A stretch of 64,000 nt of DNA from Schmidtea polychroa. Its lineage: Eukaryota. Below are positions 1-64,000 of the stretch, piece after piece. The translations under genes were made by a program, and so were the position numbers. Every line of letters starts with the position of its first letter. Position 1 is the first letter of the stretch. Below the pieces are notes generated by a model. That model did no database searches. It had not been told where the DNA came from and worked only from the letters and a program-made list of their open reading frames with translations. Location: the NCBI GenBank assembly GCA_044892525.1, contig CM097885.1, forward strand, positions 22,198,001-22,262,000, given 5' to 3'.

Positions 1-3000
1 TAGTCACTTGATTTGTACCTGGTAAGTTAAGTTTCTTGCGTGATGGTAATGGTAGTCAGATAGGTCCGATGCTACCCTACCACTGAGAATCGTATCCAAT
101 ATTACATGATGGTTTATTTAAGTTCATCTTAATGATGTATTATTAATCGAAATTTGCAAAAATCTCTAAAAAAATTAAAACTAATCTAGGAATCACAAAA
201 GAAATTGTATAATAAAAGTTTTAAAAAAATCCCAAATGGCATACCGCTAAATCACAGATTATTACACTATTCTCGCCGTCAGAAACTATCATAGAAAATT
301 TAAATAACTGTGAGGCAAAAATGAAACATTTAAAAAACTAAATATGGACAATTTTAGTGAAGCTGAATAATTAGATCAAAATCTGAGACGAAGTAAAAAA
401 AGTGATAAAAATTACTTTTATTTGCATAAAAACTCCCGTTCTAAAATAAAAATTAAATTTCTCTTTTTCAAATTAAAAACCAAATTTACATCGGTAAACT
501 TCAAAGACTTTTATAATAACGTAAAAATTATATATCCTGGGATTTCAATGTAATTGATACCAAATATTAAAATATTACAAATTCTGGTTCATTTGTCGAC
601 ACACGACAAAAAGGTTAAAATTTCTTGAAATTTTATTGAGGAATCTTAATATATAATTATTGCGATTCATTTTTATTATGTGATTTCAAACTCTAGGACA
701 GTTGATATAATTAATTTAACATTTTAATTATAGATATGTTAATAAAAATTTTTGTTTATTTAGAAAATAATAAGTATTTGAATTAAATATTAACGGAAAA
801 TGATCCGAACCTTATTAAAATGCATTTATTTATAATAAAAACCACCTTTTCCAATATTATCAAAAATACGACTTGGAATTGGACTCTTTAAATCTTCGGA
901 AAATTAACTGGTTCCTGATAATGCGTATTTAACATACTTATTAACCATATTACATTTAATTACAAAAATTATTCAATCAGATATTTTTAAATAGATTTTT
1001 TAGGAATTATTAGGTTAGATAACTTGTGAAAAATATTTAAACTTAACAATTGTCAACTGCTTACCAAAGGTTGTTTGGTAGCCACATACCCATCAGTGGA
1101 CATTTTTATCGGTATTGGATCAGATCATCCTTGGACATAATTTACATATCAATTCATAAAAGTGAAAATAAATGATAATATAGGAGATCATCCGTTAGTT
1201 CAAGGTTTAGGAAACAAATTAGTAAACAAATTTAGTAAACAAATTATTGGTAATTATTTTATAATTGCAAATTATTCGTATACGTAATTTCATTTCAACT
1301 TAACAGGTATTGAAAAGTGAAATTAATTTCCCTGTACAAAGCATTCTGAGTGTTAGAATATTTTTTATCTTACTGCAATGACTATAGGTTTTATCCCATA
1401 TGTTAAATTAACTGAGTAAAGATAAATAGACCTAAAGTTTAATACCATCAGATATTTTTCAAAGAATTTTTTTATTTAAAAAAAATGTTACAATTTCATC
1501 ATTTCTTACTGTTTTATGTGTCACATGGCATTCGACAAGATGTGAAAATTTAATTTTAAATTTTACAAAATGATTAATTCTTTGTCGCTAAATTTGAAAT
1601 TTTTGCGACTGATTGGGTAATATTAATACAATATCGCAGTTTCGTAAGCTACTACATATCTATAGCTAGTTCCAAATAAATGCTAGATTTAGAATTAAAT
1701 ATTATTCTCATTTATTTAGTAACTTTGAAATTGTAACTCATAATTTACAATGAAACATTAAAAACTCCGTTCCTGAAAAAGGCCTTAGCATATAAGTTCA
1801 AGTTTACTTTATGAAGGCACGAGTCGTCTTCAACCGCAATGTATTTTATCAAATAACCTAATATTTGTGTTTTGTTATTAAGTTATTATAAGTAAGCATA
1901 TTAAAATAATAATTTTATTTGAGTAGATGGTTGGTTTTTGTAGATAAATGCCATTTTTGTCCAAAAAGTAAAGATTGTAACCAATTTATAATAAATTAAT
2001 ATCAAATGATTCATAAATATTTTTGTGCAAAAATATGTATTAAAGGATAAGCAATAATATTCAAGAAGCAATCATGGTGAAACAATGCCGATCACCTTTA
2101 GGTCTACCCAGACCCTTGTTTATGTAGTAATCCAGTGTTATTATTTACATGATGATGCGATATTCAAATTAATAATAATTTCTACTATTAAGTAAATTTA
2201 TCAATTCTATCTTAAGTAAATATTTTAATGGTGTTTTTGTCGGTGATGACTCAGAGGCAGAATTTTAACTGGAAATTTTTGATTTTCCATTTGTAATTTA
2301 TTAGAAAGAAATTTTAAAAATTGATTTAACAAGGGAAACAAACTTTCATTTATTTTTAACGAAATATTTCAATAGAATAACCCTAGAACCAGATTTACCT
2401 AACTATAATTTTAATAAATAAATACTCGTCAGGCAATAAAATTTCATTTTATGCTAATTAATTGTAAATGTGCCGATTTTTGAAAATAATAATAAAATTC
2501 TAAAAGAAAAAAACATATCAATGATGAAAAAAAGTTTAATGATTTTACTGATAAAATTTTTAGAATCTATTAATTTGTTAATATTAAATATAAATGAGGA
2601 AATTAACAGTAGTGAGAAAATATATTTATGGCAAACATTACGAATTTCTGGATACAAAATTTTATGAACCGATTCCAGATTTATCCGCAACCTATCATGT
2701 TTAAGCCAATGACCCTTGTCGTTGAATTTTATGACTTGATTTTGTTATTAAAACTTATTTTCAGTTTTATGAATATGAAAAAATATGTTTCATTTACCTT
2801 TGGAATTGCAAAGGGTCCAAATTTTTATTTAGCTCATATGTGACAAAATCGAGATATACCTTATCTAGGCAGTCGACAATTCTTATAGATATACAGGGTT
2901 TCACAGCATATCTCCGTATTTTGTGTTTAATTTATTCAAAGTAAAAACAAACAGGCAGAAACACATGGATTCGAAATGTGTTCATGTTCATCACATAGGA

Positions 3001-6000
3001 TGTATTATTATTCCTTAAAGCAAATCATTTTTTGTCAATAATTTTTTTAATTTTTTTCGATTCAATATCTTAAATAAGTATTAAATAAAATTTTTCTTCT
3101 AACAATAATAATAAATAAAATCTTTTGAAAATTAATTAGCGGTATCTTTAAATTCTAACTTAAAACTGATTAGGTAAAATTATTTAAAATATTTTCCAAT
3201 GCTAACAGTTGAAGAGAAAGTGACTAGTTTTTATATTTGCAATACAAGAATATTATATATATTTATCAAATTTACAACTCAATATTTTCAAACAAAAATA
3301 TTTGCTGTGGGATTTTTTAGTTTAATAAAATAAATCAAATATATGGAGAACTTGAAACCAAAATTAATTACTTCATAATGTAGATAATCCAATTACTTCT
3401 CCGGTTTCAAATTGATATTAATAATATTTAATATTATACATATTGAAAAATTTATTACGAGATGAGAACAAAGAAACATTTTAGTGACTTGTTTATAGCA
3501 CAGAACCCCAATAATAAGGATAAATAGTAAAAAAGAGCAGTAAAATGTATTTATAAATATTTAAATATAATTAAATATTTTTTATAGTTGTATGATGACA
3601 TTGTCAAGACATCATTTATATATAATTAAATTCTCCAAATATAATATTTGGAAATTATTTTGTTTTAATAATATAAATTTTAAAATTAAATCTTCTAACA
3701 AGACCAATTAATGTTTTCTCTTTCTGTACCATTTACTAAATGAAAAATTTCTCTACTATATCTTTCTTTATAATAATAACCCTCGCCTAAATCAGTGCTT
3801 TTTAATATCCCATACCAGTACTAAAATTTCTGAAGTTCGCAATATTAAACACAAATATATCAATTTTTATGTTGAATTTCATCATACGCATTATTAAAAT
3901 TTAATATGTTGAAAAAATCGACGACTCGTAGTCTAAGGAAGTATGGGTTAAGAATTTGTAAATCTAAAATGTCCTTTGAACATAAAATCTTGGCCCAGTC
4001 ATTGTAAAGTTATGAGAACATATTTTTAATTTATTGTAATATTGTATGTTTCTTTGTTAATAGTTCTAAACTTTTTCTAGTCCAACATTTTAAAATAAAA
4101 AATGTAACAGTTAAAATCTTAGTGTAATTTAATTAGTCTAAAAAAATTCATAAAAAAATGATAACCCAAATCTAAATGAAGGACATAATCTAACAATAAT
4201 CACATTTCAAATTAATAGTTTTACTAATCTGGTCATAATAGGTAATTTATTAATAAAATTAATGATAGATTGTATCTTTTATTAATAGATGGCTTAGTAC
4301 AATTACCATTCATAGCTCAGGACTGTCAACATGTTGTTTTGACAAATGTACTGACCAACTTGACATTTTGTAATTTGTAAAAAGCAAATGTTTCGAAATT
4401 TTTTATGATTTCGGTACATTTAATTGTTTACTGCTAAAGCCATATATATGTGACATTTTCTATTGTATTTGCAAAGACGCTTAAGGCAAAGTTTAACTTA
4501 AAATGAGTTAATTGCTAACCAAAGGGGAATCTTCGTGATTTTTATGTTACCCAACGTGTTTATTTCATTATAATTATTTTAATCTTAAAAAAGTAAAATC
4601 AATTAGTTCACATATACAAAGTTAAAATATTAAAATTAAAACTGATAATTAATAACAATTTTTATTTTATTAATCCTTATTATTTTAAGTTGGTTAACGT
4701 GGAAATTATTTTTGGAGAAATATTTGACAACACAACCAATACTATTTCACTTATTCAGAAATAGAATGGGTCACTAGTAAAATATGGAAACAATGGTTGA
4801 GAAAATCAAATATAAATATATAATTAATGATGTAAGTTACAATATCAATATAATAATTGAAAAACTATCTAATATCGATTGGGAGAAAATGAAAATTTAT
4901 CCCGATAGTATCGTATCAACTGGAGAGACATCTGTCGAATTCTAAATCTAAAATTCTCCAGAAAACTGTTTAAATATACGCATTGAGATGTGCTGTGCGT
5001 AATAATCCTTAAGCTGCTATATGTATGTATTGGTTATGATGCAATTAATTGTGCAATTTCAATTTATTGCAGATTGTTGGAACGTAAATTATGATACATT
5101 AAAGTGCCATAATTATATTTTCTTACAGTGGAAAACCAATAAAACCTCGTTCTCTCTCTTTTTCCTAACTGACAGGTTAATTTTTTTAATCTAAACTACT
5201 ATAAGGAAATGTAGATCTAAAAATAATTTCCCAATGAGAACTGCAACGGCAAAATTGTTGCTGTCTATTGAATTACATCAACAGCTGTATTAATTTCAGA
5301 TTTATAATTAATTTCTACTGATATTCAGCAGGATTTGTCAGTAAATTTTTTTACTTCATTTCATTAGAAGATCAATCGAAATTCGCAGAGAATTAATTTA
5401 CTAATGCCCAAGAGACCGATATTCAACGTGCAAATTGTATAAAAAGTCATTTCAACCTTATTGATAGCCGAAATATGTTTTGTTTATAATGTTCCAGAAT
5501 TTTTAAAAATAAATAGAACTTAAAATCTATTTTTTCACTTTTTAATTTGAGATTTTTTAGAATTTCCTGTTTTTGTTTTTGAATATTGAATAAATTTGTG
5601 AGTAATATATAACACTATTAAGTAGCCGTTTCATAAGAATTTTTGTCATTTTAACACTATCATTTGAAGCCATATTGTTCCCAAAAATATTTACCATTAC
5701 CATGAAACGTAATAATAAAATTAAAAATTTAAATTTATTGAAAACCTTTAAAATAAAATTAACAATAATTTAATTTAAAATATGTGTAAAATTTAAAACC
5801 TGCAGCTAAATGACCAATATCTACACTACCCCATTGAGTGCTTAAGGTGTAGCTAGTGGTAGATTACTAGTCATAAAAGTTCAAGGTGCTTCAAGTAATT
5901 AAATAATTTTGCTATACTCACTTACCCTATAAAAACGAGATAAACTGAATCTTGCTTATTACATCCAGTAATGTTAGATTGGATGATCTAACGACCGTTT

Positions 6001-7798
6001 AGCCTTTAATAGAGAGTTATTATTACCGGAAATATACCTAGTTTAAGTCGTTTAACCCTTTGAGGGCAACGGGCTCAAAATTTTCTATTGCCCCAAAGGT
6101 GCAATTTTGCCATAAAAAATGAATTTTTCCTAAATTGACGTATAATAAAAAATATGGCTATTTTGACAACTATTACAAGGTGTAGAATATATTGGTGCAA
6201 ACTAGAAGTTTTTGGCATTTAGTGGACTAGAGTCGATTTTCGCCCTCAAGACCAAAATAAAGTTGTGCGACTGTTAACAAATGAAATTACGAGTAAATTA
6301 ATTTATTATATTCAAAATGAGTTTAAGAAAACTTAATATGATTTATTAATTACTATCATTTTTGAAATAAAAATTGTTCTATTTGATTTCATCGTCCAAT
6401 TAAGTTTTAAATTAAATAAATAAAATATGAAAAATGGTAACAAGCGAAATTTTCAAAATTACTCTTTAAAAACATTTCTAAGAAATGAACATCAAAAAAT
6501 ATTAAATATAATTTAAATATGATTCAATTATTTCATTTATATAATGTCATTAATAAGAACAGTTTATTTATTAAAATTATTTATAAAATATTTTTAATCT
6601 AAGTTTTTTAAAAGAAAAGTCACAAAAAATATATACTGATTACAATTTTTTTCCCGATAGATAGAGAAAAGTCGATTTTCAGATAACAATGAAATAAAAA
6701 TACCAATTTATCGAGAAAAATTAAATTATTTTAAAATGTTAATTGAAGTAAGTAACAATTACATAATAATAAATAAGTGACACAAAGAGGTATTGTAGCA
6801 AAATTAGTGAGAATATATAATATATTTTCGTAATTTCAGTCATTTTGTTATAATAATAATAGTTAAATACAAAATTTAGACTGATAATTTTAAAGAAATT
6901 TAAAATAGAGATTTCTTTAATTTTTTAAGTTAAATATTTGTAAAATCAAAAAATCATCCAAAAAAATTAAAGTTAATGACTACTATTAATAAATTATGCA
7001 TTTCATTGTCTAATTTATTTCTTATACATATAATTTAACATTTAATATTGCTAGCAGTTAGACTAGTAAAAGATTTCAAGGCAATCAGCAATTATAATAT
7101 AGAAAATTATCAACCGATTCATATAATTATATTCAAAGTTATATTTACATTAGATTTTACAATGTTTAGTTTTGTACATATCAATGATTTTAAATTTAAA
7201 ATAGACTACAATTTATCTGAAAGCGTATATTTAAGAACGAGAGAACTTGTATTAAAAATTTTAATAAATTATAAAAAATATTTATGATAAAAATAGAAAT
7301 AATTTGACTATGAAATCTTTTAAAAATCAATTTTGACAGATTCAGATCATCATTAACAATGTATAATTCTAACGGAATTCAATTGTGAACACAGAAACTT
7401 TATTCCAATTGTTAAAGCACTACTGTTTCGAAAGTATTATAAATTAGACTAAAGAAGCGGCAAATAATTCCTTGTTTCTTTACTAGATTAACTTAAAAGT
7501 AATAATTGGGAATGGAGGGAAATAATTAATTGTTTTAATCGGTTTGCATCAATAGTCAAGTAAATCCGTTTGTTGTAAAACACATAAATTCCTTGACTCA
7601 AATTTGGTTATCTTCAAACAAATAATATTTCTAAAGTTACATGTCTTTTAAACTAGTATATAACTGTTAGGAAATTCAAATGAGTAAAATTTATTTTATA
7701 ATTTTATTCATCTTTAGTATTCATTTCAATTTTGACTATAGATAAAAATTAACCAAGGGAAAACATTGGTCAATAATCGCAATAACTATGAATTAATC

Positions 7799-8043
7799 CA
7801 GTGGTGGCCAACCCAAATCAATCGAAGGGCCAAAGTTTCAGAAAAAATACTATCACGGGCCACAATAAATTCATTTAAATAAATATAACTCGTTTTTACG
7901 ATTCAAGTAAACTTCAATTTTTTAAATTAAAAACATGCTTAATTCGAATATGAATTCTAAAAAAGACAATTATTGATTTGATGTTTAAAATTGTGTCCGG
8001 GCCACATCAAAACGCTTCGCGAGCTACCGGTTGGCCATGGCTG
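7799..8043. mobile_element. hAT-type MITE (245 bp)
   Basis: Imperfect TIRs CAGTGGTGGCCAACC / GGTTGGCCATGGCTG; perfect 8-bp TSD AATTAATC (7791-7798 and 8044-8051); non-coding. Confidence 0.9.
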
Positions 8044-8921
8044 AATTAATCAATGCTTTTCTCCTTCTATGACTCCAAAGAAAATTTGGCTCATTGTTGT
8101 AAAAGGTCAATTCGTATTATAATTATATAATAATGAATATATAGTTCTACTTTTTTTGCAAGTTAATGTGATTTTTTGTAATGAGATATTTTGATAAATT
8201 ATTAGAAATAATATGCATCAACTGATTTAATTTTGAGAATGTAAGCCAGTTTTCACATTATTTGAGATAAAAACAGGTATTTCGATACGAATCAATCATG
8301 ATGTTGTAGATGTTATAGTATAACTTTAAATTTCTTCAGTCCTTTAAAAGACACCTTCAAATTGGTAATTAAAATTTTTCAAAGCTGACTAGTGTCCATT
8401 ATTTGACTATCATTTTTTTTCGATATTATGCATAACAGGATAGACAGGTTGCATCCGGATTATTATTATAGAATGCCAGTTACAACAATTGAAATAGAAT
8501 ATTTTTTTGTATATTTATTATGTGAAAATAGATCTTTGCATCAGTGCTTATACTAGCTACTCTTTTGTGGATTTGAAATGAGTCGACAATCATTTCGTTG
8601 GTGTGGGATTTAATTTAGTAGAAAAACGCTGGATCTAATAATATTTTATCACTAGGCGTTGCTAGTTTTGAGAATCACAAAATGCAATAAGAAATAAGAT
8701 CGATTTGTGATTCAAAGAACAAAGTTATTATTTATTTATATATTCTAAAAGATTTCTTCTAAAATATTCTTTGAACTTTAATTTGATTAATTTTAAGTAT
8801 TAATTAACAGTGAGGGAATTAATCGATGGTTTTGAATATTCACTATAAGGTCCAAGAAGATCATAGAAAATCAAATGATTTCGTCATTGTACAAGTTCTA
8901 CGATCAACGCAACTTCAGTGT

Positions 8922-10726
8922 TGAAAGGTTAGAATTCACGTTTAAGTTAAAAAGGAACATTCCTAATAAACATTTAAATTGTATTTATCAGATCACATAA
9001 ATTTTTATATAAATATTTAAATTAAGTTTTAAATTTAAAAATAAATTATAATATATTAAATATTAAAATAAATTAAAACAGCATCGCGGCAGCACCAGGA
9101 ACTTTTCAAGAGCTCATGACGAAGATATTAAAGGATTTATGGAAAGACGGGGTAATGGTTTTTCTGGACGATATATTAATTTTTACGAACACAATAGAAG
9201 AACACTATAAACTGTTGGAAAGAGTATTGCAGAAAATCGCAGAAGCTAAACTAAGAATTAATCCAGAAAAATGTAAAATACTGAAAAGTGAAGTGAAATT
9301 GGATTTTAGAAAGGGTACACTGCATACTAACGCAGACATGTTATCGAGGAGAACGTGTGGCATATGTGTACAATGCCTTATGGAACACGATAATCCTAAA
9401 ATGGGAAGAATGAAAACCAGATTGTTAAATATAATGACTGAAGACAAAGGAAAGGAATGGCAAAGGAATAGTGATGTAATAGAGAAGATTAAAAGTAAAA
9501 TAAGAACGCAAACGAGTTGAAGGTTTATAATAGAAGATAAATTGAAAATAATATTGAAAAGATTAAAGAATTTATACCAAAGATAAAAGAATATGGATAC
9601 CAGAGAGCAAAAGAAGAGAAATGATTAACAAAACACATCTATTATTGTGCCATGCTGGAGTTGACAAAGTTATTAAATACATACAAAACAATTTTGATAT
9701 GAGAGATCTAATAAAGGAAGTAAAAACGACAATATCAAATTGCGAATCGTGCCAAAAAAGTTAAAGTTGTAACTACAAAAATGAAAGAGAAACCAAAAGT
9801 ACTTGAAGCATCCGAACTTTTCGAGAAAACATATATGGACATCTGTGGCCCAATGAAAGAAACATTTGCGCAATAATCGATCATTACAGCAAATACATCT
9901 CGTTAACAGCAATAAATAAACAGGATGAAGAGACAATTGAGAAGATATTGTTAAACAACTGGATTCTAAAATTTGAGGCACCCAGAGAACTACATGTAGA
10001 TTGCGGGAAAACATTCGAAGCTAATAGAATAAAGAATATAAGCAACAATGCAGGGTTCGAGATAGTGTATTCGAGCCCATGTCATCATATTACGAATGGA
10101 ATATTCGGAAGACAATTCCGAACAATAAGAGATTTTATTAATGCATCACTGAAAGACGGAAATACAAAAGACTGGGCAGATCTTATCCCAGATATAAAAT
10201 ATACATTCAACGCGACAATCCAAAAAACAACGGGAGTAAGTCCAGCTGAAAATATTTTTGGTAAGAAAATTGATAGATCGAAATGGTATAATGATAGTAG
10301 AATCAACAGGAACGATATCGCATTGAAAATTGAAAGTAAAAGACGAAATGACGAAACAAGAACTGCAGAGGTTGGATGTTGGAGACAAAGTGTTAATCAA
10401 ACGAGAAATACGAAACAAGGATCAAGATAGATATGAAGAATCATACTAGGTAACAAAACGAATACAAAATCCTAGTTATATGCTGAGAGATAAAAGTGGG
10501 AAGTCTTTAATCAGGAATATTGAAAAGATTAAAGAATTTAAAGAAGGGGGGTGAAAGGGTAGAATTCACGTTTAAGTTGAAACGGAACATTGCTAATAAA
10601 CATTTAAATTGTATTTATCAGATTACATAAATTTTTATATAAATATTTAAATTAATAAATTAAAGTAAGTTTAAAATATAAAAATAAATTAAAATATATT
10701 AAATATTAAAATAAATTAAACCAGCA
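8922..10726 (+). mobile_element. Internally deleted Ty3/Gypsy LTR retrotransposon
   Basis: Two similar AT-rich LTRs, TG...CA (8922-9083, 10552-10726). PBS-like TCGCGGCAGC follows the 5' LTR; PPT AAAGAAGGGGGG precedes the 3' LTR. Internal remnants of RT (FLDDILIF), RNase H end (NADMLSR) and integrase. No clear TSD. Confidence 0.9.
9090..10550 (+). pseudogene. Gypsy pol remnant (RT / RNase H tail / integrase)
   Basis: ORF 9116-9520 has APGTFQ..VFLDDILIF..NPEKC then NADMLSR. ORF 9948-10430 has an integrase core (PRELHVDCGKTF, SPCHHITNG, N.TIQKTTGVSPAE). Frameshifts and stops lie between them. Confidence 0.85.
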
Positions 10727-13375
10727 TTGAAATCAGCATCAAAATTAAAATAAAAGCGCAGATTTTATTTGGTAATTTTATTAATTGATTTTATGGATAT
10801 TGAAAATGAATTTGATGTTGTTGCGCCTAACAAGTGTCATCACTGTGTTTTATATTCACATTATCAGTAACCAGGCTCGATACAGAAAAATTTTGTCGAA
10901 ACATAGATAAGTTGCGAATTCTTTTATCTGATAATCAAAAAATTGATAAATTATCACAAAATCCTTTTTCGTTTGCCTTTTAATGTATCTCAATACATTT
11001 AAATGAAGAATATAAATGTAACAATGACAAAATAAAGAATTTTCTACTTTTAAAAGCTTTATATTAATACCACTGGCAATTTTATATAATTGCTCCGAAA
11101 TAACAATACATAAATTGACTTGGAAATGTTTTATTATAGTAAAAAATACTTCCAGTTAATTTTGTATCGATTTAAATTAAGTTTACTCGTATAAAATAAT
11201 TTTACAAAAAGAAATGTTTGGTTTAAAATTGGAAATAATGAAACGTTTTACTAAAATGAATTTTAGAGATCTCAAATAATATAATTTAAGATTTCATTAT
11301 TATACATTCGCGTCACCCAGTGCCACGTTTAGAAGGCTTTAACACAAAAATTCTCTACGGCTCAGAAATTTTAACTTAAAAAAATATTTTTATGGCTTCA
11401 TTCTTATTTCATATAGTTTTCTTGCAAAATTCTACAATGTGAAATTATAGATTTAAAAATTATTTGTATATTATTTTAATAAATAAAATATTATTATTAA
11501 TGACATGATATTAAAAGAAAATCAAAATATTTTTTCTGAAGACAAATTCTAATTCAATTTAAGGAATTCACTAGAAAATTTGGCACTATATTTATAACAT
11601 ATAGAATATTTTAAAATTTTTTTCAATGATTTAAATTTAATGTCATGGTCATTCACTTTTGTAAGCATTTTCAATTCATAATTGAAATATTTTAGGTATT
11701 AAATAACGACCTATGGCGATAAATTTGTAAAACGAGAACACTGAGAATTTTGTTTAATTTAGACAATCAGAACGAACAAGTTTTGTTTCAAATAACCGAC
11801 CTTTGTATGAATATAATAAATTATGGTCTTTGGAGTATGTTTGAATATTCGGCGATCAGGCTAAAGCATAATTTACCGTGCTGATTCAAGAAAGTATATC
11901 GTTTAATCACTTGTCTAAATATGTATTTATTGTCGATTTAATACTAAAATTTATTAGGCATAAGTAATAAATTAAAAATAAAACTAACATAAGATAAATA
12001 GAACAATAATTTTAAAATTGTTAAGAAATATTTAGCTTGAAAAATTATTAGCTTTTTGTTTTTAATGCAATATTTATTGTCTGTGAAAAAGTATAATTAT
12101 TAAAAATTATTTTTTTCTCAATTTTCTTAAACAAATGCCGAATTTCTTTAAATTAATAATTAAATAAATAGAAATTTATTTGTTTATTTATGGAATCATC
12201 AAAACATTTTTATGTGCATGCAATAATATTATACAAAATTGAAATAAAAATTCTAGAAATCAATATTTTAAATACTAGCACTGTTGATTAAATTTTTATT
12301 TATTAACCAAAAATAAAGAGAATAAAAAATGAAATCTCATTATATTATGATTATTTAGTAAATTTATATTTTAAAAATTTGGTGAAAATGAATTGATTAA
12401 TGAGAAAATGTAAATTATTCTCAATTCTAATTAGAATAAAATATTCCAGAAAACAAGAAATTATTTATTTTTAATCTTCATTTATATTTCGATCAATGTT
12501 CTTTATATATTTAACAAAAGTTTTTGACACTACTTAATAATTGAAAAGACCAGTGCTGAAAACTTTTGTTAAATAGGAAAAGTCTAAATGAAGATAAATG
12601 AAATCCATAAGAAAAAAACGGGGGAAAAGATAATTAATTATATTAAACTTTAATAATAGTTTATAAAAACAAGTAATAGACATTAGCAGATCATGATACA
12701 CTAGTTCATAAGGCGAGGCCAAATATTGTGTTGCATTAATTATTATCTTTTGCCATAATGCAAATAAATGAAATATTAATAAATAATTATCTACAATTCA
12801 GATCTTTAACTATAAATCTGAGTATTTATTTTGAATGATGATCCCAATTTATAAAAACAAGTATTTGACATTAAGAGACCATAAAAACTTTAAAATTATG
12901 ATATAAATATTTTGATAAATAATTTTAAACATTTCCAGAAAATTTGTCATATTGGGAAAATTCGTAGATAAAATTAACAGGTAAATATTACATAATTTTC
13001 AACATGTTTAATGCTTAATGAAATTTAATTCCGATAAAAATGTCATTAAAATAAATATTTATTAAGAGAATTTCATTAAACAAATTGTATTATTTAATTA
13101 ACAATTTGTAATAATAATTAATTAAATTTATTAAATTAATTCATTTATTATAATAGTAAAATCGAGTGATTTGATTGGATAAATCCTTGAGTATTCTAAA
13201 ATAATCGCAATTATATCTTTTTTATTTAACAAAATGCATGAGATATGTAAAATAATTAATATTTTAATTAAATAAAATATTTGTTTATATTTAATAATTA
13301 ATTTTAAGATTTGTTAGTTGCACTAATTGATTTTTACTGATTAGTAAATGGAATTTATTTCAATTTATCTATTTA

Positions 13376-13669
<294 letters not shown>

Positions 13670-14524
13670 TTATCCAACACGCGTGCGCGCACACACTCAC
13701 TCTCTCATTCACACATACAGTTATGCAATGCAATGTACAGGACGACAAGCGAATGAATTTTATGTGCATTTTATGAAGGTAAGTTTCAAAAGACTGCTAC
13801 ACAGAAGATACGGACAATCGATCAATGAGTCACGTGTAGAGATTGAGTCATTGATAGACTTAATTTCTCAGGATCACAATTCTTAATTACATCTACTTTT
13901 CGTGCGTCGATGCGAAATTTGATTATCAGAGAGAATGGATTTCTTTTTTGAGTCATCAAGATGAAAATTAATTGAACATTTAAACTGACAACTATTTTTT
14001 TAATATAATTATTTTGAAAATAATTTTTTTCCTTTTTGTATCTACATTTATTAAATTGTTTATTGATAAATCAGTGATTATGATCATATAGATAATTAAT
14101 TATATCGAATATATGATTTGCGTCTGGGAGATTTTGTTTGATCTAATTTTAATGTTTATTTTTAGCCGTTACATGGTAATACAAATTGAAAATCCCTTTC
14201 TGTAAATATAAGGATATTTTTACCATTGAAAAATAAATTTCAATGAAAGAATAAAAATAGTCACTGATGATAATGGTTAGAAAATTGAAAGTTTTCATTT
14301 CAACCAATGCCAACTCTATAAATAAGTAGCCGTTCACTTTTATCTCGGAACAATCGATAAATGAATCACATTGCACGATAGACTGGAATTTTTATTACTC
14401 AAAAGCTCAATAAATTGATAAATTCGATTTTTATACCGATCTTTAATCTTGATATTATAATTTTCTTATTTCAAATAACTTTTTCTTAAATTTTTAAACT
14501 GAGTTTATAATATGATTTATTGTT

Positions 14525-14539
14525 TATTATTATTATTAA

Positions 14540-14590
<51 letters not shown>

Positions 14591-14670
14591 CATTACTTTA
14601 TTATTATTGATTTATTACTATTGATTTTTTATTATTATTGATTTATTATTATTATTGATTTATTATTATT
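14525..14670. repeat. (TAT)n / TTATTATTGAT microsatellite
   Basis: Degenerate trinucleotide run in the intron next to the exon. Confidence 0.9.
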
Positions 14671-14686
14671 AAAATTTTCTTTTTAC

Positions 14687-15150
14687 CTTTTACTAAGATG
14701 TTTCGAAACATCACTCATTTTAAAACCATCTAAATGATATAATCTTTTAGCTAATCTTTTTGCTGCAGATTTATCGGCTGCTTTAGGAGGTTGATGATAA
14801 AGAGCTTCTTGAAAAATATCATTGGAAGCATTATTTTCTATTTCTTCCTTATCACCGTGATCACTACCGCAAATGGTAGATTTATCATCATCATCTTCCA
14901 AATTGGCACTTGTAAATGTTTGAGTTTCTTCTTCTGGTGACAAAGAACCAATATCTTCTGTTTCAGTAAATTGAAGAATTTTCGGTTTTAACAATGAAAC
15001 ATAATTGGAATTGAAAATTTTTTGACATTGCATTAAATTTGTTTCTTCATTTTTATTGTTGGATTCAGGAAACTGTTTCTGTGTTTCATCATTATGAGTT
15101 ACATTGTTGCGCATATCAACTGGAGTATTGGAACGATCGGATCCATGAGA
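14687..15150 (-). CDS. PSD: Exon of PSD/EFA6-like gene (acidic linker + Sec7 N-terminus)
   Basis: Ends in DKSAAKRLAKRLYHLDGFKMSDVSKHLSK, a hallmark of EFA6/PSD. TTTTATTCAG acceptor (15151-15152) and GTAAAA donor (14685-14686); the phase-2 junction joins to the 13580 exon as ...SKR|NDF. Confidence 0.9.
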
Positions 15151-15469
15151 CTGAATAAAATTTCACCATTGAAACAATTGTTTATTGGTTAAGAAATTTT
15201 AAATTAAAACTTAGAAATATGAATAGAAAATAGATTAATGTGCTGATATTTCAAATGGAAATTTATACCAACAAAGAACTTTACAATTCAATTTGAAAAA
15301 CATTTTTATAAAAAGCGTTCCTGTAATTGCTAACATATTTTGAGATGTTTTCATTCGGAATTTCAATTTATTTTATCAATATTAACAATTGAAATTATGT
15401 CATGATCTGAAGCCATTGAAATAAAATGAAGGAAATACCTTTTCAATTGAAGAAGTCACTAAATACCAG

Positions 15470-15990
15470 TACTGTAAAGTTCCTATCCTATAATCCAAAA
15501 CTCGGTACCTAAAATTTCCGTGTTACGGCATGTTGATGTGTGCGGCAGAGTATGATGTATATTATTGCTATATTGCTATGAGGCACTTGCTGTTATCAGC
15601 GTGATTAATATGATAAACTAACCGGTGAACCAAGTGCGTTGTTGCACTATGTAATACTCAAACAGGATACTTTCTGTGTTTGCTTACATTAGTGTCTATT
15701 ACTGTTCAAAATGTTTCAATCTGGAAAACATAAACATAAACCTTAAACTTTGGTTGAAATGGTGGAAATAAATAAGAAAATTTGAAGGGTGAAACGTTCA
15801 GTGCTTTCCCTACGTCTTACATTGTTAATCATACTACCAAATAATTGATCAAAAAAGAAAAAAAATCGAAGGATTTCTTAAGGATTTGGACAGTGATAAA
15901 AAAATTGTAAGGTCTGGTAAGTACCATTTAGTTGAAAATGCTCCTTACATATGGTTTCTATGGGCACTTAATACACATTCAGATTTCTAG
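15470..15990 (+). mobile_element. Tigger/pogo-like transposon remnant (5' part)
   Basis: Degraded psq/CENP-B HTH-like peptides: KHKHK..TLVEMVEI and KIVRSGKYHLVENAPYIWF. Confidence 0.5.
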
Positions 15991-17859
15991 TGTTTTTTTT
16001 GCCATGCACGACAGATGAGAAACTTTTGAAATAATTATTTAACGTGCAATTTGATAAAAAATTTTAAAAAGTTAAACTTAAAATTACTTTAACACTTCAT
16101 TGAAAAAAAATCGAAATAATAAATACATTATTTAAAAATGGAATTATAAATTACTTTACGCGTAAAATAGAAATTAACCAATTGAAATACTGAGTTAATT
16201 GCAATTTTTCTCTATAGCTATTTTATTTTATATTAAAATAAAATGAACTGGATCATAACAATTTACGTATTTGCAGATTATTGGGACCTCCATTTTATAT
16301 TGGAATATCATAATATATGGGCATCTGACTTAGTTTCATGAGTGTAGCAAAGAAATTCTATAATTTAGCTAAAAAATAATAAGTTATTGGATATTATAGC
16401 AAATTTATAATGAAGAGTTTGAAGACTTCAAAATTTTAAAATATTTGCCCGTCAAAAATGACGGAAGAAAATTACAAATTTTACTGTTTTCAAAGGCAAA
16501 TTATGATTTAATTTAATTTACATTTTTTGTGTATGTTTTTGAATTTTCTAATAGTTTTCATTGATATAGTCACTTCCGAAATAATATTAGATAATATGTG
16601 CAACTTGTAATGCTGACACTGACATCTCCTTTTACGTTTCCAATAGATCTTTACCTCGAAGATGATTCCAAATAATGAGCAAAGGCTAACCAGTGCATAC
16701 TAATTTAATCTTCGTCTTTTTTGTTGAATCAACTTTTATTTACTTTTATTTCGAACCGTAATATTGATCTAATGAAAATTTCATAACTAGTAAAATCTTG
16801 TAATTGTGAATTGTACATTGAATGTTACAAAAATCTTTGAAATTTAAATGTGACAGGCGTACATGCGATACTTCTTCTTTGCATCTTCATTTTACCAATT
16901 TGACCGTCGTTTGTGATTACTGTATGAATATATTTCTTTTATCAAAATAATATTATTAAAGAATATTTTCAAAATAATTATTTGCCGATCATGAGTGAAA
17001 TAAAATTGCAGACATTCAATTCACAATTTCTAATTGTTTTAACGTAATTATAAAAATTGATTACTTTTACAATGGAAATTCTAAATAGGAAGACATGAAT
17101 CATATAAAGCCCGGGATAATATACAACAAAAACAAACTTAATTCCGTATTAAATTACTTTGTTACGAGTTTGTTGTTGCTACTGTTTAAATGGAATGAAT
17201 AATTTTTCAATAAAGATGTATTTTTGAATAGATTAATGAAGTAGTAGGATGCGCTTATTATTTTAATTTTATCGTTAGAGAAAAATAATTATAAATTGCA
17301 TAAATAAATGTAGAGATAAACTGAAACTAAGTCTTTCATAGGAACAGCAATGTAACAACAAACGTTACAGGTTTCTAAGTGACAAAAAATAAATTTCTTG
17401 GAGTGCTTTGATCTATTATCGAAAACTAAATGGAGATATATTGAATCGAAAAAGAAAACAAATCAAATGAGAAGAAAAAGGTAAATGAATATTCTTTTTT
17501 TTCAAATCGTGAAAAATCAAAGATTATTTTTTCTACTTTTTCATGAATACGATTTAAGCAATACTATAATACAAGATTACGGAAACTTTAATTCCACGCA
17601 CTGATGAAAACATTACTGGGAACATTGGAGATTACTAAATATATTTAAACAGAATTAAAATAGCAGATATAGATTAAAATTAAAATTTACAAAAATATTT
17701 GAATTGAAAATTTATTTTTGAACCAGAGTATTGACAAATGAAACCCGATATAATTTAACATTAGCAAATATTTGGTGCCCGGGTTTGTAAATATACCAAA
17801 TGAGGTAAATTTTTCTATTATCAGTGTAAATAACAAAAAAATATCATTGTTAACAATTG

Positions 17860-18050
17860 CCCTTGTCATTATCTACATGTTTCCCCTAGATTCTCCACCA
17901 GCATCCAAATTAGATTTACAGATGCTTTGTTACATTTGTAATAAAATAAAAAAACGTGACAAATGTAAAAAATACAATGGGTATAAATGTTGTGAATGTT
18001 ATTTTGGATTGCAGGCCAGTTTAAAAATGTACATACAGTTTAACACTTAA
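17860..18050 (+). pseudogene. Possible piggyBac transposase C-terminal Cys-rich remnant
   Basis: CYICNKIKKRDKCKKYNGYKCCEC resembles the piggyBac cysteine-rich domain. No other motif confirmed. Confidence 0.3.
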
Positions 18051-21000
18051 TTGTTCAACTTTTTTCAAAAGATTATGAAAATGAAATAAAAAATTTTGTG
18101 AAAAAAATTTTCCAAGTGATTAATTTCATTTTATAATATTGACATGGAAAAATTGAGTAAATAACAAAATTTTGACTCGGTCTCATTCATAGAATTTTAA
18201 TGCACTATTAGAGAGTAAAATATATAAATTTATCAAACTTAATTTTTCGAAAATACAAAGAAATAGAGCTTCACATGCAAAATAAAAATGTTTATGTAAT
18301 TACTGCAATGTTTTCTCAAATATTTGATTGAATGTTTTATGTATTACTTACCCAATAATAATTCATTCTTGACTTAATAAAATAGCAATAAATTTTTTAT
18401 TAGAAAATAGTCTCTATTAATGTGATTATTCCTATTTAAAAATAAAGTTTAAAAATCGATAAAATTTTTTTTATCAAAGTAAAAGAAATTAAATACTCAT
18501 TACAAGAAAAAACTGATGCCTAAAATCAATAGGACAAAGAAGAAATGAAAATTGAGAATAGGCATGAATACAATGTAGAAAATAAAACAAATCGCTTTCA
18601 CCATTTCAATCTTTTTCTACTATTGGTTGGCAGTTGTACAAATTTTATTGTTCAAATAATAACAATTAATAAATATTTCTAGAATTATAATGATACATCG
18701 AAATATATTAAGTATGTGCGTTTTTGTTTTTATTTTATTAGGAGATTTACAGTGAGAACTTTTATCCTATTAGGGATTAAATTCTTTTTAGTCTTTATTT
18801 TAATAAGGTGTATTGTTTTATTTTATTTTTCAGATAACAATTGATCAAAAGAAAAATTGAAAATTATATTATATCTAAAAATTAAAGACTTTAGTGATAA
18901 AAATTAACTAGACTTCCTACATTAACTATGAAAGTATGGTTAATAACTTAGGCTTGTAATTTTACTACAGTAGATTTGAAACGTTATAAGTTATACAAAC
19001 ATTTCTAATTCGAATTTGGTAACACTGAGTACATTGGATAATCAAGTAGCATTGTTAGGGAATTGTTTCATTAAATAATTTTAAAATATAATTATGGAAC
19101 ACTATTGTGCAATGCTGCTTTGTCTCAGAATCTCATTTAAATTCTATTCAAGAAGAATATTAATAAGTAATGAGAAGAACATGCATATATTACTTCGGGT
19201 TTCACCTAACGAATTATTCGCGATTTCTATGTTTCTATTATCGTGAAAAATAACATTTGATCATTTATAAAATAAGATTTCTATGTTTAAATTGTATTAC
19301 GGTTAAAGAAAATATTATCATTGATATTAGTACTGTAGATAATGATTCTTTTAAAAAGACAAGATATTTAAAGCAAATTATTTTATGCAATTAATAATTA
19401 TTGTTATAATAGAACATGAACAGTATGTCCCAAGCCAAATATCCAACAAAGACGATTCTGTCGAACCACTCCTCCCTTAAATTTTTTTGAGGAGATTTAG
19501 GTTTTAAATTGAATTTTTTGTTCAAATATTGTATTTTTACTTTTTGTTTTAACTATTTGTTTTTATAAATTTTTAATTTAAATTTCACTAAAAAAGCCAA
19601 AAATAAATTCACAAACAAAAAAAAGTTAAAAATAATTTTTTGATAAAACCACTGAAATTTATGATCTTGGTCACTTTGAACATGGACTTCTTAGTCACAG
19701 GATTTTGTGATCGAATGCGATTTGCAATTTTTTACAGTTACTATTTTACATTACTATTTTACAATACGATTAATTAATTTTCATAAATTTTCACATTTGT
19801 TTAAAAAGGTTTATTCCGGTAAAACTTTATTGATCCGACAATTTGAGGAAAAGATTTTAATATTAATTAATTTTAGATATAATATGTTATTTTGCTTTGT
19901 TTAAAAATTAGTTATTTAATTCGGATTTTTTTTAAGATTCGAAAACCGTTTTTTAAACGGAAAAACCGGTTTTAGTTACCATATTAATTTGTGAAAATAA
20001 GTAAATTATTTAACTGATGAAGTTTACATTTATACAAATTTAAATATGACTGGTCTGATATCAAATGAAGAATGCTTGAAATCTTTTTAATAATAAGTTA
20101 GGAATAAAAAATACATTTGTTTGTTCAAAGTAAATTTTTAGGAAGGTATGTTTTAAATCGCAAATTTTTTTTTCAGTGTAAATACTTTTTAAATAAACAT
20201 TTGAAATTTTATGTGATATATTACTAAACTTTGAACAATTTGAATTAAAATCAACTATTTATTAGTTATTAATAAAATAATTAAACAATTTTCAATTTAT
20301 ACAATTCATATTAATAACAAAAATAGTGTGGTTTAAATAAAATAGTATGTTTAAAAGGTATGTTTAAATAGTATGTTTTAAATAAATTATTGTGTTTTAT
20401 AAAAAATAGTAAGTTTTAACAAATTGCTTTACTTTAACCCATAAATGTCTAAAATTGCACAGAAACACATTATAGATCCTAATGAGATTTATTCCGATCA
20501 AGAAATCTCCAATATGATATTTAATGTTTTTTGCTCAAAAAATAAAATGAAAACAAAATGAAATGCAAAAGATGTGTTAGTTTTTATTTAAATTATGTAA
20601 TACGATAGTTCGAGACAACAGAAAAATACACTTTAAAAAAAACAAACATCACAGCAACATTCCGCTGTTGCCATCTCCTACAAATGCATTTGATACTGTC
20701 TACTAAAATATTTTACTTCTGCAAATTGCATGGTTCTATGATTAAATTGAGTGATACAATGACTAAATAGTCTGGAAAACCCTGTAAAACTTTGTTTTAG
20801 TAAACTTATGAAAACTTACGAAATTATGAAAATCACTTATTCAGCCAAATAAGACCCTTGGACTATTAAAAAATTAAAATAACTTTAAATATTTATTTAT
20901 TATAATGATAGTTTAGCAATGTGTGTCATCAATAAAATCTTTAATCGAATTTATTAAAATATAATTTAAAAACTTTAATAATCAATCATCTTTGTAGTCA

Positions 21001-24000
21001 ATTTATTCTAGAAAAGCGATGTATTTATTGGTGTCAAATAAGTTTGATGTATAATTATCAACTTGGTCTCATTTATAACAATTTTCCCATCACTAATTGT
21101 AGCATAGAAATCAGAAATGCAAAAATGTGTGAAAATGTAAAAAGAATTTAATTTAGTAGGTAACTGGATTGTGTAATTGACTATTTAAAAGATTTCCGAG
21201 TTACGCACTGTTAACTACTAAATTTTCAATAAATTAATTCAATTTAGACAAAAATATGTTAAAAATCTGGAAATATGTTTATCGTGAATTGGGGATTTAT
21301 TTATTAATTATATTTTAATGAATTGATATAGTATTTATCAGTTACATTCAATCAAAATTCATTCAGATGGCATAAAATATATTCGAGCATCGGACAAAAT
21401 ATATGAATTAATCGATACATCTATATTGGATAAAATTAATTATCAATTGTGATATTTCCCCTTTGGTGTATTTAATTTGTTTGCTGACATTTCGTAGAAA
21501 AAAAGTAGAAGAAAAACAACACAAACAACTAGCCAATAACTTGCAGCAAGCAAACCAAATATAAGAAATCGTAATTGAAAATCGATTAAAACAAAAAAAT
21601 CTATTAAATAATAAATTCAAAATTGTATCAGTTATCTTTTGAAAATATAATTAATCTAATAAATCCACAATAAATAGAATTTTATAAATTATTTTTAAAA
21701 GTTTTCAATTATATTTAGTTGATGTCATTACAAATTTGTAGGGGGAATGTTATGGTTGATAAAATGTAGGATTAGGTATTATTATTGAATTATGGGAAAT
21801 AATTCTGCAAATGAATAAATAAAGTTTGATATTGATATTTGTAGTGACTTAAAAATTAATATTAATTGATTTCATGTTGTGCATATTTAGTGTTTATTGT
21901 TAAAATTTTAAATTTAGAATTACAATTGAAATTTTTGACAATCAGTAATTTCATTAAAAGTTTTAGTTTGAACTTTCTTATATAATTATATTATACAATT
22001 ATTAATTTCTTATATTAATTAATTTCTTAATTTAATTTCTTAATTAATTTCTTATATTATACAATTTTTATTAATTTAATTCCTGAGATAGTATTATTGA
22101 AAAAATATGTTTTTAAAAGTAATTCGTAATTGAATTATTTATTATATAAATTCACTAATTTGTAATTTAATGCTACAACTTTTTTAGTGAATTTTTATTT
22201 TTATGTAAGTAAAATAAATAATGTAAAATCAGAGAGAATATGTATTAACAATTAACGATTTAAGTAATAAAAAATAAACCAAATCACACAAAGAAAACGG
22301 AATTAAATATAGTCAAAAATCGCTAAATTTTTTGGATAATTTATCAAATCTTTCTGATGTTGTAATTAATATACGTTTCAATTGGAGTTTAACACAAATG
22401 ATAAAAGTTTCAAAGTTATAAAAGAAACAATTTGGCGTCGAGTAATCAGTAAGAATGATATTAAAAATGAATTTTGAGAATAACTTGAAGATATTGTTAT
22501 ATTGTTATCAAGATTTTATCAAGATTAAATATAATAAATTCTTGTAATGCCCAAAAAAGTTATTTTTAAAAAAATATATTTCAATTCGTTCTTTTTTATA
22601 TTCATTTTCATTTTTTACTATAAATAATTTTAAAAATATCTATAAAATTGACACTTCCAGTTAAATAACAAAAAATGTCAGAAAATCAAAAATTTCAGTT
22701 TCATTTTCGGCACGCTCGACTGTCTATTTATAGTTTGAATAAAAGGCCTTATTTAAATGCAAATAAATATTTTTTTTTATATTTATAATTTATGAGATGC
22801 TAGGAAAATATAAATGATTTATGGGTTTTAAGAATCATCTCACTATCATTAATATTTTTCTTTTAGTTAAAAATATTAATATGATTCTTCATTTTTATAT
22901 TTTTCACGTTATAGGAAGATAGTTATCGGGATAACTATTAGACCAGCAGTTTCTAAACTTCTGTGAATTGAAAACTTCTCTAAATATGACGATTTCCGTG
23001 CGCCAAATGAATAGTAAATAAGCAGAAAGAGAAATGAATAGTATTATCATCTTATTTGTTTCATTTTATAATTTAATACATGTATTTAAAAAATATAAAT
23101 CTAGTCACAAAATTTAAAAATCATTTATTTAACAAAAACCCAGACTCATTTGAACGAGTACTCATTTTTAAATTTCTAAACTGAGAAATTATTAAATTGA
23201 CTATTAAATTAATAAAACATTATTGCGGTTAACTAAAAAATTAATATAAAGAAAACAATATTTTTTTACACAGGACAATAATTAAATTAAGAAAACATTT
23301 TATTTGTATTGATAATCAACAAATAACAAAACAATCTAAAGTATAATGTGATTCTAAAGTATAATAAATATTTTTTGAATGTAACGTCAACCGCTAATAA
23401 TTTTTAGTCTATTGTCGAAAACGTATATTATATAATAAGTGTTTTTTTTTAAATTTTTATGCAAAATGTTAGAAAAAGGAAATCGCGGAAAATTTTTATT
23501 GAAAAAAGTAGATCTTATATAAAAATTAGTTCACACCCTGGTCTACATCATACAAAGAAAATTCAAAATTTCTTAACATTATATACTTCATCATTTCGTT
23601 ACTTCATAGAGGATTCAGATATGTTATCATCTATTAAACATTTCAATTATTAAGCCTTAATAGAAAAATGAACACAATAGTCATTTTTATGTTTTAAATT
23701 CCATCCTTGTGCGTTTCTTGGTGCAAAATATTTTTAAAATATTAACACAACCCACAATTTTTAAAACGTCGTATTATACTGGTATTGGTGATAATTTTAG
23801 TGAAAATGGTAAAGTTGTATATAAATACATGACATAAATTAGTGCAATAAATTTGTAATTTTGCAAATTTAGACTATTAATTTCAAGATAAATAATACAA
23901 GTTAATAAAATCATTGTTTTTATTTTGTTAAATAATTGATCCAATTCAAGTCTAGATTTAGTGATTTGCATTAATATTTATATCTTAACTTGATACATTA

Positions 24001-26073
24001 TTTAATAGACGAGTATCATTGGCATACAAGATTAACAAAATATTTATGGCGACTGACAAATAAGTACCCGATATAAATTTTAAAATATTTCTAACTTATC
24101 AAAATTCGGAGATATGTTAAAAAGAAAATGGTTATTAAAGCGTCTATAATTTGTGATTCTAACTGACATTCAATAAAAGTTTATTTTGAGTTCGATAGGG
24201 CGGTACTTTTGGAATACTTTTATATCAATTGAAACAATGGTTTTAGAATGAAGATCATAATTCGTCCTTGAAGGTATAAATTACAATATTGAAAGTTTTG
24301 AATATTGGCTAATAAAATTAAGTTAACATTGTGTTAAGAATATTGCATTGTAGTATAAATTTAATTGTTATAATCCTTAAGAATTGGATACATTTGATTA
24401 AAAAAATTCTCCGGCAAAAGAAATTGGTGACACACGTTTAAATTAACTAATTGATGGTAAATCTCATTCCGTACCTACTATTTAGAGGAAAATTTACATT
24501 TATTTCAATTGGCTGTTAATTTATTTATCTATATAAACATACGAGCGAACTTTATGAGTGATACAGAAACTTTTTTGTTTTTATAAAAAATAGTAAACAA
24601 TAAAGTTACTGAAAAAAATGTCACACTTCAATATCAATAACATAGACAATGGCGTTTATATGATGCGTCAGTAAATTAAAAATAGTTATTGTTAATTTAT
24701 CCAATGTTACAAAAACTGAAAATATTCAATCGTTTCTATCCATTTAGTAATGAACTTAGTAATAATCCTTCAAAATGAGGGACTTTACATGTTTAAATTT
24801 CAGCTATAAAGATGATTAATTTTTATGTTCTAATTGTATATAAATCAAAAGACATTCTCTTCTAAAAGGCTATTTTTTTCAAAATTAAATTAAATAAAAC
24901 ATGTGCAAACTTTTATATAAAAATAATAATAAATAACTAATAACTAAACTGGATTCATTTAAAATCTTTAAATAGTGGAATAAAAATTAACTAATTTAAT
25001 TGTAAGGTCAAGAACGCACTATTTAGGCCAGTTACTTTTCTCTACTCTAGAATGGAGATGTTAAAAATGTAAATATATACTAAAACAGAGGTTTTTAATA
25101 GCAAATTTGCTCTTTAAATCACTTAATTGAAATTTAAATGTCCTTCTTGTAATGACAAGTCGCGTAAAGAAAAATATTTTTATTCAAATATTTGTTACTG
25201 TTTGTTTTCTTGAAATTAGTCTTCCAGTTTGTTGGAAACATGAATTTTTACATTTAGAGTATTTTATTTACTATTTTCTATAGTTAATTTAAAATGTATA
25301 ACCTAGTCATTTCTCAAAAACTATGTTGAATAATAATACATATAAATGTTTAAAATCTTGTTCATACATAATCTGCAATTAATCTTCATTTTTATGTTCT
25401 ATCACCTCTTATTTTAATTTAACAAGTTTCTTAAATAATTTGATTTACCTTTTATTAAAGACTCAAAATAACCCCTTTTAAAATAAACTGATAGGTTAAC
25501 CTAAAAATCAGTTTTGATTCAGTATAATCTAATCATAGAACTGTTATTAGCATATCAAGGAAAAAATAAACTCCTTTTTAAATGACAAAATTACAAATAG
25601 ATTCAACCTTACTTTCTATTGTAATTCCAGCATTTAAAATAGTCATCTTGATTAAATATTTAAACAAATAGAAGCAAATTTGCCATAAAATATTAATACC
25701 AAAATAATTAGATTAAAATAATTTACCTGGAAAACTTTAAAATGATCAAATCGGTTAGTAAGTAATAAAATAATACATTAATGTAACATAAATCCATCTA
25801 ATTTGATAATAAATAAATCTAAGATGTCATTTAGAATTTAGCTTTGTTAATCCCTATTCCAATTAATAATTATATTGCATTAATATGGCGTCAACTGATA
25901 ATCGATTGGTTGATCAACATACAATTAAGTTATTCAATTCGTGATTAATTCGTGACTTAAAATTCTCAAATTTGGGGCAAATTTGAATAAAGGTAATTAA
26001 AAATATTAAATTTAAAATTTACATTGCTATTACGAAGAAAAATTAAAAATGAAATGATAAATAATTTACTTAC

Positions 26074-26673
26074 ACTGATACTTAATAGATCTTCATTATC
26101 CATGGCATCTAAATCAAAAGATCGTTCAAGCCAATTGTCAGTTGCAATCATCTTTCGATGAAAATTGTAATTTTCAACTGACGATAAAAATGGATCAAAC
26201 AATTTATTATCTTTCAAATGAGAAAGAAATCCTGTTGAAATACTAGGATTTTCTGAAGCCTTTTTCTGTAAAAATGTTTGTTTTCCTAGACTCTGAGCGA
26301 AACCTTTGTTGGATAGTTGGAGAAAAGTGTCATCGTTGAAATTATCATTGTCGTAAAAGTTGCTAGATCTTGGTACCATTGGGGATGGAGTGTGTTGATA
26401 TCGACGGTTTTGAGAAGAATTTTCCGGAGTCTCTGTTGGAGATTTTTCGTTTTGGCAATTCATTTCAATCATTGATGTTTCCAGTGAATAGACTTCATCA
26501 GACGATGAACTTGCACTGTCATCGTCAATAAACTTTAATTCATCTACATCTTGAGATAAGGATGTTGTAGAAAGACTTGATTGACTGTAGTCGTCATCTA
26601 ATGTCCAATAAGAATAAAAATTTTCATTTTCTTCCAAATCTTTAAATTTTCGAAAATTATTAAAAATATCCAT
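26074..26673 (-). CDS. Probable upstream (first coding) exon of the PSD/EFA6-like gene, Ser/Asp-rich
   Basis: Long low-complexity ORF (25966-26724) with a strong GTAAGT donor at 26072-26073 in phase 0, matching the phase-0 acceptor of the 15150 exon. Linkage is inferred from strand and phase only. Confidence 0.6.
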
Positions 26674-28602
26674 ACTTGAAAACAGCGATTGATTACACAG
26701 TTCAAAAAAAAGCAAGATTTGCATTAATTTATTTAAATGAATAAATGAAAAATTCCATTATTATTTAAAGTCGAATCTATTCTAAAAATATTATTTCAAA
26801 TAAATCAACAAACTCAAAATATTTTTAAGATTTTATTAAAATTCTAGACTATATTTATACATATATATTTCAAAACTGAATCAAATTACCATTTAAAAAT
26901 ATTTATAAGTAAACTAGTTGAATAGAAAATAAAATAATAAATTTCAGTAATATTTAATTTTGATTATGCATCATTTGTAATAATAATATGTTAGCATTGT
27001 AAAACAAAAAGAAATTATCTTTAAAATTTGTAATAAATTTTTCATTTTTAATTTATACATGTGGTTACCAATTAATTAATCAAATAAAAAATAATATAAA
27101 ACTTGAATTTCCCCAAATAATTTTTAATTATTTTACACTAATATAATTGAAATACTTAAAATAAATTTTAATGACCATTGGATTGGTAAAATAAACATTG
27201 ATAGATCAGTATCGACTACAATATTTTAGTATATGCTACCAGAATTCTGCATCCTTAATTTGACCATTTTTGCAAGAAGTTTGAAAATAAATAGTTCCCA
27301 ACTGTGGCTATTTATTACAGATGCACTGTATATGTAACAGAGTCAATTATTCTATGACTTTGGTGCATTTTATTTTTTTTATTTTGACTTTTCTTTTTTT
27401 TACAAGCGAAAGTAAGTGAATTTTAATATTAATTTTTTTAATTTACTAAATATTTTTCAATGCATGTTGTTGAATATAAATATTACCTTTCGTGGTAAAA
27501 TAATATTTTTTTTATTAACGAATATGTTCAAAAATTTAATAAATATATTGAGATATCTTTTAAACAAAACTTTATTACCATATCGAAATTAATTTTGACG
27601 TTTTCTTTAAACTTTTTTTTGTTAAGAACATTATAAGATTTTTCACTATAAAATATTCATTTATACATATATTATTATTATTATTTTAAAATATGAATTA
27701 CATTATTAAAGAATTGTTGTAACTATTTGTATATTTTCGTAATGTTTCAACTGAGAATAATAATGCAACATTGTATCGTATTTTTAAAATTTTATTTTTC
27801 AATTATTTTATATATTCATTTTTTGAAATAAAAATGCAATCTTAAAGAAATTATATGATTATATATTACCATTGTAAGTAATCTTCAGTGTCAGTATTAG
27901 AAAGTCGCCAGAGGCAAGCAATTAAATATCTTCCCTTGTGAATTATAAGACAAAATATTAAAATCATATATGTATGACTATAATTTTTTTAAATAAACTA
28001 TATTAAAGTCATATTTAACTGACAATGGTAAACGAAAAATCTTATATTTATAAAATATATGAGTGATCGCTTTTATTAAGTAGCTACGTAAGTCAGGCTG
28101 CGTCTATGCTACACCGTATTGACAGTAGTGATATTTGTTTTTACAACACCTTACTTTTCAACATAAACTTTTTTTGTGGGCCTAAAATAAAGGAGTAAAA
28201 TTTTCGCATATTTTAAATATTAATTTACTGTTTATTTATGTAAAGAAGCATGCCTAAATGCTTTGTATATAAAAAATCTTTACGGTGTTGTACGAAGACA
28301 TATTATTACCCCCAAACGGACCCATTAAAAAAGGAAGCAAGAACATCGGTAACCTGTTAGTGGATTCGGTGTTTCAGTTGCGACCCTGTTTATAGATTTT
28401 CTTTCTGAACTGCTTGGCTGGCGAGATTTAACAGATTCAAATGTTTTGAACAAGTCTGTTGCAAGAGGTTGTTTCCAAATTTATGAGGTATTTAAGGAAA
28501 CTCCAAATTGTTCTGAATTCTGCCTTAATAAACCCATGCTACCTATTTCCATTTTTACTTATGACCATCAAATTACAAAGTACTGTATTTGTTATTACTC
28601 GG

Positions 28603-29819
28603 TAATGATTGCAAAATATCCTAAAATGTAATTATCAATAAAAAATTTATCATATTTCGATTTATCGATAAAAATCAAACAAAACAAATTTTTATTAAAG
28701 TTTTTTTTAATTTAATTTAACTATTTTTGTGCAGAAAATCCCTTCAGCCGAAAACGCCCTTTCTGAATCAACACTTGTTGGTTGTACGGATCTAAGGTAG
28801 TTATAGGCCAATTCTAAGTATTTACCACGAACTTTCATATATTCAAAGTATATCATTTCTCTTTTGATAATTTTATTTATATCTCCTAACGTTCTTTGCT
28901 GTGGTCGTTGTGGACCTTCAAGATTTAAATTAAATTTTTCTTGTATTGTTCGGTGATTTTTTTCTTTCATTGATAATATAACATCAAGAACAGAAGTGTG
29001 TTACACCTCTAAAACTTCTTCTATAATATCATTCGTGTTTTCAACTAAGTTTTCATCATTTTTCTCACAATGACTCATCACCAATTTTACAACAGCTTTA
29101 GTTATTAAACTTTTACTTGTTTGACAGAATATATCATAATCTTCTTCGTTTGATGTAAAGTAGCCTTTCGGATTATTCAAATATTGAAAAACATCTGCAA
29201 AAGTAGTTCGGAATTCCTTGATACGTAAAATCAATTCTGATTTAAATTGAATATTTAAACAGCTGTTTTGTTGAGATAATTCATCCAGCATAAATTTTAA
29301 AGTGATGTCAGCACAAAATAGATTTTTGTCTCGACAACAAAGTGTTTCCACCGCCACTTTAATGGAAAGCAGCGCTGATATTATACTTGAAAATAAGTGA
29401 AATTGTTCATCTGAAAAATATCTATTAGGTCAATTAGACTTTTTCTTACCATATTGTTAATTAGCTGAAATCATTCGAGCATATCTAGTAAATTATTCCA
29501 TCGTGTTTTCGAATCCAATTTCAATTGCATTACCTTTCCAAATTATGCCTTTACATATTTTTGAAGAACATTATCATTTTTTGTAGGTGATCTGCAATTT
29601 TTAACAATTTTATAAAAAGTTTAAGTGTAAAAACAAATTAAATTAATTAGTTGAAAAATTAAACTATCCAAAACTTTGAAAAACTTTTCAGAAATTGAAA
29701 AATGTGTGTTGGTTAATATATCGAATTATCGATGATATTTAGAGGATTTATCGGCAATTTTAATAATATATTTTTGTCCCGATTAATCGGTTTATCGATT
29801 ATCGATATCGCAATCCCTA
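28603..29819 (-). mobile_element. Deleted hAT transposon with C-terminal transposase remnant
   Basis: hAT dimerization motif SVQPTSVDSERAFS (28707-28970) and upstream transposase pieces (29001-29600). Right end TAGGGATTGCGATATC (minus strand); degenerate left end TAATGATTGC. CTCGG on both flanks. Confidence 0.75.
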
Positions 29820-30039
29820 CTCGGCATACAGCAACGAGTTCTGGGCTTGTAACTTGTCTTGATTTTTCATTTTGAAAACTTGAAACATTATCCTTGATTA
29901 TTTTATTTGGCATTGATTTTAAGGATTTAAAATATTGAAAATTGTTATACAGAAAAGTAAAACAAAAAAAATGATACGATGATAGAAGATGTAATGAACG
30001 ATTTTACGATCTATTTTTGTTGACACAGATAGTCTTTCT

Positions 30040-30850
30040 TGTTCATACTTTGTTCCCTTTATTATAGAATGACTCTTTACTAATTTCATGTTCTGGTAGC
30101 GTGGACGCACATCTAAAGATAAAAATAACTTTCCAAATGCTATACAAATTTATTAAGTAAATTTTATTGACAATCAAATCTGGATGTGACTGGCTTATAG
30201 GGTCCAAAGTAAATAATATTTTTCTCGAAATTTGATTTTTGGATTTACTTTTCATTCTCTATGACTATTTTATCTATAACTAATTATAAATTCTTTTATT
30301 TCATTTATATAATTTCTGAGTCTTTGAATACCCAGCAATATATTTTTGTCTATTTTCATTTCAACTCTAATAATGTTCTCATATGTTCTACATGTAGGGT
30401 ACTCTTTCGTTATCTCATTATTTGACCCACAAACATGTGAAGCAGTTTTGACTAGAGTTTTTGGCCTCAGTAAGCTTTTAATATTTCTCATAATATCATT
30501 TTGCTGATGTTCTCTAAATATTTTGAATCCAATTCTTACTTTATTTTCTCTTATATTTTTTGTGGCTCATTTCACTTCTGATGAAATCCTTTGTACATTC
30601 TTCAGCTACATGTCTTGTACTCAGAAAATATCTAATCTTTCTTGGTTCTTTTAGTTCTTTTATCATGAATATCTCGATCAATATTCATGAATACCATTAG
30701 GATGTGATCCACTCTTCCAAAACCTTTGTCTAATTTAATCTCGAACCAAATATGTTAATAAACGAACTTTATTCCATTTATTTCAAACAAAGTAATATTT
30801 TCTAATTATGTTCTGATTTCTTTCTTGAATCTTGTAAAGAAATATAAAGA
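30040..30850 (-). pseudogene. Highly decayed coding remnant, possibly a non-LTR retrotransposon C-terminus
   Basis: Several short same-strand ORFs with Cys/His-containing segments; no diagnostic motif intact. Confidence 0.25.
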
Positions 30851-32239
30851 TTTTAAAAATTTGCATACTGAACCCTTTAACGTATATCACGTCATGGCAA
30901 AATAACTTTTAGAAAAACGTTTGGGATGATTATGAGAATAAGTAAACATAAATTAATAAAGTATAAAACATATTATGGATATAGTGTATAAAGTTTTGAC
31001 TATAAACTCGCTCACGACAAAAATAACTTTCCAGCAAGAAGCGCATTTTCCAAATCGGCTTATGCAGTTAAAGAGATTTATCATTTTGAATTTTGTAACG
31101 TTATCATGGCTATATTTTATTACTGTTAATTGTGTTATTATGAACTAATTTGTATTTTATTATTACTCTCTCTATATTAACTTCGCTGATGTTTGTATGT
31201 GCTACACAAAGTTTGTGAGGTCAAATTAACCTACTTTCAGTGATAAGATTGAGCTGAAATTTGGTAAGTAGATTCGTTGTCGAGAACACTGCATGCTATC
31301 AACATTTCAGATTGATCCGATCACGGAAAGTGGGTTAATTTAAAATTTATAAATAAAAATCTAGTATAAATTCTATTCGTTAACTTTTGATTAAAGAAAT
31401 AACGTAATTATATCTAAAATATGTTAAATAAGTTTGAACCAATAATTGATATGATTATCATGATCACATAATTGAGGGTTTCGTTTGGTCACGCAAAAAA
31501 GGTGATTTTACGTAATAATAAATATTTCATAGCATTGAGAACGTATATTGAAATTTTAGTTTTAAGTGAAATATAGAGTTTCAAAAACCATGTTTTTTAT
31601 TGTTGATTTTTTTTGGTTATTATTTTACACTAAAAATTAACCAAAAAAATAAAATTAATCAATTATCTGTAGTAAATCTCAAATAGTTTTTTTATCAAAA
31701 ATTAAAAAATTGATTAATTAATAATGAGCATTGTGTAAAACAGCTCGACTCGAATGAATTATGAATGAGTCTTAAAAATTTTTAATTTACAAGGACATTC
31801 CATTACTGTAATTATTTATTAATTATTTTTTATCAGCTTTAAGTGTTAATTTTCATTTTAAAAATTGCATTTGCACTTATACGTGAATGGACTAATAAGC
31901 AGGTGCATACGGTATATTTTATAAACAATATTTAAATTGTTGTTTATCTCACAAAGTTTTATTGAATTCCAGTATTATATTAAAACAAATTAATTATTTA
32001 AACATTACAATGTTTCAAATTTGACGTAAATGGCATTTAAAAATAATTTTACAGTCGTTGAACTAATGAAAATTTGTATTGTAAATGTTTATAATAAACT
32101 TTTACATAGTCAAAGACTTTCCCAAAATTAAATTTTTATAAAATTTGGCAAATTATAATAATCTAATTTCAAAATTTCTTTAAAATTAGTCTCTTTAAAT
32201 TGCATTTATTGTAACAAGTGGTTAATCCTAGAAATTTTA

Positions 32240-33240
32240 ACATTTGGCAATGTCACCTTTCTGGTTCCCTGTCATATGACATAACCTATTAGTTATGACA
32301 ATCACTTCTGCATCTTATGTAATTTTTTTCAATTTTTTTCCGATGTCTCCAAAACTCTTCTCCGAGTTTTTCTTTTGGACTTTGGGACAACATATACCTG
32401 ACTAAAATAGTAACTTGTGCCGTGTCTTTTATGTCGCAAGACTCATCTACAGACTCATTAAATAAAACATCTATAAATACTAAGATGCTCACTGTAAATA
32501 ATTATCTATAACAAATATCATTTATTTATAATATTATTTATAATATCACATCCTACTATCTATTATAACTATCAAATTGATCAATATAGGAATCCTTGTA
32601 GGAATTCCGTCCATTTGTAAGGTCTTCCTTTTTTATGGTTATAATTATTATATCTAAAAAAATCATAAAACTATAATAAACATCACGCCCCCTGAATATT
32701 CCTACCCATTCCAACTAATCTTTTAGATAATGAATAAATGAAGATCCAACTAAATCTTTAGAGAATAAATATAAATCAATTCCAATTAATCGACAATATA
32801 AACAATATTTAACGTTTGAGCTCTTAGTTCATCGTTCAAAGTTAAGGAAAACAAAAGCCGCAGATTTTGAAGGGTTGAGAACTTATCCCCTTATGCCGTA
32901 ACTGCTCTGAAACATTTTTTAAAATAAAATTTTTTTTTCAGTTGAAAGTCTTCTACTTGCATATGTGTTACATTTGAAGACATTTGAGTAGTTATATCTT
33001 GTACTGTTTTAGCAGATATTGCATATTTTTGATTTTTATTTCATGATTTCTGCCTTTTTTTAGAATCACGCAACAATTCTTCAGATACACGTATAAAACA
33101 ATCTTTGAAGTACTCACCATCTGTGAATTGTTTTCCTCTTTTTGCAATTTCTAATGATGCTGCAAAGGTTGCCGGATTCATATTATTGGAAGATTGTGCC
33201 CAGTTATTTAGCATGGAACTTGACTGTTGACTTGCATATG
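32240..33240 (-). pseudogene. hAT (GTF2IRD2/SPIN-like) transposase fragments
   Basis: DESCDIKDTAQVTILVRY (32289-32492) and FAASLEIAKRGKQFTDGEYFKDCF (~33090-33170). Confidence 0.75.
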
Positions 33241-34118
33241 ACTAAACATTTTACTTAACTATCTAAAACAGCAAACAAATTAGTAACTATATTCTTTTTA
33301 ATCATATTGTTCTTGTAACAACACGTGAATAGACACGCAGGAACCGCAAGCAATTAAATTAACGCACATGCAACGTAACGTCATCCGCACTATCCAAGGA
33401 TGACTAAACTTAAAGCTTTGGACTCACTGTAAGTAATAGCCCAATGCAAGGATCGCTAAACTGTCTCTCAGTTGAACCTCCTCGATATACTTGTACCAAT
33501 TGGCTGGTTACTTCAACTAAAATATACGTAATAAAATAATGATAAATGTTAAATATTTAAATAATCGATATATCATATACAAAATAAAGTTGAAAAATAT
33601 TATTCTATTAATTAAAGAACTTGACCCTACACTTTTGGTCCATTATAAACTTTTAATTGTAGTTTTATGATTTACAGCTTTTATACCCTCGAATATGGTG
33701 CCCAAAAATCCCAAAACAACAGAGCGGTCATTTCCAGCACTGTATTACACCAGAGTGCTTCTGTATTGATATTTTCAGCACCGAAATCGTTTATTTTTTT
33801 TATTTAAGTTATTATAACAAACATCTCAATTTACACTCATATACATAAAGATTATTTGTTATACACTTCATATACCATCTTGATTTTGATGGGATATTGA
33901 AGCAACAACCAAGGTTGTATCTTTTTGTAATTATATTTCTATAAATATATTGTTGAAGTCAGTTAAACTTTCATTTGAATCATTTACGTAATGATATAAT
34001 TTATATGGCCATTTACCGTATATACTCGTGTTTAAGTCAAAGTATAAAATAATATTTTGAAAAATTTATAGGAAAAATAATTAAAATGTTAGTTTTATAA
34101 AGTGTAAATATTATTTAA

Positions 34119-36317
34119 CACGTTTACGACCAAGGAATTAGGTGTATGTTACGTATCACATAAAGAAAAACCACACACAAAAATAACAACTTGGTACTTA
34201 CCCTAAACCAGGCGTGGCCAAGCCGAGGCCCGCGTGCCGCATGCGGCCCGTGGCATGATTATTATTCGTTTTAAATTTTTTTTACAGAATCTAAAAAAAT
34301 AAATCTATTACAAAATCTACTAAAATTATTAAATACAGACTTTTTTGACTACAAAATTCAATATTAAAAAGTTTTTATTATGTTTCTAGTCCGTCTCATT
34401 ATAATTTTTGTTTTGTGAAAAGTTTATATTTATAATCTTCATTAGTTTTTATTTGATTGCATATTTTTAGGCGTAATAAAATTATTGTAAACATTTTTGT
34501 TTTATGTAATGAAATGTTAAAGAAAAATTAAATAAATAAGTAACAGTAAATGCAGTTATTTTGAATAATTATACATAACTTTAATTATATTTGGCCTTTA
34601 GAATGAATTCCAAAAAAAGAAGAGTTTCAGAAGAAAACAGAAAATACAGCGATCATTGGGAAGAAAATTACTTCTTTATAATGCAGAACTCAAAATCAAC
34701 ATGTTTGATTTGCCGAGATACAATAGCTGTTTTTAAGGAATACAATGTTAAAAGACATCATGAAACGAAACATGACGTGTATATGAAATCTAATAAAGAA
34801 TTGAGAAAAATTAAGTTAGCTGAGCTAAAATCCGAATTAAAATCTCAACAGAAAATGTTTAGTTCTTCAACTACCTTCTAAAATTATTAAAGCAAGCTAC
34901 TCTGTTGCAATGTTAATCGCTAAGAAAATGAAACCATTTTTGGACGTAGAATTTGTAAAAGAATGTTTGGCATCTGTTATAGAAGATGTTATTCCAGATA
35001 AACATAAAATGATTTCAAGCATAAGTTTGTCGCGTCAAACTATTTGTCGTCGCATTGATGATATTTCAGATGAAATAGTGGTGACTTTACGAGAGCGGAT
35101 TCAACAATTCAAAGCATATTCTCTAGCTTTCGACGAAAGTACAGATATTTAAGTACAGAATTAAGTTCAGAATACGGCTATATTGTCTATTTTACCAAAG
35201 TTAGATGGTTGAGTCGCGGAACATGTTTAAAAAGATTTTTTGAATTACGGGTGGAAATAGAAAATTTTATCGCTGAAGAGAGAAATCCAGTTTCAAATTT
35301 AAATGACGAAATGTGGTTGTTGGACCTGTGTTTCTTATTAGATATAACCTAAAAAATTAACCAGCTAAACAAGGAGTTACAGGGGCAAGATAATTTAATT
35401 ATTGATGCTTGTAATCATATCAAAGCATTTCAAACCAAGCTGATTTTATTTGAGTCCCAACTCTCCATTTTCCGTTATTAAAAGAATTTAATGGCAGTCA
35501 AACTATTAATTTTACAAAGTTCGCTGATGAAATTAGAAAACTTTCAGCTGAATTTACTCGTCGTTTCTCAGAACTTAGAAAATATGACAAACGTTTGAGA
35601 TATTTTCTTCGCCATTTCAAGTTAACGTTTTCACTGTTCCAGAAACTTTACAGATGGAAATAATTAATTTGCAGTGTAACAATGAGTTGAAGCAGGTTCA
35701 TAAAACGACATCAAAAATTGAGTTCTACAACACGTGTATAACAGCAGAAAGCTATCCTAACTTAAGATTATTTGCTCAAAAAAATGCAAGCGCTTTCGTA
35801 TCTACAAATGTTTGTGAAGCCTTTTTTTCAAAAATGAAATTTAATAAAAGTAAATTTCGCACTTCATTAACAGACCAAAACCTTGAAAGCCAGATACGAT
35901 GTGCAACTACCAAAATTTATGTAGATTTAAAAACATTGAGCGATTGCAAAGAAAGACAAATATCCCATCAATAAATATTATACTTAAGTGTACTGAAATA
36001 ATAAAAATAAATGGTTCAATAAAAATGTTCTTGAAACAATAAAAAAAATCTACTGTAAATATAAAAATAAATGTTTTTCTTGGAATGGTTCAAATAAATC
36101 TATGTACTGAAATAATTCAAACAAATGTTTCAATAAAAATTGGTTTTTCATATAATATATAGCCCGCTCAAATTTTTGGATAAAAAAATTGGCCCGCAAA
36201 GCAATTTGGGTTAGCCAGGCCTGCCCTAAACCGAAAAAAAATTCAATAGAATCTGTAAACTAATAAAGAAACTATAATATATTACTTACATATATGCGTC
36301 CTATGGTCGTCAACGTG
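34119..36317. mobile_element. piggyBac-type MITE, middle layer of the nest
   Basis: TIRs CACGTTTACGACCA / TGGTCGTCAACGTG flanked by TTAA on both sides (34115-34118, 36318-36321). Confidence 0.8.
34209..36223 (+). mobile_element. hAT transposon (GTF2IRD2/SPIN family), internally deleted, inner layer of the nest
   Basis: TIRs CAGGCGTGGCCAA / TTAGCCAGGCCTG; perfect 8-bp TSD CCCTAAAC. Transposase remnants: BED-like CLICR..KEYNVKRHH, FDESTD, VRWLSRG and the C-terminal STNVCEAFFS. Confidence 0.92.
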
Positions 36318-39300
36318 TTAATACTCCGATTTCTAGTCAGATATTGACCCTAAAGTCCAATTTTAGAAATCTTCCGGAACTTTCTCAACATTATCTACTT
36401 GCTCATGCGAATTATCCAATTACAAAGCATCATCTTCCGATTCATCCACGTCTAAGAAAGAATGTTTTATCATATTGAAATTGATTTTCAAGCCTCATTA
36501 TACGTTCGTTTTTCTGTAAGATTGACCCTAAACATGTTTCATACGAGCAAGGATTTCATACTGAGCATTGAGTCTGGTCTTTCTTTTCTTTTAGAGTAGA
36601 ATTATTTCTTAATTTTAAATAAAAAATATCAGTAGCTTACTTCAATTATTGTTGATTATTAATCTTTTGAAATATTTTTAATCAATCAAAGATAAAATTG
36701 ACTGAATTTTCAATTTCTTATAAAAATAAATTGTTCGTTTTTAGGACTCGAGTATTAGTCAAATTAGAAAAATAAGATAAAGATTTTGTCCAAAATTTCT
36801 CAACTTATAATCAAGTATATACGGTATTTTATTATTATTGAATTGTACTAATATTTCTCCAGATGTTATTCGCTGTTTTTTTTGTGATGCTTCTCAACGC
36901 CACTTGTAAATAATTTATTGGGTATTCCTAAATTAAAATATTTTATTCCAAGCTTATTAATTATAAGTAGTGTAAAAGTTTTATGAATTTTTTTCTATTT
37001 TATTAACTCATTGGACCTGCATGTTGACAAATTCTGATGTTAACTACGACTTATCTCCTAGTTGGCACTCAACTTGTTAATACATAATTTATGATTAATA
37101 AAATCTTTGAAATAAAATAATTTATTTGTGAATAATTTTTAATAAGAAAACAGGATGTTCTAAAAAGTAAATTAGTAATTAACTGAAAATTAACTGATAA
37201 AATAGTCGAATGATTAAGTAGTGCAACTTCTTGAATCATTTATTTGTTTATTTTTAAAATTCGCACAAAATACACACTCTAAAATCTGCGTGATTAACCG
37301 AATAAACAAAATTCATTTTACCATTAAATTGCAACGTACCGACATGTATGAATAAAACTGATTGGAATTCATTAACACCAAATCAAAAATATTATTTATC
37401 TCATATCAGTAAAATCTATAATATGCTTCTATTTTCATGGAATATTTTCAATTTCTTTTACTACATAATAATATATAAATAAATTAAAATTAGAGACGAT
37501 AAATTAATACAGCGATGTAGCTATGACGGCACTCTTTTCACGATAGAAGGAAATGTCGCTGATTCTGTGACCCGGTTGGTCAAAAAATGCCTTCCTTAAA
37601 GATAAAAATATTTTTAGCCGACCTGATAATGTTGTATGTTTTTTAGAATCGGTAAAAGTTGAAGTTATATTTGTCGGGGTTGTTAAGTTTAAAATTATTA
37701 TAATTTCCATTTAATTAAAAAGGGAATATTGGAAAATTCAAAATCAAGAGATAACAAGTCATCGAATTAAAATTTGAAAAAATGAGATTATGGGGGAAAT
37801 CATGGGGATAATGGATTTATCAGAATATGTTCAGGACGGGTCCAAAGGTGAGAAAGCATACAAAAACAGGAAATCGTAAATTAATTAATTAAAGGAAACC
37901 CGAGCTAAGTAAACATAAAAAGAAGTAAACAAGTCGATGTTGGAAAACCATTATCATGACAGCATGAGTAATGGGAAAACGGCAAAAGATTAGCACAACT
38001 AGGTAGGAAAATTAATTTTTTTTTTCAACGATGAAAAAATGAAAAAACCCGCAAGGTAAAGGTAGTCAAATAGAGATAACTTAATGAAAAGCCATTAATC
38101 AATGCGATTATTTTCACTATATAAAGGAACTAAAACTTAAGAACAATCATCATTTTGCATCAGGTAGGAACGAATAAAACGACAATAAATAAAGGAAAAG
38201 TTGTTAAAGTTAGCAGATAGTATTAAAGGAAGAGAAAAAAAGGATCAAGTTAAGTCAAAGAATTAAATAGAAGAGGTGATCATTGTGTAGAGCGTGCAGA
38301 ACCAAAGCTGTCACAGGAAACTTATCGAATAGTCAGAATAGACATTTTTTTGCGATATTCGAAGTTTTGTAAATTGTAGATTGTACGAATTCGAATACAA
38401 ATATACGTTAGAGGTTCTGAATAAAATATATTAAAATTAATTTATAAATATTAAAATTAATAACCATTTGAATTTCATAAATATTATTTTAAGAAATGTT
38501 TCGCGTAAGGCGAAATATCATAAAACTAGAAAATCAAACCACCTCTGCTTTCCATGAATGTTATGGAATTTATAAATATGATATAAATGTGAGATTTAAA
38601 CATCTTCATGTTTTTGCTGAAAATATGAATTTCTTGCTCCATCAAATCTTTTAATCGAAGATTACAGTATATTCCATTTTCACATCGAAACTCTTTTTAT
38701 GTATTTAATGAATCATCTTTTCGGGCCTCCATATCTGTCATCATTTCAATTTGGAACATATTATTTTTTACTTAATATGCGGTCTTTTGCGTTGAGTTTC
38801 CAGAGATTTTTTAATTTTTTTTGCCTTTTGTGAAAGTAATTAAATTGAAGAAGTATTTAATTTCCAGATTTAAATAGATTTAAGTAATATAATTAAAGTA
38901 AATAATAAAATTATAAATTAAAATAATAAATTAAATATATCTAAGAATGATTGAAGATTAAAATATAAAATATTTATTGAATGCTTGTGTACGAATATTC
39001 CCTATTCAAATATTAACTCATGCTTGCGAAAATATCCTCTAAGCTAAAAACAGTGATTGTTTTAATAATAGAGATTTTTGTGTTGTTTTTAAAAATATAG
39101 TTTTGTTTTGTTTTTAAAATCTGGATGTGATTAATTTAAGAAACCAAACTTCTAATACCTTTAATGTTATCCAATCCAGAAAAAGTCCTTTTACAAGCAC
39201 TATTTCAGCCTGTGTTTTTTTGATTGTTTTTTGAACAGTCGAAATGAGCATAAGTTTTATTTCCATTAGTATTTATATTCAATTTATTATGCAACAGTTT

Positions 39301-40046
39301 TTGTGAACAGTAGTCTAGAACAGTGTTTCTCAAAGTGGGGTACGCGTACAAATGTTAAGGGTACTTCAATAAAATAATATTAGCAAAAATATTTTTGCTA
39401 AGAAAATTGTAAATTCATGCAAAAATGGAAAAATTAAAAATGAAATTACGAAGAATGTGATTTAATATGTAACGGGTAGATTAAGAATATATTTTTTTAA
39501 ATATAAAAAATATTTTGTAATGATACGTTGTCATTGAACGTTTCTGCACGTTGAGTTTACGTTAACAACTTTTTTGATGTGAAATAATATCAATAGTGCT
39601 TTCAAAATCTTTTTGCAGAAAATATTACATTTGGTGTGATTATTTGCTAACTTAATTACAATTTTGGGGAAATCACCAGACCTTTTATTTTGTTAGCATA
39701 AATATTAAGTTATGAAAACTCGGCAATAATATAGTTTTAATAAACAACTCGCAAATAACATAATTTTAATAATTCCTGAAGTAAAAATCCAAAAATATCG
39801 ATTAGATTCAGAATTCAATTGAGAAGTTAATGTGTTTTTTTGCAAAATAAAATAAATCAGTTAAATTACCATCATGAAAAATTTGGAAATTTCAAGGATG
39901 TGAAGCATTATTGAAGTAAATGTAAAATTTTACAGTGAATTTAATTATAGAATTAGCAATATTTTATGAAATAAATAAAAGTATTTTGCGTTGATATAAC
40001 ATAACATTAGTGTAAATTTAAATTTTTTCTGTAACCCATAAACAGA

Positions 40047-43632
<3,586 letters not shown>

Positions 43633-44791
43633 TTTTTTTTATATATAAAAAAAACTAATAAAAAAAGTTATTGTTAGTTGTAAAAATTGTTGTTTTAGTT
43701 ATATTTGCATAATAAAATTTTACTAGGGTACTTCAAAATTTAATAAATTACGAAAGTGTACTTTAAGTAAAAAGTTTGAGAAACACTGGTCTGTCCTGAC
43801 CGTAGGATATACATTCTTCATTCGAGCATGATAAAAGAAATATGCATTTGAAGATCTATTAATATTTTTTACAGTAAGTAAACTTTTGCTCAAATGACAA
43901 ATTTCTTCTATAGTTATTTCTTAGAATTTGCATGCTTTTTATATCGCTGTTTAATCCTCAAAAATGATGCACTGGGCCCAGTTTTTACTTGATGTGAATT
44001 AATGGACATTCATCCCACTAGTTTACGTAACTCAGATAAATAGATATCCTTAGATTCCGTTACTACTAATTTCTTTCTGTAAAGGGTGGCCTTAATAAAG
44101 CTGGTTAATAGAGCTTTAGTCGATGTAGCTATGAGATTTGATAAGTGTTTCTAATGCGTTTGTCCAGTCATTCATAAACTGCAAAGGATCTACCTTGCAA
44201 CGCGTACTACTACTAAGTCAATTTTTTTCAGTCACTCGGAGAAATCAGGTTCTCAAAAAAGTAATTTTATGTCACCTGGAGTCTTCAATGAGATGGAGAG
44301 TGTGGAGTGAGTAGAATATTCTGGTTTCACAAACTGTGATTATTGTTTATGATGATGGATCAAGTGTCAAAGTAGCTATGAATTTGTTGAATGATTGGCT
44401 GGCGCACATTTTGCAGTTAGCAATTGAATGTAATAAATAAACGACATATCTCTTGTATTTTTATTTATAATTACTATAAAAGATTGTTTAAATGTTAAGA
44501 AAAAATTAGGGCAGCAATGTACCCTGTCTAAGTTTTAATGAGTTCTTAAGTAAATTTTAATTACCTTTTCAAACCAAAGTAACCAAATTTAATTTAGTTT
44601 ACCTTATTTTAATGTAACTTAAATTATTATAATTTTATTCTACTTATTTAATTTACCTCTGACCCAATCTTATCCCAAACCCTGACCTGACCTAATTTAA
44701 AAAAAACTAACTTGAATTTATTAAAAAAATAATTTGACCAATTTTTCATAGCATTGCTTTATCGAAGTTTTTCTAATGATTAATTTTTAAG

Positions 44792-45035
44792 ATTATTCGA
44801 AAACAGTTCAATCTCCTTTAAGAATTAAAAGAGTCGTAAATGGATCTTTCAATTACTTTAAAAATTGGACCTGGTTGGTTTCGATCAAGAATTATCCTTT
44901 AAGAAAATATTTAGAAAGAGAAAAACCAAATTATATGAATTGGAGTACAGTTGGAAACGATAGTCACATTTGTGGGGCTAGTCTTATAGATAGAAGTTGG
45001 ATTGTTTCAGCAGCGCACTGTTTAGATTACGAAGG
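44792..45035 (+). CDS. Trypsin-like (S1A) serine protease, exon with activation site and catalytic His
   Basis: Manual translation: ..RIKR|VVNG..WTWLVSI..HICGASLIDRSWIVSAAHC. AG acceptor 44790-44791, GTAAG donor 45036. Confidence 0.9.
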
Positions 45036-46569
45036 GTAAGAGTGTAAAATTTATTATGTCATAATAGAAATTTGAAAAAATATATAAAAAAATATAACCA
45101 TTTGAAGAAATTTAATAAATTAATTTTCATTATTACTTTAGATTAAAAATTAATTTTCCTATAACACAAATTTTTGGAACTGCATTTACAAGTGTTATTA
45201 AGTGTTAATAAAACTTGATAAAGCTACTTGCGAAAATTTGTGTTATATAGTGTAGTGCCTGCCGAAACTCACCGATATTTAGATTTATTTTTATTATTAT
45301 ATTAAATTTAAAATTAAATTAAGTGCAGTCTGTTTTAATTATCAATTTTTGACAAATTTTTGAATCAGAACAAAATGAACTACACTACTACGTTAATCAA
45401 ACAAGCATCAACAGAAAAAGTTCCAATTATTTCAGATCCAACATTTCTAGACAAATTCGATAACTACAATAAAAAGGTGAATTCAATTATCAACGTCGAA
45501 AGGAACCACAATCAATGCGTGATTACAATTGCAAACAATGAAGCAAAGTTGATGATAAAATATATTGGATTTAATAAAATTTTGTACAACCTTGAAATTA
45601 TGATTATATCAATTCTCAATTCATTAGCTTTCTGTGAGGGTAGCTTCCCCACGACATGTAACAATATTAATTTTAATCTATAGTCATAATGAAAATAAAT
45701 GAAAATTCTAAAACAGATCAAATGTGAACATATAATTAATAAATTTAGTAATTATGGCTTAATTTAAAGTTATAATTAACTAAAATAACTGATTACTTTA
45801 TTAGATGTATACAATTTATTATACCTGTCTATCTGTGGTTCCTAACTTATTTGCCGCTAGAACTTTTAAGTGTGCCACGGAAAAAAATTTAAAAAAAACT
45901 AATATATTTTAATTTTCACATTATAACTAAAAATAAAATTAAATAATTTCTTAATTATAATTATGTAGTGATTAATATTTCGAACAAATCAAAGACTATT
46001 TTAATTTTCAACTACAAAGGAAATTTATTTAATTAACTAATATTATTATTATTATTTAAAACAATAAAGTGATAATTTAAGTCTTTTCCTGCGAATAATG
46101 TATTTAATGAAAATATTTTTTCACTATAAAATAGTCATTGTCAATCTCCTTTAATTTAGCATTCTTCTTCCCACACATACATCTCGATCTTTCTTTTATT
46201 TCCTTGTTCTTACTTCTCATTGGTTAAAAATATAATATAATGATATACTTTCTTTTTCTGAATTTTTAAAAAATTTTATTTAAAATTAAAATTAAATATC
46301 CTTTAATATTCAAAATGAAACACCAACCAAAATTTTTAAAGTTTTAAAGCTTCTATATTACCCCTTAGAAGCCTATTTTAATAAAATATTTTAAAATATT
46401 TATAAAATAAAGCTTCCAATAACTATTTATATACGCGATTTAAATATTTTAATAAATGTGTCAATTTTGTTTTTTATTCCTGTCTTTTGAAAGCATATTT
46501 CCTAAAATTATTATTTTTTTAAATTTTTTTATATTATCAGTTATTCTTAAGATCAATGACAGCAGATCA

Positions 46570-46880
46570 AATTGATAATTTCATTGATTTCTTCTTTTGT
46601 GTTGATTGTTGGCCGTATGTTTATAATGAGAATTGCTTCTTTGAATCTGACATTTTTCTTTTGATGTTTCCATTTGCTACGATTTCGATCGAAATAATTT
46701 TACTTTCCTTTCTTGGTTGACATTATTGGAGATGTCTGTTTAACGAAGATTTTCCTCCAGGATCTAAATGTTCTTTAACTCTTTGGTGCAAGGTCCCGAG
46801 TGTACTTCCAATGTAAATTTCCTTACATACATTGCACGCGATGTAATAGACAATGTTTTTTCTAAAGCACATATGGTGAA
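46570..46880 (-). mobile_element. Penelope-like element remnant (GIY-YIG endonuclease)
   Basis: KNIVYYIACNVCKEIYIGST..LHQRVKEH, followed by an out-of-frame KEAILI..RPTINTKEE, typical of the PLE endonuclease C-terminus. Confidence 0.75.
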
Positions 46881-47806
46881 CCAAAAAATCAAAATTGAGT
46901 TGCGATAACTTGTTTCGGGTGGCCAAAGACACGTGTGGCATTGTACTGTCTTGCTGGAGAATAATACCCTTTCTGTTGACTAATGCAGGTCACTTCTGTT
47001 CGATGACTAACTTCAGTTCATTTATTGGGAGTAGTATTTATCTGAATTTATGGTGTCGTTTTCAGATAAGACCTCATACAAAATGATTCCCTTCCAGATC
47101 CACCAAATGCATAACATTGCTTTCTTCGGGTGCAAGCTGGCTTTGAGACTTATTAAGGTAGGTTCTCCTGCCATATACCAAAATCTCTCGCGCTTAGAAT
47201 TAGTATACGAAATTAATCTCCTATATTGATCTTATTCAATAGAGTTTTGCAAGCATCTAGGTGCTCTTTCAAATTGTTTTTTGCTAAATCATGAGGACCT
47301 TGTTGACGAAATTGACATGCGCAATTGTCTGGAAACTGTAGCAATGCTGCAGTGTAGCTTGATTCAGTCCAAGAATGTCACTCATCTCTTGAGTTGTCTT
47401 ATGTCGGTCAGTTTCGATTAGCACCATTATTTCGTTGTCCGGAATGTCAAAATGTCTCCAAGAACGTGGTGCATCGGTAATATCAAAATCTTTTTGATTA
47501 AAATATCGAAACCACTCTCTATACCTAGAATCATCAACGGCGTCATAGCCATAGACAGCGCAGATTTCTTTTTTGTCTGAGCAGCACTTTACTCTTTGTG
47601 AAAGAAAAAACAACATGAGGCGACATAAATGCCTCCTTTGCTCCGACATTTAATTTGTTTGTAATTAAAACTGATTAAAACTGATTTAGTTGAACAACAG
47701 AAAAAGTTATCACATGTTATTATATATTTAATGAAAATTTATTTCATAACTTAGTGCATATAGCAGATTCATACTAAAAACAGGACGAATTTATACACCA
47801 ACCTAA
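46880..47806 (-). mobile_element. mariner remnant
   Basis: TIR TTAGGTTGGTGTATAAATT (minus strand, ending 47806, then TA); HTH peptide AVYG..EWFRYF..DFDITDAPRS; catalytic-domain piece LLQQDSTMPHVS. Confidence 0.8.
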
Positions 47807-47951
47807 TATTTCAATACGAATATTTTCGTAGCTGATAAGAATAAAAATTTGTACTTCTTTGTACTTTGTTCCGGATTGGATCGATTAAATATGGGGATCA
47901 TAATTAAATTATTTATTAATAAGATTTTTAATATTTACCCTTGTACTATAT

Positions 47952-49332
47952 CAGTAGTGTGACTATGGGCTCGTAACTGCGGAGGGAAGGGCCCAGACAA
48001 AAGGGGGCCCATTTTCCAGCCTGAAAATGAAATATTTTAATTAATAAATTCACAGCAGAAAACCAGAAACCGAAACTTGTAAACTCCTTATAATCCTTGT
48101 AAAATCAATAAATCATGCAAGCAGGCAAATGCTGTAGAATATTAATATTGACGCGCGGTCGATGCTAGTGGCTGTCGTTGTTGATATTTATTTAAAAGGC
48201 TTCAGTCGGGGAAAGCAGCATAAAGAAAGTGGAAAAACACTTGATTATCTTGAGTGCCACAATAGAAGCAAGCTATATAAAGAGAAACTAGCAGAGACAA
48301 AGTTAGACAAAAGCGAGACAAGAAGTGACGTGAATTTGAGAGACAAGTATAGAGACAAATTTGGGAGATAAAACTATTGGAGAAAAATTAGACAACGTCG
48401 GAAAAAACGTTGTTGGAGAAACGATTTTGGAAAAGAATTGTAAAGAAAATAATTGTGAAGAATAATTGTTGGAGAAGATTTGAATAAAAGAATTAGTTGA
48501 AAAATAAAATAAAATAAATAAAAGTTACTTGAGTATTTGAATATATTTGTAAAGAAGGTCAGAGAAAACAATCATCTCAAAATCCCAGTTGATAAAGCAA
48601 TCAGTAATTTGTAATCTTTTAATCCAGTGTTATACGCAAGTGCTATTCCTCGCCGAGCATTGATAAGTCACCAAGCAGAGTGTTGTATTGATTGTCAGTG
48701 TAAAGAGAAAGTTTATTTGTGATTATCAATAAAGATTTCTGTTGTCAAGTGTTATTTTTGATCGTATAAATACACGTTTGGAGTCAGAGTAAGATTTAAA
48801 TTTATCGCCAACTCTATAATCCAACAATTTTTTTGTTTCTTCTCCTCAATCCTTCTTCTCAGAATTCCGGAGCAACATATCCTTTATTTAATACATTTTC
48901 TCCCGCTCATTTTGCTCAGTTTAATAATTATCTAATATTATCATTTAGGTATCCTCAACATATTATTTGATTTGTACTATTTAAACTTAAAAATAAAGTG
49001 TAATATAATATATATTAAATATAACAATACTTATTTATAACAATATTATAACAATACTTAAGTATTTTCTTATTATTTGTTTTATAGTTTCTAAGGAAAA
49101 TGTATTGTATTATAAGAACTTTTTTTCAATTTCCACCATTGATTTCTTTTTAACTGACATTGTATTTATTAAAAACTTGACTATGAATCAGTAAAGATAT
49201 CGATGTTTTTTTGATATCTTTACTGATTCATAGTCAGGTTTTTTTAAGGAAAATATATTGTGTAAATAAATTTATTAGGGGCGCCGAAATAACCTTTTGA
49301 GCAGGCCGATGTAATCTTTAGTGTCGGTACTG
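47952..49332. mobile_element. Possible hAT-type non-autonomous element carrying an LTR-like insert (~48133-48826)
   Basis: Imperfect TIRs CAGTAGTGTGACTA / TAGTGTCGGTACTG and GGCCC subterminal motifs. Insert starts TGTAG and ends CAACA. TSDs not confirmed. Confidence 0.4.
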
Positions 49333-49522
49333 GATGATATATATGAAATCAAAAAGTAAATACTATAAATTTAATATTTATTACTCTGTTAGATTTACTG
49401 TAAAACTCTTTAGTGAAAATTATCGTGAAATGATATATTTGCTTTTTTTCTTAAAAATATATTAACTGTATTTTCAAAAATTTCAAACAATCATGAAATA
49501 ATTTTGACTATTTACAATTCAG

Positions 49523-49638
49523 GACCATTTTCAAATCCCATTGGGTAGCACATCTGGGAAGTTATGATTTAAAATATAAAGAAGATAACCAGCAAATAAT
49601 AAAAGTCGATAGAGTTTGGTTTTTTGACAATTCAACAG
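49523..49638 (+). CDS. Serine protease exon 2
   Basis: Phase-2 continuation TIFKSHWVAHLGSYDLKYKEDNQQIIKVDRVW; CAG acceptor and GTAAT donor. Its 3' phase does not match the 55030 exon, so an alternative donor or a small missing exon is likely. Confidence 0.7.
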
Positions 49639-49661
49639 GTAATTTAGTTATAATTTCATTA

Positions 49662-50360
49662 ATACGTGGTGCGTTCAATAAGTACTTAACATGAGACAGA
49701 AAACCATGTTCTTTTAACATCAATCTTTATATGAAAAACCCCACATATATAGGTACCATTTTCAATATAATCACAATTTTGGTCCACATATTTCTTTTGA
49801 CATAAAACCAGTTCAGAAAGTCATTTTTAAAGAAATTAAAGGAGTACCTGACAAAGAAATTTTGCACAGCAGCCTTCAGACCCCCATTTGTTTCAAACGC
49901 TGTTTCTTGTAAATTCTTTTCGAGGTGTCTGAAAAGACAGAAATCGCTTAGTGCCATATCGGGGTTGTATGGAGAGCGATCCACAAATTCCAGACTGGCA
50001 GCTTCAATTGTAGTTCCACAAACACTTGAGCTGTGCACTGGTGCATTGTTTTGCAGGAAACAGAGTTCTGTGTTTTTTATTTTTCTTCTTCTGTGCTTGG
50101 TATTTTACACAAGATGACTTTAATAGGCAAAATTGATTGTGACACCTTTGTATGTAATATCATTGGAAAAAGTTAGAAAGCATAATTTCCTGTCTATGGT
50201 CTAACCACAGGAAGGTTTCTTACCAGGGAATTTTCACTTGGCCGGCTCATGTTTAGTTCCAAACAAATACATGGTGAGCGGAGTTTCATCCTCAGTTATT
50301 ACATTTGCAAGCAAATACTCATTGTGTTGCTCACACAGGTGCGCCTTACTCTTACAGCTC
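49662..50360 (-). mobile_element. mariner remnant (3' half)
   Basis: RSPYNPDMALSDFCLF (YSPDLAPxD motif) and an upstream VITEDETP-like motif; TIR-like TACGTGGTGCGTTCAATAAGT at 49662. Confidence 0.8.
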
Positions 50361-51539
50361 TCCATAGTCTTTATGGAGCTTTGCTTCACTAATTATTATA
50401 ACAAAAGCCAAAGTTTTACACCATCTAACAAATCACTCATATTTGTCTACTTAGTAATCCACCTTTGGTTTTTCACTTTCAATACATCAATTACATATAT
50501 TTAATACCTATCAATACCCAGATAGTAGTATTCATTCTTTGATGGTTTTGGAGAATAGTAATATTTATACTCTGTGAACGCCTGACCAATACAATTCAGT
50601 TGTCCATGCGGTACTGAGAAAAGTAGTGAGTATATAATCCGTATGGGTCCAGGGCAACTCAAACCCCTCACTGGGAAATTCATAGAAAATAATTCTGGTG
50701 AAATTCTCGGACTTGGGAACAAACGCAAATATATTTGGTATTTTTGCGAAACATGTAAAATAAAAAGTGGTGGGGATTTGCAATAAGCTAGATAAATAAT
50801 CATTATACATTTCGAAATAATTCTTTTCTTGTATAATTTCAACCAAATCAATTCCATGAAGAAGTGTTGCTGTTAAATCAGACATTATACATCTTTTGTC
50901 ATCATAGTTTTCCAAAGTAGATATATATGATTCTTGTAATAATATGTCATGATTTTTAGAATTAAATTATAAATAATATCCATTCTTTTTTCAAAATTTG
51001 TTTTTAAGCAATATAAATAATATTGATGAAATATTTTCTTGCTTACATATTTTTTTAATCATTTGTTTCTATTCTCCTCACCCTTAAAACATTTGAGAGA
51101 ATATTGTTTAACTCGGTCTATGACCTCATCAGTAAATAACATCATATAACCTCAAACTAATAAAAATTTTAAGAGTAAACAAATCACAGCCTAGATAGCA
51201 CTATGAGAATCTGTTCAACAAACATTAACAATAGACATAGTTCAAATCCCAAGAAAAACTTTTTCTAAACTAATTTCAATGTTTCTTTTTTAATATAACA
51301 ACTATTTTCTAATATTTTTACTATTTTAAAATAAAGTGTGTGTATTTTGTGTATTAGTGTTTTTTTTAATTAACTTAAAAAATATATATGAAAAAAATAA
51401 TTTATTGAACCGGGTGTGGTGGTGAACCAGGAAGCATCGCATAAGTCTTTCCAACACACCAGTGATCGATCCCTGAATTGTTTGAATTTCTTTCGAACCT
51501 TCTTCGAAACTTTTGGTGTTTCGAATCTTTCGGTCTTTC

Positions 51540-52530
51540 GGCAGTGCGCTTTAAACACCTTATTATCACTTTCTTCTACTTGGATCTTAAAAAGCCACCT
51601 CTGGAGACTTTTTGCTCGAATTGATTTTGCAATCTTGAATGTTTTATTAATAATATTTTTCATTTTTAGAATTTTACAACATAATGTCTATTGATGCAAG
51701 ATGCAATGATATGACAGAAAGTCGGAAAATTCATCGTCATTTCGACATAGAGCAATAAAACCATTATGACAACGTGTCATTGCTGGGGCTCCGTATGAAG
51801 TTATTGATATAAGCTTGAAAATTGGCAACTTTATACTATTGACAAATTTTTTAAAGCTAGAAAAATGTCCTCCCCTTGAGTTGTTCCTTTCAGGGGAATA
51901 ATTGTTAGAAGTTCCTCTTTCATGGAAAGTCTTTAAAAACCAATCTAATGAATATTATTAACTGAGACACGTCAACGACATCAGTGGATTCATCTACTTG
52001 TAAAGAAAAACCTGAACAATCTTTTAAGATCTTTCATCAATTGCTGTTTTAAATCTGTACTAATTTCATCCACTCGCCGCGTAACAGAGTTTCGTAATAA
52101 CTACATGTCATTGATGACAAAAATGATTTCTGTTTTATTTTCATGGTCACAAAACAAAGAGTCATCGGCCTCCAAAAATGCATATTTCCAAATTATACCA
52201 TCGCCAAATGACTTGTAATTTTTAGCAGGACTGTGACCCACTCGAAATGATGTTTTTTACTTTGATGTTCGTTTTGTAAAAATTGAATGCAGTGCAGAAG
52301 GCCTCGCTTTTAGTTCTCTAATTTTAGCTTTCCGTAGTTCACAGTTTCGTGGATAGTTAATTTTCATATTTATTATGCAGCGTTTTAAAATGTCTTTCGA
52401 AATTTCCTTTCTTTGGCAATCAAATACAATTATTACAAATTACCGTCCTTAGTTATCATTTTGAAAAAGTAATCATTCTCCCATTCGTCATGAAAATGAT
52501 AAGTTTTACTTTTTTAAACTCATGTCTGAT
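51540..52530 (-). pseudogene. hAT (GTF2IRD2/EPM2AIP1-like) transposase remnant
   Basis: YHFHDEWENDYFF, KKGNFERHF, FSLQVDESTDV and SIRAKSLQR fragments with many frameshifts. Confidence 0.75.
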
Positions 52531-55029
52531 GGCTGTCAGAATTGGTTTTTTAATAATTTTATTGACGCACTTATAGTCAAATATTTGGATTCAGTCTAAC
52601 ATATGGTGCTCATAAAAACAAAACCACACTCAGAATGTAAGTTTGTAACTATCACAACTGGTGTAGGCTCACTGAATGGCTTTCCCATATAAATCAGGCA
52701 ACGTCTCTCTCATAAACGGCTAGTGTCGCACGTTCTTTATCGATTTCTCATTAATACCTTGCGTGGTCTCGTGGCGGACGTAAGCTTTTTTTAAACCGCG
52801 TTTTGGTTTAAAATATAAAAACTTGTTGTATATGTTCTTGCCTATATATAACGATTATATACCCCTTCCCTCTGTGTTTTCTCGGCAAAACGCTGGCAAA
52901 TACAAACCTGTCCCATTCGGTGTCACAACCGAATTATTTTTAACCTGTCTCATATAAAACCAACAAAGGTGGTATATAAGCACATGGAGTCTCTTGTGAT
53001 CATATACGAAAGCCATGTAGTGGGACATTTACAACTAACCTCTGTTTTCAGAAAAATATTTTCTGCGAAGAATTGACAAGTCGATATTGCTCAGTTATGA
53101 ATCACGAAATGATTCTGATTGGTTGATTGGTCTACACAGGGCTTCCACATACGGAGTCCAACATATTCACGAGATAACAAGAAGTATGGCAGCGCTAAAG
53201 CCAGTTACTGTTTAAGAAAAATGTGAATTACTTTTTCGCGTGAAAACTTGCGATTCACTGGCGATCGACTTTAAATCATTACGCAATCAATGTCAATGGA
53301 AAAGAAATCAGTGGTGAAATTTGAAAATTAATTGCTTCTTTCCAATTTGAGAAATCCATTATTTATGAACGTTATGCTAAAATGAGCTCTTTCTTCCTGT
53401 TAGACGCAATTAAATTCAAATCTTCTTCAAGCATTTATTTTTATAATAACTTCAAAATTGTGCCGTTTACTAGCGTATTTAAACACCGAGGCGTGATAAT
53501 TATTAATATTAATGTAATTACTGGTCATATATTTAATTGATTTAATTTAATATAATTTAATATAATATGATATAATTTGATATAGAATTTAAATATAAAA
53601 ATTTAACAGAAATAATTATTTCTACTAACTGATCTCATTTCTACCATTTAACCATAATAATCTTATATAGGGGTTTACTAACTCATTACACTTCCTTTAC
53701 TTGGCTATCAGTGATTTTAAATAAATATCGATAATAATCTCCTTTTATTTTCAAGAAACTTCGACCTTTCTTTCACTAATTGCAACCAACATATATTCGC
53801 TAACATACACTTTGAATTCTTTCATTTGATTTTAAATTTTTAAATGTTTTTTTAAATGAGGTTCTCATCATGGTGTAATAATAAGTTCATGTTTCGAATA
53901 TATCACATTCTTCTACTTTTTCATGATCTTCACACTTACACCATTTACTTAACTTCCATAATTTATTAGCTCATTCAACAGCTTTTTTAAGACGAAGTCG
54001 CATTGATTTATAAGTATAAATCAAAGATAAGAAAAATAATTTTAATAGTATTGTTAAGCGATGATGAGTCTAAATTTGTGTTGGTATTGTCGTACTCGGA
54101 AGGTTAACAGATTGTAAGAGTTAGATATGCAAGAAGTTAGAAAATATAAATTATAAGATCATATGTAATTCGTGTAAAATATGCAATAAGTCTAAAACTC
54201 GGATTGGATTGTGTTCGGATCTCGTTTATCAATTAACATGTAATGAGTAATAGGTAAAGACTTCCACTTATCTCTGTACTCGAATTCGTGAGCATTATCC
54301 ACCAAATGGAACGTCCAATATTAGTGAACAAAATAATAGTTATGTGGGTGAAATTGACATGCATGATTTTAAAATTGAATTAAAGATTTTAATAAATTTT
54401 TGGAACTTGGAACTTGTAAAGCTCTGTTGATAAGGTTATTGGATCCAAAATTAGTGTGCAAAATGCTGTGAACACTTGTGTTTCGAATGTTTTTTAAATA
54501 TTCTAGTAGTAAATTGTATGTAAATAGTTTTAGTTTTCAAATGTATTAAATTATTAATTTTGAAATATAAATATTTCGTAAGATTAAAATTATAAAATCA
54601 TAATCATATAATATTGCATAAAATATTGAAGATTTTTATTAAAATAGTATAAATTTTAAAAAATTAAATTTTTATATTAAATTTAAAAAATAATTTAATT
54701 AAAATAATCTTATGAAATCTATAATATCTATAGTTTGTTCTATCTTATGATAACCCGACAACAGTTGAAATATATCGTAAAACGTATGTTTGATTAGCGC
54801 TTTCTTATTAAATCTTTGTCGTGTTTCTTTAATTATTTATAGTTTAAATTCATTAAAAATATTATCCACAATAAAAAATTTTAAAACATGTAAATTAAAT
54901 GAAAAATATTACTTTTAAATAACCAACTGCCCATAATATATGTCCTTCATGCGCATAATTTATGACTTTTATTGATTTTTTGAAAAAATATTTATTTCTA
55001 TTAGTTAGTAAATTTAACATATCCTTCAG

Positions 55030-55201
55030 TTGTCATTTCCATTTTACCATACTTACTATTTGAATCATTTAGAATACAATGATATCGTGTTAATGCATTT
55101 ATCAAAGCCGGCAAAAATTACCGAAAGTGTGAAACCAGTATGTGTGAGAAATAGAAAGCTACATGCTAAAAATCTTGAATGTATTGGAATGGGATGGGGC
55201 A
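55030..55201 (+). CDS. Serine protease exon with catalytic Asp
   Basis: YNDIVLMHLSKPAKITESVKPVCV..CIGMGWG; CAG acceptor at 55027-55029. Donor position inferred. Confidence 0.85.
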
Positions 55202-55272
55202 GTACTGTTTCCTTAACAGAAAGCAAGATGGCGTTTTTATTGCTAAACAAATATTAGTCGGTTTTATTTCAG

Positions 55273-55400
55273 ATTCACTTTCGCCGCGTCCAAAATATTT
55301 TTATGCAAAATATATTAACTATCTTGATCCAAATTGTTTATTTGAAGGCAGTGATATTAGAACGCTCTGTTTCTCTCCAATTACCGGATTAAGTTGTCGA
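55273..55400 (+). CDS. Serine protease exon ending just before the GDSGG motif
   Basis: ..C..LC..GLSCR| followed by a GTAAG donor at 55401; TTTCAG acceptor at 55271-55272. Confidence 0.75.
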
Positions 55401-56370
55401 GTAAGATTTTCTTTCTGTTCATATTTTGATCAAACTGATATATTCTTAATTTTCAATTCGAACATTTATTATGATTTACCTAACTTCTGCAGAACTTTCA
55501 GTAAATTTATTTAAAAAGCTTGACTGTGAATCAGTAAATATATCGATATTTTTGATTCAAGCTTTTTAATAAATACAATAGAAAAGAAATCAGTGGTGAA
55601 ATTTTAAAAAATTCAGTAATTTTATTGATATTTTACTTTTTTAAATGTCTATACGCGAATTAAGCATGTGAAATGTTTACACAGACTTGCGTCAATAGAG
55701 GCAAATGGATATTATCGCTATTATGTCACTACTAAACAAAATTTTATTGATAAGTATATAATGTTTGAACCTATCACCAAATTTAAAATGAATAAAATTG
55801 TTTTTCTATACAATTAACAATAAGGAACATTGAGAGTCAGATATTGTATCAACAGTAGTGGGGATATATCCCTCACGACCACAGGCCTCCCACTGTTTTC
55901 ATGTTTTATACCTATTTTTCCCCCATAAACGTAAAAAAAAACACTTAAAACCCCTAAAAACCTATATCTTTTAATTTCTTTATTCTGAAGACATTTTGGT
56001 TTCAAAATAAAGACTTAAAAAAACAACAAAAATATTAAAAAAACAACAAAAATATTAATAAAACGGGGAAAAAAATACTGATAAAACTATGAAAAACGTT
56101 TGTCGGCTTGCGGTCGTTAGGGATATAAACACACTACTTGAGGATGTCAACTAGCAAGTTGCTATTTGACTAATTTATGAAAATAGTAAAACTGCTCTGA
56201 GAGGACAGTGGTATTTTTTTTTTTTTTTTTTTCACTGTCCTCTCAACAGTTTTTTTTGATCCGGATCATTTTTTTTTTTTATTTCAACCTCTTTCGTTTA
56301 TCAAATCTCTTCCAATATACAAGCTGGCCAGACTTATATATCAGAATCAATTCGATAATAGCAGCACACC

Positions 56371-57188
56371 TTATTATTCGCTTCTCGCTCACGAAGTCGA
56401 TTTCATCGGCGTTTTAAGTGTGCTGCTCGAAAGTACAAATGAATTCGAAAGCGAATCCGAAAGAGGTCCGAAAACAACCAAGAAATAAATGTGCACATTA
56501 TAGAATCGATCCGGGGGTGTTCGAAAGACTGGTGGCGATAATTACCGGTTCGCCACCATCACCCGTTTCAATATTTTTTTTTTCATATTTATGTTTAAAA
56601 ATTAATTAAAAATTAATATTTTTTTTTTCATATTTATGTTTAAAAATTAATTAATTAATAAATAAATAAAATAAACAAGATTTATTTCCTAAGATACCCA
56701 CACTATATATTTTTTTAATATTTATTTTCAAAAATTATTTTCAATATTATTTTCAAATTTTTAATATTATTTTATGTTAAAAAAAAAACTAACCGTAGTT
56801 AGTTATTATTCGCTTCTCGCTCACGAAGTCGATTTCATCGGCGTTTTAAGTGTGCTGCTCGAAAGTACAAATGAATTCGAAAGCGAATCCGAAAGAGGTC
56901 CGAAAACAACCAAGAAATAAATGTGCACATTATAGAATCGATCCGGGGGTGTTCGAAAGACTGGTGGCGATAATTACCGGTTCGCCACCATCACCCGTTT
57001 CAATATTTTTTTTTCATATTTATGTTTAAAAATTAATTAATTAATAAATAAATAAAATAAACAAGATTTATTTCCTAAGATACCCACACTATATATTTTT
57101 TTAATATTTATTTTCAAAAATTATTTTCAATATTATTTTCAAATTTTTAATATTATTTTATGTTAAAAAAAAAACTAACCGTAGTTAG
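56371..57188. repeat. Near-perfect tandem duplication (~432 and ~386 bp units) in the Polinton terminal region
   Basis: Unit 1 is 56371-56802 (with an extra ~45-bp internal duplication); unit 2 is 56803-57188. Both start TTATTATTCGCTTCTCGCTC. Confidence 0.95.
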
Positions 57189-57250
57189 GATTTGAACCGC
57201 TAGCATTTGAACCACTGTGCCAGTCTATTCCCACTGCGCTATCGGAGTTC
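57165..57250 (-). ncRNA. Putative Pol III (type 2 promoter) small RNA, copy A
   Basis: Minus strand: A box TAGCGCAGTGG (57241-57231), B box GGTTCAAATCC (57198-57188), a second B-like box, 3' hairpin CTAAC-TACG-GTTAG, then T10. Confidence 0.6.
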
Positions 57251-57399
57251 GGATTTTTGTCATTTTTTAAATTTTTAATTAATAAAAAAATAAAATAAAA
57301 TAAATAAAATAAAATAAAAATAAATAAAATAAAATATAAATCTAAGATACCCACACCATTTTCAATATTATTTTCAAATTTTTAATATTATTTTATGTT

Positions 57400-57483
57400 A
57401 AAAAAAACTAACCGTAGTTAGGATTTGAACCGCTATCCATTTGAACCACTGTGCCAGTCTAGCCCACTGCGCTATCGGAGTTC
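57400..57483 (-). ncRNA. Putative Pol III small RNA, copy B
   Basis: Same architecture: A box 57474-57464, B box 57431-57421, cUACGg hairpin 57421-57408, T8. Confidence 0.6.
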
Positions 57484-57518
57484 GGATTTTTGTCATTTTT
57501 TAAAATTTTATTATAAAA

Positions 57519-58811
57519 ATGAATAATATAAATCTTAAAATTCAAGAAAAAAATAAATTAAATCTTGATTATAATAAAGAATTTACTCATGAAATCAAGA
57601 AAAATGATATTTTAAAAATCTCGCCAACTTCAGGATCTATTGCAAACTTAAATCGTAGGGGTGATATAGTTTTTCAATCTCTTCAAACATCAAACCCAAT
57701 AGATATTTGTAATGCCAAATTATATTATAAAATTGAATTAGAAATTGAAGCAAACAAAGATATAACCCTAGAAAATAATTTCTTTCCAAATTTATTCTCC
57801 AACATGAGATTAAAACTAGGATCATCAGAAATTGAAACTGTTTTGCATCCAGGAGTATATTCTACAATGTTAAATTTTATTTTAACTGGTTGTGATTATA
57901 AAAACGAATATGGTGAATTAACAGGTTGGATTCCTGATGTTAATAAAGGAGATTTAGATAAAGATGGTTTAGATATAAATTATGCTTACTATAAAAGAGC
58001 TGAACTTTATAAGTTGAAAAAATTTGAAGGTTATTTTGAATTAAAACACTTGTTCGGATTCCTTCAAAACTATAACCGGGTGCTCCATAATGTTTTTATA
58101 GAACTCATCTGTAATAGACTAGAAGGTGATAAAAGATTGTTCTATGGAGCTGCAGATACAAAAGCTAAATTAAAATTATCAACACTTGAATTGCATATAC
58201 CTGAATGGACATTAAATCCACATTCTGAAATCAAACTCCTTGAAAGATTAAATTCCAACAAATCTATAAATGTAAATTATTTAAATCGAATCTGTAGTGA
58301 ATTTAGTATGACAGAGGGTTCAACATATTCTATAAAGGTAGCAAATTTAGCATACCGACCAAGATATATCTTGATTGGATTCAAAGAAACAGATTCATCT
58401 TTCCAAAAAAATAACAATCTATTTATTCAAAAGATTGGAGATGATAATATAAAAACAATTCAAATTCAATTAAATAGTTATTATCCAATAAATAGAATGG
58501 AATTTAATATTGAAAATAATGAAAACATATTCCCATATCTAAATTATATTGAAACATGTTATGATTTCAAAGTTGAACCGCAATTAAGTTTAGAAGATTT
58601 CAAAAATTTATATTCTATATTTTGTATAAATGTATCAGACCAAGATGATCGCCTAGCTATAAATAATGTTGATGTTACACTTCATATAACAAAGGATTCT
58701 AATTTTAAAGCTAAAGTATATACATTAATATTAGAAGAAAAGAAAATAGAAATGAAATTATATGGTGGAAAGATTTCAATTATTGAAAATGTTAGGGAAG
58801 ATTCTTCATAA
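57519..58811 (+). CDS. Polinton major capsid protein (double jelly-roll)
   Basis: 430-aa intact ORF with Polinton MCP-like motifs: NNFFPNLFS.MRL.LG..EIE, PRYILIGF, YYP, F..LYSIFCINVS.Q. Confidence 0.85.
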   Translation: MNNINLKIQEKNKLNLDYNKEFTHEIKKNDILKISPTSGSIANLNRRGDIVFQSLQTSNPIDICNAKLYYKIELEIEANKDITLENNFFPNLFSNMRLKLGSSEIETVLHPGVYSTMLNFILTGCDYKNEYGELTGWIPDVNKGDLDKDGLDINYAYYKRAELYKLKKFEGYFELKHLFGFLQNYNRVLHNVFIELICNRLEGDKRLFYGAADTKAKLKLSTLELHIPEWTLNPHSEIKLLERLNSNKSINVNYLNRICSEFSMTEGSTYSIKVANLAYRPRYILIGFKETDSSFQKNNNLFIQKIGDDNIKTIQIQLNSYYPINRMEFNIENNENIFPYLNYIETCYDFKVEPQLSLEDFKNLYSIFCINVSDQDDRLAINNVDVTLHITKDSNFKAKVYTLILEEKKIEMKLYGGKISIIENVREDSS

Positions 58812-58840
58812 GTAGATTCCCCCATAAAAAAACTTTTAAA

Positions 58841-60232
58841 ATGAGTAAATATTGGACATGTGAAAGTTGTAATTGTCAAGTTACAAGACATCACAAAGCA
58901 AGTCATCTCAAAACTAAAAAACATACGAGAGTTGATATTACAGGAGGCGACCTACAATCTTCAAAAACAACATCTACAATATTAAAACCTTTTACTACAA
59001 AAAAATATCTAGGTGAAAGACATTTATTCCGTCACAATTATACTGGACCAGGAACAAGATTAGATATTAGATTAGATGAAAATAATAATCCTAAACAAGG
59101 AGAAGAACCAATAAATAGAATCGACCAAGCAGCTTTAAAACATGACATTGCTTACAACTCTGAAGATCTTAGAGATAGACATGTTGCTGATGTGAATTTA
59201 ATACATGATTTAAATAATATACAAAATCCATCAAGCAAGGAAAAGATTCAAAGAGCTCTAGTTAAATTAGCAATGAAAGGTAAGATTTTCATAGGAGCAG
59301 GACTTCCTAGAAAAGCAAAAGATGTTGCTAATAAAAGGATTATTGAACAAGCAGACGTTGAAAGATCCCTTGAGAATCAACTCTTTGAGAATAAACCCTT
59401 ACAAACCCCAACAGAATCACAAATAAAATATGCCAACGAATTACACCATGAATTTAGAAAAAATAAAAAATATTTAAAAGTTCAAGTACATGAAAAAGAT
59501 CAAACATGGTCTGCTGATTTAGTCTTTATGCCAACCAAATCATCAGACCCTGAAAAATATAAAATAATTTTAACAGTAATAGATTTATATACAAGATTTG
59601 CTTTTGCAAGATGTTTAGAAAATAAAACAGGATATTCTATTACAGAAGCATTTGAAAATATATTTGAACAACATCAAAGAATTCCAAAATATTTATGGTG
59701 TGATAAAGGAACAGAATTTTATAACAAAGTTTTTACAAAGTTTTTAAATGAAAATGATATTAAATTATATTCAACAGAAAACGAAGGAAAAGCAGTCGTA
59801 GTTGAAAGATTAAATAGAACATTAAAAAATAAAATGTGGAAATATTTTACTGCTATTGGAAAACAAAAATGGAACAATGAATTGTTACAAAAGATTTTAA
59901 ATGAATATAATAATGATGTACATAGTTCTATAAAATTAACACCCTTAAATGCTTCCTTGAATCCTGAAACCATTAAAGTGGTAAATATTGAAAATGATGT
60001 TATTGTTGATACAACCCCTATAAAACCAAAGTTTAAAATTGGTGACCGAGTAAGAATATTTAAATATAAAAATAAATTTGAAAAAGGATTCACAGCAAAA
60101 TGGACAAATGAAATTTTTATTATAAATAAAATACATTATACAACTCCAATAACATATAGCATCATTGATTTAAATAATGAAAAAATATTAGGTAGATTTT
60201 ATAATAATGAACTACAGAAAACAGATTTTTAA
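58841..60232 (+). CDS. Zinc finger-phospholipase A2-retroviral-type integrase fusion
   Basis: CxxC..H..H N-terminus. Parvoviral PLA2 motifs YTGPG, DxxAxxHDxxY and AD. DDE triad WSADL / CDKGTEF / VVERLNRT (D-33-E). C-terminal PKFKIGDRVRI..FEKG..WT.E.F. No chromodomain. Confidence 0.92.
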   Translation: MSKYWTCESCNCQVTRHHKASHLKTKKHTRVDITGGDLQSSKTTSTILKPFTTKKYLGERHLFRHNYTGPGTRLDIRLDENNNPKQGEEPINRIDQAALKHDIAYNSEDLRDRHVADVNLIHDLNNIQNPSSKEKIQRALVKLAMKGKIFIGAGLPRKAKDVANKRIIEQADVERSLENQLFENKPLQTPTESQIKYANELHHEFRKNKKYLKVQVHEKDQTWSADLVFMPTKSSDPEKYKIILTVIDLYTRFAFARCLENKTGYSITEAFENIFEQHQRIPKYLWCDKGTEFYNKVFTKFLNENDIKLYSTENEGKAVVVERLNRTLKNKMWKYFTAIGKQKWNNELLQKILNEYNNDVHSSIKLTPLNASLNPETIKVVNIENDVIVDTTPIKPKFKIGDRVRIFKYKNKFEKGFTAKWTNEIFIINKIHYTTPITYSIIDLNNEKILGRFYNNELQKTDF

Positions 60233-61023
60233 GTCGACAAGCCCTAAAACAAACTTTTTCCATATTTCAGCTTCTTCTCTATCCAAATAAATATAATTAT
60301 ATTTTTCTTTCCAATGATTATCAACAAACATATCAAACATATTCTTATCAGGTTCAACATTTGAAAATAAATCATTATAAATCATATTCTTATCACGCTT
60401 GTCTAATTTAAAAATATAAAACAATTAGAATTATTTCTTATAGAGTTTTTATCTAAAGCATAATATGTTTGAGATATATAAATAACATTACAATTATTAT
60501 GTCGACCTCGTGTAAAGTAACTCTTTTGAATCTCTTGATTTTTCATATTAACAACATCATCAAATATAACTAGATTCTTTTTATCTTTAGGAAGTAAATC
60601 ACAATGTAAAACATCTTCAGGTTTATTAGAGAATAAGATCTGGATTCCATCCCCTATATAATCATTTTTATTACTAATATCTGATTCTAAAATCTTTTCC
60701 TTGTACCAATCAACCATATCACAAGGATGAAAAACCTCTTCGGGATATGTATGTTGATTTTTAAAAATATCAATTATAGCTTATTTAGTTAATTTATTTT
60801 CAAATCCACATTTCAAAAGTTGTAATTCCGGTTGGTTAATGGTTGTAGAATAAAAGATTAAATTATTATAATCCAAAAAACCATCTTCTAATAACATTCT
60901 CATAAGAAGAACATTCTTTCCACATCCAGAAGATCCAATAATTAAGCATCTAAAATTATCAGGAAATACTTTATTATTAAATTTAGATTTATGTCTATTT
61001 AAAATTGGTTTCCAAGTATCCAT
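60212..61023 (-). pseudogene. A32/FtsK-like packaging ATPase, disrupted
   Basis: Walker A GSSGCGKN, Walker B LVIFDD, FTRGRHNN and ISQ motifs. In-frame TAA at 60781-60783 and a 1-nt frameshift near 60410. Confidence 0.9.
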
Positions 61024-61039
61024 TTTTATTTATTATAAA

Positions 61040-61555
61040 ATGACAACACAAAACCCTACAGAGGAATCTTTGCAAGAATTAATAAATTCAAATAAAAATA
61101 AATCAGTAGTAATCTCTGGTAAAAAATATTTTATTGGAAAACATGTAAAAGAACAAGTTAAAGAAAAACTAAAGGAAGGATGGATTCTTCCTCTGGCGGC
61201 TTTAATACCTGCAATCATTGCCGGACTATCAGGTGCTGCTGGAATAGCTGGAGGAATTGCAACTACAGTTCAAAAAGCTAAAGAATCTCAAAAGACAGAC
61301 CTAGAAAAAGAAAAACTACAAACTGAAATCGAGAAAATGAAGGGAGGGAAAGGTCTTTATCTTGATCCTTATAAAGGTCGTGGTTTAAATGATTTTTTAA
61401 AAAATCAAATTTCTACATCTGAATCTTTATCTTCAAAAGATAAAGATGATTTAAAAAAAATATGTAAATCTTTAAAAAATGGATGTCTTTGTAAAATTAA
61501 AAATGGTAAAGGTTTATACTTGAAACCCTTTCCAACGGATCCTTTACCAAAATGA
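61040..61555 (+). CDS. pX-like (adenovirus protein X/mu-like) membrane-active core protein
   Basis: EGWILPLAALIPAIIAGLSGAAGIAGGIA hydrophobic segment and two GKGLYL.P repeats, as in the X part of adintovirus PLA2X proteins. Confidence 0.7.
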   Translation: MTTQNPTEESLQELINSNKNKSVVISGKKYFIGKHVKEQVKEKLKEGWILPLAALIPAIIAGLSGAAGIAGGIATTVQKAKESQKTDLEKEKLQTEIEKMKGGKGLYLDPYKGRGLNDFLKNQISTSESLSSKDKDDLKKICKSLKNGCLCKIKNGKGLYLKPFPTDPLPK

Positions 61556-61577
61556 TACCATTTTTAATACCATTAAA

Positions 61578-62375
61578 ATGGTATATGAAGAAAGATTAGC
61601 ACTTTTAAAAAAATTACAATCAGAACAAGATAAATATAATAAAAAAGATACAACTCAACACGCTGAATCTATAATATTAAATGAGGTAATCCAACAACAA
61701 CAAGGACCAACAATTAAAGCCATAAAAGAGTTAGAAGTTTTAAAATTTAAAGAGTTGGAAGATAAACAAGATTTAAAAGAATTACCATGGTTGGAAGATT
61801 TAAATATAAAACCTCTTATACTTGATCCTAAAATTAATGTGAGTTTAAGTAAAACAATTAAACCTACATTTAATATTAATGTTGAAGGATATCAAATAAT
61901 AACAATTAATAAACATGACTTTCTGTTATATTTAAATTCAGAAAATAAATCACGTATTCATTCACAAAATGTTTATAATACTAAACACCTAGATTTTGAA
62001 TTTACAGATGATTTTTATGGATTAGTTTGTGGATATCCCTCAGAGAATGTTGATCTTCTAGAAATTAAAAAATATTTAAATTTAATAGAATTAGTACATG
62101 GTAGTGCTAAAGCAAAACATATTCAAGATTTAAAGAAATATTTAAATAAAAATGAAAGGGGTTATATTGTCACAGAAGGAGAGGGCCAGGGTCAGGGCCA
62201 GAGAAAGGGTAAGGAGATAAACCCAATCAATCTTTTTATTGAATTAAGAAAACTATTAGCAGCAAGGAAAGCAGGACATAATAATTTAGATTCTGATATT
62301 TTAAAGATTTCTAAAGAATTATTAAAACAAGGAATAATTTCAAAAGATAAATTTAATAAGTATACGAAGTTATAA
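61578..62375 (+). CDS. Conserved Polinton protein of unknown function
   Basis: 265-aa intact ORF. C-terminal NPINL..ELRKLLAARKAGHNN...ELLKQGII resembles a motif recurrent in invertebrate Polintons. Confidence 0.65.
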   Translation: MVYEERLALLKKLQSEQDKYNKKDTTQHAESIILNEVIQQQQGPTIKAIKELEVLKFKELEDKQDLKELPWLEDLNIKPLILDPKINVSLSKTIKPTFNINVEGYQIITINKHDFLLYLNSENKSRIHSQNVYNTKHLDFEFTDDFYGLVCGYPSENVDLLEIKKYLNLIELVHGSAKAKHIQDLKKYLNKNERGYIVTEGEGQGQGQRKGKEINPINLFIELRKLLAARKAGHNNLDSDILKISKELLKQGIISKDKFNKYTKL

Positions 62376-62397
62376 ATACGAAGTTATAAAATATAAA

Positions 62398-62820
62398 ATG
62401 ACTCCTTCAATATTAGATTTTTTAAAAACATTTGGAATAACAAATTTTGATTTAAAAGATTATGCAGATTATTTAAATTTAAAAATAAAAATATTAATGA
62501 ATGATGAATTGTCGAGTCTGAAAGAAGACACTCCAAAGAATATCATTATAAATTATCAAAATTCAAATGAAAAAGGATCTCATTGGGTTTGTATATATAA
62601 TAAATCTATATACTTTGATTCTTTTGGGATTAAACCCACTAAAGAAGTTGAAGACTATCTCTCGGACTACACTTTTAATTCTTTACAAGTTCAACCTAAT
62701 AATACTAAAATATGTGGTATTTTAAGCTTATATGTTTTGTATAGATTGAATAAATCTAAAGGAGAAGGTTTCACTTCCTTAATCCAAGAAATTTATAATG
62801 ATTTAAAATCTATACTATGA
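62398..62820 (+). CDS. Adenain-like cysteine maturation protease
   Basis: Catalytic motifs GSHWV, YFDSFG, QVQ and CG. Confidence 0.92.
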   Translation: MTPSILDFLKTFGITNFDLKDYADYLNLKIKILMNDELSSLKEDTPKNIIINYQNSNEKGSHWVCIYNKSIYFDSFGIKPTKEVEDYLSDYTFNSLQVQPNNTKICGILSLYVLYRLNKSKGEGFTSLIQEIYNDLKSIL

Positions 62821-63587
62821 AAATGGAGCTTCGCAACCTTCCGGAAGATAATTTAAAAAAAATGGTAAACATAATGTCAGATAAATATTCAAGAACTTTA
62901 TCTATAAATTCAAAAGAATCAGACTTTACTATAAACTTTCAAGATTCAATTAAATTAGATCAAAATTTAAATTATGAATTAGGACTATTATGGTTTTGTG
63001 CTTATAATACTATTTTTAATATAACTAAAGATAATAACATATTTTATTATATAAGCCCAAAATCTACAGATAAGATTATAATAACAATCGAACCCGGAGC
63101 TTATGAGATAAAAGATTTAAATAATATACTTTCTAAAAAAACAAATGGAGTCATTAAAATTAAAATGGATTTACCAACTTCAAAATGTATAATGACTTTA
63201 GAGAATATAGGAATTCATTTTCAAAATAATAGTTTCTTTAGAACAATTTTAGGATTTACACGAAACCATTATATCACACCTGTAGTTGAGAATATAACAT
63301 CAGAAAATATTATAAAAATAATAAATACAAACACAATAAATATTCATTGTGATTGTATAACAGGTTCTTATAATAATGGTAAACAAACAAATGTTTTATA
63401 TTCCTTTCCCTCAAACACAGTTCCTATGGGATATAAAATAGTTGAAAGAATGAATCCTCCAAATTATTTACCTTTATGTAGAAAATATATAATGGATATT
63501 AATTTTAAAATTCTTAATCAAGAAGGAGAATTGATTGATTTTAATGGAGAAGAGATTTCAATGTATTTACATTTGAAACAGGTTTGA
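62817..63587 (+). CDS. Polinton minor capsid (penton) protein
   Basis: YNTIFNIT..NN, PGAYEI.DLN, I.IHCD.I.GSY.NG, P.GYKIVE, NQ.G.LIDFNGE.I...LHL. 4-bp ATGA overlap with the protease gene. Confidence 0.88.
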   Translation: MKMELRNLPEDNLKKMVNIMSDKYSRTLSINSKESDFTINFQDSIKLDQNLNYELGLLWFCAYNTIFNITKDNNIFYYISPKSTDKIIITIEPGAYEIKDLNNILSKKTNGVIKIKMDLPTSKCIMTLENIGIHFQNNSFFRTILGFTRNHYITPVVENITSENIIKIINTNTINIHCDCITGSYNNGKQTNVLYSFPSNTVPMGYKIVERMNPPNYLPLCRKYIMDINFKILNQEGELIDFNGEEISMYLHLKQV

Positions 63588-63611
63588 AGATTCATTTTAA
63601 ATTATTAATAA

Positions 63612-64000
63612 ATGAGTTCTTATATTCCATGTAATAGAGGTGGTGGAACAATAAAAACAGGGTTTAATACAGAAGAAATATTAACTTTAACAGAAAATAA
63701 ATATATTAATGAAAGAGGTGATTCAATGAAGGGTGATTTAATTTTAAATGGACACAAGATAAAAGAATTATCTTTTCCAACTGATGAAGCTGATGCAGTT
63801 AATAAGAAATATGTAGATGGTGTTAAAAAATATACTGATTTAACAACAACAAGAATTGAAAGTTCATTAACAACAAAAATTGATTCAATGGAATCAAAGC
63901 TTAATAATATCGAACAACGATTTAATGATAAATTTGACAAGTTACAAAGTCTGTTAACTGAACAAGTTGTAAAGTTAAATACTAGCATATTAAATTCTAA
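63612..64000 (+). CDS. Fiber-like protein (5' part; open at the window end)
   Basis: Manual translation MSSYIPCNRGGG..GDSMKGDLILNGHKIKELSFPTDEADAVNKKYVD, then a heptad-like segment; no stop before 64000. Confidence 0.7.
   Translation, partial: MSSYIPCNRGGGTIKTGFNTEEILTLTENKYINERGDSMKGDLILNGHKIKELSFPTDEADAVNKKYVDGVKKYTDLTTTRIESSLTTKIDSMESKLNNIEQRFNDKFDKLQSLLTEQVVKLNTSILNS

What the first reader, a model, noticed from the sequence alone, without database searches (positions are those of the whole stretch)
55854..64000. Young, nearly intact endogenous Polinton/adintovirus with a complete virion module
Seen: MCP, penton, protease, pX-like protein, integrase, an unknown ORF and a fiber-like ORF are all open and tightly packed, with gaps under 30 bp or overlaps. 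This contrasts with the decayed TEs around them. Inference: a recent insertion from a family that may still form particles. Gene order, with MCP first after the terminus, could define the lineage.
Basis: partly seen in the sequence, partly recalled or inferred. Interest (0 to 1): 0.75.

Follow-up and report, generated by a model that had tools for sequence, protein, structure and literature searches.

The report
Polinton arm with phospholipase-integrase fusion
This is the left half of a recent but already damaged copy of a virus-like jumping element whose DNA-inserting enzyme is joined to a membrane-breaching enzyme, and relatives appear to make the same joined protein by a ribosome slip, much as retroviruses do.

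Summary
The element is real: capsid, penton, protease, pX-like, integrase, unknown and fibre-like frames are open. 'Nearly intact with a complete virion module' is not. The family is young (capsid 3-10 of ~430 residues from siblings), but this copy as assembled is defective. Polymerase, right end and target duplication lie outside the window. A second, inverted terminus-like motif 285 bp inside blurs the end call.

The interesting part is the integrase gene: zinc finger + parvovirus-type PLA2 + integrase in one frame, with catalytic residues kept and no chromodomain. Among 48 related loci with PLA2 directly before the integrase, 23 are fused and 16 have the integrase in the -1 frame. Of 15 testable -1 loci, 14 carry an in-frame slippery heptamer just after a conserved GxG (fused: 1 of 23) and 14 lack an upstream Met. 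This points to a Gag-Pol-like route for loading integrase into virions, which eight literature searches did not find described. The mechanism is inferred, not shown.

The parts
55848..55853 (+). Flank hexamer ATCAAC; would be the target-site duplication if 55854 is the integrated end (untested)
   Evidence: sequence; right end outside the window
55854..56138 (.). 285-bp unit bounded by AGTAGT and ACTACT, with diverged inverted arms (55854-55919 / 56071-56138) and no 6-bp duplication around it: either an internal inverted copy in the left TIR or a mini-element
   Evidence: 76% over 68 nt, E 1e-6, 0 of 2000 shuffles
56139..57518 (.). Non-coding leader with hairpins, exact internal duplications (212 nt x2 and 183 nt x2 at 100%) and a 233-nt period repeat (1.9 copies, 90%)
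   Evidence: no tRNA and no Rfam match at gathering score in the parts scanned
57519..58811 (+). Major capsid protein, double jelly roll, 430 aa; one residue shorter near aa 320 than its siblings
   Evidence: PF21738 E 4e-25; 35 homologues; gap private to the window
58841..60232 (+). Zn-finger-like (aa ~4-28) + GG motif (aa 35-36) + parvovirus-type PLA2 (aa 61-141; YTGPG loop, HDxxY) + GxG (aa 152-154) + rve integrase (D226, D288, E322) in one 463-aa frame; no chromodomain
60248..61023 (-). A32/FtsK-type packaging ATPase, broken: in-frame stop at 60783-60781 and frame change at about 60409-60424
61040..61555 (+). pX-like basic/hydrophobic core protein, 171 aa, with several GG/GxG motifs
   Evidence: PF05829 E 0.015, below cut-off; 3 of 84 loci give tblastn hits; motifs
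61578..62375 (+). Conserved protein of unknown function, 265 aa; invariant GxG followed by a conserved C-terminal helical domain
   Evidence: 36 homologues at E<=0.001; alignment A5; no Pfam family above noise; no Atlas hit
62398..62820 (+). Adenain/Ulp1-type cysteine protease, 140 aa; H62, D74, Q99, C106
   Evidence: invariant in 15 aligned homologues; reading these residues as the adenain catalytic set is recalled knowledge; Pfam hit only weak (C39 E 0.021)
62817..63587 (+). [quoted passage not shown]
   Evidence: AlphaFold2 pLDDT 80.8; Foldseek best hit mavirus penton 6g41, E 7e-11
63612..64000 (+). Start of a fibre-like protein, cut by the window end
   Evidence: 55% over 38 aa, E 4e-10, to the L054 protein that carries PF03906

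Best explanation
The stretch is the left arm of an endogenous Polinton/Maverick, of the phospholipase-bearing kind, from a recently active family. As assembled, this copy cannot make a working packaging ATPase, so it is a defective provirus that could at most be complemented by sister copies. SHOWN: gene identities, the ATPase breaks, low divergence among siblings, and a widespread one-frame PLA2-integrase gene with both active sites kept. STRONGLY INDICATED by sequence: in several other branches the same two domains lie in frames 0 and -1, with a slippery heptamer right after the conserved GxG and no usable Met for the integrase. There the integrase is probably made only as a PLA2-integrase read-through by programmed -1 ribosomal frameshifting; the window's clade has the link hard-wired in frame. 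INFERRED: PLA2 is a virion core and entry protein. Tying the integrase to it loads the integrase into the particle, and the element's cysteine protease frees zinc finger, PLA2 and integrase at the conserved GG|X and GX|G motifs, so an incoming genome arrives with its own integrase. This is a Gag/Gag-Pol logic in a dsDNA virus-like element. Odds by step: Polinton arm 0.97; ATPase truly broken in this copy 0.7; programmed -1 frameshift in relatives 0.8; packaging and cleavage purpose 0.5.
For: Identity. Youth and decay. Fusion: 106 of the best 120 listed hits carry both PF00665 and PF08398. G35, G69, H101, D102, Y105, G152, D226, D288 and E322 are invariant in 29 aligned sequences. Frames: of 84 loci, 48 have PLA2 directly before the integrase: 23 fused, 16 in -1, 3 in +1, 6 in frame with a stop. 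Slippery heptamer within about 8 codons of GxG in 14 of 15 testable -1 loci and 1 of 23 fused loci; background 56 of 11,609 codon positions, about 0.043 per locus. Nine of 15 have A AAA AAC in phase. No Met precedes the conserved E-x-H motif in 14 of 15, and in 11 the first Met lies 30 residues after it, past the first catalytic Asp. The integrase frame is open across the hit in 14 of 15 despite 24 A/T runs of 6 or more inside. The -1 state needs at least 6 changes on starred branches. Mavirus integrase is a virion protein and its protease cuts GG|X and GX|G (PMC6048507, passages). Intact Mavericks lack introns (PMC8097293, passages).
Against: No read, RNA, ribosome or proteomic data. The window's own gene needs no frameshift, so the recoding claim concerns relatives only. 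A stable hairpin behind the slip site was found in only 3 of 14 loci (z -1.6, -3.9, -5.6; 60 shuffles each; pseudoknots untested). The -1 loci are not independent: 19 pairs are over 70% identical. L005 (fused, A9 run) is sister to L068 (-1, A10 run), and the 3 '+1' loci sit among -1 loci, which shows that homopolymer errors or slippage do occur at this site. 35 of 84 loci give no PLA2 hit at all, so the link is not universal. The homologue search was biased to fused proteins by query and length. The tree is a quick tree without bootstrap. Polishing of multi-copy viral inserts can create false frameshifts (PMC10120064, passage), so the ATPase breaks may be assembly errors.
Confidence: 0.7

Rival explanations
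1. This copy is fully intact; the ATPase stop, the frame change and the one-residue MCP gap are assembly or polishing errors in a multi-copy region.
For: 10 of 10 sibling ATPases are open. The frame change lies at a 5-base A run. Such artefacts are reported for multi-copy endogenous viruses (PMC10120064). Six other complete frames are open, and 5 of them hold runs of 7-8 A or T.
Against: Three lesions of three kinds (nonsense, frame change, in-frame codon loss) plus 6 private substitutions in PLA2-integrase. Longer homopolymers nearby are not shifted, and the nonsense site is not in a long run. Most Maverick copies in vertebrate genomes are defective (96%, PMC8097293).
Confidence: 0.25
2. The -1 arrangement in relatives is not programmed: it comes from single-base losses in an A run of an ordinarily fused gene (sequencing error or decay), or from two separate genes with a non-AUG or spliced start.
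For: All 15 testable -1 loci have an A run of 6 or more at the site. There is a fused/-1 sister pair (L005/L068), three +1 loci, and mostly no stable downstream hairpin. L054 has a Met upstream of the integrase.
Against: Of 18 loci with such a run at this site, only 1 is fused, 15 are -1 and 2 are +1, whereas 24 comparable runs inside the same integrase frames leave 14 of 15 open. Nine loci from several branches share the exact in-phase A AAA AAC. Fused loci lack the run (1 of 23).
Confidence: 0.2
3. 55854-56138 is a separate small non-autonomous element, and the large element's true left end is lost or lies elsewhere; alternatively the contig is mis-joined near 55.85-56.14 kb.
For: Two facing terminus-like motifs with 76% inverted similarity. 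The leader holds exact duplications that could be assembly products. Earlier unchecked notes report gene-less palindromic Polinton derivatives in this genome.
Against: There is no 6-bp duplication around the 285-bp unit (ATCAAC against TGAGGA) and no second copy in the window.
Confidence: 0.3
4. The PLA2-integrase link is an incidental, neutral fusion of neighbouring genes with no role in packaging.
For: Gene order is labile among relatives. 35 of 84 integrase loci have no PLA2 hit. Insect Mavericks have separate PLA2 and integrase genes (PMC5803895, passages).
Against: Both active sites and the two flanking Gly motifs are invariant across sequences only 40-58% identical. The link is kept by two different means, in frame and -1, in interleaved branches.
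Confidence: 0.25

Closest known systems
Polintons/Mavericks (class Polintoviricetes), group 2 with a phospholipase (10.64898/2026.06.19.733378, section 5)
   Same: DJR capsid, penton, A32-type ATPase, cysteine protease, rve integrase, phospholipase, AG-type terminus; a fused PLA2-integrase relative (L011) lies beside a pPolB (PF03175 E 1e-25)
   Different: PLA2 is in one frame with the integrase; the ATPase is broken in this copy; replicase unseen; group placement by phylogeny not tested
Alpha (Mayetiola-class) adintovirus virion module with PLA2X (PMC8502044; PMC11071296 section 16)
   Same: Parvovirus-type PLA2, pX-like protein, adenain, hexon, penton, FtsK, fibre-like gene
   Different: There PLA2 carries a C-terminal pX domain and the integrase a chromodomain. 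Here PLA2 is fused to a chromodomain-less integrase and pX is a separate gene. The frameshifts proposed there concern penton C-termini and hexon-adenain, not PLA2-integrase.
Mavirus virophage (PMC6048507)
   Same: Penton fold (E 7e-11); rve integrase (structure match E 5.5e-12) that is packaged in virions; protease cutting GG|X and GX|G; a packaged, cleaved hydrolase (MV13)
   Different: Mavirus integrase (358 aa) and hydrolase are separate genes; it is a protist virophage that depends on a giant virus
Retroviral Gag/Gag-Pol expression by -1 frameshifting (recalled; abstracts seen)
   Same: A structural protein linked to the integrase by a -1 slip on X XXY YYZ, or in frame, then cut by the element's protease
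   Different: dsDNA jelly-roll element; the upstream partner is a phospholipase; cysteine protease; nothing here is shown experimentally

Membership tests
Polinton/Maverick | rve integrase with DDE triad | tested here: met
   PF00665 E 6e-12; D226/D288/E322 invariant in 29 sequences
Polinton/Maverick | Protein-primed family B polymerase | not testable with these tools
   Outside the window and no genome held; present beside a fused relative, L011
Polinton/Maverick | Paired TIRs of 100-1500 bp and 5-8 bp TSD (10.1101/2023.08.22.554363) | tested here: inconclusive
   Left terminus-like motif present, with an internal inverted homologue; right end outside the window
Polinton/Maverick | Morphogenesis genes: DJR MCP, penton, protease, packaging ATPase | tested here: met
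   All four genes present; the ATPase is broken
'Intact' Maverick (PMC8097293 criteria) | All core ORFs uninterrupted | tested here: not met
   ATPase with a stop and a frame change
Adintovirus (PMC11071296 section 16) | Integrase with C-terminal chromodomain | tested here: not met
   No PF00385; the protein ends where P0128 and P0149 continue into a chromo-like tail
Adintovirus (PMC11071296 section 16) | PolB with N-terminal OTU-like domain | not testable with these tools
   Outside the window
Adintovirus (PMC11071296 section 16) | Hexon reciprocally recognised by BLASTp against the reference hexons | not tested
   Reference sequences were not among the session's stored proteins
Alpha adintovirus virion module (PMC8502044) | PLA2X: PLA2 with a C-terminal pX-like domain | tested here: not met
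   PLA2 is followed by the integrase; the pX-like hit is in a separate gene
Group 2 Maverick-Polinton (10.64898/2026.06.19.733378) | Placement by MCP clustering and ATPase phylogeny | not tested
   Only the accessory trait (phospholipase present) was seen
Programmed -1 frameshift site (relatives, not the window) | In-frame X XXY YYZ heptamer before the frame-0 stop, with an open -1 frame | tested here: met
   14 of 15 loci against 0.043 background and 1 of 23 fused; the heptamer rule is recalled
Programmed -1 frameshift site (relatives, not the window) | Stimulatory RNA structure 3' of the slip site | tested here: inconclusive
   z <= -1.6 in 3 of 14; pseudoknots and protein stimulators untested

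The most novel reading that the evidence does not exclude
A broad branch of polintoviruses expresses its integrase only as a phospholipase-integrase polyprotein, by programmed -1 ribosomal frameshifting in some lineages and by an in-frame fusion in others such as this one. It thereby loads the integrase into the virion through a core/entry protein and releases it with the viral protease: a Gag-Pol strategy evolved in a dsDNA jelly-roll virus.
Probability: 0.5. Interest if true: 0.8.

Novelty: new variant of a known kind. Interest (0 to 1): 0.58.

Why it matters
A young, damaged Polinton copy is ordinary, above all in a genome already noted as Polinton-rich. The PLA2-integrase link is what matters. 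Particles of animal Mavericks had not been observed when PMC8097293 was written (abstract), and how an incoming Polinton genome gets its integrase is open. A conserved link between a virion entry enzyme and the integrase, kept either in frame or by a ribosomal slip and flanked by protease-type motifs, is independent sequence evidence for an extracellular, infectious stage. It also gives cheap direct tests (frameshift reporter, in vitro cleavage, transframe peptide) and means that many Polinton integrases annotated as stand-alone or N-terminally truncated may be mis-annotated.

Tried and rejected
- No whole genome is held for this window, so copy number, pPolB, the right TIR and the TSD could not be sought.
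- No read-level data were obtained, so depth, the 55.85-kb junction and the ATPase breaks are unchecked in reads.
- The run search listed no RNA holder on record.
- Single-sequence MCP scans of metagenome and viral contigs and the MCP-profile scan of viral contigs found no relative. A terminal-motif scan of viral contigs found 0 matches. The terminal 497 nt match none of the 84 loci.
- An MCP profile against PDB sequences gave only chance hits.
- The 265-aa protein stays unexplained: no Pfam family in more than 3 of 20 members and no Atlas hit. The Atlas hits for the PLA2 part scored 0.80 and 0.78, leads only.
- A VA-RNA/tRNA-like gene in the leader was considered because of A-box- and B-box-like motifs (recalled consensus) and dropped: ARAGORN 0 genes, Rfam only far below gathering scores, folding z 0.22 and -1.11.
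- The ATAAAC box of earlier notes is in 0 of 8 upstream regions.
- The first fusion count miscalled hits with a stop in the leading part and was replaced.
- Rows dropped: L082 (PLA2 on the opposite strand) before the count of 48; L067 (no GxG in a broken PLA2 frame) before the count of 15. Three fused loci (L004, L022, L030) have no GxG in frame, so the fused control is effectively 1 of 20.
- The careful tree did not finish; the quick tree was used.
- No earlier scan note matched the PLA2-integrase by sequence or held all the words of the fusion/frameshift queries.
Full report
OBSERVATION. The listed genes exist at the stated place. Pfam supports the MCP (PF21738, E 4e-25) and the integrase (PF00665, E 6e-12), and weakly the pX-like gene (E 0.015). 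The penton has no Pfam hit, but its AlphaFold2 model (pLDDT 80.8, 15-row alignment) matches the mavirus penton best (E 7e-11). The protease keeps His62, Asp74, Gln99 and Cys106 in 15 of 15 aligned sequences; reading these as the adenain catalytic set is recalled knowledge. The last frame shares a tail-fibre repeat with a protein of L054 (E 4e-10). The flanking TEs are fragments, and a trypsin-like host exon lies at 55060-55218 (E 8e-7). The host looks like an AT-rich animal; I did not identify it.

The 807 nt between the integrase and the pX-like gene hold a minus-strand A32-type ATPase. It has an in-frame stop at 60783-60781 and changes frame at about 60409-60424. A 259-aa database protein is 99% identical over the first 205 residues and continues in the other frame. 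All 10 members of its cluster are open, 257-264 aa long and 90.4-99.6% alike; a cluster of predicted proteins favours open copies. The window's MCP lacks one residue present in 8 of 9 siblings and in 24 of 24 other aligned homologues, and PLA2-integrase has 6 substitutions not shared by the 2-3 siblings that cover them. So the family is young (MCP 3-10 differences in ~430 residues from 7 full-length siblings; penton identical to one), but this copy, as assembled, cannot package DNA on its own. Assembly error remains possible (PMC10120064, passage) and could not be checked in reads.

THE END. AGTAGT at 55854 is one of 27 such hexamers in the window (16.7 expected). Better evidence is an inverted homologue, 56071-56138, ending in ACTACT (76% over 68 nt; 0 of 2000 shuffles). 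The 285-bp unit between them has no 6-bp duplication around it. It is either an internal inverted copy in a long TIR or a separate mini-element; only the right end can decide. The leader also has exact duplications of 212 and 183 nt.

THE INTEGRASE GENE. The 463-aa frame is zinc-finger-like region + PLA2 (PF08398, E 1e-8) + integrase, with no chromodomain. The fusion is widespread: 106 of the best 120 of 1124 hits carry both families (biased by query and length window). In 29 aligned sequences, mostly 40-58% identical to the window, the PLA2 loop Gly and HDxxY, the integrase DDE, and two Gly positions flanking PLA2 (G35, G152) are invariant. Motif counts over the 120 hits: HDxxY 114; of these, Ca loop 101, GxG after PLA2 94, chromo-like tail 9. 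One fused relative (L011) lies beside a pPolB.

FRAMES IN RELATIVES. Thirty-five give no PLA2 hit and one has it on the other strand. Of the other 48, 23 are fused, 16 have the integrase in the -1 frame, 3 in +1, and 6 are in frame with a stop. One -1 locus was dropped for a broken PLA2 frame.

Fourteen of the remaining 15 have an in-frame X XXY YYZ heptamer within about 8 codons after the conserved GxG, against 1 of 23 fused loci (3 of them without a GxG) and a background of 0.043 per locus. Nine have A AAA AAC exactly in phase. In 14 of 15 no Met precedes the conserved E-x-H motif, and in 11 the first Met is 30 residues later, beyond the first catalytic Asp, so ordinary initiation would give a dead enzyme. 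Homopolymer error explains this poorly. Of 18 loci with an A run of 6 or more at the site, 15 are -1, 2 are +1 and 1 is fused, while 24 such runs inside the same integrase frames leave 14 of 15 open.

Against the frameshift reading: only 3 of 14 loci have a stable hairpin downstream, 19 pairs of -1 loci exceed 70% identity, and one fused/-1 sister pair and the +1 loci show that slippage or error occurs here. On a quick tree of 70 integrases (15 database proteins picked by hand, 13 PLA2-less loci, no bootstrap), the -1 state needs at least 6 changes on starred branches, and the window sits in a starred clade of 19 rows, 18 of them fused.

MECHANISM. In mavirus the integrase is found in virions, and the protease cuts GG|X and GX|G, including in a packaged hydrolase (PMC6048507, passages). 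PLA2 is thought to disrupt membranes during entry (PMC8502044, passages). The window's protein has GG|D at 35-37 and GA|G at 152-154 on either side of PLA2, and the pX-like and unknown proteins carry similar motifs. I infer a polyprotein: PLA2 carries the integrase into the particle and the protease releases both. Frameshifting lineages would make much PLA2 and little fusion; the window's clade makes them one to one. The frames and motifs are shown; translation, cleavage and packaging are not.

COMPARISON AND NOVELTY. The element works like a Polinton/Maverick and meets the tested features of that group, with replicase and right end untested. It fails two tested adintovirus features, the chromodomain and the PLA2X architecture. 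PLA2 in Polintons is known (PMC3671162, PMC8502044, PMC5803895, 10.64898/2026.06.19.733378), and possible -1 slips were suggested for adintovirus penton and hexon-adenain (PMC11071296, section 16). I found no description of a PLA2-integrase fusion or frameshift in searches.

What I saw of the papers: passages of PMC3671162, PMC11131425, 10.64898/2026.10.13.758929, PMC5803895, PMC11161782, 10.1101/2023.08.22.554363, 10.1101/068312, PMC6048507, PMC8097293, PMC8363768, PMC10120064 and PMC10675110; passages plus one section each of PMC11071296 and 10.64898/2026.06.19.733378; passages plus a search of one truncated supplement file of PMC8502044. Repbase reports, the 2006-2007 founding papers, figure maps, other supplements and GenBank annotations were not seen and may record the link. 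Gene order is labile: MCP directly precedes PLA2-integrase in 2 of 14 printed MCP-bearing loci.

VERDICT. As given, the finding is an ordinary young but defective Polinton arm. The value lies in the PLA2-integrase link and the probable -1 recoding in its relatives: a new variant of a known kind, interest 0.58.

Noticed in passing
window 57489-57518, 61548-61577, 63582-63611: CATTTT lies 12-30 nt upstream of the ATG in 3 of the 6 genes that are not part of the divergent ATPase/pX pair (background 0.038 per position; P about 0.001, motif chosen after the fact); 7 of 8 starts read AAATG. Possible compact initiator element.
   Followed up: partly
window 40781-42413: Perfect (TGA)544 microsatellite, 1.6 kb at 100%, lying between two long transposase-like frames (40165-40698 and 42748-43629); may be an assembly feature.
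   Followed up: no
window 55060-55813: Trypsin-like host gene fragments; a frame that could be its last exon ends about 40 bp before the element's terminus. Exon structure not verified.
   Followed up: partly
window 56144-56575: Cluster of hairpins in the leader, including a ~22-bp stem around a T run at 56186-56255; only chance-level Rfam hits.
   Followed up: partly
window 57180-57240 and its repeat near 57415-57475, minus strand: A-box- and B-box-like motifs (recalled consensus) in two copies; no tRNA and no stable fold.
   Followed up: yes
L014:4458-5957, L023:7459-8925, L077:274-1803: In these relatives the protease hit and the integrase lie in one open frame of 449-510 aa, i.e. a protease-integrase fusion instead of PLA2-integrase: a second polyprotein arrangement around the same integrase.
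   Followed up: no
L036:8542-12642, L043:3-3668: Frames of 1367 and 1222 aa with only an endonuclease VII hit; probably divergent pPolB genes, unconfirmed.
   Followed up: no
L006:1-1191: Ankyrin-repeat frame directly beside a fused PLA2-integrase.
   Followed up: no

Follow-up and report, generated by a model that had tools for sequence, protein, structure and literature searches.

An important question raised by a Polinton copy in Schmidtea polychroa is why two short units with the signals of RNA polymerase III (Pol III) genes lie on the minus strand directly ahead of its capsid gene, and whether such units would act through an RNA product or as DNA. The window, i.e., the whole stretch of 64,000 nucleotides that was analysed (GCA_044892525.1, contig CM097885.1, positions 22,198,001 to 22,262,000 of the forward strand), contains both units, designated here Z1 and Z2. 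According to the original prediction, they may form a small-RNA system analogous to the adenovirus VA RNAs. VA RNA I and II are transcribed from an internal Pol III promoter with A and B boxes; they are ~160 nt long and highly structured, and the virus is related to Polintons. The reading favoured below, to which we assign a probability of about 0.6, is that the Z units represent decayed tRNA-gene cargo of this Polinton lineage in which the type-2 promoter and the terminator have been retained.

The element itself has the composition of a Polinton (Maverick), with a protein-primed DNA polymerase B, an rve integrase and a double-jelly-roll capsid protein combined between inverted ends (Table 1), whereby neither a packaging ATPase nor a protease was recognized by Pfam. 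Homology with the sister copies stops at position 55854 on the left side, and the left terminal module recurs in inverted orientation at the right end, beyond the window (window-equivalent 69912-70131). Polintons are normally flanked by a short target-site duplication of about 6 bp. No such duplication was found at the window copy; on either side of it there is, instead, a perfect direct repeat of 67 bp. The Z units are located in the leader of the element, between the left end and the capsid gene, on the strand opposite to the latter.

Table 1. Features of the Polinton copy and of its two Z units. Coordinates are positions in the 64,000-nt window; those beyond 64000 are window-equivalent positions.
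Feature	Position	Strand	Details
Flank sequence, 67 bp	55787-55853	+	Perfect direct repeat just past the right end, window-equivalent 70131-70197
Polinton copy	55854-64000		Continues past the window to ~ window-equivalent 70131
Left terminal module, 287 bp	55854-56140		~30-nt inverted ends
Truncated Z unit, 3' end only (hairpin + T run)	56781-56802	minus	Product of tandem duplication
Unit Z2, tandem copy of Z1	57165-57248	minus	A box, B-like box, B box, hairpin, T10
Z2 terminator run	57165-57174	minus	T10
Z2 5-bp hairpin	57175-57188	minus	CTAAC-UACG-GUUAG
Z2 B box	57188-57198	minus	GGTTCAAATCC
Z2 B-like box	57203-57213	minus	GGTTCAAATGC
Z2 second A-type match	57212-57222	minus	TGGCACAGTGG
Z2 A box	57231-57241	minus	TAGCGCAGTGG
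Z2 predicted start	57248	minus	
Unit Z1, tRNA-gene-sized body	57400-57481	minus	A box, B-like box, B box, hairpin, T8
Z1 terminator run	57400-57407	minus	T8
Z1 5-bp hairpin	57408-57421	minus	CTAAC-UACG-GUUAG
Z1 B box	57421-57431	minus	GGTTCAAATCC
Z1 B-like box	57437-57447	minus	GGTTCAAATGG
Z1 second A-type match	57446-57456	minus	TGGCACAGTGG
Z1 A box	57464-57474	minus	TAGCGCAGTGG
Z1 predicted start	57481	minus	
Major capsid protein gene, double jelly roll	57519-58811	+	PF21738, E 4.3e-25
Integrase (rve core) with N-terminal phospholipase-A2-like domain	58841-60232	+	PF00665, E 6.4e-12; PF08398, E 1.2e-08
Further ORFs	up to window-equivalent 65221	+	
DNA polymerase B ORF, protein-primed (1475 aa)	window-equivalent 65296-69723	minus	PF03175, E 1.1e-14; seen in locus L031

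All sequence elements that had been listed for the two units in the original prediction were found on the minus strand, including the consensus A and B boxes at tRNA-like spacing and the second, B-like box in each unit (GGTTCAAATGG in Z1 and GGTTCAAATGC in Z2). If, by analogy with tRNA genes, the start of each unit is predicted 7 nt ahead of the A box, Z1 and Z2 have the same geometry: 32 nt separate the end of the A box from the B box, another 13 nt separate the B box from the T run, and the distance from the predicted start to the T run is 74 nt. The host tRNA genes taken for comparison are 72-73 nt long and have a T run 4-6 nt past the body. The box matches are far above chance, since the A-box consensus TRGCNNAGTGG occurs four times in the 64-kb window against 0.10 expected (four matches in 0 of 100 shuffles) and the B-box consensus GGTTCRANNCC twice against 0.14 expected (two matches in 2 of 100 shuffles); all six fall within Z1 and Z2, on a single strand. 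In both units, the second A-type match TGGCACAGTGG overlaps the first, B-like box. An A box, a B box, the length of a tRNA and a downstream T run are thus all present, so that the layout of a tRNA-type (type 2) Pol III gene is complete in the Z units.

The two units are part of a tandem repeat with a period of 233, 1.9 copies and 90% matches. They had been described as ~85 nt long and as differing only in the stem loop and in the spacer between the B boxes. The units are real and both differences exist, but the body measures 74 nt, with a predicted RNA of ~78 nt, and the length of the T run differs as well. The distance of the nearer unit to the capsid ATG, given before as ~35 bp, is 38 nt when counted from the predicted start of Z1 to position 57519, with the gene running divergently from Z1. 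A lone hairpin with an A-run, noticed before, is indeed present at 56781-56802; it is, however, the duplicated cut end of Z2, as positions 56620-56802 are 100% identical to 57006-57188 owing to a tandem duplication. In the sister copies inspected (e.g., loci L001 and L002), both duplicated segments of the window map to one overlapping stretch.

A-box and B-box sequences without a cloverleaf are also typical of the heads of SINEs. One alternative is a host tRNA-derived SINE that was inserted by chance in this Polinton, and its resemblance to such heads, together with a segment of the related unit Y (see below) that is shared with another dispersed repeat, speaks for it. The distribution of the unit in the genome speaks against it. 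In the host genome, a 23-mer taken from the unit occurs exactly 1256 times (626 + 630; 0 for the reversed control), less often than a 23-mer of the capsid gene (2017 copies) that is common to all eight fetched capsid-upstream loci. All of the best 30 DNA matches to the unit (30/30) have both flanks in common with the window. Likewise, contig C1 has 75 unit sites in its first 28.5 Mb, and each of them (75/75) belongs to a Polinton: the capsid 23-mer lies in divergent orientation within 2.5 kb of 53 sites and within 16 kb of 15 more, and the remaining 7 without it were identified by BLAST of their flanks as Polinton copies with deletions or as the polymerase end of an element. Dispersed copies with unrelated flanks, as expected of a SINE, were not found among these 30 and 75 sites. 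Moreover, the T-run terminator follows immediately after the 74-nt body, without a tail. Like the tRNA-derived SINEs, for instance the B2 family, for which tRNA-like promoters are described (PMC10100704), the Z units have a tRNA-derived head with A and B boxes and no tRNA fold; unlike them, they show no independent dispersal and consist of the tRNA-sized part alone, with neither a body nor a tail added to it. The chance insertion of a SINE has, accordingly, a negligible probability, and the assignment of the units to the Polinton rather than to a SINE dispersed outside of it, on which the earlier interpretation depended, holds at all the sites sampled. In a viral contig collection, neither a capsid relative nor a copy of the unit 23-mer was found.

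The Z units are not tRNA genes in the strict sense. ARAGORN found no tRNA in the window or in 21 related loci, with 8 tRNAs detected in 7 host loci as a positive control, and Rfam gave no match for the Z units at gathering scores. A relaxed Rfam search of positions 57100-57600 with E-values up to 10 also returned no tRNA match, the sole related one being a 5.5-bit match of a T-loop to tmRNA. Threading the Z sequence by eye on the tRNA numbering left the acceptor, D, anticodon and T stems unpaired, in agreement with both programs, and the units consequently lack the cloverleaf of a tRNA gene (Rfam RF00005), as had been stated before.

A possible origin of such a layout became visible in a sister family. 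Family B comprises elements ~87-93% identical to the window's Polinton, and two full copies of it were examined. Their terminal inverted repeats are ~1 kb long (92.7% and 91.7% identical in the two copies), with one Z unit at the inner edge of each repeat, pointing outward; at the right end, Z and the polymerase ATG are ~100 nt apart. A stretch of ~750 bp that is absent from the window's family lies between the capsid gene and the left Z. It holds two more units, X and Y, as well as an 89-codon minus-strand ORF that ends inside Z. Unit X, located 57 nt from the capsid ATG, has the A box TAGCGGAGTGG and a consensus B box in none of its 13 copies. Unit Y scores 32.4 bits on the Rfam tRNA model, above the gathering score of 29; its T arm is perfect and its anticodon loop reads GCA, but three pairs of the anticodon stem and two of the acceptor stem are broken, and ARAGORN did not call it. 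A segment of Y recurs in another dispersed repeat. No donor tRNA for Y was found among the host loci fetched from the Rfam search (n = 7), which consisted of tRNA-Lys and tRNA-Arg arrays only.

The three units X, Y and Z are colinear over their full length, and Z1 is also colinear with host tRNAs. In global alignments, Z1 matched unit Y with a z-score of 6.0 (0 of 1000 shuffles as good), unit X with 4.4 (1 of 1000), host tRNA-Lys with 4.3 (0 of 1000) and host tRNA-Arg with 3.0 (6 of 1000). Based on these scores, Z is tRNA-derived and most similar to Y, although its identity to Y (47-50 of 74 positions) is close to that with the unrelated host tRNA-Lys (47-49 of 74). Z and Y are likely paralogous. 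In addition, the region of the 3' "hairpin" of Z matches the 3' acceptor strand of both Y and X. Read as decayed tRNA-gene cargo, the Z units have lost the cloverleaf of a captured tRNA gene while keeping its A box, B box, T run and 74-nt dimensions.

The preservation of these parts was followed in 86 unit instances from 51 loci, which gave 61 distinct sequences and, together with the two units of the window, 63 aligned rows. The A-box consensus is present in 82 of the 86 copies and the strict B box in 42, the copies without it mostly having a box that ends in A instead of C; 41 copies combine all features with the right spacing and a T run. The CTAAC-N4-GTTAG stem was found in only 38 of the 86 copies. 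Its 5' arm varies while the 3' arm stays fixed, and no compensatory changes were seen among the aligned copies. Given the 38/86 copies and the uncompensated drift of the 5' arm, the hairpin with its UACG loop, previously regarded as an "extra-stable" feature of the unit, is an accident of some copies.

With a column counted as variable when the minor variant occurred in at least 3 of the 63 rows, the core from A box to B box had 12 variable columns of 54. In comparison, 13 of 20 columns were variable in the leader (7 nt) and trailer (13 nt) taken together (p = 9e-4) and 34 of 60 in the downstream flank (p = 2.5e-4), each tested against the core. Because the copies are related and young, mostly 80-100% alike, such tests give no more than an indication. 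The promoter-bearing core is kept as a block, and the parts that would have formed the acceptor stem drift freely. A constraint specific to the boxes was considered and discarded: the contrast of 5 variable columns of 33 in the boxes with 20 of 41 elsewhere (p = 0.003) is driven by the variable leader and trailer, and inside the core the box columns (5/33) did not differ significantly from the non-box ones (7/21; p = 0.18). Since the box columns are not significantly better kept, the constraint may be on the block rather than on the boxes.

The same data bear on the proposal of a functional small RNA, comparable to the VA RNAs or to the viral TMER genes, the transcript of which would counter PKR, Dicer/RNAi or piRNA or else feed small-RNA production. 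The complete Pol III gene layout is in line with it, and so is the arrangement as tandem copies near one genome end, which resembles that of the TMER genes of murine gammaherpesvirus 68 (PMC4337559). However, the predicted RNA of ~78 nt folded no better than shuffled sequences in any of its four versions (z = 0.02, -0.64, 0.00 and 0.03), the only hairpin has 5 bp and the limited occurrence described above, and no Rfam family was matched. The Z RNA would therefore share the internal A/B-box promoter of the VA RNAs but, folding like its shuffles, not their stable and conserved secondary structure. A VA-like RNA function is unlikely in the absence of a fold, a conserved hairpin and an Rfam match, and we consider it very improbable for a TMER-like product too; with fold z-scores around 0, a hairpin in 38/86 copies and a third family that shares the capsid gene and has no unit (see below), the original prediction of a VA-RNA-like system is not supported.

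The TMER cluster is the nearest functional analogue of the Z units. Murine gammaherpesvirus 68 is described as having eight tRNA-like TMER genes whose products are not aminoacylated (PMC4337559). Both systems would represent Pol III genes of tRNA-like type that contain A and B boxes, are clustered near the left genome end and do not serve as tRNAs. Unlike the Z units, the TMER genes have tRNA-like bodies and pre-miRNA hairpins between the tRNA-like part and the terminator. There is no pre-miRNA-like stem ahead of the Z terminator: the T run begins 13 nt past the B box, and the only stem there has the 5 bp already mentioned.

The units are not present in all relatives of this Polinton. When the capsid 23-mer sites within the first 28.5 Mb of contig C1 (n = 97) were classed by exact 23-mers upstream, 25 had both Y and Z (family B), 23 had Z only (the window's family), 25 had Y only and 24 had neither, the last class including a third family; some sites may be misclassed, as the classes rest on exact 23-mers. 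In the six copies examined of the third family, the capsid genes are 83-89% identical in DNA and their homology with the window starts at the ATG. No match to the A or B box was found within 1.5 kb upstream of these capsid genes, and no A/B pair at tRNA spacing appeared with one mismatch allowed. Conservation of the boxes in related Polintons, proposed earlier as a test, was thus confirmed for at least two sister families and not for the third. Because 24 of the 97 sites have neither Z nor Y and the third family lacks the boxes, the units are dispensable for the spread of the element; they are accessory to a part of this Polinton superfamily.

The third family is also relevant for a reading without any Pol III function, in which the conserved GC-rich block would serve in Pol II control, as promoter or 5' leader of the capsid and polymerase genes on the opposite strand, or as 3' end and terminator region of the small minus-strand ORF of family B. 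The position directly upstream of the outermost genes would agree with this, as would the boxes being no better kept than the remaining core, and in family B the 89-codon ORF enters the unit, with the A box spelling its last codons. The first ~75 codons of this ORF are near-invariant in full-length copies; its tail over the A box of Z shifts in frame and length among copies. Coding was, therefore, ruled out as the cause of the conserved A box. Furthermore, the capsid gene of the third family does without the block, and Pol II control leaves both the exact tRNA-gene geometry and the colinearity with tRNAs unexplained. Altogether, this reading is quite unlikely.

A role of the units as DNA, in the form of a cis-acting site for TFIIIC or Pol III (a tDNA-like boundary, or an anchor of open chromatin that would shield the genes of the element from the chromatin around them or aid the adjacent outermost promoters), has more in its favour and, judged from the sequence, is a lesser but real possibility. 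The original prediction had named TFIIIC sites acting as insulators or activators as its second option, which would fit the location of Z in both terminal repeats of family B. The family B Z units at the inner edges of the terminal repeats, facing outward, bracket all genes of the element; a tRNA-like unit is found 38-57 nt from the capsid ATG in both families (Z1 in the window, X in family B), another unit ~100 nt from the polymerase ATG in family B, and the core is kept as a block. It is this symmetric position, together with the closeness to the start codons of the outermost genes, that makes a cis role conceivable. In yeasts, barrier activity is described both for tDNAs and for sites that bind TFIIIC only (PMC2040200; PMC3395662). 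Compared with such tDNA or ETC boundary elements, the Z units would offer B-box sites able to flank a domain, the analogy being one of position only. On the other hand, units are restricted to the left end in the window's own family, the third family has none, and the B box is weakened in half of the copies.

If the Z units are decayed tRNA-gene cargo, as we favour, TFIIIC and Pol III probably still bind at least the best copies, which are probably also transcribed, since many copies of the unit have an intact internal type-2 promoter and an intact terminator. The product would be a poorly structured RNA of ~78 nt with a U-run at its end and without tRNA function. A search for sequencing runs listed 23, with none on record as RNA that contains the stretch. 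Whatever is selected, if anything, would more likely be the DNA-bound Pol III complex than the RNA, and this complex would be adjacent to the outermost promoters of the element and to the inner edge of each terminal repeat. Otherwise, the Z units may be a young fossil, and their role would be either vestigial or cis-acting. A bolder version, unlikely on the present evidence, is that tRNA genes captured by the Polinton lineage were reduced to Pol III modules with a promoter only, one per terminal repeat. With every integration, two boundary sites bound by TFIIIC/Pol III, or two small-RNA genes, would then be delivered together with the element, and the host genome would have gained more than 1000 extra Pol III loci via Polintons.

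The carriage of tRNA genes by related elements is already known. Section 16 of one survey reports 558 tRNAs in a scan of ~8300 genomes, including polinton-like viruses and virophages (PMC12220804), and the legend of Figure 6 in another study marks predicted tRNA genes in related linear dsDNA viruses (PMC8502044). Polinton-like viruses, virophages and midsize linear dsDNA viruses likewise carry tRNA-type genes as cargo, and these are called as real tRNAs and discussed as codon helpers. The Z units are unlike those: the cloverleaf is gone and only promoter and terminator are left, in a terminal repeat, with more than 1000 copies in an animal-sized genome. In the literature searched, no paper was found in which Polintons are connected to small RNAs made by Pol III, to TFIIIC or to B boxes. 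In the Z units, decay has affected the tRNA part but spared the promoter and the terminator of Pol III, in a unit built into terminal repeats.

Should the units be bound or transcribed, an animal genome would be receiving new Pol III loci and TFIIIC sites from Polintons, which would also serve as a model for a virus-like element managing its chromatin surroundings; should they be silent, the units would be a dated fossil that records how a Polinton captured a tRNA gene. The Polinton family makes up a sizeable part of the 781-Mb genome, as indicated by the 2017 capsid and 1256 unit 23-mers, and contigs C1 to C4 of the host assembly are 93-272 Mb in length.

The Polinton superfamily is very abundant in the host genome assembly (G000), where a single 23-nt word from the capsid gene occurs in 2017 exact copies genome-wide and the capsid domain gave 2527 first-look candidates, with 111 of the 126 scored matches free of internal stops. 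The corresponding 23-nt word from unit Y, one of the three tRNA-like units (X, Y and Z) beside the capsid gene in the sister family, was found in 3089 exact copies, more than the 2017 of the capsid word. Another dispersed repeat, found among loci L068-L072, includes the 3' half of unit Y together with about 135 nt downstream, and four of these loci are identical across 370 nt. Contig C1 has, some 13 kb in from its start, a three-unit array with a period of 243 bp. Host tRNA genes stand in long tandem arrays (G000:C4:76658343-76669437 and contigs C140, C333 and C474): a tRNA-Lys(UUU) array with a 424-bp period, in which 23 matches share one score, and a tRNA-Arg(UCG) array with a 278-bp period. 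The tRNA-like array of the Polinton could derive from host tandem arrays of this kind.

The sister family also has a small ORF rich in K, E and R, which was seen in L056 and in 12 other full-length copies. Among the full-length copies, residues 1 to about 75 are nearly invariant and the tail is variable; a Pfam search with this ORF gave no match.

The positions of the features are collected in the table below.

Features of the window's Polinton copy, of a sister-family copy and of the remaining window
Feature	Position	Description
Left direct repeat	window 55787-55853	67 bp, perfect
Right direct repeat	window-equivalent 70131-70197 (locus L031)	67 bp, perfect
Foldback end module	window 55854-56140	~290 bp; inverted termini of roughly 30 nt, beginning AGTAGTG
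Integrase ORF	window 58841-60232	
Small minus-strand ORF	locus L056 1130-1399 (+)	89 codons; between units Y and Z, sister family
Microsatellite	window 40781-42413	perfect (TGA), 544 copies

Polintons are expected to have a short target duplication, whereas the window copy is bracketed by a much longer perfect direct repeat. Its ends are foldback modules, and the outermost 26 nt of the left end are missing from the right end. In the family lacking tRNA-like units (loci L055, L058 and L060), the roughly 300 nt preceding the capsid gene contain similar foldback sequence, with inverted ends reading ...TAGTAGTG or AAGTAGTGG. The integrase ORF carries a phospholipase-A2-like domain N-terminal to the rve core (PF08398, E 1.2e-08).

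Elsewhere in the window, the microsatellite accounts for the GC-skew spike at its position and for the occurrence there of long ORFs in several frames.
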